A stretch of DNA of 64,000 nucleotides from Parasitella parasitica NRRL 2501 (Eukaryota > Fungi > Mucoromycota), in assembly GCA_025201805.1 (NCBI GenBank), contig MU619298.1, positions 16,647-80,646 of the forward strand, in the 5' to 3' direction. The notes under the pieces are model-generated. The model ran no database searches and was not told where the DNA came from. It worked only from the letters and a program-made list of their open reading frames with translations. Each line of letters opens with the position of its first letter. Within the stretch, counting starts at the first letter, position 1. The position numbers were made by a program, and so were the translations under genes. This document shows positions 1 to 64,000 of the stretch, piece after piece.

Positions 1-1503
1 GTTCATCTACCTGGCCAGTAGATGAACTGGAGCTTTATACACCTGTCGATTTGATAATAAAACCTATACCTTATCAAGTTGACTTTATTGTTTTTTTATT
101 ATAATTTTTTTCCGTGAATCCGTATAACAATTTATACCGATTCCACAATTACAATCCTGCCCAAAACCATAGTATCAATTTCAATACCAACATATCGAAA
201 TCTCAACTACAATACAAGTGAGAGAATGTTGGATCAAAAAGATAATAAAAAAACCAAAGGTTAACGAGATACGAAAACTAAAGATACTTTATTTAAGATC
301 GAAATTGCATCTGCTATTTATACTTTTTACAACTACATAAATTTATGGTGACTTATTTAGATTACTAATTGACAAGACTAATTCACAGTGACAATCTACT
401 TGACAGGGTACGATATGAGGTTATANNNNNNNNNNNNNNNNNNNNNNNNNNNNNNNNNNNNNNNNNNNNNNNNNNNNNNNNNNNNNNNNNNNNNNNNNNN
501 NNNNNNNNNNNNNNNNNNNNNNNNNNNNNNNNNNNNNNNNNNNNNNNNNNNNNNNNNNNNNNNNNTTGTCATGATCTTCTGTCTATAATTATGGCAGATC
601 AGAGAATGTCAACAAAAGTCATTCTTCGAATAAGCTGTAAAATAAGCATTCTCACTGTAGTGAGGCAATTTTACAAGTAGTATAAATACAAGCTCTCTTA
701 AAGAGCATGTATCTTTTCTTCAGTTTTCTTTTAATCGAAAATAAAGGTGGAAAGACTATAATTGTATTTCTCTGGCTTTATTTTTTTTTATTTTTTTATT
801 TTCACATAAAATTGATCCCAATTTTATTGCAATTACACTAGGGTTCTACTGTCTAACTGCATAATATAAATTATGACTACCCGTAAGACCCTGGGACTGA
901 TCTGCGACGCTGATGTGAGACCTTGCCATGTTATTGATATAACAAAAGATGAGGTTCACATGGAAAGGATGCTAAATATAGGAAGGAAGGTAAAGCTTTC
1001 TTACCAGTTATCAAGGAAGAAGGAGGATAAAGCTATGCAGATGGCGGGGCACGAATAACTGAGTCATTGGGCAGCGCAACGATGTTGGTGACTAAAGTTA
1101 CTCTCCTAAGCGGTATTAGGAGAATGGCCAGGCTTTGGAGGCTACTGAGAGATTTAATTTTTGTAAATTATAATATTATGATTAATGAATTCAACATTGC
1201 ATTTGTTGGGTCAGAGGAAAGATCTGGTAATAAAGGTTGTATTCGACTATCTGTGATGCCAGATACTCGTGTTATGCATATAATATTGAGTTTTTCTTTT
1301 GGGAAGAATGTCTAATTATATCTCATTGGGTGCACGCAATCGTGAGCCTATGCTTGAATAATCGATAAAATTGTTGTGATGGTCTTTTGTGTTAGTGTGG
1401 TCTACATAGTGATACAGAATGTTGTGGAAGAGTGAATTGCTGTTACCGGTTAGCATAGTGTTAGTGGTATTCCGACTATTCGTATAGGACTCAGCTTTAA
1501 TTA

Positions 1504-1665
1504 CAGTGAACGCAGCATCAAATAGCGGGTTTAGAAAAATCAAAGTGCGCTAAATAAATATTCAAAGTGCAGCTTTTTCAGTACTCATTTTGCGGGTTTC
1601 TCAAAACTCAAATTGCGGTTTTTTGGGAAATCAATTTGCAGTTTTCTACGAAATTAAATTGCAGT
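1504..1665 (+). repeat. Left TIR of the Tc1 element, with internal ~22-bp periodic subrepeats
   Basis: Near-perfect reverse complement of 3061-3222. A (A/T)GC(A/G)G-type core recurs about every 21-24 bp. Confidence 0.9.
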
Positions 1666-1709
1666 AACTTTTTTTTTTAAAGAAATATTCTTTCATCTCT
1701 AAAGCTAAC

Positions 1710-3038
1710 ATGAGTACATACTTTTTTTACGAAAACGGACAAGGAAAGATTTTTGACGAACAAGGCAAAGATGCTATGGAATGGGTTGAAGAAGTTGATC
1801 CTTTTCATTTAGAAACTTTAACAACATTGCGAAAATACCAACAGGCTCAGCCATCTGAACAAGAATGGATGAGAGGCGAGCTGGATGAGACAATGAACGA
1901 AGTGGTTTTAAGAACAAAAGAAGAAGGCAACAAAAAAAGCGGAAAAAGCTATAAAATATATTCCCCTGACCAGAAGGTACTTTTTCTGTACTATTTGCAA
2001 GTGAAGTTGTATAAGGCTGCTAAAGCAGCTAGATTGTCGGGTGTAGCTGAGCGTACTGGTCAGCAATGGGCTAAAAGATTGAGGGATGAGCCTGAATGGG
2101 ATATTTTTGAGAAGCAAACGAATAAGGACAAACAAAAGACCGGAATGTTGCAACAAGAGCATAAAGAGCATATTATTAATCTATACGATCAAAGCCCCCA
2201 AGCACGTGTGGTAGATATTGTTGAAAGTTTGACGAAGTCGTTTGAGAATTTCAGTTTGAAAGAAACCAGTGTTCGTAACTTCATGAAAACTGAATGCAAT
2301 TTGTCATTCAAAAGAGCAACATTACATTCTAGTGAACGAAACTTTGAAGATAAACTTCGACAGCGCCTTGAATGGGTAGAGCGCTGGACATCAACTGATA
2401 TGGACTATCTTTCTAATTGTGTTTTTGTGGATGAAAGCGGATTTGACATAAATATGCGTCCACCTTCAGCCTGGTCCACAGTTGGTACACCGGCAATTGT
2501 GGAAACCAAATCGACCAAAGCAACTTCCCATACAATATTGGGTGCTATCAGTGCAATGGGGGTAGTAGACATTGAGCTTAGAGTGGCAGAAAAGCCCAAA
2601 CAACGTAAAATTGACGGTGTTGGAAGAAAAAGAAAGTACACACCAAATGTTAAAAAACCAAAAGGCACCACAACCGGCCACTGTTTAAATTTTATTCGAA
2701 AAACCCTGGATGAAATGGACAAAAACTCTCTTATGAACGGCTTTTATATTGTTATGGACAATGCGCCTATTTATACACATAGTGGTATTGACGAATTGAT
2801 CACTTCAAAAAGCTATAGAAGCATATATCTTCCCCCATATTCACCCGAGCTAAACCCGATTGAGCAATTTTGGTCTGTTGTAAAGAACAAGGTCAAGAGG
2901 GGCACGTTTTCTGATGATGAAGATCTGAAGACAAGAATTGCAGATGCATGCAATAATGTTCCTATTCAACATGTGAAAGCTTTTATACAACACTCATGTA
3001 ATCAATTCGAAAAGTGTAGAAATAAAGAACCTTTATAA
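1710..3038 (+). CDS. Tc1/IS630-family DD34E transposase, 442 aa
   Basis: N-terminal HTH-like region (AAKAARLSGVAERTGQQW). Catalytic motifs FVDESG, VMDNAP and YSPELNPIE, with 34 residues between the second D and the E. Confidence 0.95.
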   Translation: MSTYFFYENGQGKIFDEQGKDAMEWVEEVDPFHLETLTTLRKYQQAQPSEQEWMRGELDETMNEVVLRTKEEGNKKSGKSYKIYSPDQKVLFLYYLQVKLYKAAKAARLSGVAERTGQQWAKRLRDEPEWDIFEKQTNKDKQKTGMLQQEHKEHIINLYDQSPQARVVDIVESLTKSFENFSLKETSVRNFMKTECNLSFKRATLHSSERNFEDKLRQRLEWVERWTSTDMDYLSNCVFVDESGFDINMRPPSAWSTVGTPAIVETKSTKATSHTILGAISAMGVVDIELRVAEKPKQRKIDGVGRKRKYTPNVKKPKGTTTGHCLNFIRKTLDEMDKNSLMNGFYIVMDNAPIYTHSGIDELITSKSYRSIYLPPYSPELNPIEQFWSVVKNKVKRGTFSDDEDLKTRIADACNNVPIQHVKAFIQHSCNQFEKCRNKEPL

Positions 3039-3060
3039 TCATATAAATCCTTTTCGCTTT

Positions 3061-3222
3061 ACCGCTATTTAATTTCACAGAAAACTGCAAATTGATTTCC
3101 CAAAAAACCGCAATTTGATTTTTGAGAAACCCGCAAAATGAGTACTGAAAAAGCCGCACTTTGAATATTTATTTAGCGCACTTTGATTTTTCTAAACCCG
3201 CAATTTGATGCTGCGTTCACTG
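3061..3222 (-). repeat. Right TIR of the Tc1 element
   Basis: Reverse complement of 1504-1665 with only a few mismatches. Confidence 0.9.
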
Positions 3223-3248
3223 TAATCTAATTATGTATAAAATTGGCA

Positions 3249-4788
3249 CTATTTATTGTTTTCAAACATCAAATCTATCTCCTCTAAAGTCTTTCCTTTT
3301 GTTTCAAAAATAAATACAATGCCAACAAATGTCATGACAGAGCAAATGCCAAAAAAGAAATAAACACCCGAGACAGAGTAAGCCATCAAGAACGGCGTGC
3401 AAAAAGTGATTACAATACTGCCAGCCCAGCTGATAGCGTATGTGAGTGATAGCCCTTTTGCACGGCAACGCATACTGAAGATCTCTGCCGTATAGACATA
3501 GGTGGAAACGCCCCAAGTCCCGGCAAATGAGGCAGACAGTGTGTAAATACATAGAATAATTACGTATCTTGCGTATGGGTTTGCAACAACTACAATCGAA
3601 TTATCTGGAGCAATACTAGCGTAAAAATGAAAGATCAATCCAACGGTAAACATGCAGACAGACGATACAGCTGATCCAGTAAAGAATAACACCTTTCTCC
3701 CCCAAATATCGATCCACCATTGGAGAGACAAAGCAGTAAAGATAAGTGACAGTAATCCAACGCCTCCTGTCAATGCCAGAGAAATTGAGACATCGCTTAA
3801 CCCGGCATTTTTGAATATTTGAGGGGAATAGTATGAAATGACGACATTCCCTGTAAAGCATGTGGCGATGGAAATGAAGAATGCATGCAGTGTCCTCTTT
3901 AAATTTAATCCTTGGAATAGCTCTGCATAGGTGCGATCTCGGCCACTTAGTTTTTCGGCCTCAATCAACGTCTTGATGTCTAAATAATCTCTTTGTACGA
4001 CTTCATGCTCTTGTGGTAAATTATGCAGTTTTGACAAGACAGCTAGACCTTCTAAATTTCTTCCTTTATCAATAAGCCACCTGGGAGAATATGGTAGAAA
4101 GCACACAGCAACAGCAAAACCAATGCAAATAGTCAGCTGTATTAGCCAAGGCATACGCCAGCTCCAGTGGGTAGTCAAATGGCTACTTTTGGAAGTTACA
4201 AAATAGCCCACCATCTGACCAAATGCCCCTAAAAGTGAGAATATGCTTATGAGGCGACCACGGATATCTGGTGGTGCTATTTCGGTTTGGTATAGAGGTA
4301 TAACATTAGTCATGAGACCGGTACCTAGGCCGCCTATAAGCCGCCCTAGCAGCAATGTCTGTATATTGAGTCCTAGCAGTTCATAAGAAATTCCCATTAT
4401 GAGAGAACAAGAAGCCAGCAGCATTGACTTCTTTCTTCCAATGCTATCTTTTTATGCGAATTAATCGCTATATCTCTGTGTATTATTAGATGTTTAAATG
4501 TTATTTACCACAACAAAAACCAGAAAAAAAGGCACCGCACATAGATGTTACTAGATATGACGCCAGCAGTATGCTTTGGTAATAAGCCAAAGATCCATGA
4601 ATAAAGAATTTATCTTGGAATATTGGTAGCGTAATGACGCTCGATATAGAGCCTGTGTCGTATCCGCAGATGAGCCCACCTCCTGCGGCTATAATGCTAT
4701 AGACATAGACGAATCGTCTAATGGGTATCGCTGTATCATGCTGTAGTAATGGCGATACCTCCGTAATGGGGTTTATTAACTTTGGCAT
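3249..4788 (-). CDS. MFS sugar porter family transporter (2 exons)
   Basis: GGLICGYDTG in TM1, GRLIGGLGTG, YQTEIAPPDIRG, PYSPRWL, AEIFSMRCRAKG and ETKGKTLEEI sugar-porter motifs. One intron at ~4449-4507. Confidence 0.9.
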
Positions 4789-5067
4789 ATAGAACTGTGT
4801 TATATTTTCTGGATTTACTGACAATATAAACAAGAAAAGTGTGCGCTAGATCACGAAGATGGAATCTCTTAAAAAACCTGCGGAGCCTTAAAGGAAGCTG
4901 ATAATGAGTTTTGAAGATGTATGCAAGCTGGTGCTCTCATGACACACTATACAATTGAAATCGCAATTAAAGTAATTTATTATATACATTAATAATTTGC
5001 AAGGTATAAGAGTATTTATTAGCCTTTTCAAATTATATTCTCAGGTTGGCAAGCAAAAGCAAAATGT

Positions 5068-7833
5068 TTACCAAGGTGCTATAGGCATTCTTTTTCTACC
5101 GTTGGTGGAAATCCCTGTCTCCTTCTTTGGCTTACTTATGGTGACGCCAATTTCATCGCATTTTGATAGAGCCAAACTCAATCGCACTGCCATCCTATAT
5201 TCAAAAGCATATTTTGAGCAAGCTAAAGCCTTCTCCCAGACTTTACGGCTTTTTTCATAATCCTTCAATCCCCAACTTGTTACTCCAGATTCTAATACGA
5301 GAAAAATAGAGATTAGACTTGCTTACAATGCAACTAGACTCTTGGTTTACCCCAATAAGTGAATGGAATAATCCACGTCTCTGACTTTAGTTGGTGTTTA
5401 TGATCCATTATCCAATTGAGATGAGCAATGCTATCACTATGTCGCTTCAATGCATTCAAAATCGATGCTTTGATCAATAAGAGTATAGCTCGCTGATCAT
5501 AGTAATCAGGTGGATTTGCTGCAGGCACCAACTCACGCACTCGGATGTTGTATTCCAATTTCTCTCTTTGGTATATCAATTCTAGCGCGCTCTGAACAAT
5601 CAAAAGACAAGCTTCCAGCGCATTGTTCTGCATCTGATCAAAGATATTCCATATAAGCAAAAGCTCCAGCCCAGGTAAACAAAAGTCCATGTCTTGATAT
5701 CCACTCTTTTGAAAGAATTCGACCTTTTCCTTCACATAGACGTCAATATACGACTTCCTCTGTTGCAATTCTACCAGTCGAGGAACTTCCGCAAATGCCA
5801 AGATACTCTCTGTGCGTTTTCCCAACATACCACGGCAAGCACCGATAAAATACTGACAGAATGCAGGAGAGCAATAATATTTGTCCTGACTCAGCTTTTC
5901 AAAGTAGACTTCTGCTGATATCCAGTCAAGCTGTAGTGCAAAATTGAAGCCGATCTCGTAGTTCCCCATTTGAGACATGGCAGCGTGAGCCCATTCGCCT
6001 CGACTGGAGTCGACAGCAAAGGTGAATGACTGTGTGGATAGCGGCAGGTTTCGTGCAATACGTGATATACGAGCAGCATAAAACAAAAAGAAGCACGAGC
6101 TTGGATGGCTCTTTTGCGCATTGTTCAGACATTCAACGGCCGGCCCCATCAACTCTTTTGCGTAAAGCTGAGGTGCAAATGAAGACAGTATTGAGAAATA
6201 GGTCAAAAGTCTACAAAAGCGCTTTTGATGAGTGCTGATGAATGGCATATCGAGTACAGCACTTACACTAAAGAAGCCAAGGGCGAACGGATACCTCTAC
6301 CTTCAAGACATAACTTCAGCAGTGCGAATCCCAACTGTTTATCACTCTTGAACCCAAGTGACGAGAATATTTTAAGGATTTTTGGCGGAAACGATGATAC
6401 TATTAGATGAACTGTGCCAATGCCAAACTGTATTGCTGAAACTGTATCTCTATCCACATACTTTGTATACTCTTGGCCCATTCGCTTGTATTCCTGCCAC
6501 ACAATCGTATAGCATCCATAGGCTAACGAATATACGCATCAGCACTCCTCATTTATGGCTGCAAAAATAGGTACGTACCTTTTCTCAGATTGAGCCCACA
6601 CTTTAAATATCCAACCGTGTTTTCCTGAGTCATATGCAGCATCCCCATCAATAAACAGCTCTCTGCTTTCACAACATTTGCCCTTAACACACCATTAGGT
6701 AGAAACCGTGGACCTTCGTTGGAGTAGTTAGTATCGTCGTTTTTTATAGTCTCTACAGGAGGGCAGTTGGGGAGTCCGGTTTGATTTGAGGAACTCATGA
6801 CCGATAGATAGGAAGACCATGTGCTCTTGTATGGTTTCTTGACAGAAGCATTCTCAATCTGAATTTTTGCAATATCGTGCGATATTGTAAGAGTATCCAT
6901 TGCTAGCTGAATGTCATCCTCGTTGTAAGTCTATCAATACAATGAATATGTTGCATATTTTCCAACGATTTTGTATGTACCATCATTGCTTTGATAAACG
7001 TCATGGCACCCAACCCAAGTGCATATAATGGATCACTGTATAATGAACCATTAGCTTACCACATCTGCAATTTTTCAGGCAGTGATCAATTACCTGTAAC
7101 TCTTTTTTTGAAACAATGCTTTTGCCTTCAAGAACTTGTTATCAAACATATACTTCATTCCTTTTCGCACCGGCTCGTCTGACATTGGCATCAGTAACTT
7201 GCAGTGTAGATTCAAACCACACATTACACACTTACCTGCATCCTCCTGCTCTCGTGGACCCAAGCAATTGACAGGGACATCCTTGACATTTTTATCCAAA
7301 TTATTCAAGCTGCTATTATACAGCTGTGAATCGATAGGAGTATCCAAATTGTAATCGATGTCCTGTGTATCTGTGTAGCTCGTACGGGTCTCTTTTAGTT
7401 TTGCCTCTGTATTTCCCTGAGTTTTCAGACGTTCCTGTTGTATACCCAGGTTTCGAATGACAATCTCCATTGCTGGCAAATGAACCTTGGCCCTATTCGG
7501 CAGGCCATGGTCGTAATCCATATCGATATCTTCAATATCGTCTTCGTCAAAGTCCGTTTCGCTCTGGCGGTCCAGACTGATCGATGTTGGGAGCGCTCTG
7601 TATGAAGCCGATGATACTGATTCTGTATCGTCGTCTGCTGTTTCTACTTCAATTTGAGCAGCTGCAGTAGTGTCTAAATCCGCGTTTTCTTTAGAAGGAT
7701 CTATATTCCCCATATCGAAGAGTATTTGTGTTGGTTGTTGTGCAGCATCATTCTTGCTTTCGTTGCCATTCAGTGGAATGGATGATGTTGACATGGACTG
7801 CCCTCCATTTTCTTGAGGTATCGATTGAGTCAT
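5068..7833 (-). CDS. IML2/TTC39 (DUF3808)-like TPR protein, multi-exon
   Basis: KAESCLLMGML, GYLKCGLNLRK, AIQFGIGTVHLIVSSFPPKILKIFSSLGF and GIRSPLASL segments typical of the Iml2/TTC39 family. Acidic low-complexity N-terminus. Exons joined by GT-AG introns. Confidence 0.8.
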
Positions 7834-9949
7834 TATGATTATGCAAAACAAAGCAAAGGAAAAAAAAGCGTTCTAGCCGAGGATTGACAGTGTTGGAAGC
7901 ACTTTAAAATAATTTTCCTCCCCCTTCCCCTATTTCTGTTGTAACACCTCATATACTTGAGGAAAATATACTTGCATAAATGAAAAAATTGAAGGAGTCT
8001 TGATATTGTATCGTCGCTCTCCTAATTTGTATGATAATCATTTGATGCTTCAACCCTTTTGTCTCGAATCAATGGTTGTCTTTCTCTCTTATGATCCAGT
8101 CAGCAACCTAATCAAAAGACAAGATACAGAGAATAAAAATACTACCTGAAGAGTACCAAAAGCCTAGATGTTGGCTTTTCCCTAGTCAACTTGGAAAGAG
8201 CCACGGCAAAAATCATAAGGTGCGTATGGTCAAACCTGTTGCACAAAAGATGAAGTTCAAAGTTAGATATCAAGCAACTGAAAGATCTTTTAACTTTTAT
8301 ATACTCATTTACTCATCATTTGTGTACATGTAGAATTAAAAAATCCCTTGGATGTTGTTTCTATGTTACCAGAGATCTACATTGTGATTTTGATCTAAAC
8401 CACACAGCGAGATTACATTTTGTGATAGAAAACCGCCACAAAAACTAACTTGCGCTTCTCTTTACGACTAGGTAAGAAGTCTACTTTTATCATCTGCGTT
8501 AGGAAATGTGCCGGTGACAATCACATTTCTCATACACACCCGTTTAAAAAAATAAGAATCAAAATACAGAACAGTTTAATGTTGAAGCTAATTTACCAAG
8601 AGAGTATTTCTAAAATGTTAAGCATCAAGATGGCTTGGCCCCATGTATCCAAGCTGCCTTTACGTTATCTGTTTATTGCAACATGTAAATATTATGGCAA
8701 CATGTATCTATCAGCTTTTTTTAAAAAGTAAAACATATCAACATTTACGTAAAATAAATAGGGATTAATACGCTTTACTTGAGAGTTTTCTTCGTCTCTT
8801 TTACCAGAGATTTGTTCGTCTTTTTAATATTTTTAGCCACAACCAAGATCTTTTGCAGCAATTTAGCTACATATAGTTCAGTGAACTCACTTTCTTGATG
8901 AGACAAGATATCAATTAAATAACCAAATTAGACATGTTCGTTCGTTTGTTTTAGCAATTCATCTAGCTCTTTGAATTTGATGGATGGCGAACTACTAGTG
9001 TTTGAACAGGGGAATGTGTAACCTAAAGAGCTACAAATCAACCATCGTTTTTTGGGCAATGATCTTGTTGCTAGAAATAATCGATAATAGTATTAAAGCA
9101 AAGCCGTGGATTTTGATATCTTTGTTTTTTCTAAGAAACATGCACTTGCTACGAAAACTTTTGTCTTATACATGAGGATCATGTCTTTGTTAATTTTTCT
9201 TTTTCATGGAATCTCTTGGAATTGTATACGTTGATAGGTACATCAAGCAACGCGTGACACTATTTTTTTTTTCTACTCTTAAAGTACAGTCGCTGCTCCT
9301 CTTTCTTTCCCTCGCTTTACTTCTTTTATTTTTTTCAGTGGGATCGAACAGAAATACATTTAGATCGACCCTCTAAGCATATCAAAGGTAAGTACTAAAT
9401 GCTTGTTTGAACATTTATAAGAGGGACTATTTGTTTATGCCTTTTCTTTCTTTCTTTTGTTTTCGACACCTTTTCTCCCCCTGCACTGTTAGGTCCATCA
9501 TCTTACTTTTAATTTCTTGACCTCAATCTATCATCACACCTGCAAAAGAAGACGCTCGTAAGTGCTGCTTTTTACTGGAGAAACGCGATATAATAGATAC
9601 TTTTTATTATTCTAACAATCTTTTAATCTTTTTTTTGTCAACTTTTTGTCATTATTATCGCGCAATCTATTTCCTATTCATTTCCTTTTTTATTGGTGTG
9701 CTCAATGCTATAACTACTCAAAATCTACTCTACTCTACTCAAACTACCAATTTTAATTATTCAAACATTCATGTTAGTTTTCTCCTCTTTTCTTTTATCT
9801 TTTTCTCTTTTGCAATTTCTCCCAGCATCTCCTTTTTTCAAACATCATATATACTTGACAATAGTTTATTAATTTTCTCCTTGCTTTTCTATTTATTTAG
9901 ATTCAAAAATATCAAAATCAAATGTCAACGACTTTTAGAATCAAACACA

Positions 9950-11591
9950 ATGAAACGCTCGAACGATTCCCAACAACAATCATATCAAGATGACAACAAA
10001 AAACCTCGTTATTCTATTCAAGGCTACAAGTAAGACTTCAATGTGTACTGGAATAGAAAAATAAAAGGACTAATGATTTATCAGTGATGTTTATGCTCAG
10101 TATAGTATGATGCCTCAATATAATCAAGCAAATCCATTTGCACAAGGTGCAGCTTCGTCTGCTGCGTATGGCGGATTTGCTCAACCGAATGCTGCCATGT
10201 ACGCAATGGGCTACGGTAATCCACAATCCATGATGGCTGGCCAATATGGCGGAGCCTACCCGCAATCGTTCAATACTGGTGCTGTTGGTTACGCTGCCGC
10301 TGGTGTTGGTGCTGGAGGCATGATGTCTGCTGAACCTAGCCGTACTATTTACTTGGGCAATGTCAACAAGGACATCGATCCGCACGATATTCTCAAGTGT
10401 GTTCACACTGGCAACATTGATTCATTCCGCGCTGTACCTGAAAAAAACTGCGCCTTCCTGACTTTTGTTGAGCCAGCTAGCGCACAAATGTTTTACCAAG
10501 AATTCCTTACCAAAAAGCTCGTGGCGGGAGAAACAGAGATCAAGGTCGGTTGGGGTAAGCCTAATACTATGCCACATGCCAAGAAGATGTTAATTCAATC
10601 GGGCGCCACACGCAATGTTTACTTGGGTCGCTTGACCGAGGCTGATACTGAAGAAACCATTCGAACTGCAGCAACAGCATTTGGTCCCATCGAGCAAATC
10701 AAACTACTCCGCGAGAAAAATATTGCCTTTATTCACTATCTTAGTATCGCATCCGCTACGAAATGCATCACTGCCTTATCTGCAGACCCAGCTTGGAAAG
10801 ACAAAAAGGTGAATTATGGTAAAGATCAATCTTCGGATATGGTTGACCAATTCAATCCCGTTGGCGCATATGGTAACCCTTATGGAGGTGTTGGAGGTTT
10901 TGCTGGTTTCGATCCCTATGGTATGAACGCTGGATATGCGATGCAAGCCAACACGGGCACAGTTCAGCGTACGCTTTACTTTGGAAATGTTCATCCTGAA
11001 GCAACTTGTGAAGATCTATGCAATATTATCCGAGGCGGTGCATTGTTGCAAATCCGCTTCTTTCCTGAAAAGCATATTGCATTCGTTTCATTCATGGACG
11101 CAGAAACCGCAATGACAGTTTTCAACCACGCAGCTACTACTGGGTTTGTTATTAAGGGAAGAAAGGTCCGTGTTGGCTGGGGCAAACCAAACACCATTCC
11201 TCATCAAGTAGCGATAGCCTTTCAAAATGGAGCAACTCGTAATATTTATATCGGCGGTATCGATGACAAATTTTCTATTGAAAAATTGCGCACAGATTTC
11301 TCTGAATTTGGCGAAGTGGAACTAGTGAATGTCTTTAAGGAAAAAAACTGTGCATTTGTTAATTTTACAAGTATTGCAAACGCAATGAATGCACTTAAAG
11401 GAATCAAAGCAAAGCCTGACTATGCTGATGTCAAGATTAATTATGGTAAAGATCGCTGTAGCAATCCTTGGAAGCTGATGAAAAGAAAAGTAGTAGGCAA
11501 TGTTTCTCCTGGCACTAAGAAACATGAAAGTGATGAGCATGCTGATGATCTGAAGCATTTGAAAGGCAATAACGTTAAAGACGAGTTTTAA
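9950..11591 (+). CDS. Four-RRM RNA-binding protein, Nrd1 (S. pombe)/Mrn1-like
   Basis: Duplicated RRM pairs (SRTIYLGN...KNCAFLTF...IKVGWGK; GATRNVYLG...KVNYGKD). Exon 1 is 9950-10029; intron 10030-10084 joins in frame to the 10107 ORF. Confidence 0.88.
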
Positions 11592-11594
11592 TCA

Positions 11595-11790
11595 GGTTGT
11601 TTTCTACCCTAGTACAGTTGTACTGATTAATTTTGTCAGTTTTAAAAAAATAAATATTGTTAGTAAAAAAATGAATGTCGTTTGGCAAAAGACAAATGTC
11701 ACTAACCTAAGAAAAAATATCTGTTAGCTCAAAAGTACGTGCCTGCATTAAATAACCAGGGCGTTAACCTTGGTGGAAAGTTTCTGTCTT
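11595..11790 (-). ncRNA. Candidate Fanzor omega-RNA (scaffold from the ORF 3' end through the TIR, guide from flanking DNA)
   Basis: Position inferred from known TnpB/Fanzor architecture. Minus-strand hairpins ACCAAGGT-TAAC-GCCCTGGT and GCTAAC-AGA...TCT-TAG-GTTAGT are visible. Boundaries cannot be determined from sequence alone. Confidence 0.4.
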
Positions 11791-14750
11791 TGTTGTCTTG
11801 AGAAAATTGTCGGTCGTCTGCCTGTCTCCCTCAAGGAGACTAAAATCCTTCTGAAGTTTAATACAGCTGCAAGATCTCGATTCCATAGTCGGTTTTCATT
11901 GCTGAAACACACACTGCTTCGACATCTTGAACAAGATTAGTCTTCATAATCCAATGTTACGTGAACATATATATTTTTTTTTATTTACCTTGTTAGGCCA
12001 TGACACTTTACAGTGGGCATTTTGTGGCGTTGATATGGTCTAGAGTTTCGGATTGTTTTAAACTTTTGATCGAGCTTGCCACCACAGCCTGGGCAGAGGG
12101 AAGATGTTTTGTATTCGCAGCATCTTGATCAATCCAGCGTTTCTAATTGGTTCATGGTATTTGACGTTTGGTGCAGACCAATTTCCAATTACCAGAACTG
12201 AATTCGATCCAAACTTCGTTTTCAACTTGTTTACCAACTGCGCATCATTTTTGTCGTAGTATAATTTGCTTGAAAACTTGAGTTTTCTGNNNNNNNNNNN
12301 NNNNNNNNNNNNNNNNNNNNNNNNNNNNNNNNNNNNNNNNNNNNNNNNNNNNNNNNNNNNNNNNNNNNNNNNNNNNNNNNNNNNNNNNNNNNNNNNNNNN
12401 NNNNNNNNNNNNNNNNNNNNNNNNNNNNNNNNNNNNNNNNNNNNNNNNNNNNNNNNNNNNNNNNNNNNNNNNNNNNNNNNNNNNNNNNNNNNNNNNNNNN
12501 NNNNNNNNNNNNNNNNNNNNNNNNNNNNNNNNNNNNNNNNNNNNNNNNNNNNNNNNNNNNNNNNNNNNNNNNNNNNNNNNNNNNNNNNNNNNNNNNNNNN
12601 NNNNNNNNNNNNNNNNNNNNNNNNNNNNNNNNNNNNNNNNNNNNNNNNNNNNNNNNNNNNNNNNNNNNNNNNNNNNNNNNNNNNNNNNNNNNNNNNNNNN
12701 NNNNNNNNNNNNNNNNNNNNNNNNNNNNNNNNNNNNNNNNNNNNNNNNNNNNNNNNNNNNNNNNNNNNNNNNNNNNNNNNNNNNNNNNNNNNNNNNNNNN
12801 NNNNNNNNNNNNNNNNNNNNNNNNNNNNNNNNNNNNNNNNNNNNNNNNNNNNNNNNNNNNNNNNNNNNNNNNNNNNNNNNNNNNNNNNNNNNNNNNNNNN
12901 NNNNNNNNNNNNNNNNNNNNNNNNNNNNNNNNNNNNNNNNNNNNNNNNNNNNNNNNNNNNNNNNNNNNNNNNNNNNNNNNNNNNNNNNNNNNNNNNNNNN
13001 NNNNNNNNNNNNNNNNNNNNNNNNNNNNNNNNNNNNNNNNNNNNNNNNNNNNNNNNNNNNNNNNNNNNNNNNNNNNNNNNNNNNNNNNNNNNNNNNNNNN
13101 NNNNNNNNNNNNNNNNNNNNNNNNNNNNNNNNNNNNNNNNNNNNNNNNNNNNNNNNNNNNNNNNNNNNNNNNNNNNNNNNNNNNNNNNNNNNNNNNNNNN
13201 NNNNNNNNNNNNNNNNNNNNNNNNNNNNNNNNNNNNNNNAACGAAGGCTTTGAAGTGGTTTTCTGGATTAGCCTTTACATCGTAGAAGATTGAGCCCATT
13301 TTAAACTTGTAATTTTCTGGGTATGCCGACAAGAAAGTTTGTACTTTTGGTTTTGATGATTCATTCAAAATATCAACGTTGGGCATACCTTTTTTAGCTA
13401 CAGCTTATATAACTTGATCACAGGGATTGTAAGCCTTTTGTCGTATCGCTTCTTTAATAGCTTCTTCACTAAACGCATTGGACGCCATTTCTTTACGGAT
13501 GGTTTCCGCTCTTTCTTTTTTTTCACAGAGCTTATTTAGTAGAGTTCGCAATCTATTTCCAAAATGGGTCTTTATGTTGTTAAGATAGGCAGTTTGGATC
13601 TTGGTGCACTCATATAGTGCTATTTGTTGAGCATTCACCAGTTTGATTGGAGTATAATTCGCGTTTTCCAAGTAAGATTGTTGATATTTTGCCATGAACT
13701 TCCTGTACTCCGCAGTCGTGTCTTTAAGCTTAGCAGACCTGCGGGTAGTATTTTGGGCAATCAGAGACAAGAACACTTCCACAAAGAATTCTTTTCGCAC
13801 AAATTCATTCAAGTTGAAATTGCTGTTTGTGGCCAGTTCTTTCAAGAACATGTATTTTGAAAAAGCAAATGTGTGAGTGATAACTGTATGAGTAGTATTC
13901 ACTAGATTATGCAATGGCTGCAAATATTCTGGTTTCCATATATTTTTGATAGTTGTTTTCACTGTCATCACCTTTTTTCTTGTTTTCTCATCAAAGTTTT
14001 TCGTTGTAGAACCAGGTTTGGTAGCAGTAGAGTCAGACTTGGAAGTAGTAACATTAGGTACATTCATGAAATTATCTGGTTGTGTAGTCTTGCTTGATTC
14101 ACCTATCATTGGACCTTGAGCATTGGTGTTACGAAAGCTGATCTTGCTTGTGCTACCAATTTCGTCTTTGGCCCTCTTTCTTGCAGAATTGTCGCTTTGT
14201 TTACCTATGTAATGGGTGTTTAAAATGCTTTGAATCTTCAACACTTATGAATATAATGTGCTTATACATACTTCTTTTTCTAAAGCTTACTGATGGCTGA
14301 ATATCATCATCTGAATTGTCGGTTATAATTTTTTCATATGTGTCTACCATCATAGCTTAAATTAGTAACGTTTTGATCAGAAATTAACATGTATCTTTAC
14401 CGTTTCTGTTCTTTAAAGACTCCTCTTCAGAGCAAGAAGTAGAAGTGTCCTTCCGAATTTTCTTCATCTGTACTTTTCTGAAGGGAATAGTTATTTATAT
14501 ATTGTGTCTTCAGAAAATTAGTTTGAAAAAGAAACAAATGTGTAGAAAAAAAACAAGACAAAAAATATTTATGGAGGATGCATTGTAGGTTCTGGTAACG
14601 ACAATATGTGCTTTTAAATATGACAATTATTTTTGTTGAAATCGACATTTAATTTTGAGGAAACACCATTTATTTTTTTCCAATGGATGTTCATATTCCA
14701 ATAAACGCCATTTGTTTTTTCAAAATGGACAAAATTTACAGGTTGCACTG
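11615..14750 (-). mobile_element. Non-autonomous Tc1/mariner-type TIR element carrying a Fanzor1 gene
   Basis: Imperfect TIRs TA|CAGTTGTACTGATTAATTTTGTCAGTTTTAAAAAAATAAAT (11615-) and TA|CAGTGCAACCTGTAAATTTTGTCCATTTTGAAAAAACAAAT (reverse complement from 14750). TA on both flanks (11613-14, 14751-52). ~21-bp periodic subterminal GACA-type repeats. Internal Fanzor ORF. Confidence 0.75.
11748..14467 (-). pseudogene. Fanzor1 (eukaryotic TnpB-like RuvC RNA-guided endonuclease), intron-containing, disrupted
   Basis: N-terminal TVKTTIKNIW...HTFAFSKYMFLKEL. C-terminal VLVIGNWS...HEP, EYKTSSLCPGC, CHGLTR|CRSSVC zinc-finger region, RLWNRDLAAVLNF (RuvC-III) and a GRRPTIFSR tail. Predicted in-frame introns 14344-14400, 14205-14271 and 11926-11988. 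In-frame TAA at 13405-13407; frameshifting deletion at ~12117. RuvC-I is presumably inside the N gap 12290-13239. Confidence 0.85.
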
Positions 14751-14953
14751 TATATCGAAAAATAAAAAATATAATGTAGTATTCTGCCACCCAGCCAATA
14801 TCCTCTTGAGTTATACAGGTGCAACGGCACACATTTGGTTTTAATGATAAAACTCAACAATTTTTTTTTGCTCTTTAATACAATACGGTACAAAGTGCTA
14901 CAAAGCTGTGTTACAGAAAACAGATGAAGAGAAGATACATTTCTTTCGATTTT

Positions 14954-14979
14954 TTATCTGATGGTGAACGTTATCAGAT
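14954..14979 (-). promoter_or_regulatory. Tandem ATCWGATAA boxes (SreA/Fep1-type GATA repressor consensus)
   Basis: TTATCTGAT (14954-62) and TTATCAGAT (14971-79), both reverse complements of ATCWGATAA, ~420 bp upstream of the 8-Cys protein ATG. A TATA-like TATATAAAA lies at ~15322. Confidence 0.5.
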
Positions 14980-15395
14980 TTAAGAACTCCGGAATAGGGT
15001 ATAAACTACCACCGCGCCAATCGAACCTCGTATTCTCACTAAATTTACACCTGGAATTTATCTTGGTGTAGCCGCCATATCATGGTACTTGCTTACAGTT
15101 TAGGGAATTTTTGATACTTTATTATATAATTAAGAGCCAAATCAAGGAAACAGATGCGAGAGAGCGGTCTGGTTGTTTATCCGCTGAATTCCGCTCTAAA
15201 ATATGATCAGTGTACAAGGTCTCAGATCAAAATGACTGGACAAATGGTAAAATCAAGCCATCGAAGTTTAAGCTGCGAGGAAGCCCTGCTTGTTCTCAAT
15301 TATTTATGGCTAGAAAGCACATATATAAAAGGCGAAAACATAAGCGCAATCTCTTTGTTTTTATTTTTTTATAATCAAAATTTATTTTATCCAGG

Positions 15396-15964
15396 ATGCG
15401 TTCTTCACTTGCCGTTGCCGCTGTTGCCGTTGTCGTTGCTGTTTCTGCTGAAGATTGCAACCCTTCATACGACGTTGCCACCTCTGGTACTTGCTTTACC
15501 AACTGCAACATCGTAAGTTTATGATAGTATTATGTGTTGTCAGATTTTAAATCAAAATGCGTTAGAATGCTGGTAATACTTTCTTGTCTGGTTGGACTAT
15601 GGATCACACCTCTCCCAACTTCATTTCTTCCCTTACCCTCATGTGTAATAAGGGCACTTCGGAATACTTGGCCTTCATGTCCAAGGCTGGCATGTGCATG
15701 GCTGGCTGCCCTGATAATCCTGAGCTTTTCAACTCTGAATTTGCTGGTGCTTGTGCTTGGTGGGCTATTCATAAAAACGATGCTTGTGGTGATAGCGGCG
15801 CCTCTGCTTCCAACACTACCACCTCATCGAACTCTAGTGCTGCTGTTGCCGCTGCCACTCAAAGCTCCTCCGCTGCCTCTACTTCTGCTGCTAGTCAGAC
15901 TTTCACCGGCCTGCAAAACTTGGCTCTTGTATTGGCTGCCGGTGCCGCTTTCTTTGCCCTGTAA
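15396..15964 (+). CDS. Small secreted, probably GPI-anchored 8-cysteine protein
   Basis: Signal peptide MRSSLAVAAVAVVVAVSA and intron 15513-15565. Cys spacing C-x11-C-x3-C-x28-C-x16-C-x3-C-x14-C-x10-C, then a Ser/Thr/Ala stalk and a hydrophobic C-terminus (LALVLAAGAAFFAL). Confidence 0.85.
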
Positions 15965-17223
15965 ACTTATAACTTATTGTACTATAAATTTTTATTTTCA
16001 TCTAATGCTAAACAACATGGAAAAAAAAATTGACACGAATTTAACATAAGCTACTGAATTGCAATATTATATCGAACCACTATGTTAGAATTCAATTTTT
16101 TATTTGTCTTAATAAACGTATCTGCTACCATTTATTTACGTTACATGCGAGCTTTTTTTTTTATTATCAGATTTTTCTATCGTTTCTATAATCTCCATCT
16201 ATCTTGCGTAACCAACAGGGCGGGGAAACATACTGACAGAAAAAGATCTGATAAAACATAAGTTTGAACGCAGTATAAGCAAAAAAAACATTTTTAAAAC
16301 CTCCCAACTTTAAAAGGTAAAGTGAGTGAATGATACTAATAATCGAGTGAAATATGCTGAAAATTAAGTCCTGACTTGCCACCAAATCTCGTTCATTATT
16401 AGAGCCCTGAATTTAGAAACCGTGTATAAACCTTCACATTTTCAGTTTATTCGATTCAAAAAATTCACATCAACCACTATTTTTCGCATTTAATCTCACT
16501 ATTAATATATCATCTTTGTCATTCGCTTTTAATGGTCGCAAAAAACGCCCTATTGCTATTGATGATTAAGAAGAAAAAATGTCAGATCAGTCAGTCTTGC
16601 GAACTAATCAGCACTTGAACAGCCAATTTACTTTCGTGATGCATACAATCAACAACAATTATAACAAAGAAGTTGGGTATAGCTCTCATCACAATTCCAT
16701 GTTCAATGCAATATTCTTTCAGTTGCAGCAGCAAAATGAACAACTAAGACAGTAAAAAGACAGCACAAGACAGCAACAAGACATAATCAAAACATTGAGA
16801 ACAAGCCAGCAATCTATTAAATCGCAGCTACAGCTTGCTTTGGCAGGCTAAGGATACGGTAGATTGATAAATTGAGAATTAGGACCAACATAGGTAAAAA
16901 CTGGTTCCAAACACCACATCCCATATAAAACTAGCAAAGAAGATAAGATTCAAGTTTTTGTCTTTCTTAGCTTTATTGTGTGCCTACCAAACATGAAGTT
17001 TAAAAAAAAATACAGTTAGAATGTTATGTTGCAGGCTCAACTATCATCAACCCTCCAGCTTCGTTTCTGAAGCCATCCAATGTGCTTCGAAGCAAAGTCC
17101 AGACATCACAAGAGAAAATGGATTACTGGAATGCCCTGCAGTTGCAATTCCGAATCTGTCTTACGCTCAATTTTACATTGCAGAAGGAAAAAGGGAGACT
17201 ATGATTAGCTGTACATATTTTAA

Positions 17224-17793
17224 TTGAAAAATACTAGAATACCCAAAGGTGTAGTGCAAGAAGCAGAAGCAAAAATCAAGAGTCCAGGAAAAACCACAAC
17301 AATATTAAACACCGTATATACGCAGAATAAAAAGGCTGTGAGTCCAAAGAAGAATAATGAAGACTGGACAGAATTTGTGGAAGCTGACATTTTGGAACAT
17401 TTGAATCTACCTCGCGCTCTCACTTTAGGCTCCAAGCAAATCAATCAAGATACCGGCTTGGCTACTTTTCCAAATTTGTTGACTCGAAAAAAGAAGACCA
17501 CAGAAGACGGGTATAGAGTTTTGGAGATAGAAATAGATCTTGGAAAAAATATTCTTTATCAATGCTCAACAGCTGATGGTTTGGAGCAAGCCTATTCGCA
17601 TCACACTAATGCGCGCGCATCGTTGCGCCCATTCTATTACAACCAATCCATGAAAAAAAGAAGAAGACGGTTGGAACTCTCTTACAGAAAAGGCTCTGGC
17701 AGACTAGCAGCTTACGAGAGAAAAATTTCTAGTGCAAAGAAGCCGATTGTGTTTGTCGGTGATCGTGGACACGGATTCGGCTCTCGCATCAAG
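17224..17793 (+). pseudogene. Truncated Fanzor/TnpB-like fragment of a second family
   Basis: LRPFYY...KKRRRRLEL...RLAAYERK...PIVFVGDRGHGFGSRIK resembles the helix plus central RuvC strand region of fungal Fanzor1-like proteins. It breaks off before the zinc finger and RuvC-III. Confidence 0.55.
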
Positions 17794-18469
17794 ACAGTGG
17801 GGGAACAAGTTAATAGGGAGACTGATTACAAGATGAAATTCGTTATGCCTTTTGTTAATTCTGTTTCCTATGTCAATGACAGATTCCAAATATATTGGTA
17901 AGCTATATAGAAAAATTAGTGGTAATAGGAATTGATGCTTTTTTTTAGGGACGTACCATTCGATTTTTATGATTGTTCAAATATGAACATTCAGCACCGT
18001 CAAACATCAAATGCCAAGTTTGCTGAAATTGGTTTTTTGGAAATTGAAGCAGTGGAAACCAAACCATTTCTACAGCAGCTGTTGGCAACGACAACAATAT
18101 TGTACGACTTGGTGAGTTAACTAAAAGAATGCTTCTTAGAAGATTGATGAAGCAAAATCACCAAGAGAGTTTATGACCTTTGGAGTCATGGTTTATGGCT
18201 CAATTGTTGAATATTACATTCACCAGTATCATCCACCACAGTCATCAACAGCACAATCATCATCATACTCATTTAAACTGATCCAAAAATGCACGTTACC
18301 AACGCTATCAAGTACATGCACCCACATGCTGTCTTTGGAATACTTGATTTACTACAACAAATTGATGGAAGATAGTCTTGCTCGCGATAGTGATATTCAT
18401 AAGCCATACCTCTATAGTCTTATTGATAATGTATTTACACCCATAGTAACATTGTTAAATTTGGATTGA
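17794..18469 (+). pseudogene. Degenerate PD-(D/E)XK restriction-endonuclease-like gene fragment
   Basis: ETDYKMKFVMPF...W|intron|...EIGFLEIE...VRLGELTKRML...MTFGVMVYG...YSFKLIQKCTLP. Frameshifted, with the same motif order as the gene at the window end. Confidence 0.4.
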
Positions 18470-19239
18470 ATTTAGATAAGGTATTTAAATAAAAGTTTTT
18501 CATATCAGTCATAAATACATTTCATGAGTATTCATGTATCAGCTCTAAAATTACCACGATTACCATACCAACTAGTTATAATAGCATAAAGCCTTGACAA
18601 CGCAGCCGACAGTTATTCTCAGTAATGCCAGTTTGGCTTGGCTAAAAAGACAAGCATTTGCGAACAAGCGGTCAATCATTTTACAGTTAGCGCAATTTGT
18701 ATCACTGAGGATAATAGAGGACAAGTAACTATGTACGTCAAAGTACATGAACAAATAATCAAAATGCAGAAGAGTGCAGCGAAGTACGCAAGTCTGGAAT
18801 ATGCTTGATTTATTTGGTAAGAATGATATGGCAATTGTCGACTGATTTTATACAAAACATGGCTAATTACTCTGGATAGAAAAGCCATCCTTACACGTAA
18901 CAACTGGGAGAAGATAGTGGCCGCTTTTGCAGCTTTGGATGACATTTCGCAGCCAAATTTTTTGAAATTTGGAGTTTGCTCACACTTCGTAACTGGTCTT
19001 CTAGCATTAAATCTATTGTCCCAGTATAAAGGGTACAGCAAAATGTTTTGTAAATTTAATTTTGAAGTGATTAAGATTTTGTGAATAAGCCAAGATACAA
19101 AATTGAAGACTTTCATTGTTATTGTGAAATACATTCACTATTGATGTGCCAATTTCCCAACCGTAAACCAATTCAAGTAAACTCAATACGGAACACAGTC
19201 CAGAAACATATCTCAATATAGATCATGTTAAATATTTTC

Positions 19240-20010
19240 AACTCAACATGTTCATGAACAATAGATACAATCTATCGTCCCATTCTCCATGTCTCATACT
19301 TACACCTTATCCCTCATCAATCCACTTAGATTTGCTACTATATAAACCATCATATTTACCATGTAAAAAATGAGATCTTCATCTGAAGAATTCACAATCG
19401 TTTTATTTGAATAATTTTTCATTCTGATAAATCTACTATAATGATCTGCATTCTACTTCTAGATTCAGCCAGTTACCTTGAATTGATACAGACTTCATAT
19501 GTGCACAGTTAATAATATGATGTTCAATACAGATTTATACTATGTAAAATATAGGCTAGAGATGGCATCATGAGAATAGATGACGTTATAGACTTCTGCT
19601 TATATCTCAACACGAGCCTTGGACATTTACTAGATTCAGTACAGTATGTGCTACGAGTTTATGCTATATAAGATCTATACTTCATAAGTGTATTCCCAGT
19701 TTCCAGATACGCACTACAAGACATATACTTATATCCATGATACTAGCGACAGATACATTATGTACTACAGACTTGTACAATATTATGTGAAATGCTATAG
19801 ATATGCTCATGGCATGCTGTAGACATGCTACATATACAGACATATGCTACGATGAATTAAAGCTGTCGATTTGATAACAAAACCTAACAAGTTGCCACTT
19901 ATTGATTTTTTATTTGATTTTTTTAGTGAATCTATAAAACATTTTTGCTTCGTGAAGCGAAAGAGGCCTGTGGCAGCACATATTGAGCGCCACGAAGCGG
20001 TGTGAACTAG
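19240..20010 (+). repeat. Dispersed AT-rich repeat, possibly a non-autonomous Helitron
   Basis: Segments recur at ~42-130, ~46070-46260 and ~47885-48240. The 3' end has a decayed hairpin GCGCCAC-GAA-GCGGTGT followed by GAA-CTAG (20007-20010). Confidence 0.5.
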
Positions 20011-20271
20011 CTCATATTATTTTATTGCATCTTTCTCTTGTATAAATGTCATGTTGTATACCTTTTTCCTGATTTCTATAATAAGTAACTTGATGAACAA
20101 GATATTTGAACGCAACTGCAATGAGTTAATGTAGCTTCTATGTAGCTAACTGGTGGTCTTGGCGACAAATAACTGTGACCACTACAATAAATGCTATCTA
20201 TGCGGTTTGTGCAATGCATCTGTCTCAAAAATATTTTATATCTAATAGTAGATTTTTAGATAGAAATCACA

Positions 20272-20991
20272 ATGCCCAACTGGACAAAAATTTTAAATCA
20301 TCCCTTATTCAATATGGGATTCTTTTTAGTTGTTCGCCAAGCAACAAAGAACATGGATCTCGATAATACAGGATACATAGGCGTCATCCGCGGCTTTTAT
20401 TTAGGCTCACAGCTTTTAGTCATACTTCTATCGTTTTATCTCATGTCTGTGATTCGTAAAACGAATGATATTTGATAATAAATAATGAAGAGTGGAGCCT
20501 GGCAGATGATTAATTGAATAATATGTAATAGATACAACACCTTTACGTTATGTCGATCCTGGAGCTCAGAATTGGGATGGTTCCGAGACAGCTGACACAT
20601 TGATTATTACTACTAATATGGGTAATTGCAATAATGCAAATGTAGATTATCAACTGATTTAGCTCTCTCTCTTTTTTTTTAAACAGAGTATGACATTGCT
20701 GATGTCAAGAAGCAATTGAAGCAAGGCTTTACAAGTATTGCCATAGTTGCATTCCTCCATCTCAAATTCGGATATGTCCAACCTTTGCTTATTCAAAGCA
20801 TTATGGGATTTAAAACTTTCTTCATAACTAAGGAAGCTAGAATTCATTTTTTCAATGGAACGACTTCGAGAGGTGAGCTTCGTCGTCCATTCCGCATCGA
20901 AGCACCCTTCAATATGGTCAATGAAAAGCGTCAACCTAAAACTGACAAAGGCTCAATTAAACGAGCTGAAAAAGCTCTCAAAGCTCAATAG
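20272..20991 (+). CDS. PHO88: Pho88/Snd3 family ER membrane protein (3 exons)
   Basis: DTTPLRYVDP, EYD, FLHLKFGYVQPLLIQS and GELRRPF motifs. The first intron donor is anomalous (see findings). Confidence 0.85.
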
Positions 20992-21021
20992 ATATTTACA
21001 AAATAAACGGCTCTATTTTTA

Positions 21022-22078
21022 TTATTTTACAGCCTTCTTTTTGCGATTAGGCGCACTACCTTCGTCCAAACGCTTTCTTGAGCGTTTTCCACTGGTATCG
21101 TCTATCAACACACGTCAATCTCACAGGTGTCAATGGTCATGGTTACCTTCTTACCTCGAAGCTGCGAACTTGGTGAATCTAAGCTTCCGCTTGCATTCAT
21201 CTTTTCACTATCGGGCGTGTCAATGATCTGCCGTGATTGTGTTACCTTGACGGATGCAGTTTCAATAGCTCTGTCCATCCAGTGTCTAAATATTTGTGTT
21301 TCCTGTGCTCTCAGATTACTTTTAATTGTGCTTGCTGCATTCGTTGTGTTGTTAGTTGCACCCTTGACCGCTAGCGGAGATGTTTCTGATGCACTAGCAG
21401 ATTTTTTGTTGATTTCAGCAGATGTTTTCCAGCTGTATCCTTTCGATGGATGAAAATCCATCATAGCTTGTGTTTCCTTGAAAGCACTGTTGACATGGAA
21501 TAAGCTTGTCAACTAGCACGATAAATCAGTTGATCGTCCTCAATGCAAATATCTGTATCTTACCAATCTGTTAGCTATAACCGAATAAATGGTAGGAGAT
21601 TGATATACATTAGCGCCCATAATGTAATATGTAGCAATTGGGTTCACATCATCTGATGCTTGTCCACGTCTATATCGCTTTTGGATAATCCAAACTGGAG
21701 GCTGATCGTAAACAACTGCAAATTCGATACCTGTCATTTTGCTAGGTACAAAAAATAACACAATGAATGCTGTGGTTTACATACAATCAAAGCGTATAAG
21801 CATATATATACCGAAGGGCTTCGACCGTCGCTTCGTATGGCTGTCTTAAATCATTATACTGCGTTTGCATGGATAAGACTTGATTGTTGCAATGTCTGTC
21901 CCAAAATGGAGATAGGGCAAAGTAATCGAGTACCATTTGTTGATTTTGGAAACCTCCAACTCTCTTGATTTGCATTTAGAATTGTATTTGCGTGTTGATG
22001 ACAGTTTAATACCTCTAACCAATTTGTATCGCGCCATTCGACGCTTGTCAAGTCTTCGGTTGCTGTTACTCGCTGCAT
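21022..22078 (-). CDS. MED6: Mediator subunit Med6 (multi-exon)
   Basis: DLTSVEWRD, VLDYFALSPFWDRHCNNQVL, MTGIEF, WIIQKR, YYIMGANVYQSP and GYSW motifs. Confidence 0.9.
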
Positions 22079-22840
22079 CTAGATGTATTTTTGAAAGTGT
22101 ATTGCAACCTGGAGAGAGCATAGCAACGAAATTTAGTCAGTTCATAACGCACGCGATTGCCTGCGTGCAAGTGACGTGCGAATTACAAAATTATCAGTAG
22201 CTTATGGGTAGTAAAGACGAGGCATATCATGTCAAATACACCACTTGATGCCCAAGCACTCAGCTTTCCGAAAATCTTGGCATAGTTAATACAAAAGGAT
22301 TTGTTATAGATACTTTTAATGACCTATATAAACTTTTATATTCGAGCTTTCTTGTTTGGCATTTTTATCAAATTATCGTCAAAATCATAAACATAAACCG
22401 ACAGTGCTAGTCTTTGAGCACACGTTCATCCCACGGCAGTGTATACTGCCTAATGACAAGAATGCTGCTTCCAATAATCCTAAAAGCTTGAGACTAGCTG
22501 TCTTTTGATACGACAAAAAGTCGACAGTGCCTTACGGCGAAGGTTTCTGCAAACAGGAAAAGCATGTGTATCTTTATAATGTATACTGATCTTTGGCTGG
22601 CCATATACTAACGCTATATCGCCTTTAGAGCAGATGGTGCTATAAATCGCTGAGTTGCCATGCCGCTGTAATCAAAGGGCTATTTATCGCTCCATGTAGC
22701 TAAAAAAGTGACTTACGGCATAATTTAGTACCATTCTGTAGACTTTTTGATATCTGCAACGGCTACCATAATATGATCTGTTGATTCCGCATTAAGCTCG
22801 AGCATTTTTTTAAAAATAGGAAAAAGAGAAAATCAATGTA

Positions 22841-23793
22841 TTATATGGCAGACGAAACCAGTTTCGTTCTCATTCTAAGCTTATATGACTGATAAAATAC
22901 AAGCGCTAAATAAGTAGCGACATAATCTTTGATCATGTACATGATGCCCTGATTAAAGAAGCCTTTGATAAGTTGTGCTTGCATTCCCTTATAGAGGCCC
23001 AACCTTCCATCCTTTGCAATGACATCCTTCAGTGTTTCATTCATGCCCTTTTGCTTGCCTTCCTTATTTCCTATCATCCTGGTGCGCAAAAAGATGAATG
23101 GATATGTAACCATCGTAGCGATGCTTTTGGACATGGCAGAGAATAAAAAGACTTCCAACCCTGACAAACTAGCCTTGTTTTGAGTACGCATGTAGATTGA
23201 CTTTACCTTTTCAAACACAAAGTAAGTGATGGACGGGTTCGATACCAATACAATCGAAGCACGATAGCCTGTTGTACGCTGTCAAATACTGCCTCTTTTT
23301 TCCCATGTGTCAAATGTACATGCGCAAAAAATGTATATATTTACCTGTCCAGAAGCCTGTTGCTCCCTTCTCCTTAAAAATGTCCAATGCTGTTTGCTTG
23401 AATCCCTTTTCGATTTGGCCAGCAGTTTGAAGACGGGTTGTCACATTGGACACGGGTGTAGTAAAGAATCTCGAGATCAGAGCAGCCTCCGCTCCCAAAA
23501 ACAATTCCTGAGCAACATTCAATTGTGCCAATGATTTCCCCATATTTGTGTTCATTTTCTCTTGAACATTTCTTAATGCAGTGTAGCAGTAGAAATAGAT
23601 AAAACTGGACAAGACGGTTGCTATTGTATCAGATCCTAATCCAGCATACAATCCTTTCAATCCTCCTTCTTTCACATAGATGTTGGCAATGGTTCCAAGG
23701 ATGCCTTGCTTTTCCTCGTCGTCTCCTTTCAACTGGAGTCGAGTTGTTGATCTGTATGTTTTCGAGTTAGAATGGAACCTTTATATCAAACAC

Positions 23794-23858
<65 letters not shown>

Positions 23859-23989
23859 ATGCTTTACATGTCTAATGGATAGATGATCAAATTGGCAATG
23901 GTAGAGCCAACAGCGCCAGAGATAGCATGCCCCAAAGGTGGGAGTTTATAATCCTCAAAAGGCAGGATTTCGACTCCTTTTTGTTCCAT
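22841..23989 (-). CDS. Peroxisomal adenine nucleotide carrier (ANT1/PMP34-like SLC25)
   Basis: LPPLGHAISGA...YPLD, GLYAGL...SSFIYFY, TTPVSNVTTRLQ, NPSITY and TYPFI carrier repeats. Two introns. Confidence 0.85.
23790..23856. repeat. (CA)n microsatellite, ~33 units, in intron 1 of the carrier gene
   Basis: Directly visible, with a single CG interruption. Confidence 0.95.
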
Positions 23990-24545
23990 GTTTTGTATTT
24001 GAGCAGGAAGAAAAAAGAGGAAAATTTTTCAGGACGATAAATGTAATTAGATAATAAAGAATCACATGCTGTGTGTTGAAGAAGAAAAAGATAATAAAGC
24101 GTGGTGTAACCGAAGAAGCCACTGGTGCAATTTCATTATGCAATCAAAAAAGCATCATTCCAAAGTTGAGAATTTTCGTTGCTATAATAACCTAAATGGG
24201 TTCTGGCTCGATGATTTCCATTATGCAAAGAACCATATTCCTTCAAATCGAGCAGAAAAATTAAATAGGTAAGAATACCACGTACGGCCCAATTGACATG
24301 AGCTTCGCTTGCAATTGATTGGGTCTCTGCCCACATAGATTGTCAGGAACCACAGAGATATGCAATTTACTTTGGGCTTTCGGATGACGTGTGTTGAATC
24401 GGACTCTTCAGCTTCCAACTTGACTTTTAGCTACGCGTCATTACGGGTTAACGTAAGTCTTCCCGTTGCCTAAAGTCATCTTCCTTTTCCTTTTACTTTT
24501 TTGAAAGGATACCTTTTTTTTTTTTTTATAAGACAACAAACTAAT

Positions 24546-25712
<1,167 letters not shown>

Positions 25713-26466
25713 ATAAATGTATAAAGATTGGAAATAAGTTGCTAAAGTCTTTGGCACTTGGCAAGTTTTTTTTCTTTTTTTTTGTTTTTCAATGGAAGTT
25801 CTGGTTAGGGCTTATGTGCTAAGGGCTTTAAAACAAGAATGATTTTAAACTTTCAAGGCAGGCATTGTCATCTATTTGTAATTTTGAAATTTTTGTTACA
25901 GCAATTTAAAATCTCTCCGTAAAGAAATTCAGAAATATATAGAAAGCGACGCTCTTAATAACTGTCAAACAGAGCGAGATATAGACTTGAAAACCCTGCG
26001 ATGTATCTTCAAACGGTCCTCACACGTTTTATAGATCTCAGTGATAAAATTGAGGGGAATTTTATTGATTCAAAGCTTTTAAGGAAAGGCAGCATGCTAC
26101 ATAAAAATGCCAAAAGAACACTGTTTTCAAATATATTAATATAGTTTTTATTTATTTTTTTCTTAAATTGGAGCTTTTAAATTGCTCTTGTAAACAGATA
26201 GTGCTAGGTACTATTTGCATGAATTAGAAAAATGTGAATGTTTATTGGTATGATTGGAGTATAAAGAAAATGTGAGAAGGGAGGAACATGATGAAAGCTA
26301 TATTACTATTTTGTTGTTGTAAAAATATATTAAAAATGAACTCTTACTTGTTTTTTTTTTCAAGGTTATTATTTTTCTAGGTTAAAAAAAGTACATGTGG
26401 AAGTTCAAAAAAAAAGAAAAAGAGACAGAGTTGCTTCAAAGGTTGTACCAAAGCGATATGCAGTTT

Positions 26467-28769
26467 TTATCTAAATCGAAGGTAAAAATTGACCTAAAAG
26501 AAGAAAATGAGTTAATTAAATGTATCTNNNNNNNNNNAAAAAAGGACTTACAATAAGCGCAATGACCAACATCAGACACAAAACTGCAGGGCCCCAAATA
26601 TCGTCGTAGCGGCCATCAACACGGCGGTTGATCATCCAGGCACGCTTCTCAAATCTGTAGAGTGCGTAGATCGCAATACCAGCAGATAGACCGATAAAGA
26701 TACCACCAACAGTTCTTGAGATGGTGTCACCAAAATTAAGCAGATTCAAAGCTACCGTTAATAGCAGAGCACAGAACTGGAGCCAAGCGATAAATGTACG
26801 TTCGTTGGCGAAAAAGACTTTGGGTTCAACTCGAACCTTTACTTTTTGTCTCTTGCTGGTACTAGTGTCATCTCCTGTTACTGGCATGCCTAACTCGAGG
26901 TCGCCCGACTTCTGCTGATCTTGGTTCTTGCGATTGTTAAAGAATTTTTGAATTTGAGGAGGGAAGGACGCGGCGTTCTCATTGCCCTGCTTTCCTGGGG
27001 GCATAGGTGGTGATTGATTCGCCATGTGCGTAAATTCTTTGTTCTTGAAGTCTTCTACTGATGAAGAGGAACCATTGTTGATTGCAGTGTCAGTACCGCT
27101 TGATTTTGTAGAGATTTTTTCACCGCCAACAACCGCTTGCTGATGTGCCCTTTCTTTTTCTTCAATCATTGCTCTTCTGTATTTACCGTCAATCAGAGGC
27201 TTGAAGCTCCTTGAGCGAGTAAGACCGATGTTTTCAGCTCTAGGTTTACGAATGTCCACATTGAGTTCAGCCAACCACCAGGGGAGCAAGGGGAGTCTCT
27301 CACGATAGAAATGGCATGCACCATGCAGGTATTTTGAGAATCTCGGAACCTCATGGACGAGGTGGCTCTCGACTAGAGAGTTCAACCAGGCTGGAGGCTC
27401 TTGGCCTAGATGGGTTTGGAGCTTTGTTTCCAAGACGGCGTATGGGAAACGAAGGATGTCACTCTCCTTCAAGTGTGCAAAGGGGTAGTCGATGCCTACA
27501 TCATTGCGACGCCAATTATAAGTGGGCTGACGACGGTGCACTCCGTCCAAGTGGTCTTCACGGATAAACGTCAGATCCGTATCAAGAGAAATACGGACAC
27601 GCTGATTGTCAGGCAGCTGAAATGCTGTTCTGTTGTAAAATGCTCTCAGCATGGGCTCCAGTCTTTTCTCCCTGAATGATTTTTGCACACCACTAGCAAT
27701 GAAATGAGCACTTTCCACGGCGGGTTCATCAACGCCTGCTTTGCGCTGATCGCTGGCAATTTGGTCAGCGCTGTAGAGGCCCGTCATGAATTGATTCACC
27801 TGGTTTTCTTTGATTCTGAACCGATCCTTGACAGATGCACCGTCTAGCCAGGAAGCGTGATGTGTTTTACGCTCAATGAATACGCTTGTAGAGTTCATGG
27901 GCCCATACCTAACAAAAAAAACAACAAGGGATGGGGGTTACATTAGTATAGCAATTGTCTCCTATTTTTCAAAACCATGTATACCATCTGAATCTGATAG
28001 CTTCAGCTTCTTCATCTCGTTGTAAACGGCCAGTATACAGGTCAAAATTGGAGTTGTCAAAATAAGTACTTGAGATTGCGGAATCGGAGGGCTCCCATTT
28101 CTTGTCCTTGTTGAAGATGAGCACTGGCAAATGCAACATGATGATAGCCTTGACTTCGGTGATGTTATCAGGGTGGATCCAGTACTTTGCAGTAGCTCTT
28201 TCGAATGCATTTTGGTCTCCACCGGATGCACTGTTGCCTGGCGATTGCTTGCCCCGGTTACGGCAGATATCGTGAAGTGCAGAAATGTATATAATGGCAA
28301 CATCAAATCGCTGTTTATCAAGTGGCTTCTCTCTTAATTTGCCCACAAAATCACGTTTAAGATTCAAGCCAGTCCATTTATCATGCTTTTTCAGGATTTT
28401 CTGGATGGCAACGAAATTAACACGAGTAAAGCGAGAAAGATCATTCACATCAAACAAAATTTCGGTTAAAGCTTCATCCATGATTCCATAATTAGCATCG
28501 GAAGCCATGCTAGTGTTTTTCTGAAGTGTTTGTATGGTGCGTTCACAGTACAGAATTCGTGCATCGATCTCTGCTAATTTCGCATTTACAAAATCGTAGA
28601 CTTTGGTGAGTTCGTTGTCGAGCAGGTTTGTGAAGTCTCTCTCGTCTCTGTCTGTCCACCCGTGGTCTAATTGGCGAGACTTTAGCTCTTGCTTAAGTAC
28701 ATCATAGGAAATGTAGGACAAGCGCCATGGTGCGAATATATTTTGTTGTAATTCTTCGCCGTACTTCAT
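26467..28769 (-). CDS. VTC4: Vacuolar polyphosphate polymerase Vtc4 (SPX-VTC-3TM)
   Basis: SPX start (MKYG...YDVLK; KILKKHDK). VTC catalytic motifs KYW, IRFRWYG, FIERKTH, YNRTAF, RISLD and FSKYLHG. C-terminal [12 protein letters not shown]. Final mini-exon VNFYLRFR*. Confidence 0.92.
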
Positions 28770-31700
28770 TTTTGTGGAAAAGAGGAAAAGAAGAAAGAAA
28801 AAGGATCTCGGAGGAGGAGGAAAGGGATTATCATATACATAATGAAATAGCTATTTATAAGACAAGTAATTCTGATGCAGAGACAAGCAGCATTCAGTCA
28901 ATGAAATGCAAAGTTGGTTGTTAAGGAGATAACTTAGGGGCACCAATTTTTTTNNNNNNNNNNTCAACAGGTATTTGCATAACGAATCTCCCGCTTTTCC
29001 CTGTTATATCGACATTTTATGGCCACTCGTCTCCTAGTGGTGTACTGGACGGCGTACTCCATTTCATTCAGCCTTGTTTTGCGTTGATACAAGGACAAGA
29101 TACCATCATGGATCACGTAGATCCAATCGTTCACTTTATCAAATTGACATTAGACACCACGCCTTATTTCCAAATCAAGCTGCTTATTGAACATGTACAG
29201 ATAGACAAACAGCTTGTAAACCCAAAAAATAAAATCAGAAACAAAGAATAATTTATACATCAAGCAAAAAAGGCGTCTCCTAATAAGAAATCATGATTTT
29301 GTAGTGTGCTCCCTTTAATCATTGTCTTTTTTAATTTTTTTCGTGCAACCATCATAAAACAGTCTATTTGATAATCATCACCACCACCAGCATTTCATTA
29401 GCATTCAAAACGAAGAGAGAGGACCATCCATCTATTCATTCATTCATTTGCAGAAAAGGATCCATTTACATCGACCCAAGAGCAACATTATACCAAAAAA
29501 AAAAGGCATGCGCACTCCTGCATTTTACCAGGTAAAAGTGTATAAACAAAACGAGATGGGGTGTTTTTTTGTAACGACAATCCTTTTTTAACGATTGACC
29601 CGTTTGTCATTCATCAAATTACACTATAATAACAAAAGCAGCGAAAATATCATTCAAGCCCGAATATATATAGAATTCTAGCTCTACAAATACCGTAAAT
29701 AAAGTGAAATTATGTCTAGTGTGAACATGATGCGTAGTCTGCTGTATGTGTGATAAAGTCATAATACCACTTCGTTTTTTGTATATTTTGGTCTTTTATG
29801 ATATTTCTGCTTATATCAGTTGCATATTTTTAGCAAGATATTATAGCCAATAATAGATTACAACACTATACAAAAAAACAAACATATGCGCACAAAAAAA
29901 AGAAAAAGACTTTGTCAGATAGTGGCCAATTCAGAACATACAACCACTTCAAAATACATATTGTATAATATTGTGCATTTTGTGGACAAAAATTTACGCA
30001 ACGAAGGATTCTTTTCTTTCTTCAAGGGGTAGATAGTCAGAGCACCACCGCCCCTTTTAATAATACAAATATCCAACCTGTAGTATGATGGCGCGCTAAG
30101 AATGATACACTATATAAAATACTCAAAAAAGGATGACAATATGTTCATTTTGTCATATCTTGCGCATTCACGCATGACAAATGCAATGTATTTAATACAT
30201 ATATAAAAAGAAAAATAGAACCTTAAGAAATATCTTAATTTAAAGCATTCAAATCTTGTTCGATTTATATATATGATGAAAAGTGAAAGAATAGATAAAA
30301 TACAGATACAGTGTTCTTTTTTTTCCTTCTGTTAATAGAGTAGTCTCATTATCTTTTTTGGATGAAAATGATCAAGGCTAGATTTTGCAAGTACATTTAT
30401 GCATAATTTGTACAATACGGAAATATGTGTGTATTTCGTGATACACTATTTGCACACATCTCTTGGAGACAATAGTTCCCTAAATTTATTCAGACGTGTT
30501 TCACTACACATCATCAAGCAAATTTTTACGGATGATACATTTCATAATCAAATCATACACTGCCAAATCATTTTTCTGTAGTTATGCAGATTATGGGTTG
30601 ATCCTAACAAGTCAAGTTTCCGCAAATATAATTATCTAGTGAAGTGACTGAAGGTCTCCGTAACGATATTGATTTAACAACTACTAACAGCCTAGAGAGC
30701 TCTAGCATGCAATATCCAATTTATTGAGACTTTCAATGTTGAACGAGGTTTATTTTATGGCCATTTCAGATCATTAGAAACGCCTAAATACGAAATTATG
30801 CAATGCCTTTATTGTCTTGACATCTTACTTGAGTTTCGTGCAAATTGACCAACTTTTTTTTTTCAACTAAATCCATTCGATTTTCCCTTGTATACCCTCA
30901 TGAATTTTAGCTAAAAACCTTTCTTTCCATTTTTGGCCCCAAAAACAACTTTTTTTGCAAGCAATAGTCTGATGAGTATAAACTTTAGTCTTTTTAGTTT
31001 TATATGAAATAATTTAAAACAAAGTTTTATTAGTTCACTAAAGAGATTTTTCAGAAAAATGAAATTGAGGTTTTGAGAGATTAACTCTCTGTATATGAAA
31101 TCAATACGAATAAAAAAATCAGTAGCACATTTAAAAAAATTGGAGCAAAATATAGTAGTATAACAGTCAAACAAGTTTATTTGATACATCGCTTATAAAA
31201 AATCTTTAAAGATTTAAAAAAGCTAATCGATCCATTTTTGGCATCTCCAAGAAGCCAGCGTCCAGACCTATTTCAAACCCCGCCTAGTATGATGATACTT
31301 TCACTTTCTTCAGCTAAAAATACTTTAATTTAGTGTCTGAATCTACCGTATACATTATGATGTAGCCCAATTCTTTTATATTACTGGCTATTGTAAAGGA
31401 AATAATAAAAAATTATTAGCATTTGGAGGTCCTATACATGATATTTCAAAAGATGGTTAGGAAGTTAAAACATATGCTGGTTCACCCCGCATTAATGGTC
31501 TACCCAACCATTAAACCAAGGATATGCTAAACTGAAGTGCAGTGATCAAATGTGGGATTGCCAGTGAGCATGAAACCAAGATGTAAAGGTATATCACGTC
31601 TATCAAATTACAAAGATAACACATTCTACGGTATATTATAACAACGACTTACAATAAAATAAAAATATAATAAAGCAGCAATACAGTATCTCTATGGATA

Positions 31701-33591
31701 GATGCTGTTTTCTTGAGGTTTGCGTATTAACAAACTAATCTAACAAACATTGGGACTCATAATTTTTGGTCAAATACTCTTGCGACTTCCGCAAAGCCAA
31801 GCTCAATGTGCGTAATTGAGATGAGCATGTCAAATATTAGATCCAGAGCCAGAGAGAATGCTCGTCTGTTAAATGAACATTAAATTCTGCTATACGGCAT
31901 TTCAGCTATAACTGGTTCTTCTGAAACAAAAAGAGTTGCTAGACATTTTTTAGTGATCTTCAATAAAAATTGATAAAAAAAGGCGGGGGGGGGGGTAAAT
32001 GCTACAGTATTCATTCAGAAACTTTTGATGCGAGTTGTTCTGACTGAAATATACGCATGTTAACAGTATCACTGTCGCCGTGTAGCAATGTAAGCTTACT
32101 ACCGTCGTAGATATCTCTTCTCAATAGTGCAACATCCATCAACGTGTCATTCCAAGGTTTAGCTCTTTAGTCAAATGCGTCTATTGAGAAGGAAGCCAGG
32201 TATTTTCGAAAAGCGCTATTTGGCACTCAAAGGTCATATCCATCTGATTGTAAAAATGTCCAACTCTTCTTTGGTCTCCGATCCAAAAAAAAAAAAAAAA
32301 AAAAAGATGCAATTGCCTACCAGGGAATGAGGTGGTGAAAGAAAAAAAAACATCACTTTTCTTTTCAAGACATGAATGACAATACAAGACTTTTGATGTC
32401 AATGATGCACCAAAAAAAAAAAGGTAAGACTGTCGCTCATTGTAAATAGAAGAAGTTTGAAATTATGATATTGGAAATATGCCAAGTTACATTACATACA
32501 CCAGTATTCTTTTTCTCCTTATATTTAGCCCCCCCTAATAACATTTTTTTCCTCGGAGCAATCAGTGCCATGATAATCGATTTTCCATTACAAATTGTAG
32601 TAACCGTTCGATTGGAATAACCACAAACTTGAGTTTTAAACCATAAACGTGGGGAAGCTCAAATTGGTAATTAAGATTACTACATGACAAAACCGTTAAC
32701 ATGTCTATATTATTCGATAGCATATGGTGGATGCAGCTTTCTGGAACAAACTGATCATCCTTTTTTTTTAAATCACACAACTGTTTGTTTTAAAAGAGCT
32801 GCTTGTGATAATATGGCTTTCACTATACAGTTCTGCTTCAATATTTCACGTATGATTCTATATCGTTTCACAACACCCCCACCTTTTCTTTCTTTAATAT
32901 TAATTCTCCCACGTTTATCCAAAAGAATTGTGGAGAGTCATCATAACGACAAATTCATATTACCAATATAAAATGATGATGATTCATTTCAAATGATAAA
33001 TCAGTCTTGGTTTCTTTCTTTTGGGATATTCACAATTTGGCTGATCCCCCTTTTTTTATTTTTTTATAAATCTGCACATTCGTATGTGTATCTACATACA
33101 TATTGCAAGTATTCAACGTTCATCATTTTTGCGGGGAACCTCTACCGCGGAATAAACGCCTCTGGAAACAGGCCAGAATGTATGCACAATTGGTTCCATG
33201 TGAAACCCTATGAATCAGCTTTAAGCTATGATTTCAAGCGGAGAGGACCGGGTCTAGGTTTAAGAAGGGTTCAAAGGGCCTGCCCACCATCAGCAAAAAG
33301 GGAAAGTTACACCATAGCAAGTTTCCTAATAAAATGGGCCAGTTTTTTTTACAATTCTTGCCCTCTTTTTCCTCTCAAGAAATCCTTTTTCTACTTGTAT
33401 CATTTGTCTATTTCTTAATGATAATAAACATATCACTTTTATCATAAACTTGACAAGAAAATAAACGCTTTCTGCCGCTCTCGCCCTCGCTCGCTCGCTC
33501 TCTCTCTCTCGCCCTCGCTGTGTCTCATCTCTTTTTTTTATCTTCTCCCTTTTTATACTCTCTCCTAGTTCTTTCATATCAACAACTAAAC

Positions 33592-34747
33592 ATGGAATAC
33601 GATCCTGCCCACAAGACTTCGAGTGTTACCAGCACCAGCAGTAGTACCTCTTCTATCTGGGATCCGTTGCCTTCTCTTTATACTGGCCGTGCGGATTCAG
33701 TCTCAAGCGCTTACGACTTTGATGATCTCCAAGAGCCCGAATCATTCAATGATCACAGCCTCCACTCAATTGTGCTGAATGAAGACAACGAACAGCAGCA
33801 AAAGTCTTTCAATGAGTTTCTCAACAGTTTTCTGGAAGAAAATCAAATCAAAGAGGTATGACAAAGATAATTTTCTCACATATTTTCATGTTACTCAAAA
33901 TAGCGCCACTTAGGAAGTTATTGGTCATCATGAGCTACCCCCACCCGACAGTTTGTGTAATGGGAAAAGGCCCAAAAGACCTTATCAAGAGATTGAAGAG
34001 CAAGACAAGAAGAACAGAGATCTTCTTTCAGATGATCAAAAGCGTGCAAACCATATCGCTTCTGAGCAAAAGAGACGCAACACAATCCGCGGCGGATTCA
34101 AGGAGCTGACCGAAATCATCCCTACTCTAAAGAACATTAACAATTCAAAGAGCACCATTTTATTCAAGTCTGTTGAGTACATCAAACAAATGGACAAGCG
34201 TAACAAGGCATTGAAAGAGAGACTAGCTCAGTTGCAGCAAAGAGTCCAACAAAAGACGCTGAAAAAGCATTCCAACTTACCTTCCAGTGCAATTGCCGCC
34301 TTGATTGCTCATAAAAACCAGCAAAAACAATTGGAGTTACTGCAAGAGCAATTAAGAGTGCAGCAGGCACTCCTCACTAAACACAATATTCAACCACATC
34401 AATCTCTTTACCCATTCGCGCATACAGCATCTTCTAAAGATGGTGATTATCATTCCATTTCAATCCCTGCAATGATTGATACTCCAACGACCTCAACGGC
34501 AACCTCACCCACTCTTCAGCATGCATCATTACCTCTCTCTACTTCTTTGTCTTCCTCTGTAAATAATAGCATTTCATTCTCTTCTCCTGCTGCGTTGGTC
34601 ATGCCATCAGATGAATGGCAACAGCAACATTTAGCTCCTAGTTTCATCATTCCAGCCGATGAAAATTACAATCAAAACCATTTAAGTTTCCGTGAACGTT
34701 TATTGAGTTCTGGTAAATTGAACCATTTAAGAAAAATATCCATGTAA
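33592..34747 (+). CDS. bHLH-Zip transcription factor (Max/Mlx/Ino4-like)
   Basis: KRANHIASEQKRRNTIRGGFKELTEIIP...SKSTILFKSVEYI followed by a coiled coil. Intron ~33856-33903. Confidence 0.88.
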
Positions 34748-36188
34748 TTCTATGCTCTCTATGACCTATGCCCTCTACATAATAATAAAATTATCACATG
34801 TTATTTTAATTGCTTTCTCAATCTTTTACCTTGCTAATTTGGGATATTTACATGTATAAGATTCGATAAAGGTTTTGTGTTACTCGTGCTATCGAAGCAT
34901 CTGTGCCATCGGGGCTTTGAGGAACTATCATAGTAATCGCTTTAGATATTACTATTCATAGTCATATTTGTTGGTTATTTACAAAAGAAAAAAGGCATCA
35001 GTTAGAAAGTAGTATATAAACAAACATGTGCATTTAGAAACTCTCTTTTTTTTTCAATCAATTTCCAATTAAAGCTATAAATGCAATAAACATAGGTATG
35101 GGTATACCTCAACATTTAAATAATGTGATTTATGATAGTGTTCTTGATAGGAAATAACATTGCTTTCCGAAGACATGCTTGGGGCGTCTCTGATTGCCAT
35201 ACTTTTTTTTTTTTTTTTTTTTTNNNNNNNNNNNNNNNNNNNNNNNNNAATCAGGAAAACATTGATCATGGCTTGAACCTCCTGTTCCTTGCTCAACCAA
35301 GGAATGGGATATCGACATACGCAGCTCTTTTCATCGTTTAGGGATTTCTTTCGGGAAGCAAAGATGGAAAGCCTGCGCCTGCTTAGCACAGCATTAGTCA
35401 AACTCGATAGCTTATCCCTTGAGCAATGACAACCAGTGCAGCCTATAAGCGCACTACTTCCAACCAGTGTTACTACTTACAGCCTACCGTTTTGGGTTAC
35501 TGATTTCTACTGCTCTCTTACAACTTACAAATAAATAAGGAATGTGTTAACAACAGCGACGCAATTGATAACACCAAGTTGCTAAATTTTCAGGGTATAC
35601 CGATAGACCCAGCATGCATTATCAGTGTTTGAAATTTAACAATTCATGATTTATTCAGGTCATGAAAAGAATTTCTAGCTTTTGCTCATATATTGTATGA
35701 TTCATTTTCTCTAAACCATGTGTCGATGGCCCTGGTATTGGAAGAATGGTGCGATGCTTGGCTCTTTAATCCATTCTGAATAATTAAATACAGAAAAGCA
35801 ATTCTCGAAAAAAATTGATTGCTTTAGCAGATAATTTCTTACACAAATATATGTACTCAGATGGCCCTAATTTAGGCCTACACACCTATACATCGTCTTG
35901 GTTGGACGGTATAGTCAAGAAGCTGTTATTTCGTAAAAGCATTATTATTTTTTTTCTTTTGATTAGTTTTTTCAGTTGTTAAGATTGTCCCTGATTAATG
36001 AGCCAAGTGCAAAGTAGCTTGACAGTACTAGCCTAAAGACTTTTAATCCTGCGAATCATGATCCAACGAATTTGAGAAAATGGTTCGCCGCTAAAACATG
36101 TAAACATATGATATGGAAAGAAACGATGCATAATAAAGCAAAGCGTCCCAGCAAGGGATTATTCGTACAGCATTTGATTTTAGTTTAT

Positions 36189-36918
36189 TCAATTATCATT
36201 ATTACGAGAAACGAAAAAGTTAACGCCAACTAATTCAAGTTCATTCTCGTTGACAAAAGTCTTGAAGTCCCATTTGGCACGATCTTCTGCCAAGATGCCG
36301 AAATCAGCTTGAGTTTTGGGTTGCTTATAAAGCAAAAAGATGTAGCGATGGTCGCGAGTTTGTGGTGGAGGAGCAGGACCCATATAAGGAGACAAAGCCC
36401 TACCTTCATCAATCTTGCCAGAGCCTGTTTGACTTGTTAGTTCAACTGAAATGTTAATTTTTTCATAGGTCTCTGAGTAACTTACCTGGGATATTAACAA
36501 CAACCCAATGACGATATGGACCCCATTTAGGATCTTCTTTACAAGGGGCATCAGGATCGACCTACATTATGTATATTTATTAGACGAAATGAATAAGTGC
36601 ATGGCGTTCTTGTAAGAGATACCAATAAAAGAGTATATTCTGCAGTTTCATCAAGACCGATAAATGTCAATTCAGGGATGTCGGCAGACTTCGAAGGCTC
36701 GATAAAGTTCCCTAAAGCGACATCTTCACCACTGGTAAATTTAACCTGTAGTTGAACAGGAAAGTCGTTCTTCTCTGGAATAACTAATTGTTTTTGTTTT
36801 ACGTGTTGATTTGAGGAGAAAGCAAGATCTTATTGGGATGCGAACACTTACTATTGGGGCTAATGTCGGCATTCTTTAAAGCATTGCCCAGGTTCATTTC
36901 CATAGTAACAAGAGGCAT
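36189..36918 (-). CDS. Phosphatidylethanolamine-binding protein (PEBP/Tfs1-like)
   Basis: DPDAP, RHWVVVNIPG and YMGPAPP...HRYIFLLYKQ motifs. Three introns. Confidence 0.92.
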
Positions 36919-37163
36919 ATTAAAAACTATTTTCAATTTAAACCGAAAAAGAGAAAAAGAAACGAGTTTTGTTGATTGAATTTCATCATGATGATTTATG
37001 GTGCCCATTTAAGGATGGCCGCTTCTTTTTGAGGTTTGAGCAACTCGGTGAAACACTCCACAGTGACGTGGTCCCGAATGTAATACAACAAAGAGCAGAG
37101 TAGATTAACCTTCTTTTTCTCCCTGTTTTCTCATTCAACAGTTTTATTGAATTTTATATACAA

Positions 37164-38140
37164 ATGTCCACACCTACACAAGCTGATAACACTACTGTAA
37201 ATGCCGCTGCTCCAAATGATAGACGACCTGTACCGGTCAAGCTCGTTTTGCTAGGTATAAAATTCACATTTAAACCTTGAATCATGTTTAATTCATGTAT
37301 AAAATATACAAAGGCGAATCTGCCGTTGGAAAGTCTAGTCTAGTGGTTCGTTTTGTAAATCGTGAATATGCAGAAAACAGAGAACCTACTATCGGTGGTA
37401 AGTGCTTTAGGCAAGCATTATGAATTCAAACAACTGAATCATAATTTCTCCAGCCGCCTTCTTGACACAAAAGTGTACAGTCGACGATCGAACTGTGAAG
37501 TATGAGATTTGGGACACTGCAGGACAAGAGAGATTCCATTCTTTAGCGCCCATGTATTACAGAAACGCTCAAGCAGCTATTGTCATGTACGATATTACAA
37601 AATCGGTAGGTATAATCTGTGTGTTGTTGTTCAACGATGTATGCTAAAATCTTTATCTTTGCATAGTCTACCTTAGATAAAGCAAAAGGCTGGGTCAAGG
37701 AGTTACAGCGCCAAGCAAATTCACAAATTGTAATTGCCTTAGTTGGTAATAAGCTTGATTTAGTAGAGGAGAACCGCAGCGAACAGAATGAAGATACTGA
37801 TGAGCAAGATGAAAATGGTACAAGTAGACAGGTTACATTTGAAGAGGCATCTGCTTATGCGTCTGAGGCTGGTCTCTTGTTTTTTGAAACCAGTGCCAGA
37901 ACAGCAGCAAATGTAGACGAAGTTTTCAGAGAGATTGGTGAGTTTTGTTGCTAATGTTTAACATGCCCATATGATTAATATGTATATATGGAACATCTAG
38001 CCAAAAATATCCCTCACGATTACCTTGCAAACAATAGAAATGGATCACGAGTTGCTGGAAGAAATGGCAATGATGCAAGACTCGACCTTTTACGCGAAGC
38101 TGGTACTAATGGACAAGGTTCTAGCGGATGTGCTTGCTAA
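37164..38140 (+). CDS. Rab5-family GTPase (Vps21/Ypt5-like)
   Basis: [48 protein letters not shown] and FETSA motifs, with a C-terminal CAC prenylation site. Four introns. Confidence 0.93.
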
Positions 38141-39244
38141 GCATTAACATCGTTTATCCCCTTATTTTTCATGTAGCATATATAAATTTTTTTTTCCTTT
38201 AAAATTAAAAAAAAAAAAAGTTGGGTGGATGGTATGTAAGAGAAACCAGGAGTTGTGCTTTTAAGTATATCATTAATATCAAATTATAAGAGCTCGTCCA
38301 TTGTAGTCAATGCATATCGAATGACTTTTGTGGATGTTAGTGTATATTATGCATGTATTTTTAGCAATATAATATGATACGCATACGAGATAGAAAAAGA
38401 GATAGAGAGAGACTGAAAGAGGGTTCACGGGTTCAATTTGCATGAGAAATCGAATTTTGTACAATGCAGGCATCTAGTATCTTGTATAAAAGAGTCAATT
38501 GGTAAGGGCTGACCTCACTTCAAGAGCTGTATATATCTGCACACAATAATGAATTTCCTTATGATGATTGTAATATACAAACGCACGTACAGTAGTTTGT
38601 ATACATGTACAACAAACATCATATTATATTTATGTGTTCTCCTATATTTTGACATTAAAAGGTTCAGTAATTTAAATGTCAACCAACAAAAGGTTAGACA
38701 CGTTTTTCAAGCATGTACATTAATACAGATCTATATCATTGTAACTCATTGTATGATGAGTGCAAGTGTTTCATATTTTGGTATATTGCACACGTCTCGT
38801 TGTAACCTACATTGCATGCACTTAATTTCCATTTTCATAAAGACGCCCATACGATACATCTAGCAGTGATATATCAACATTGCTGCTGCTGGTGGTACTA
38901 CTATCGCTGCTGTTGTTATCACTGCCACTACTAGTACTATTACTATTAAAATTATTATTAATGATATATTACAAGTTAGACGAGGGTAAAATCCCAAAAA
39001 AAGACTCTAGGAGAGATCGAAAAGCGAGAGAGGGGGGAGGGGAGAGGGGGGAGGGGAAGGGATAATAGTGACCATAAACAACGTTTCAGCATAAAAGGGA
39101 GATCAAACTGTATAATGTAAACATTGACATGACATATAAATAACATGTCGAGTCAATTCCATTAGTCTTGATTTTTCTTTTTTTCTTTCCATAATTCTTC
39201 AAAAAAAAACCCCCCCCCCCTTCCCTTCTTTATTTTTTCTTGTT

Positions 39245-40671
39245 ATGACCAACAATAAACACATTGATACTATGCACTCTTATAACAACTCTGCTCTTAC
39301 TGCTGCCACAAAAAAATCTAACGCAGCCAACTCAAATGGTGGTGATACAAACACAATGACTCGAATGCATCCTTCAATGAAAAGGCCCAGAGCACCCATT
39401 GCGTGTTACCGCTGTCATCATAAAAAGGTACATTCAAATTCAAATATGCATGGATCAACTTACTAACGAATTACTAGGTTCGCTGTGATGGTGAGCATCC
39501 AAACTGCACCCGCTGTTTATCGACGGGTGTGCTGTGTGCCTATCCTAGCTCTCGCCGGTCGCGCAACACGCAGCCAACCAATGTAGATCCATTCATTGAC
39601 AATCTGTCTCAATTGGAAGCAAGGATCAGAAGAATCGAAACTGACCTTGAGTCGCAGCGTACTCTTGTGCGCACTGTCTGTGCCAGCGACAGCTCTTTGG
39701 TAGATGCCGCTACGCAGAAAAACAACAACAACGCACTCACATCTCGCATGCTTAAAACGGAAAAAGACCTTCAGGAATCCCGTTCTATCGTTGCTCAGTT
39801 GAGACTTCGAGGTGAGCAAAGAGCTGCACGAGGAAGAAGAGCAGCAGCAGCAGCAGCAGCAGCCGCTGCCTCCGTTGCATCCTCAACGCCCGGTCCTGAC
39901 AAGAATGCTGCTACTAGTGGATCTGGGAAATTGCAAAAGGCCAATGAAGCCGTCAATGGTACCGGCTGCAAGCAAAGAGCTAACCACAGCAAATTGAAAT
40001 TGAATCATGTGAAAAAGGAGAAGCTTTATACGCCTACGTCTCTGACAAACGCTACAAATGTAGCAGCAATGAATAACATCAACTACACAACGGCCATTAC
40101 TTCTCCACCGTTTTATTTCACCTCTGAAACAACATCACCCACTGATTTCATCAACCCATCACCTACGTATTACTTTCCTTCTTACACAACTGACCTGACC
40201 ACTCCTATTTGCTCTACTGGTTCGACTCATCAGCAAGCGCAACATTTCAATTTTCAGGATTGGCCACTTTTGGGTGATTTGCCGCAAACATCTGCCGCCA
40301 CTGGTGGGACCTCCTCAGTCAATGATTTTGTTGATCCCATGATCATCGCAGCAGCTGAAGCTCACCATAGTGTCATAGTTCCACCTCTTTTAAGCATATC
40401 GAATTTTATGGTGGATGAAGAGACCTCAATCATGGCAGCAAGAGCACGGTCCCTATCACATTTACCTACTACCACAACGACGACTACGGATACCAACATG
40501 TTGATTCCAGGACTGCAGCCGTCTTCCTCATCCACTTCTACTTCTTCGAATTCGTCTTTTGGATATTCAAGCCAATCATTGTACGAAAATTATAGCCAGT
40601 TCATGGATCAAAATGACATGATGATGATTGATGGTGTTGGCGGCACAGCACAAACAGTTGGTTTGAGATAA
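39245..40671 (+). CDS. Zn(II)2Cys6 transcription factor
   Basis: ACYRCHHKK|VRCDGEHPNCTRCLSTGVLCAY, split by an intron at ~39428-39477. A coiled coil and a low-complexity tail follow. Confidence 0.9.
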
Positions 40672-40977
40672 CACTTTCATATTTATCATTCTTTTCATGA
40701 ATATTATATATATATATATATCTAGCATTATCTGATCCCTATATCATTTGACTCTTATCTGTTCCCGTTCCTTATTTACAAATATCTGAGATACATCCAT
40801 CTATCCTATACCTATCTATATAACTGTCCTTATTTCATTTCTAAATAAAAATAATTGTTAGCATATACGAATGTATATGTTTAATAAACATCTCGGTAAA
40901 ATTCATCATTAAAAAGCAGTTTTATTTAAAATGTAAAACGATGAGGAGTATGATAAAACAAAGAGCCGAAGTTTTAT

Positions 40978-42682
40978 CTATTCTTCTTCGAGTCTACGCA
41001 CTATGTGCCACATCAAGTCTTTGTTTGTCCAGTACGAGAAATGAGCAGTAAGCCCACTAAAGTACTCGTTCTTTGGTATAAAGCCCATAAACAGCTCTGG
41101 CTTCAGAACGTAGTCAACTCTGTCTCTTTTTCTGGGCTTCAGCAAGGTGAGCGTCTCTTTGATTTCAACTTTGCTTGACCTCGTAATGGTAGTGTTTAAA
41201 ACAAAAAGATCGGCACTTCTTCTTCTCCTTTTAGTACTAGACACTTGCTCTTCTTCTATGATCAAGGAGGATCGCTTCTTTTGAGTATAGTCGCTTGTGA
41301 TCGTCACCGTCTCCGTTTTTGTGTACACAAAGTGGCCTGATTCTCGAATAGTGATGGGTGTTGTCAAAGGGGTTGAGTAGCTGTCACTATCATCTTCCTT
41401 GTCGTCATCGTCTGTACCGCAGTCTATAGAAAGTTTTGGTGTTGAGGTGGTAGAAGATTGAGCGGCTGGTTCCTGCATGCATGCATCCTGTTCTTGTTGC
41501 TGTTGCTGCTTCTGCTGTCGTTGTTCAGGGGAAAGGGGGTATGTGATAGCATTGGTGGCAATGGAAAAGTAACGTTTCACGGATGAAATCAAGCCGCTAC
41601 CCAAAAGTGAATTCGACGCTGCCCTGTTGCTGCTCTCGTCTATCATGATAGCGGTTGTGTGTTTATGATCTGGATCCAGCATGGGTTCAAAGCGATATGC
41701 GAGTGGGTCATATGGATGGAATATGTTTTCAAATATAATGCTTGGGTCAGGATGGTATACTCTTGGATCTTGGTTTCTGACAGTTAAAAACGCACTCAAG
41801 GGGCTTCCAAGGTTGAATAAGTAATCAGGTTTAAAGTCCAAGGTTGGGAAATCGAATTCAAGCTTGGAGTGTCGCTGCGTCTCTTTTTTGGTGATATCAG
41901 ATCTTGGTTGGTTTGATAAAATATCCCACGTAATAACGCCACCAAGACTATACGGCAGATTGCCAAATACACAGGTTAATACACCTGGAATCCATATAAA
42001 TAAAACGGCCTAACTTACGAATATGCCAAAATAACAATCTTGCCTTTAAATCCTGGGTTGGCTTTCATAAAATTAAAATACTCTGTATTGAAAGTGTTGG
42101 TAACATGATTGATAATGCTTTGTCCTCTTTCTTTGGAAAAGTAGAAAAAAGCATCTGACAGATAGTCATTGTTGACCATGCGCATGGATGGAATAGACCT
42201 CAACGTGATGTCGTTCATGGCCACGTCGGTTTCCTGGTGGATGTGTTTATGCCATTCGATTGGGATGTATTGAACGTTGATTTGCTGATCTGGGCTATTT
42301 TCTTCTACCACAATGTTTGTCGTATCAAATAAGCTTTGTACTAAATCGTATTCAAAATTCGTAAGTATAATCTAGATGGCTATGCAAACTAAACTTACAA
42401 TGGCTTTGAAAAAATCCAAACTTTTCTGTTTGCTATATGGTAATGTAGAATGCATTTAGATGTTTATGTTCAGCGACGATACTTTAATTCTGCTCATTAC
42501 CTGACCGATACCCTATGTACAAGCGAAAAAAAAAGGGTTGTTAATAGCTGATTTACAATAGACAAAGCAGTAGCATTGCAACTTACATGGATTACAAATG
42601 CTACGTGATCTACTGGACCGTTCACTTCTGGAGAGGCTAATTTTTGAGATGGGGTGTTTGTTTTTGCAGTTGCTGTCGACAT
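40978..42682 (-). CDS. DDHD-domain phospholipase A1-like protein
   Basis: DHVAFVIH|GIGQ, YIPIEWH, ITLRSIP, AYS|LGG (nucleophile), LFNLGSPL, NIFHPYDPLAYRFEP, RVDYVL and AHFSYW. Confidence 0.88.
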
Positions 42683-43585
42683 ATTAAGCAGTTTGCGGGA
42701 TAAAAAATGGTAGTTGAACTGGAACATCATGGCGAGAACAAGGAAGATGAAGAAAACGAAAAGAACAACAACAATCTTTTATTTATATAGCGTACAGAAT
42801 CCTATCCCTTGATTGCTTCAGATGCTCACCACCTTGCTTTTTTTTCGTATTTCTGTTTTAATACACTTATCTCCCTAATTGGATACGTTGGTCTTATTTG
42901 CATACATTGGTCTTATGGTTAAAAATTCATATAATCTATACATGAGAGAGGGGGATCTCCAATCAGACGCTATAGTTGCTGTTGAAAGAGCAGGTCGGAG
43001 TACCCCGGGTTCATCAACCACATCGTGGTAATCCATGAGTTGCAATAATGAAAAAGATGGCAAGGTGCAGCCATGCTGACTATAGGGGAGTTTTTCTTTG
43101 GCAATGGCCAATGTGCTTTCTCTGCCTATCAGTCTGATAAGTGTGTATCAACTTGAATAAACATAAAATTTGACATGTGAAATGATGAATATCGACGCCG
43201 CTCATTAAATTCGTGGGAAAATGAACACCTTTTTACAACTCTGCGCGATTTTACATTTACAGGCCACACTATCATTTAATCATAGGCGATACATGGAATA
43301 TTCGGGGATGAGCCAACTAGTATTTCAAGTCTAATTTTTTTTAGCATGATTGCGATACAGCCTATTGATCTAAGCGATGATGTATTATATCGTGCTGGGA
43401 CTGAGTTCGTTGGCACCCTACACTGCCCGAGCAGTAGGCCACATAATACGGAACTAAATATCCATCACCCCGCATTTTATGCGAAAAACATTTAAATTGC
43501 ATAGATCTCTCCTTTTTCCGCACTTTTTCTTCTTCTTTTGTCATCTATTCATATACTCGACACTATACAAAACATACATACAAAA

Positions 43586-44990
43586 ATGGGTTCTGACACA
43601 TTTGACGCAATCAAAGTTGGCACTGGCGAAGACCTGGTTACCTTGACACGTTGGGTTATTGCTCAACAACAAGTAAGTTCTCCCTATTTGTTATTTTGGT
43701 GAGATGGCCGACTTAATCTGTTTGCAAAAAAAAAAAGGAAGCCCCTGAAGCAACTGGCGATCTTACCTTGCTTTTAACAGCTATTCAGTTTGGCTGCAAG
43801 TTTGTCGCCTCCAAGGTCAAGCAAGCTGGTTTGGTTAATCTGTAAGTTGAATTATGTTTGTTGTTAGTCTGGGCTGCATTGAAACTCATTACATTTTTTA
43901 GTTTGGGCTTAACTGGTACCGCTAATGTCCAAGGCGAGGATGTCAAAAAGCTCGATGTTCTTGCCAATGACATCTTCCGTAATTCCTTGATTGCTTCAGG
44001 TAAGGCCTGTTTATTAGTGTCTGAGGAGGACGAAAACGCCATGATCATCGAGAATCCTGATCAACGCGGCAAATACGTTGTTACCTTCGATCCATTGGAT
44101 GGCTCCTCCAATATTGACTGTGGTGTCTCTATTGGTACAATCTTTGGTATTTTCAAAGTGGTAATTGAAAAAGAGAAAATATACATGACCATATATGACA
44201 TTAATAATACGATATAGAAAGACGAAGGCAACCCCAACATCAGCGACTGCATCCGTAGTGGCCGTGAACTGATTGCTGCAGGCTACTGCATGTATGGTTC
44301 TTATTGCGAAATGATCTTGGTAAGTTTGCCCATGTATATATATATTCTTGTACATGGTGCTGATTTTTAATGGGCAGTCTGTTGGTAATGGCGTCAATGG
44401 CTTCACTCTGGATCCTTCTATCGGTGAATTCATCATGACACATCCCAAGGTAAGCATTGGAGAACACGCTTTCTTTCTCTCTTATTTCTCGGGTTGTTTC
44501 GGGCAGGATTGGCGTACTCAAATATTTTATCAATTAGATTACGTTGCCTCCTCGCGGTAAGATTTATTCTATCAACGAAGGTAACTACAAATACTTTGAC
44601 GAGCCCAGCAAAAAATATGTCGACCAAGTCAAGCAAAAGTACAGTGCTCGTTATGTTGGCTCCATGGTGTCCGATATTCACCGAACTTTGTTGTATGGTA
44701 AGTTACACCACAAAAGTGCATGAGAAAGCACAATCTAATCCCTGGTTTTTATTTAAAATAAAGGTGGCATTTTTGGCTACCCTGCTGACTCAAAATCAAA
44801 GAAAGGAAAGCTTAGAATCCTATATGAAGTATTCCCCATGGCATATTTGATCGAACAAGCTGGTGGTAAGGCAACAACCGGCACCATGAATTGCTTGGAT
44901 TTAGTTCCTGAGCATATTCATGATCGTTCTGGTATTTGGCTCGGTTCCAAGGAGGATGTTGAAGATTTGGAAGCCTGCTATAAAGCCTAA
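43586..44990 (+). CDS. FBP1: Fructose-1,6-bisphosphatase
   Basis: [40 protein letters not shown] and GKLRILYE motifs. About seven short introns. Confidence 0.96.
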
Positions 44991-46069
44991 AACTTTATTT
45001 GTATAATATAAAATCAGTGATTTTGGTATTTTCATGTCATATTCTATTTGTGTGTTTTTATCGCGAATACGCGATATATCCGCTGCGTTCTGGTTTGATA
45101 TGTACATCTCAGTTTTTAAATCCTGTTGGCTTCAAGGTGGAAATGCCCTGAGCCCCCCCCCCCCTTTGTTTTATCAGCGATTATAATATTACAAAAAAAA
45201 GGGATAAATGTACTTGCGCAACTCCACACTCATCGAAATGGCAAGGCGGTTGTCACAGTAAGTCGGAGCATACCAGGACTTCTATAGTAGAGTGTTGTGG
45301 TAATCGTGATCTGTATTCAAACAATACCGTATGAAAAAAGAGGGACCTTAATTACATTTCTATGACGAAAGATCTTCTTCAGGTCCAAAACGTTGGTTTC
45401 AAAAGCTACGCTCTTTTTTTTCAGCTTCAGTTTTGCACATCATTAGATAAGTCTTACAAGTTTCGGTTTAGGGCGCTAAAAGCAAAGCCTATTAACATAT
45501 GGTTGGCCAATGGGGTGGAGAGTGCTTTTATCCTTGATATCATAATTATTATTCTGGTAACAAAGAAATTACAAGTATTACCTCAATAATTCTCTTACCA
45601 TAGGTAATAAATAGAGAAATGATATATTGCTGATGATGTCTCCTGATTTCTATTAGCCTTTTTTATGACACACTCATCATTCTTTAAATCAAATGACTCG
45701 TCTTTAAGCTGCTTTTTGCTATATTAGAAAATACACGTTTGGTTTTATAAATTAGATGATTTTAATTACATTTACAAGAGACAGTGAGTGTTGCGACAGA
45801 TTACTTGGCAGTTGTCGTTGTTTGGAAATTTTATAAATACTTAACTCAATAGTTTTTGAAAAATGCTTTAGTATCTTCATCTACCATTCATTTTTTGATA
45901 TATTGACAGGCATGATGCCCTCAAATGATATAGTAAAAGCCAATCAACTTTATATTTCTCACTTACAAACTACTGCATCAATTAGGATGTGTCAATTTCT
46001 CAACCGGAAGTCAAACCCAAGTAAACTCAATCCTGAAAAATATCCCAATGGATCATTTTCCTTATTTAC

Positions 46070-46260
46070 AGCTCAACATGAAATGTTCATGGACAATAGA
46101 TACAATCTATCCATCCACTCTCTAAATCACACCATGTATCACAATCATATCTTCTCCTCCCATAAGTTCACTTAGATTAACTAGTATATAAATCATTTCT
46201 CCATGTAATAAACGAGATCTTTATCTAATTATTTCACAGCCGTTTTATTGAATAATATAT
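46070..46260 (+). repeat. Diverged copy of part of the 19240-19420 repeat
   Basis: Shared blocks ATGTTCATG(A/G)ACAATAGATACAATCTATC, CACTTAGATT..TATATAAA and GAGATCTT..ATCT. Confidence 0.7.
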
Positions 46261-47376
46261 CTTAGTCTGATCTCTCACTATCGTTTGAGCTCTCTTAATT
46301 TTTAAGCGTTGAAAGTCTTTTGATAGACTAATCGCCCAATCGACACCAACTTATGCTCATATAACGATGATCATGCCTGATTTGATGGCGCATAAGACAG
46401 GCTTTGATTTAGCTATATTATCTATTCTTTATAAAGAATCGCAAAGCAGAATGTACGTTAGTGAATATGCCGAATTGGCGACTTTGTTTGTTGAACTGGT
46501 ATTGCTTCTCTCAATGGACGGAATTAATGATTGGGGTTTTTTTTTAGTACTTGCCGCGCTATTTGTATGAATAAAAGTATCTCTTCCAAGACATGAAAGT
46601 TTATTTCAGGTTTCTCAACGAAAAATCATTATTTTTTGATGAAACAAGAACTAGCCAAATCAGAAACTGTTTCGGAGTTTGAAAATCGGAAAAACCAATA
46701 TAAACTCCGACAATTTTTTATTTATGCTACTTAACATGGTGGGACGGAAGCTTGTAAGTAATAAATTGACAAACAATGTGTTAACCAACTGTAGAAAACC
46801 AATGAAAACAATTAAAGTGATATAGTATATCTGGTAATAATTTTTTGAGATCTTCGAAAAGTCCAGGTTGCTGTATCCATAGAATACCATGGCTTTCACT
46901 ATTTCAACCCTGTGTTCCTGACTGGATCTAAGGTTAAATTTCATTGATTAATCTATCTAGTAACTAGAAGTAATCAAAAAAAATATCTTGTATGAGAAAC
47001 CATTTATTTGGGTTCTACTTATTCTAAATTGCGAAGCTCAACTTATCGATAAATGATTTACATTTTTATAACGATTAGCTGATTAGATATAGAAATAGGT
47101 CTTGCTCTGATTACTACTATGTTATAATATCTTGTTTGACAATTGAATGTCAAGCATGAACTGATTGTATTCTATAGAATGATTCTGATAGATTTATTCT
47201 AATTCAAATAGGCAGATTCTTGTCAATCAATAAACCAATAGTTTTGTATTTGGTAAATTAGGCCTTTATGATTTTCTTATATTTTTCATATCGTATACAA
47301 TCATCTGCTGCGCTAAATTTCAAGACCTGGCACAATGCATGTTACTTTATTAATGACTCAACTTTGCGCTCTGGTA

Positions 47377-47485
47377 TTTATACTTTTTACAACTACATAA
47401 ACTTTTGGTATCTTATTTAGAATACTAAATTGACAATATTAATTTGCAACTAACATTATCCTTGACAGGGTACGATGTATTATTA
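47377..47485 (+). repeat. Diverged copy of the 317-424 repeat segment
   Basis: Shared ATTTATACTTTTTACAACTACATAAA...CTTATTTAG...CTTGACAGGGTACGAT. Confidence 0.75.
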
Positions 47486-47884
47486 CACTACGGAGCTATT
47501 CATCTTTGTTCTGACAGTGCCCCTTCTTAGTGTTTGTCAATTACACAGACCTGTCTTAGAGTCTATTCCAAATTGATTAGACTCAGTTTTGAGAAAATGA
47601 GATCATCAGACGTGGTGAATAAAAATAGATGTAGGATAAAAATGAGCATTGTGCAATAAAGTTGAGATCATTTTTCCAAAAAAAAGGGGGGGGGGGTTTC
47701 AGTGTTAATCAAAAGACTTTTTATAAAAATTGCTAATTCGTTTGAAAAATTTAAAGAAACTTCCAAATTTTACTTCAAGCGACTTTGTTTCTCTGGTTGG
47801 GAAGAGGAACTTGTTGACATACTTTTCAAAAATCTTATCTTCAGCGGTGGGCACAGATTATGTAATTAAATTTCGTGAAATAAC

Positions 47885-48240
47885 TTCACTATAATGATCT
47901 GCATTCCACTTGTTGATTTATCCAGTTACCCTAAACTAGTCTAGTCAAAAAATGTGCGCAGTTACCATGATGTACAATATAGATTTATACATATATTTCG
48001 ACATGTCTATAGCATGCCATTAGCATACCTATAGTATTACACATATAGTACAAATCTGTAGTACATAGTGTATCTGTAGCTAGTATCATGTTACAAGTAT
48101 ATGCTTGCAGTGCGTATCTGGAAACTGGGAATACACACCTGAAGCATAGATCTTACATGGCATAAGCTCGTAGCACATATTAAATCTAGTAAATGTCCAA
48201 GGCTCGTGTCGAGATATAAGTATAGGTCTATAGCGTCACC
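47885..48240. repeat. Rearranged copy of the 19435-19830 repeat (direct segment followed by an inverted segment)
   Basis: 47888-47990 matches 19435-19540 in direct orientation. 48001-48238 is the reverse complement of ~19580-19828 (for example GTGCGTATCTGGAAACTGGGAATACAC versus GTGTATTCCCAGTTTCCAGATACGCAC). Confidence 0.8.
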
Positions 48241-48999
48241 ATTCTAACATAGATATTACAAGTTAGTAATACCGACCATCATATCTCAAAAATAGGATCA
48301 CATCGATCAATATAGCACCCAAACTATACCGCATTACTTCATTGGAGCCCTTTGACCTATCACAAGTGCAATCGTTCGCAGATACTTTTAGTTTTTAGCT
48401 TTGCTTTTTGTTCCTGTAATCTAATACGGGTGTTCTTTTTAGGTTTAAATTACAGAATTCATTTCAATTAAATAACAATATGGCAATAAAAGGTACCATT
48501 TCATTCTAAGCTGGTTGAATAAAGATGAGACTTGCTCTGACTAATGCTACCATTCAAATAGACAACTTCTTATCAAGCATTATTAAAACCTTTCAGTCTT
48601 AGTTCAAGGCATTTGTCTTGCGCTTTTGAAACAAAATCTTTAGTTAAAGAGAATGTAATAATTTGTAAATGGTCTAATCGACTTTAGCAACAACCTCGAT
48701 GCTTTACGGTGAGGATATGGCCAACTTCTAATAATTTTATTTATTGTGTGGTATTACCGAAGAATAAATTCGAAATCTTCAATATAGTACCATTTGTCTG
48801 CTCTTCATATGGTACAGGATACAATTATTTCGTTAATAGATATCTTAGGTTTTAACTTTATAAATTACATGTTGTTCATTTAGGACGAAAGTAGTAACTA
48901 ACTGTTTCAGAGCAGAAGAATGCCGACAAGAAGTTGATTATAGATATTCGATACTTCTCCCGTAAAGATACTTTTTTATCTCAAAGCGAAGAGAACGCT

Positions 49000-49440
49000 A
49001 CATGACAACCAAGAAGTTTCTGAAGACGCAATCGGAAAGCCGAAAAGTTCAAACGGAAATCTGAATGATTTAGGAATCCTTCTCTAGTAGCTCAACCAGC
49101 AGAAACAAAGTGGCCGGAGCACCCTCATCTAGTAACACCAACAGAGGGACACCATGATCTTTTGCTCTCGTAGCCATGTTCATAAAACTGGATTCTGCCA
49201 AGAAATAAATCTTGTCAACTGGGAAATACGTGAAAGATGAGTTATAGATGTTTGCCATTCAATACACACACGGCCATCCCAATAGACCTGTCATCATGTA
49301 TTGGAAGAACGGCAAACATTCCCTTTTGTCTTCAGAGATTGAGCTGCCTCAGTACGTTGCTACGTATGATGCGCCTTACAGTCATATATTTAATATTAAC
49401 AATCACAAGAAATATCAGCTAGTAGCCAATTTCCCCCGAC
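49000..49440 (+). pseudogene. Decayed fragment of an expanded fungal multicopy family (W.LSTGK.V.D.L..F..Q...HP)
   Basis: LDSAKK*ILSTGKYVKDEL*MFAIQYTHGHP with in-frame stops. The motif is recalled from expanded Mucoromycota nuclease-like families and is not verified. Confidence 0.35.
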
Positions 49441-49559
49441 TCTTTTCATTGATGTTCCTAAAAAGTTTGTTTTTGCAGAGAATCTCGTCTCATTACTAGG
49501 CTACGATAGCACTATATTATGATTTTCAAATGAGCAAGTTGATTTTGAAAGGATCATTT

Positions 49560-50872
49560 GACTAGACGCATGGCTAAAAGTTCTAGTATTACCATGAGTT
49601 ATCCAGATATAATCTGGTTGACCATATCAGACAATATATATGGCTTTTGCGATGCCGGCATGATTATTTCAGTAATCGAATGCGTAGGTTTTATTGGCAA
49701 ATATAAAGATAAGGGGGGTATACGGCGATGGACGATTAGAAGAATGCTGATTTTGAATTCAAGACACGATTCGAGTAATCACTGTTGATTTTTTCAATCT
49801 CTAAATGTTGATGTTGTTTATCTTTTCGAGACAGATCTATCAACCATGTTAAATCCTCGCGATAATCACCATCAGGTAACAGTTCGAGAGACTCGTTTTC
49901 GGTCTTCTCACGCATTTCTTGGACTGCAATCCTCATTTCCACTAATTGCAGCTATATTAATATGGAACAAAAGTAAACGCTAGTGCTTAAAACTTACTTT
50001 CCGTATCTGGGATTGTTAAATCTGATAATTGGCACGGTGTAACATTTAAGGCGTTTATTGCTAAAAATTACATGGGGTTAGTGAAATGTAAGCATACTCG
50101 AAAAATTTCAACTATACCAGCTGTCTTTTTGCCAGTGACTAAGGCCATATGCCTCTCCACACGATCGACAACACTAATATTATGTCATGAGGAGAAAATC
50201 CAAGAGTGGCTGTGGGTGATGTTTACTTACGCTGATGGTAGTCCAGTTTGGAGGACATTGGCAAGCATGAACTCCCAATTCAACTCTTTCTTTTGCTGGT
50301 CCGTATCTTTTTCCAGAGGATTTGCAATGTTATTTATAACCTGATCCAACAACTGAAGCGATAGATCCTTGATTAATTCTGTATCTTGATCCTCAATGAT
50401 ATTGGCTTCTATTTTATTATCGAAGGAAGGCTTGGAGGCTTTTACAAAGTCGATTAAATCGTTCTCGTTGGACTCATCCAATTCACTTTTCTCTGTCTTT
50501 AATGACCATATACCAGTCTTGTTGTTCAAAAGCGGATCCCACGCTGTGCGTTTAAAGTGTCGATGCTTTATAGCATTGACTTTTGCGACGGATTTTTCGT
50601 TTGTATTTGTGTAGATGTTTCTCTCTTTGATCTTTTTAGTACTTTTTTTTTGTTTTGTTAAAAATTAAAGAGTCAGTAAACCAAGTAAATTTGTGTGTTA
50701 AAAAAATGTCATACAGGACCGAATTCTGATATGTTTGCCTGTAGACTTTTGCAGGCCATTCGACTCTAGATTTTAGTTTCTTTTTCAGTAATAGAACATC
50801 GGCCTTCTGCTTGAAATGCGACTGATATTCGTCTTGAGCACTCTCAATACGGCGAGAAAGCCCTTTATCCAT
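49560..50872 (-). pseudogene. Degenerate multi-exon gene of unknown function
   Basis: Consecutive charged open segments (MDKGLSRRIES..., KHRHFKRTAWDPLL..., HNISVVDRVERHMALV, EMRIAVQEMREK...) are separated by GT..AG gaps and end in stops and frameshifts. Confidence 0.4.
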
Positions 50873-51147
50873 TGTTTGGGAGTGTGGATGAAAAATAAAA
50901 TCTTTGCTAGTGTTGCGGATAGGAGAAATCAATGTTGCACCCACCAATCGAACAGGCAGAGATGGAATAGATAAAAAAAAATTTTCCTGTAAATGATTTG
51001 ATTTCCTTTGATCAAACACAGCTGAGATTAAGATTGATTGATTATTATTTACAATACAAGATATACAATCATCCAAATTCTTCTTTTATAGCCATGGGCC
51101 TTGTTTGTTATCAGATTTCTTTTCTTTTTTATCTATATTATTTTATC

Positions 51148-52728
51148 ATGATGGAAACACTCACTCCTATCAAACAAGACACACCAAACAGTACCTCACC
51201 TACTCCTCCTCCTGCCTTAGTCAGAAAAGTCGATTCTGTGTCTGCTACTGAATGTGCAAATTGCGGCACAACTACTACGCCTCTCTGGCGAAGAGGCCCA
51301 AATGGCGAGACTATCTGTAATGCCTGTGGTCTTTATCTCAAGGCCAGAAACACCCTAAGACCCCCTACATTGAAAAGAACTGTTCACAAGAAGGTGGCTT
51401 CTCCAACTGAACAAAAGAACGACTGTGGTGGAGGTACTTGTCCAGGCGGTGGCCAATGTAATGGCACAGGCGGCTCAACTTCTTGCGCCGGCTGTCCCGC
51501 TTTTAACCAGCATCAGGTGAATCGTCAAGCTCTTATTTGTGCAAATTGTAGAACAACAACCACCCCACTTTGGAGAAGAGATGAGCAAGGCAACACCATC
51601 TGTAATGCTTGTGGTTTATATTACAAACTACACAATGTCCATCGACCTGTGAGTATGAAGCGCAGCGTCATTAAACGACGAAAGAGAATTATTGTCGCAC
51701 AAGGTAGTGATGAAGAAGAGCCAGAAGACGACGAAGATAATTTTTCACAGACATCTCATATCTCGACGCCTCAGTCCTCTCAACCTCCTCTTCCTGCTAA
51801 TGTTACTACTACATCTGCTACTCCTGCCAATATTACTAATCCTCAAAAGACGACCCACCCTGTTCCAGAGATCGAAGATTATGTTGTATTGAAAAAGAAA
51901 AAGTTGATGGAATTACCTAAAAAGAAGCAACCACACTATTTGCTATCATCACCTATGGCTCCTCCCCCTCTTCCTCATCGTTCCTCTACTCCTACTCCAC
52001 CTCCATCCTCCCAATCGTACACTCCTGTTGCTTCTAATGCTGTTGCTACGTCTCCTTCTGCACCAGTTTCCTTATCTGATAAGATCTACCATCAACCACA
52101 AACATTTCATCCATCCTATCAACTTCAGCATTCTCAGTCTCCTCAAGCTCAAGCTCCTCCACCTCAGCAACAGCAGAACCACTCTCCTTTATTTTCAAAA
52201 CCATATCCAGAGAATCCACCAACAGCAAGCAAGAGCTTTTTGCCACCCATTTCTTCTGAACGTCAATCTTATCGACTCGAATCGTTATTTGGCCGTAGAG
52301 ATTCCGCTTCCTCAGCTTCTTCATCTGTGAATACCAACAACACATTGCCTCCCTTATCGTTACCTCCATTAACTCCCCCGTCATCACAAACTCAACAATA
52401 TCCGAATCATCAACAGCGTAGTATGTCTCCTATGCAGTTATCTCATAAGCAGCAGCAGCAACTACAACAGCCTTCACCGCCACAAGCGCATCAGATAGCA
52501 CCGCAACCACAACTACTGCAACATCCTCCTCCTTCCCAGCTGCAGCGCCAAAATAATAATTATGAATTGGCTGATTTTGACCAAGCACTCGATCGATTAG
52601 AACATTTAAGAAGACAAGTGAGACCGGAACAGTCATATGCTCTCTCACAATTAACTCAATCATTAAGTGATTTGGCATCAAAAGCAGAAGCAATACTATC
52701 TTTAGACTCATTAGCTTATGGTCGATAG
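51148..52728 (+). CDS. sreA: Iron-responsive GATA repressor (SreA/Fep1/Urbs1 type)
   Basis: Two CxxC-x17-CxxC GATA fingers flank the cysteine-rich CPGGGQCNGTGGSTSCAGCP iron-sensing region. C-terminal coiled coil. Confidence 0.92.
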   Translation: MMETLTPIKQDTPNSTSPTPPPALVRKVDSVSATECANCGTTTTPLWRRGPNGETICNACGLYLKARNTLRPPTLKRTVHKKVASPTEQKNDCGGGTCPGGGQCNGTGGSTSCAGCPAFNQHQVNRQALICANCRTTTTPLWRRDEQGNTICNACGLYYKLHNVHRPVSMKRSVIKRRKRIIVAQGSDEEEPEDDEDNFSQTSHISTPQSSQPPLPANVTTTSATPANITNPQKTTHPVPEIEDYVVLKKKKLMELPKKKQPHYLLSSPMAPPPLPHRSSTPTPPPSSQSYTPVASNAVATSPSAPVSLSDKIYHQPQTFHPSYQLQHSQSPQAQAPPPQQQQNHSPLFSKPYPENPPTASKSFLPPISSERQSYRLESLFGRRDSASSASSSVNTNNTLPPLSLPPLTPPSSQTQQYPNHQQRSMSPMQLSHKQQQQLQQPSPPQAHQIAPQPQLLQHPPPSQLQRQNNNYELADFDQALDRLEHLRRQVRPEQSYALSQLTQSLSDLASKAEAILSLDSLAYGR

Positions 52729-53024
52729 CCTTGGCTTTTTTTATAGCTGATCATAATAACGCAATTTCTGTACTAATAAACATACAATTTACCCATTTTT
52801 ACACACCCAAAAAAAAAAAAAAAAATACCCCACCAGCACATTAAGATTAAGGCAAAGTGAACATTGTCCTTTGTAGTTGTCTAAAATGCATGAAAATAGC
52901 GCTCAAGAGATCGACATTATACACGTTATAATGAACAGGAAACGAAAAAGTCGAGCTAAAAGAGCCATTAAATATTTTATCAAAAATTTCTATAGTCTGT
53001 AATTTTGGGCTTGTCTTCAATTAT

Positions 53025-54952
53025 TTACAACAACATCTTGAGAGGGTTCTCCATGAATCCCTTGAAAGACTGCAACCAAGTAGCACCAACAGCACCGTCA
53101 ACAACACGATGATCAGCGCTCAAAGTAACCTCCATCACATCACGAACAAAAAACCCACTTTCAGTAGTTTCATCAGCGACAACTTTTTGTTGAGTGCCAC
53201 CAATAGCCAAGATGCAAGACTGAGGAGGGTTGATGATAGCAGTAAAGTTGCTGACACCATACATGCCGAGGTTAGAGATGGTGAAAGAGCCACCTTGGTA
53301 TTCAGCAGGAGCTAATTTGCCATCACGGGCACGCTTGGCCATATCTTTCACTTGAGAAGAGATGGCAGATAAACCCTTAGTCTCAGCTTGCCCGATAATA
53401 GGAGTGATCAAACCGGTAGGAGTGGCGACAGCAACACAAATATCAGCAGAGTTGTACTGTCTGATAAAATCGCCTTGCCAGGCAGAATTAACTTCAGGGA
53501 CAGCTTTGAGAGCCAAAGCAGAAGCTTTGATTACAAAGTCGTTGACAGAGAGCTTGTATTCACCCTTGCCAGATTGGTTCAAAACTTGGCGCAGCTTGCT
53601 GACCTTGTCCATACTGACTTCAACGGTCAAATAGTAGTGAGGAACAGTTTGTTTGGACTCGGCTAAACGAGTGGCAATAATCTTTCTCATGCTGGTAGTG
53701 GGCTGATCGGTGAATGCATCGCCGGCAACTCCTTGAGGAGCATAGGCAGCAGGGACAGCTGCAGAGGCTGTGGGAGCAGCAGCACCTGTTTCAAAAGTGT
53801 TATTAAATACAATGGTAATAGTATTAGTGTGCAAACTTACTAGTTTCCTTGAAGCTTTCGACATCAGATTTGACAATACGGCCACCTGGCGCAGAGCCCT
53901 GAATTTTAGAAATGTCAATACCACGGTCATTTGCAATCAACTAAATAAATAATTTAGTAAATTTCGCGCTCTTCTCTTTCCTCAATGGAGACTTACTCTA
54001 GCTAAAGGACTTGCCTCAGTGCGACCTAAAAGTTGAAATATCATTACGAGTCAATTCAAAATGATCTTCTTTTATAGCAACTAATTTACCTTCAGAAGAA
54101 GCAGAAGTAACAGGAGCCGGTGCAGATTGCTTCTTTTCTTCGGTAGCTGGTAAAGATTCTTCCGCAGAGGCATCAGGAGCGGCAGAAGCGGCAGAGGGAG
54201 AAGCGTCTTCCAATGTAAAGTCTTTGAAGGCTTCAACATCAGATTCATCATCAACGAAAATAGCAATAGGCTATATAACAAAATATCAAAAACTGCCATT
54301 ATATGTGGTCTATACCTTCTTACCTTGCCAACAGTAATATCCTTATCACCTTCGCTTACAAGAATTTTTGCAACAAAACCTTCTTCTTGACATTCAAAAT
54401 CCATTTGTGCCTTGTCAGTTTCGATTTCTACCAAGACATCTCCAGGGTTAATGGCATCCCCAACAGCCTTCTGAAATTTGCCAATACCACCGGCGGTCAT
54501 ACTGTATATGTAATTTTTAATTTTATGACGATGATGCTATTCCATGCAATTCTGCGGCTATGATACTACACTTACGTTGGAGACAAAGCAGGCATAGCAA
54601 TGACGTTATGAGGAGGGAAACCTATCAAATCCTAAATTAATACTGTCATCGGTCCTGATTACTGTCATTTTACTCTTGGAGCTATAGCATCTAATCTCTT
54701 TCTGTGTTTGAGGAATAAAAAAAGCACGGAGAGCACCAAATGACTTGGAGCTAATATGAATAGGAAAAAGAACCGATGTAAGAAAACTCTTAAATGTTTT
54801 ATTTTGTCTTCCAACATCATAAATGATTACCTGGTAGAAGCAAACGAGCGTACAGCGGCTTGATGGGCTAATAAAGGTACGGCTCGACTAGGGATTCTAG
54901 CAGAATAGGCACGAAGAGATTTAGCAGATGTTCTCAACAAGGGACGAGACAT
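53025..54952 (-). CDS. LAT1: Pyruvate dehydrogenase E2 dihydrolipoamide acetyltransferase
   Basis: Mitochondrial presequence, lipoyl domain (MPALSPTM, EIETDKA), E3-binding ASPLAR and catalytic DHRVVDGA. Confidence 0.96.
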
Positions 54953-56398
54953 TTATGTAAAATAAAAAAAATTGTAAGCGAAAGAGAAAAACAATAAGAA
55001 AAAAGAAACCCTGGCTGGATAAACCAGGAGTGCACTGAAATTTACGGGCTTTTTAGGGCCACTCGATATACCTCCCGCTATTATAAAACTTAATTTTCTA
55101 TATTTGTTCTTCTCCACAAAACATACATGTTTTACTTTTTGATCTTTTCTTAAAAAGAAAAAAAAAAGAAAAATCTGAAGTGAGGACAAGAAAATGATTA
55201 TTTCAACATTTAGATTAACTCGGTTGATTTCCAAATTATTCAACTATATGAGAGGTTTTAAACATCGTATATTGAAAATCTTTGAGATTTAACATGTAAG
55301 AAGATTTTTCTGCCCCAGAATTTGAGAATCTCATCATTACTGAAACATTGCAATTGTCCTTGCAAGGACCACTTTTTTTTTATAAAAAAAAAAACGAGTA
55401 CTCTAATAAAAGTCTTAATAACGATGAACAGGTATTATCTTTTTTCGGTTTCAAGCATGTACTATATTTATCTTGACAAATTAGCATCAACAGGAACTTG
55501 AAATTAACAAGCTTTAATCTACCCCAATCATTAATTTGCAAAGGAGCTATATGTGATATTTTTGGTTTAGCCGTTTTGAACTGATAGAACCACATTAATT
55601 CGATGCTTTTTAACTAATTGATAAGTGTAATCAGCATCATAATTTGAATTAAACAAAAATCATTTATTTGTCTATATTATTTAGTATATTATCAAAACCA
55701 AAAACTTGTCCAATCAAATTGTCGTTCCTGAATTATACCTTACTTTTTTGGCAATTTGATCTTCTGTCAAAAATGCAATCTCCGTTGCTTTCTGTTTTGA
55801 ACATTGAGCGATTATGGAATCGTGCATACGTAAATTGACATGATAAAATAGAGAGTGCTACAAATAAAGATTCCAAGAACAAATCATGCAATCTTTTATT
55901 ATTGGGAGAAGCTGTAACCATGTTTATTCGATTTTTGTTAATATTTTTGCAGCGTTTTTAAACATATAAAATTTTGAGTTGCAATAATACAATATCGCTT
56001 TGATTTGATACACTTGAATTTTGATTTGAATGTTGGATTAGATGGAAAAACTCCTCGGAAGTTCAAAAGAAAAAAAGGCGTGGAAGCCTGCTAACTGTCA
56101 TCGCTGTAGCCCAGCCGTTGCGATGTCTCAAAGCGTAATTACCAGGAGTTTACATCATTTTATTACAAACCATATCAGCTTTTTTTTTTGGGGCAAAGCA
56201 TGAATTCACATCTCAAAGTCAACATCCCTAAACTCTTGGGCGCTTGACAGTAGTTTTTTCTTTTACCATGTGTAACTTTAAAAACATAGGACAGTCAACT
56301 TACAATGAAAGGGAATAACAATTATCCCATTTCAATGTCTCCTTTTCTCTTTTATTCCACTCCTTTTGCCTTTGTAGTCGTTTATTGCAAACATAAAA

Positions 56399-57478
56399 AT
56401 GCCCGAGTTTGCAGACATTATTTTGTCTGCTATTATGGTCATTGCGCCTACAGTAGGTTATGTTGATCAGGTAATAAACTGTACATACATAACACGTTGT
56501 GCATGCGATATAAACATTTGTCATAATGCATATTAGTACCGTATCATTTTAAAAAACAAAACCAGCTTAGGGTTTAATTCGGTAACATGTGCTATCCTTT
56601 GCTTTGCAAAGTAAGTGTGCAATCTAACAACACGGCATCTTTTAACATTCCTTCATTTTTATTGCAGTATTCTGAGGCTGTTTTTTTGGTAATTGTTATT
56701 TACACGAAAACAAAGAAGTAACATGATCATGAATGCCTAATTCTGACTCTACGTAGGCTTGGTAAAAGATTCGATAATACACTGCTGTTCCAATCTATTG
56801 CCATGTTGACAGCCATGTTGACATTGCTACAGCTGGTTGTTAAATATAAACCCCATGATTTGCCATTTACTCCACTTATTCGACATGACTCGGTCGCCTC
56901 TTCCAGATCTTCCAGCTCTTCTGGCTCGTCTCATTCTTCACATCGCCGCGCCGCCATTGAGCAAAGAATTGAATTGAAATGGTACCAACGTACCTTCTGG
57001 GACTGGGATTACTTTATTGATTATGTGAATTGCCTCTTACTGTTTACTAGTATTGTCGGAACTCTGTACATCTTTTTGCATGAGCACAATTGGTTCGTTG
57101 AAGCGTTGGGATTCTTGAGCCTAGGGATTGAAAGCACATTGCCATTGCCTCAGTTGCTGACAAACTTTAGGCAAAAAAGCGTAGATGGATTCAGTCTGTT
57201 GATTTTAGCCAGCTGGGTAAGATACCGTGTATTGTTATGCAACGAGTGAATGCTTATTTTTTTTTGTATAATGCGAATAGTTTCTGGGGGATTCTTTCAA
57301 GGCATTTTACTTTGTCTATCAAAATTCGCCTATTCAATTTGTTGTTTGTGCAGTCATCCAGCTCACCTTTGACACCATCATCGTGTTTCAGTTTATTGTG
57401 TTTTCTAGCTTTTTCAAGAAACTGCTAGGAATCAGACAGCATGTAGTATTAGGCCACGAGTATGAGCCCATTAGTTGA
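56399..57478 (+). CDS. PQ-loop repeat membrane protein (PQLC1/Any1-like)
   Basis: GYVDQ|YRII...GFNS..C, ILRLFFW|LGKRFD..LLFQS and LGIESTLPLPQLLTNF...GFS...W|F.GD motifs. Confidence 0.85.
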
Positions 57479-57538
57479 AATAAACAAATGCAGCATGCAG
57501 GTCCCATTTTTGTGGATGAAAGGAGGGGAATGTCTATA

Positions 57539-57591
57539 CACGTGGTGTCACACTTTGACGTTTTATTCGCCAGCAAGTCTATGCGCACGTG
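57539..57591. promoter_or_regulatory. Two CACGTG E-boxes upstream of PPN1
   Basis: CACGTG at 57539-57544 and 57586-57591, 200-250 bp before the PPN1 ATG. Confidence 0.35.
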
Positions 57592-57789
57592 TACGCATCC
57601 ATTTTTCAAAGATTGAAGATCTTGGGATCCGTTTTAAAAGCAAAAACCACGACCGAGACATTGTTTGTATCTGCAGGAAAAAAAGAAACCCCCCCCCCAC
57701 TGGACTACGTTTTTGCTGGCATCCTATATAATTTTGGTTGTTTTTATTTTATCATTTCTTTTTCTCTTCGTCTTCCGTTCCATTTAGAA

Positions 57790-59566
57790 ATGAAGACAAA
57801 TCATTGGTATTTGCCTTGTTTGATCGCTGGAAGCTGCACTGTTTCCGCAATGGAGCAGCAACAGCACCACCAGCTACAGCAGCAACAGCAGCAAGTGTTT
57901 ATGCATCAGCAACACAGCGCTGACTTGCCATTGCACGGCCGTTACCTCCACATCACAGATATTCATGTAAAGTGCGTACACTGCTGGATCTGTTTCTAAT
58001 ACTGAAATTGCGTTTCGCACCGTAGATGGACCAACATTATCTAACAGGTGCGACTATCAAATCGGACTGTCACCGTGAACCCAAGAAGCATAAGCACAAG
58101 AAAAAGAAGCAAGGTTTGCTGGCTGGGTATTGGGGTGCCCCTGGCATGGATTGCGACTCTCCACCAAGACTTGTCTACCACTCAATTGATTCCATCGCAA
58201 AAGAGTGGAAAAACAAGATTGATTTCATCATTTGGACTGGCGATAATGCTAGGTAACCTGGGGGCACTCCTTTGTTTCCATGCGGACAGTTGTACTTATT
58301 TGTTTGTGATAGACATGATGGCGATGCGTTGGTCACTAGAACTAAAAAGGAAATCGTCGGCTATAATGTAAAAGTAGCTGATCTACTACGAACCGCATTT
58401 ACGCTGGACAATAATCGAACTCTACCTATCGTACCCTGCATAGGTAATGCCGTATTGACAGTGTTTGTAACGATACTTACGTTTTTTTTTATTTGTTTTT
58501 TTATTATAATTCTTACTATATGGAAGGCAATAATGATATTCATCCTCACAACGAGTTGAGAGGCATGAAAAAAAACCCTCAACTACTAGAATTCAGCGAA
58601 ATGTGGAAGGATTTTATCCCTGAAAAGCAGCAAAAAGCATTCAAGAAAGGCGGTTATTTTGCTGTGGATGTTGTGCCAGGATTAAGAGTGCTTTCGTTAA
58701 ACTCGCTCTATTTTTTCGGCTCCAATGATGTTGTCAACAGTTGCAGTGATGTCAGTGGACCCGGTGCTCGTCATGTAAAATGGATGCGCTCTCAACTGAA
58801 GAAGGCCCGTAGGGATAATGTCAAGGTGATTGTCATTGGACATGTACCTCCTACTGTCAAAACATTCAAAGATAGCTGTCTAGACGATTACATCAAGTTA
58901 TCAACTAAATTCAAAGATGTTATTACTGGGCACATGTATGGTCATTCCAATATGGACCACTTTCAAGTGATTAGCAGAGGATTTGGCAATATGGCTCGTA
59001 TTGGATCAGAGAATGACGACCAAGACGATGAAGACGATATCATGCAAATTCAAAAGGATACTGGTAGATTCATTTCAACGCTTCGCAAGCAATACAAAAA
59101 AGTCAAAAAGGTACGCAATGCGCAAGATTTGGTGGTTATTCATGTTGCCCCTCCCATGTTGCCGTTATTTTACCCCACATTTCGCATTAATGAATATCAA
59201 ACCGACAATTCATCGAATCAATTTGGCCAATGGTTGAAATATACGCAATGGTATACTAATTTGACGTATTGGAACGAGCAAATACATCCCATCACCAAAA
59301 AGCATTTAGAGCCGGGATTTGAAATCGAATACTCGACAGACGAAACATACAACATGACTGATTTGACAGCTGAAAGCTGGCTTGATTTCGCTCAGCACAT
59401 CAGTTCAAAAGATGGCAAAGGCCTCTGGAAAACGTATCTTGACAATATGTTTGTAAAAACAAACAATGATTGGTATGGCCAAAGTGTCCCCATTGAGACA
59501 AATCCGATTCATGATTGGTGGAATTGGTTTTATAACAGTGTCTCAACTATTATTTTACATGCATAA
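57790..59566 (+). CDS. PPN1: Endopolyphosphatase Ppn1 (calcineurin-like metallophosphoesterase)
   Basis: LHITDIH|MD, DCDSP, WTGDNAR|HD, IG|NND, IGHVPP, GHMYGHSNMDHF and PTFRINEY motifs. Three introns. Confidence 0.88.
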
Positions 59567-61957
59567 TAAATTCTTCGAATGCCAAATGGCACTTTATTGC
59601 GCTTTTTAAAGCTGCTCGATTTGCGCTATGAGCTATCTCAAATTATATATTGATAAACATTAAAGGTCGAAGCGAATGATACATGACTTACCGTACCCTA
59701 AATTAAGGACATTATTGCAAAGAGATTTCTGCTTTTCCTATGATCTGCTTGGAGCTTTTTGAGCTCTTGGACGGTTATATGCGTTACATGTGTTTGTGCC
59801 CAAGCAAATATCGATTTTTGCGGTTAAATAATACTTGGTAATTGTATGTTGTACCTTTTCTACTGTTTCATTTCAAGAGGTATGAGCAGGTGTGTGCGGC
59901 ACCCAGCATGCGCTGCCGCAGGCCTGTCTTGCTTCAAGATGAGGCAAAATTATACAATCTTATAATCGCACCAAGCTTGATGATGACGACCTTTTTAGCA
60001 AGAAGTTATTCTTCTAATGATTATGTGATATCTCTTTTACGCCTTTTCGCTTCGCTACTACGGTATAAAGATATAGGCAGATTTTTTTGGTCCACAACTT
60101 CTGCTAAAGATACCGCCTAGTCAAGATCAGACATATATATCATCATACCCTGGAATCAGCTTCATCCGATATATACCTTGTTCCCGTTGCATGCTTATTC
60201 ATGAACAGTTAGCTACAGAAAATATCAATACCTTTGCATAGAGAACAAGCCAAATCATATTTTATACTTGTCTGACACTGCCATGATTAGGGCTGATTGA
60301 TACACACTTTGTTTATATTGGGTGACACATAAATAAGACTTGAATGCTTTTTTTTTATTGAAAGAATAGCATTTTTAAGCGTTATTACTACAAGCCAAAA
60401 GGACGAAGCATATCAGTACCAAGATACAAAGCTCTATATTACCGGAAAACCATACCACACTAAAGGCCGGAACAGAGGCAACTGGGATTGTCTCGAGCAC
60501 CATAGGCAATTATTTTTATAGTGTGCAGAAAGTAAAACTCGTCTTGTGCGGATAATTTCTGAAAATAGTGGGATACATTTGATGTAGGCTAATATAGTAA
60601 TAAGGGTGCTTTGTTCCTACAATAAAGCTATTTTACTTTTTTCGTTTGATAGTATGTATATACAATAAAATCCTTACCCTAAACAAGTTCGTTCTTCAAA
60701 AAAGACGCTTCATATCCTTCTCTCTGAACCTTTAACCAAACACTTTTCAATAGAAAATAAGACATTAAAAAGGCAAGTACCATGATAGAAACAAAGCATT
60801 ACACTAACTATTAAGGGATGTTCCTCTTGTAAGAAGAATTAATAAAGTCTTACTTGAAGAAAGATAAAAACCGCAAGATGGCGTAAAAATATTGACACAA
60901 CAATGTATGTGGACGCGAGCAAATCCCGCGATGGTCAAGAGTATTACCCTGTTCCATCGCAATAAGCCGCACTGGCGAAGAGAATTTGGTNNNNNNNNNN
61001 NNNNNNNNNNNNNNNNNNNNNNNNNNNNNNNNNNNNNNNNNNNNNNNNNNNNNNNNNNNNNNNNNNNNNNNNNNNNNNNNNNNNNNNNNNNNNNNNNNNN
61101 NNNNNNNNNNNNNNNNNNNNNNNNNNNNNNNNNNNNNNNNNNNNNNNNNNNNNNNNNNNNNNNNNNNNNNNNNNNNNNNNNNNNNNNNNNNNNNNNNNNN
61201 NNNNNNNNNNNNNNNNNNNNNNNNNNNNNNNNNNNNNNNNNNNNNNNNNNNNNNNNNNNNNNNNNNNNNNNNNNNNNNNNNNNNNNNNNNNNNNNNNNNN
61301 NNNNNNNNNNNNNNNNNNNNNNNNNNNNNNNNNNNNNNNNNNNNNNNNNNNNNNNNNNNNNNNNNNNNNNNNNNNNNNNNNNNNNNNNNNNNNNNNNNNN
61401 NNNNNNNNNNNNNNNNNNNNNNNNNNNNNNNNNNNNNNNNNNNNNNNNNNNNNNNNNNNNNNNNNNNNNNNNNNNNNNNNNNNNNNNNNNNNNNNNNNNN
61501 NNNNNNNNNNNNNNNNNNNNNNNNNNNNNNNNNNNNNNNNNNNNNNNNNNNNNNNNNNNNNNNNNNNNNNNNNNNNNNNNNNNNNNNNNNNNNNNNNNNN
61601 NNNNNNNNNNNNNNNNNNNNNNNNNNNNNNNNNNNNNNNNNNNNNNNNNNNNNNNNNNNNNNNNNCAGGAGGCCATCCAACCTCGACTCTTCTACTCATA
61701 TATGTTATGAGTACCGTCTTTAGCCAAATAAGAAACAGGTGCCGCATACATTGTGTGCCAACTTCCATTGGTATTTCATTTTTCTATTAATGCTGATTAC
61801 AACTTTTGTTTAGAACTTTAAGAAGGGCTGCTGCAAAATAAAAAAAATTAAATTTAAAATTGAAACTAGATGATGATGACGTAACACTTTCCGCGTCGTG
61901 TTGCGCAGCTAAAGTTGTGGAAATGTTATCAAACTTCCTTCAAATCTTACCACACCA

Positions 61958-64000
61958 ATGGGGTTTTTTATCAACTATCTGCGAACTCATATTGACTGTA
62001 AAGAAAGCAACGATTATGATGTTTTAGCTGCTTTCGAAGCTAGCCAATTGAGCGATCAAATAACTGCAGAAAAAATATTCAAAGAAGACCTTCAAAGAAT
62101 CGCATTGTGGTCGCCAAGTCAACTCCAGCGGTGGGCTCTTAAGCAGCATAAAGAACTCTCAGTAAGTTAATGAAGCTAGTGGTTAACGAATTTTATAATA
62201 ACGCTGTGCTTTTTTAAATATAGTGTTTGAAAACAATAAAATATCAAGAATTTTGGACAAATATGAGCATGGAACGGTCCATCAATGTGGAGACGAGGGC
62301 ATATTATGAATATAAATTTCGGCATGCTGATAAAAGCCTGAAAGTAAGTATCGTGTAAAAGGATTCACACTCCAAAAGACAGCTTAAACTTCTTGGAAAT
62401 ATTTGGTGCTTCATTAGATCCAAGATAAACAAGATGAACCGGAAGGAAGCCTGGAACAAGATGATACTGTTTTCGAATCGCAAGAAAGCGAGGAGCAAGA
62501 AATATGTAAATTTAACAAGGTATTGTAGAATATAGAAAAAGTGGCAATCTTATTTTCAAAATTATTATTAATGATCACGAATAGGCTGAACTCGCTAGTG
62601 ATGTATGTATTGCCCTATTAAAAGTTCGGTGCATAAATACACATTTTGCGAAAAAATAACTTAATTAACATGTTTAATAGGTCGAACACGATGATCACTC
62701 TATTGACATTGAATTCCCTTCAGATATCAGCAATGACTATCATCCTTTAGTAGATGACGAAGAATATAATCTTCAACGCGTTGATTCTCCAGATGATACA
62801 CAAAGTACGAGAACCTGGTCATACCAGCTTGATGACAAAGAAGTATTTTGTGATATCATTGAGGAACTGAGGACGTTTCGAAATGTGTCATTTAAATTCG
62901 AGCCTAAAAGTTTATCTGACTTACGGTTACTGTACGTTTAAAGTATGTTTTGATTATATAAACATAATCGATTTAACATCTTGTCTTTAGTGCTCTAAAT
63001 CACACCTACCTATTTACGCAAAATATCAAAGACAGTATTACTTCATATCTGCCTGAATCGTTACAGTAAGCTAAAAATAGTGTTATATCTTTGAAAGGAA
63101 ATGTTTTTTCGACTAATCAATATGTGATTGCTATATAGCCGGCGTATTATGGAAGATGTCTCAACTGAACCTATTGTAACAATAAGTGATCGTGCCATTC
63201 TGTGGTGTACAAAGCTTTCGCTGGTAAAATTTTTCTTATATTAACATTTTTCTCCAACATGTACTCACGAATCTGCCCAAACTGTTTCAGATGCGATTAC
63301 CAACTTGGTACGAAGTACAAAAAGTTACTATCCCGTTCTTGCATGAAGCGATGGAGACCATGAATGATAAACCCATCGATCTGGTAGTTGCAAACATTAT
63401 ACATCGAGCGTAAGTTTAAATTACTATTTGATAATATACTTAATATAGATAACTGATTTGCCTTAAACCATCTAGAGCTCTGTTATTTTCTAATGGTACC
63501 CCTGATTCTGATTTGGAGGACTCATTCATGCATAATTTTATTTCCACCTTATTTGAGGACGTTTTTATGTTAGACACTATCTTGGAAAGTAAATGGTATG
63601 TGTAACAAGTACTAACTTTATAATATGCTTTAATGCACGAACTAATATCCCAATCTGTTTTTTTGTACATGCGTTTTCAGGGCCAATGGTCAACTAGGAA
63701 AAAGAAAAAGAGACGACCAGACTCAATTCAAACCGGATTACGTTATATTTATCACACAAAGGTCTAACCGCCTGGATTTGTCATGTGTCGAAGCCAAGTC
63801 ACCCATTAACAAACACACATTTCCAAAATCTGATCTTGTCAAACTCGGGCAAGAGATGCGCTGGATGCTGAATAAGCTTGTTATGGAAGGGGTCGAAAAA
63901 CCTGTTGTTGGTGGGATCCTCATTTCTGGATTTCAAATACAAACATATAAAATGGAGCTTATTGATATTGGTGTGTATCGAATGGTAGAACTTAGCAAAA
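61958..64000 (+). CDS. Multi-exon PD-(D/E)XK nuclease-like protein (possibly a pseudogene), truncated by the window end
   Basis: The last visible exon reads FKPDYVIF...LSCVEAKSP...SDLVKLGQEMRWMLNKL..GVEKPVVGGILISGF, a PD...ExK motif. Many short GT-AG introns lie upstream. A stop near 62356 is unresolved. Confidence 0.6.

Follow-up and report, generated by a model that had tools for sequence, protein, structure and literature searches.

A probable non-autonomous Tc1/mariner-type transposon of Parasitella parasitica, in decay, with a Fanzor1 RNA-guided nuclease gene as its sole cargo

Transposons that carry only a Fanzor1 gene between mariner ends and TA duplications, such as PUl-4, are among the elements described by Bao and Jurka (2013, PMC3627910), and an association of Fanzor1c with Mariner/Tc1 elements was reported by Jiang et al. 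(2023, PMC10530073). For the Mucorales, the entries of the 2013 description that bear on this order name MuDR-type Fanzor elements and 10 Fanzor1 families in Mucor circinelloides (PMC3627910). The Fanzor1 nuclease of P. parasitica, PpFz1 (PDB 9cf0-9cf3; Xu et al. 2024, PMC11423790), has a published TAM of 5'-ATN and a guide-RNA scaffold found experimentally to be 49 nt long (PMC11423790). That of Spizellomyces punctatus, SpuFz1 (PDB 8gkh; Saito et al. 2023, PMC10432273), has the TAM CATA, and in the locus schemes in print the TAM adjoins the left repeat (PMC10432273). Bacterial TnpB of IS200/IS605 elements, with its omegaRNA, belongs to the same RuvC nuclease fold family; there the guide starts at the gene's 3' end and extends into the flank, and the motif at the opposite end is the TAM.

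Positions 11615-14750 of the window analyzed here (a 64,000-nt stretch of contig MU619298.1 from P. parasitica NRRL 2501, assembly GCA_025201805.1) constitute one copy of a ~3.2-kb element with its gene on the minus strand (Table 1). We regard it as very probable that this copy is a decayed, non-autonomous transposon of the Tc1/mariner type, the sole gene of which encodes a Fanzor1 RNA-guided nuclease. Elements of this kind were already described in 2013 (PMC3627910), and the present copy is an ordinary, broken member. As far as the PUl-4 type is characterized in that source, the two have in common a Fanzor1 gene as sole cargo, TA duplications and end repeats that resemble those of confirmed mariner elements from the respective genome; host and family are different, and the end repeats here reach 80% similarity to their counterparts in the autonomous element without being identical. 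The family is collinear with PpFz1 over the whole protein and shares with it the RuvC-I block, the E-x-x-T-S motif of RuvC-II, a split zinc finger, WNRD, a counterpart of the first scaffold stem-loop and a splice donor at the equivalent position; the TATA flank of the family fits the PpFz1 TAM. It is nevertheless a separate paralogous family, ~60% identical to PpFz1 by eye, and, unlike PpFz1, this copy and all of its siblings are broken. SpuFz1 is a more distant relative (E 4e-29 for a sibling exon).

Table 1. Features of the Fanzor1 element in the window (coordinates refer to the window).
Feature	Position	Strand	Remarks
TA target-site duplication, 5' side	14751..14752		preceded by another TA, giving the flank TATA
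5' terminal inverted repeat (CAGTGCAACCTGTAAATTTTGTCC...)	14706..14750	-	inter-copy homology stops here
Subterminal region: repeated AAATGGCG / AAATGTCG-like motifs, then 5' untranslated leader	14468..14705	-	direct reading
Exon 1	14401..14467	-	ATG at 14467; 67 nt; followed by donor GTAAAG
Intron 1	14344..14400	-	57 nt, GTAAAG...TACTAAT...TAG; predicted from splice signals and frame
Exon 2	14272..14343	-	72 nt; encodes DDDIQPSVSFRKRS
Intron 2	14205..14271	-	67 nt, GTATGT...TAG
Exon 3, first part (REC/WED region)	13240..14204	-	PpFz1 match
In-frame TAA stop	13405..13407	-	CAA in the C57 sibling
Assembly gap	12290..13239		siblings: 959-998 nt of Fanzor coding sequence
Exon 3, last part	11989..12289	-	VLVIGNWS, 32-nt deletion, then EYKTS (RuvC-II) and CPGC out of frame
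VLVIGNWS	about 12195	-	motif
EYKTS	12116-12102	-	motif
CPGC	12095-12084	-	motif
Intron 3	11926..11988	-	63 nt, GTAAAT...CAAG
Exon 4: CRSSVC, WNRD (RuvC-III), C-terminus	11748..11925	-	stop TAA at 11750-11748
CRSSVC	from 11925	-	motif; after the last intron
WNRDLAAVLN	about 11885	-	motif
Counterpart of PpFz1 scaffold stem-loop 1 (ACCAAGG / CCCTGGT)	11755..11774	-	within the last codons
Mutated splice donor GCACGT, directly after TAATGCAG	11737..11742	-	GTACGT in 5/9 copies (alignment)
3' terminal inverted repeat	11615..11660	+	contains invariant AACTGACAAAATTAAT
CAG inside the 3' repeat, 8 nt from the end	11625-11623	-	with AACTGACAAAATTAAT: candidate branch point and acceptor
TA target-site duplication, 3' side	11613..11614		TA after 8/8 intact independent 3' ends
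Flank that would template a guide, if the element produced one	11593..11612	-	putative, from layout and insertion position

On the gene strand the element reads from 14750 (CAGTGCAACCTG...) to 11615 (...CAACTG), and its two ends are identical as inverted repeats at 33 of 47 positions. Within the same genome, homology between copies stops exactly at TA/CAGT...ACTG/TA at independent ends of both kinds, 14 on the 5' side and 8 on the 3' side, and since the stopping base is the same at all of these ends the element boundaries are not due to chance. All six copies with both ends have TA on either side, and almost every single end adjoins TA as well: the element entered at a TA, which was duplicated. 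Hence, the TA-targeting TIR transposon proposed in the initial annotation is borne out by TA duplications and CAGT ends on many copies, and the limits of sibling homology coincide with its proposed boundaries. Both junctions between the element and unique DNA are also found in contigs of three DNA runs. The subterminal motifs, which are found again in the long end repeat (120 nt, perfect) of the autonomous element described below, lie in a region that might act as a promoter. A domesticated host gene, as opposed to transposon cargo, could be argued from the introns and from nothing else, and its probability is practically nil given the multiple copies with exact ends and TA duplications at unrelated loci, the decay of every copy and the spread of deletion derivatives. 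The stop codon of a neighboring gene (11589-11591) is separated from the element by 21 nt; following the established Fanzor/TnpB layout (PMC10432273), the would-be guide flank falls within this spacer, continuing into the neighbor's stop.

The gene comprises four exons and would span ~870 codons if intact. The exons sum to 67 + 72 + 2296 + 178 = 2613 nt, or 871 codons, a count for which the gap was set to 998 nt (from the C101 copy) and 32 nt were restored from the C57 copy; PpFz1 has ~849 residues. Exons 1 and 2 together measure 139 nt, which sets exon 3 in phase with the long ORF, and the peptide encoded by exon 2 resembles DDDFQPPIIRRKRSS close to the N-terminus of PpFz1 (sequence from Table S3, PMC11423790). 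In this copy and in all siblings the last intron lies between CHGLTR and CRSSVC and thereby interrupts the zinc finger. PDB sequence searches, run exon by exon, matched the minus strand of the window to PpFz1 at 13408-14244 (PDB 9cf0, E 1.8e-73, chain residues 478-701), 12124-12288 (E 2.3e-17) and 11751-11933 (E 5.7e-10), and matched the open 452-aa central exon of a sibling to the same protein with E 2.8e-142, collinearly and with GKCVLMDPGRRDLLYCMKETS included. Pfam searches of the exon pieces and of the 452-aa sibling frame returned nothing above threshold, the only sub-threshold matches being to Cas12f1-like TNB (E 0.0036 and 0.25), so that the case for Fanzor1 is made by the PDB sequence searches, which give significant homology to the characterized PpFz1 and a weaker match to SpuFz1. 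The C-terminus carries the Bao-Jurka motif, [TS][TS]-x-x-C4 zinc finger-x(5,50)-RD, together with the RuvC-II glutamate, and all residues are present (E-Y-K-T-S-S-L-C-P-G-C ... C-H-G-L-T-R / C-R-S-S-V-C ... W-N-R-D). As judged from sequence, the gene is well supported as a Fanzor1 and as a paralog of the P. parasitica enzyme. The Fanzor1 assignment made initially therefore stands on matches to a solved Fanzor1; the motifs, ends and lesions then named were each found where they had been placed, and the introns, stop codon, frameshift and gap that were said to split the system have all been located.

The 950 N of the assembly gap represent an estimated length only, which by chance is also 3n+2, and a 442-aa 'ORF' running across the resulting stretch of X is thus an artefact. 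The flanks of the gap match consecutive parts of one protein, at PpFz1 chain residue ~758 on the left and 1097 on the right, and four siblings carry the corresponding segment with order and orientation unchanged; in the C101 copy a single open frame passes through both gap flanks with 998 nt (3n+2) between them. The segment encodes the WED domain, RuvC-I with GKCVLMDPGRRD and the FRI insertion. The position of the RuvC-I aspartate, part of a DPG-type motif, consequently lies within the gap of the window, and among the siblings C101 and C201 present GKCVLMDPGRRD in an open frame, C57 reads LMDPGRRD in a frame broken just upstream, and the RuvC-I block is identical to that of PpFz1. The siblings also retain the RuvC insertion as in PpFz1, including a YPQP loop that by our own count corresponds to the cyclophilin-contacting P614/P616. 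In four public runs, contigs enter family sequence from both gap edges, and no contig bridges 12290-13239. The gene is likely to be continuous across the gap at this locus, short of proof, and the gap of this copy could conceal a nested insertion or further damage. As the gap is unread at this locus, an autonomous element with its transposase gene inside the 950 nt may be envisaged; we deem this very improbable, because the sibling segments consist entirely of Fanzor coding sequence collinear with PpFz1, a transposase of at least ~350 residues would find no room beside the 332 missing Fanzor codons, and the contigs lead from both edges into the family. The content of the siblings thus agrees with the earlier view of an element devoid of transposase and with Fanzor as its sole cargo.

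Neither the sequenced part of the window copy nor the C57 copy, which is complete, contains a transposase, and the sole DDE_3 domain within a sibling, the C10 copy, belongs to a separate nested element. Because no DDE/D transposase lies inside it, the element is non-autonomous. An autonomous Tc1/mariner element of 1,874 bp, with end repeats of 120 nt that match perfectly and an open frame of 476 codons containing DDE_3 plus HTH domains, is present in at least six copies in the same genome, and its end repeat is identical to the 5' end of the Fanzor element at 36 of 45 positions (80% over 45 nt). The TA duplication and the CAGT-type TIRs, related to those of this transposase-bearing element, place the Fanzor element in Tc1/mariner, and the non-autonomous mariner family that had been postulated is hence accompanied in its genome by a DDE_3 Tc1/mariner element with a similar end repeat. 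The TIR similarity suggests, without proving, which transposase acted, and the 1,874-bp element is the likely mobilizer of the family, its transposase presumably moving the copies in trans. The partner would then be a DDE Tc1/mariner enzyme acting in trans, and not TnpA as in IS200/IS605. Where ancestral copies were intact, transcription of the 3' end would have yielded the guide RNA, beginning with the stem-loop in the last codons and finishing in the flanking DNA; the nuclease would have cut the empty site, in which TATA directly precedes the right flank, and repair of the cut site would have copied the element back, as for bacterial TnpB. Unlike the bacterial system, the family has spliceosomal introns, and its retention through cutting of empty sites is here an inference only.

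The window copy carries a frameshifting 32-nt deletion at 12116/12117, seen by comparison with C57 and common to the C101 copy, which puts the EYKTS/CPGC region out of frame with the upstream part. The in-frame TAA is less certain than the other lesions, because at position 13407 contigs of the DNA runs X1 and X2 read CAA, a contig of run X7 reading TAA. With this stop and the deletion, the copy as assembled is dead, and no capacity for guide production or cutting would be left. The lesions could alternatively be assembly errors arising from many collapsed near-identical copies, the gene itself being intact and active: besides the X1 and X2 contigs, this is favored by the liability of sequence beside a collapsed gap to copy mixing and by the mosaic nature of the window copy, which is 97.8% identical to C57 in its 5' part and 89.3% in its 3' part. 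We give this alternative only a slim chance, since the 32-nt deletion recurs in the independently assembled C101 copy and is therefore a real family variant, X7 gives TAA, and no copy in the assembly has an open exon 3. The run contigs are short, derive from all copies and are unassignable to this locus.

The family comprises at least 14 copies in the genome, in line with the prediction, based on the collapsed gap, that similar copies exist. The accompanying suggestion that some might be intact did not hold: across 15 loci and the genome-wide matches to the C-terminal exon every copy is broken, and the longest frames in exon 3 reach 479 and 452 codons of the ~765 needed. Copies on four contigs have in common an in-frame deletion of 813 nt with loss of RuvC-I, and copies on two contigs a deletion of 311 nt; deletion copies with preserved outer ends have flanks that differ from copy to copy. 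Since the two deletion derivatives occur at several loci, the family moved without its own nuclease, and the nuclease is dispensable in cis for movement. The family directly presents copies that went on transposing although they lacked the nuclease catalytic core, which separates the role of the nuclease, probably retention or homing, from transposition. Ka/Ks values of 0.4-1.0 among copies are weak evidence that selection ever acted on the nuclease of this family. For SpuFz1, too, one genome holds numerous copies, full as well as partial, but S. punctatus additionally harbors 134 ORF-less 'ghost' elements (PMC10432273); a search for such ghosts had been suggested here too, and a pattern search of the genome for these ends found none, all 5' ends lying on Fanzor-bearing copies and the other CAGTGCGGCTGG-type ends belonging to the related transposase-bearing family. 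A further Fanzor, on contig C16, is 56% identical and is part of a different type of element, which lacks CAGT ends; this Fanzor was set aside as uninformative. Taken alone, the window copy carries little weight: it adds another dead example to a type of transposon that has been known since 2013.

TATA stands immediately ahead of CAGT in 13 of the 14 independent 5' flanks, whereas the duplicated TA on the 3' side is followed by something other than TA in all eight copies. This asymmetry (13/14 versus 0/8) would fit the 5'-ATN TAM of PpFz1, and the insertion sites of the family thereby match the TAM of the closest characterized enzyme, a link that so far has been drawn mostly in vitro. There is also a sizeable chance, short of even, that the 5' TATA has nothing to do with the nuclease, the first TA being either borne by the element, with asymmetric ends, or a matter of transposase preference. 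Tc1/mariner elements favor AT-rich sites around the TA, and A occupies position -3 in 6 of 10 ends of the related CAGTGCGGCTGG family, mostly as GATA. A symmetric preference, however, predicts TA after the 3' duplication as well, which none of the eight copies has, and in the autonomous element the four ends have AATA, GCTA, CATA and GCTA. The TAM of SpuFz1, CATA, likewise ends in TA by the left repeat, where published schemes put the TAM, and this too speaks for a connection between the TATA flank and the nuclease.

The 3' coding end agrees with the first 38 nt of the PpFz1 omegaRNA as published (Table S3, PMC11423790) at 30 of 38 positions by our own count. Stem-loop 1 is predicted to form, with one A.C mismatch and one compensated pair relative to PpFz1 and with an unremarkable folding energy (z -0.67). 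An ancestral splice donor, GTACGT, which copies such as C161, C76, C92 and C10 retain, is located where the PpFz1 scaffold has its own, CAG/GTAAGC, and the sequence beyond the donor is unrelated to that scaffold; a 20-nt piece of the PpFz1 omegaRNA had no match in the assembly at up to 2 mismatches. We tentatively consider, as a possibility that is on balance doubtful, that the guide RNA of the family is finished by the spliceosome, as perhaps is that of PpFz1 in its native host. The intron would extend from the donor after TAATGCAG to the CAG near the transposon end and would take out the entire subterminal repeat region, leaving a 48-nt scaffold composed of stem-loop 1, a CAGU/ACUG mini-hairpin and UA, and followed directly by the flank. 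This length is nearly that of the PpFz1 scaffold. Splice signals in the 3' tail could explain how a short scaffold is joined to the flank across a long end repeat and, if guide splicing is true, why the 3' and 5' end repeats differ exactly in the outermost 14 nt; the mutated donor of the window copy may matter if the tail is spliced. The read data consisted of Logan contigs for all runs, of which X7 is only guessed to be RNA. The run contigs contained no splice joints or RNA ends, those of X7 having no informative joints; the sole joint in X7, from 11707 to 11808, has no intron ends and probably stems from a diverged copy. In X7, depth is zero over 14137-14374, an interval that takes in most of intron 1, exon 2 and intron 2 in full, and 68 nt at the start of exon 3; this is weakly suggestive of splicing. 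A general pattern of stem-loop, stop and GCAG retrieved this family, one decayed distant Fanzor on contig C107 and a chance match in a homeobox gene.

Used singly as queries in a PDB sequence search, exon pieces of the fragmented minus-strand gene within window 11615-14750 matched the solved Parasitella parasitica Fanzor1 (PpFz1, PDB 9cf0) at chain residues 478-701 (E 1.8e-73), 1097-1149 (E 2.3e-17) and 1218-1256 (E 5.7e-10). The Fanzor1 identity proposed in the initial annotation is thereby borne out, and every sequence string it quoted was found in the window. PpFz1, whose structures have been solved, is the closest characterised protein; a Spizellomyces Fanzor1 was matched less strongly, and no exon piece gave an above-threshold Pfam match. 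With the assembly gap taken as 998 nt and 32 nt missing from the window copy restored, the exons total 2613 nt, exactly 871 codons versus approximately 849 residues in PpFz1, which supports the intron model.

Coordinates of gene-model features, contig-covered junctions and the nested mariner (window positions unless a contig is named)
Feature	Coordinates	Strand
Exon 1	14467-14401	minus
Intron 1	14400-14344	minus
Exon 2	14343-14272	minus
Intron 2	14271-14205	minus
Exon 3 (single large exon; N gap 13239-12290 inside)	14204-11989	minus
Intron 3	11988-11926	minus
Exon 4	11925-11748	minus
Junction regions covered by X1, X2 and X4 contigs	11400-11642 and 14726-14950	
Nested mariner in C10 Fanzor copy, end	C10:178502	
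Nested mariner in C10 Fanzor copy, DDE_3	C10:178851-179105	

The gap edges correspond to PpFz1 residues ~758 and 1097, leaving about 338 residues absent (PDB match and Table S3 of PMC11423790). Between the same two edges, four sibling copies carry 959-998 nt with order and orientation kept. The copy on contig C101 has a 479-codon open frame spanning both edges, which are 998 nt (3n+2) apart there, and in the C201 copy the missing part is covered by a 452-codon open frame that matches PpFz1 collinearly (E 2.8e-142) and shares GKCVLMDPGRRDLLYCMKETS identically with it. Since the sibling sequence is collinear with PpFz1, the gap likely holds the WED, RuvC-I and RuvC-insertion (FRI) parts of Fanzor, and no transposase; that the element carries no transposase, as first proposed, agrees with these two frames, where the gap region is Fanzor coding only. 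At each edge of the gap, contigs from public sequencing runs extend into family sequence, none of them spanning the gap, and Fanzor continuity across it in the window copy is likely. A 442-aa ORF running through the X stretch is meaningless, since the 950 N are an estimate and fit 3n+2 by coincidence.

Searched at the DNA level, the genome that holds the window (32.8 Mb in 450 contigs) yielded at least 14 family copies at 83-98% identity, in keeping with the siblings anticipated from the window alone. Homology stops exactly at TA/CAGT (window 14750) among 14 independent 5' ends and at ACTG/TA (window 11615) among eight independent 3' ends, so that the boundaries first assigned, with TA on both sides, coincide with those elsewhere. 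Both ends are present in six copies (2.2-5.0 kb), including a complete, ungapped copy of 3,193 bp on C57. As inverted repeats, the two ends are identical at 33/47 positions and diverge most where the terminal 11 nt on the 3' side (window 11615-11625 and siblings) form a mini-palindrome, CAGT-loop-ACTG. In an alignment of the 3' tails of family copies its stem is constant and its loop reads ACA, TCA, CTA, CCA, CA or CGT by copy; the palindrome is absent from the 5' end and from the autonomous mariner element described next.

The end-repeat pattern search also retrieved a related family, CAGTGCGGCCGGGAAATATTGTCC, in pairs ~1.85 kb apart. These 1,874-bp elements have 120-nt perfect end repeats and TA duplications, and their open frame of 476 codons encodes DDE_3 (85 bits) and helix-turn-helix domains. 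They represent an apparently intact Tc1/mariner element, present in at least six copies. Their repeat is identical to the 5' end of the Fanzor element at 36/45 positions, and AAATGGCG-type subterminal motifs are common to both. This element or a close relative may mobilise the Fanzor element, in line with the reading of a non-autonomous mariner family. One copy is nested within the C10 Fanzor copy (L043, G000:C10:177665-182622), which is broken by it and by N runs. A separate Tc1/mariner element at window 1579-3147 (456-codon open frame 1668-3035, DDE_3 88 bits), 8.5 kb from the Fanzor element, has end repeats of another type, CAGTACTCATTTTGCGGG, matching at both ends, and is apparently not its partner.

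Three lesions mark the window copy: TAA occurs in frame at 13407-13405, 32 nt are deleted at 12116/12117, shifting the frame immediately upstream of the RuvC-II glutamate, and GT has changed to GC at a conserved donor site of the 3' tail. The TAA is the least certain, because contigs of two DNA runs have CAA and one contig of another run has TAA. An 813-nt in-frame deletion with identical junctions, removing RuvC-I and the FRI, occurs in C161, C76, C50 and C105, and a 311-nt deletion with identical junctions in C101 and C201. Wherever outer ends survive, the flanks of these derivatives are unlike between copies; copies without a working nuclease therefore went on transposing, and the nuclease is dispensable in cis. 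The window copy is a mosaic: its identity to C57 is 97.8% over 1.5 kb on the 5' side but 89.3% over 0.7 kb on the 3' side. The 32-nt deletion is common to this copy and C101, and the 311-nt deletion to C101 and C201. This pattern points to recombination among copies or assembly mixing. Ka/Ks between copies is 0.4-1.0, near neutral decay. No copy examined in the assembly is intact: an open exon 3 would take ~765 codons, and no frame is longer than the two of 479 and 452. The observation and interpretation of the initial annotation hold, except that the siblings it thought possibly intact were not found. The window element is dead and of a kind known since 2013, when Bao and Jurka (PMC3627910) reported elements that have mariner ends and TA duplications and carry Fanzor1 only; a 2023 study confirmed the association of Fanzor1c with Mariner/Tc1 (PMC10530073).

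Fanzor1 proteins are RNA-guided DNA endonucleases whose guide RNA begins close to where the coding sequence ends and extends past the transposon into the flank, the target motif (TAM) adjoining the opposite transposon end (PMC10432273; PMC10530073; PMC11423790). Window 11783-11746 is identical to the published PpFz1 omegaRNA at 30/38 positions by manual count (Table S3, PMC11423790). The aligned part includes the 7-bp stem-loop 1, for which the window has ACCAAGG/CCCTGGT, differing from PpFz1 by one compensated pair and one A.C mismatch; folding predicts the hairpin with unremarkable energy. GTACGT lies directly 3' of TAATGCAG in 5/9 aligned copies, and PpFz1 has CAG/GTAAGC at the equivalent scaffold position (nt 38/39), its guide beginning at nt 50 (Table S3, PMC11423790). 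In the family tail, CTGAC is invariant and a CAG lies 8 nt short of the element end. Judged from these motifs, splicing from tail donor to acceptor, which would fuse a 48-nt scaffold to the flank, is a lead; more conventionally, the scaffold would stay unspliced at ~170 nt. Public-run contigs contain no splice joint for the Fanzor family, the donor of the candidate intron is mutated in the window copy, and guide-RNA splicing is unmentioned in the main Fanzor papers searched, including PMC10432273 and PMC10530073.

The 5' flank is TATA in 13/14 copies and the 3' flank TA followed by non-TA in 8/8. If the guide starts past the duplicated TA, the empty site would read (T)ATA and then the guide match, consistent with the PpFz1 TAM, 5'-ATN (PMC11423790). 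The TATA could instead reflect an asymmetric element end or transposase preference, an explanation we consider less likely than not, though far from negligible; the 1,874-bp element has no comparable TATA at its four ends. The fit to the PpFz1 TAM would suggest a TnpB-like role of the nuclease in retention or homing.

The Fanzor element begins 21 nt past the stop codon of a convergent 494-codon RNA-recognition-motif gene (ORF 10107-11591). A contig of public run X7, a possible RNA run (1,658 nt, depth 447), reaches from this gene to 37 nt inside the element (window 10107-11651); the host transcript apparently reads on into the end of the transposon, or the contig may simply stop at the repeat. 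Elsewhere, L070 (G000:C99:54852-58705) is a 3.85-kb element with CAGTGCGGCTGG-type mariner ends, a transposase remnant and an open frame of 456 codons. Pfam matches of this frame to Dam DNA adenine methyltransferase (26.5 bits against a cut-off of 28.1, E 6e-6) and RNase H (E 1.2e-4) stay below threshold; the element is reminiscent of methyltransferase-carrying mariners (Bao and Jurka 2013, PMC3627910). Further CAGTGCGGCTGG-ended elements, L071 (G000:C45) and L072 (G000:C68), have a 331-355-codon open frame with an RY-repeat stretch at its start, no Pfam match, and split transposase pieces alongside. L074 (G000:C16:44573-46433) is a different Fanzor1 gene with an open exon of 529 codons (GKCVFIDPGRRDMLYCM) and 56% identity to the window family in the C-terminal part, much shorter where the siblings have the FRI, and outside any CAGT-ended element; its family may be better preserved. 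Runs X1, X2 and X4, labelled as two different organisms, A and B, yield the same flank-to-element junction contigs, identical in length (8,448 and 1,670 nt), and probably represent one strain or species under two labels.
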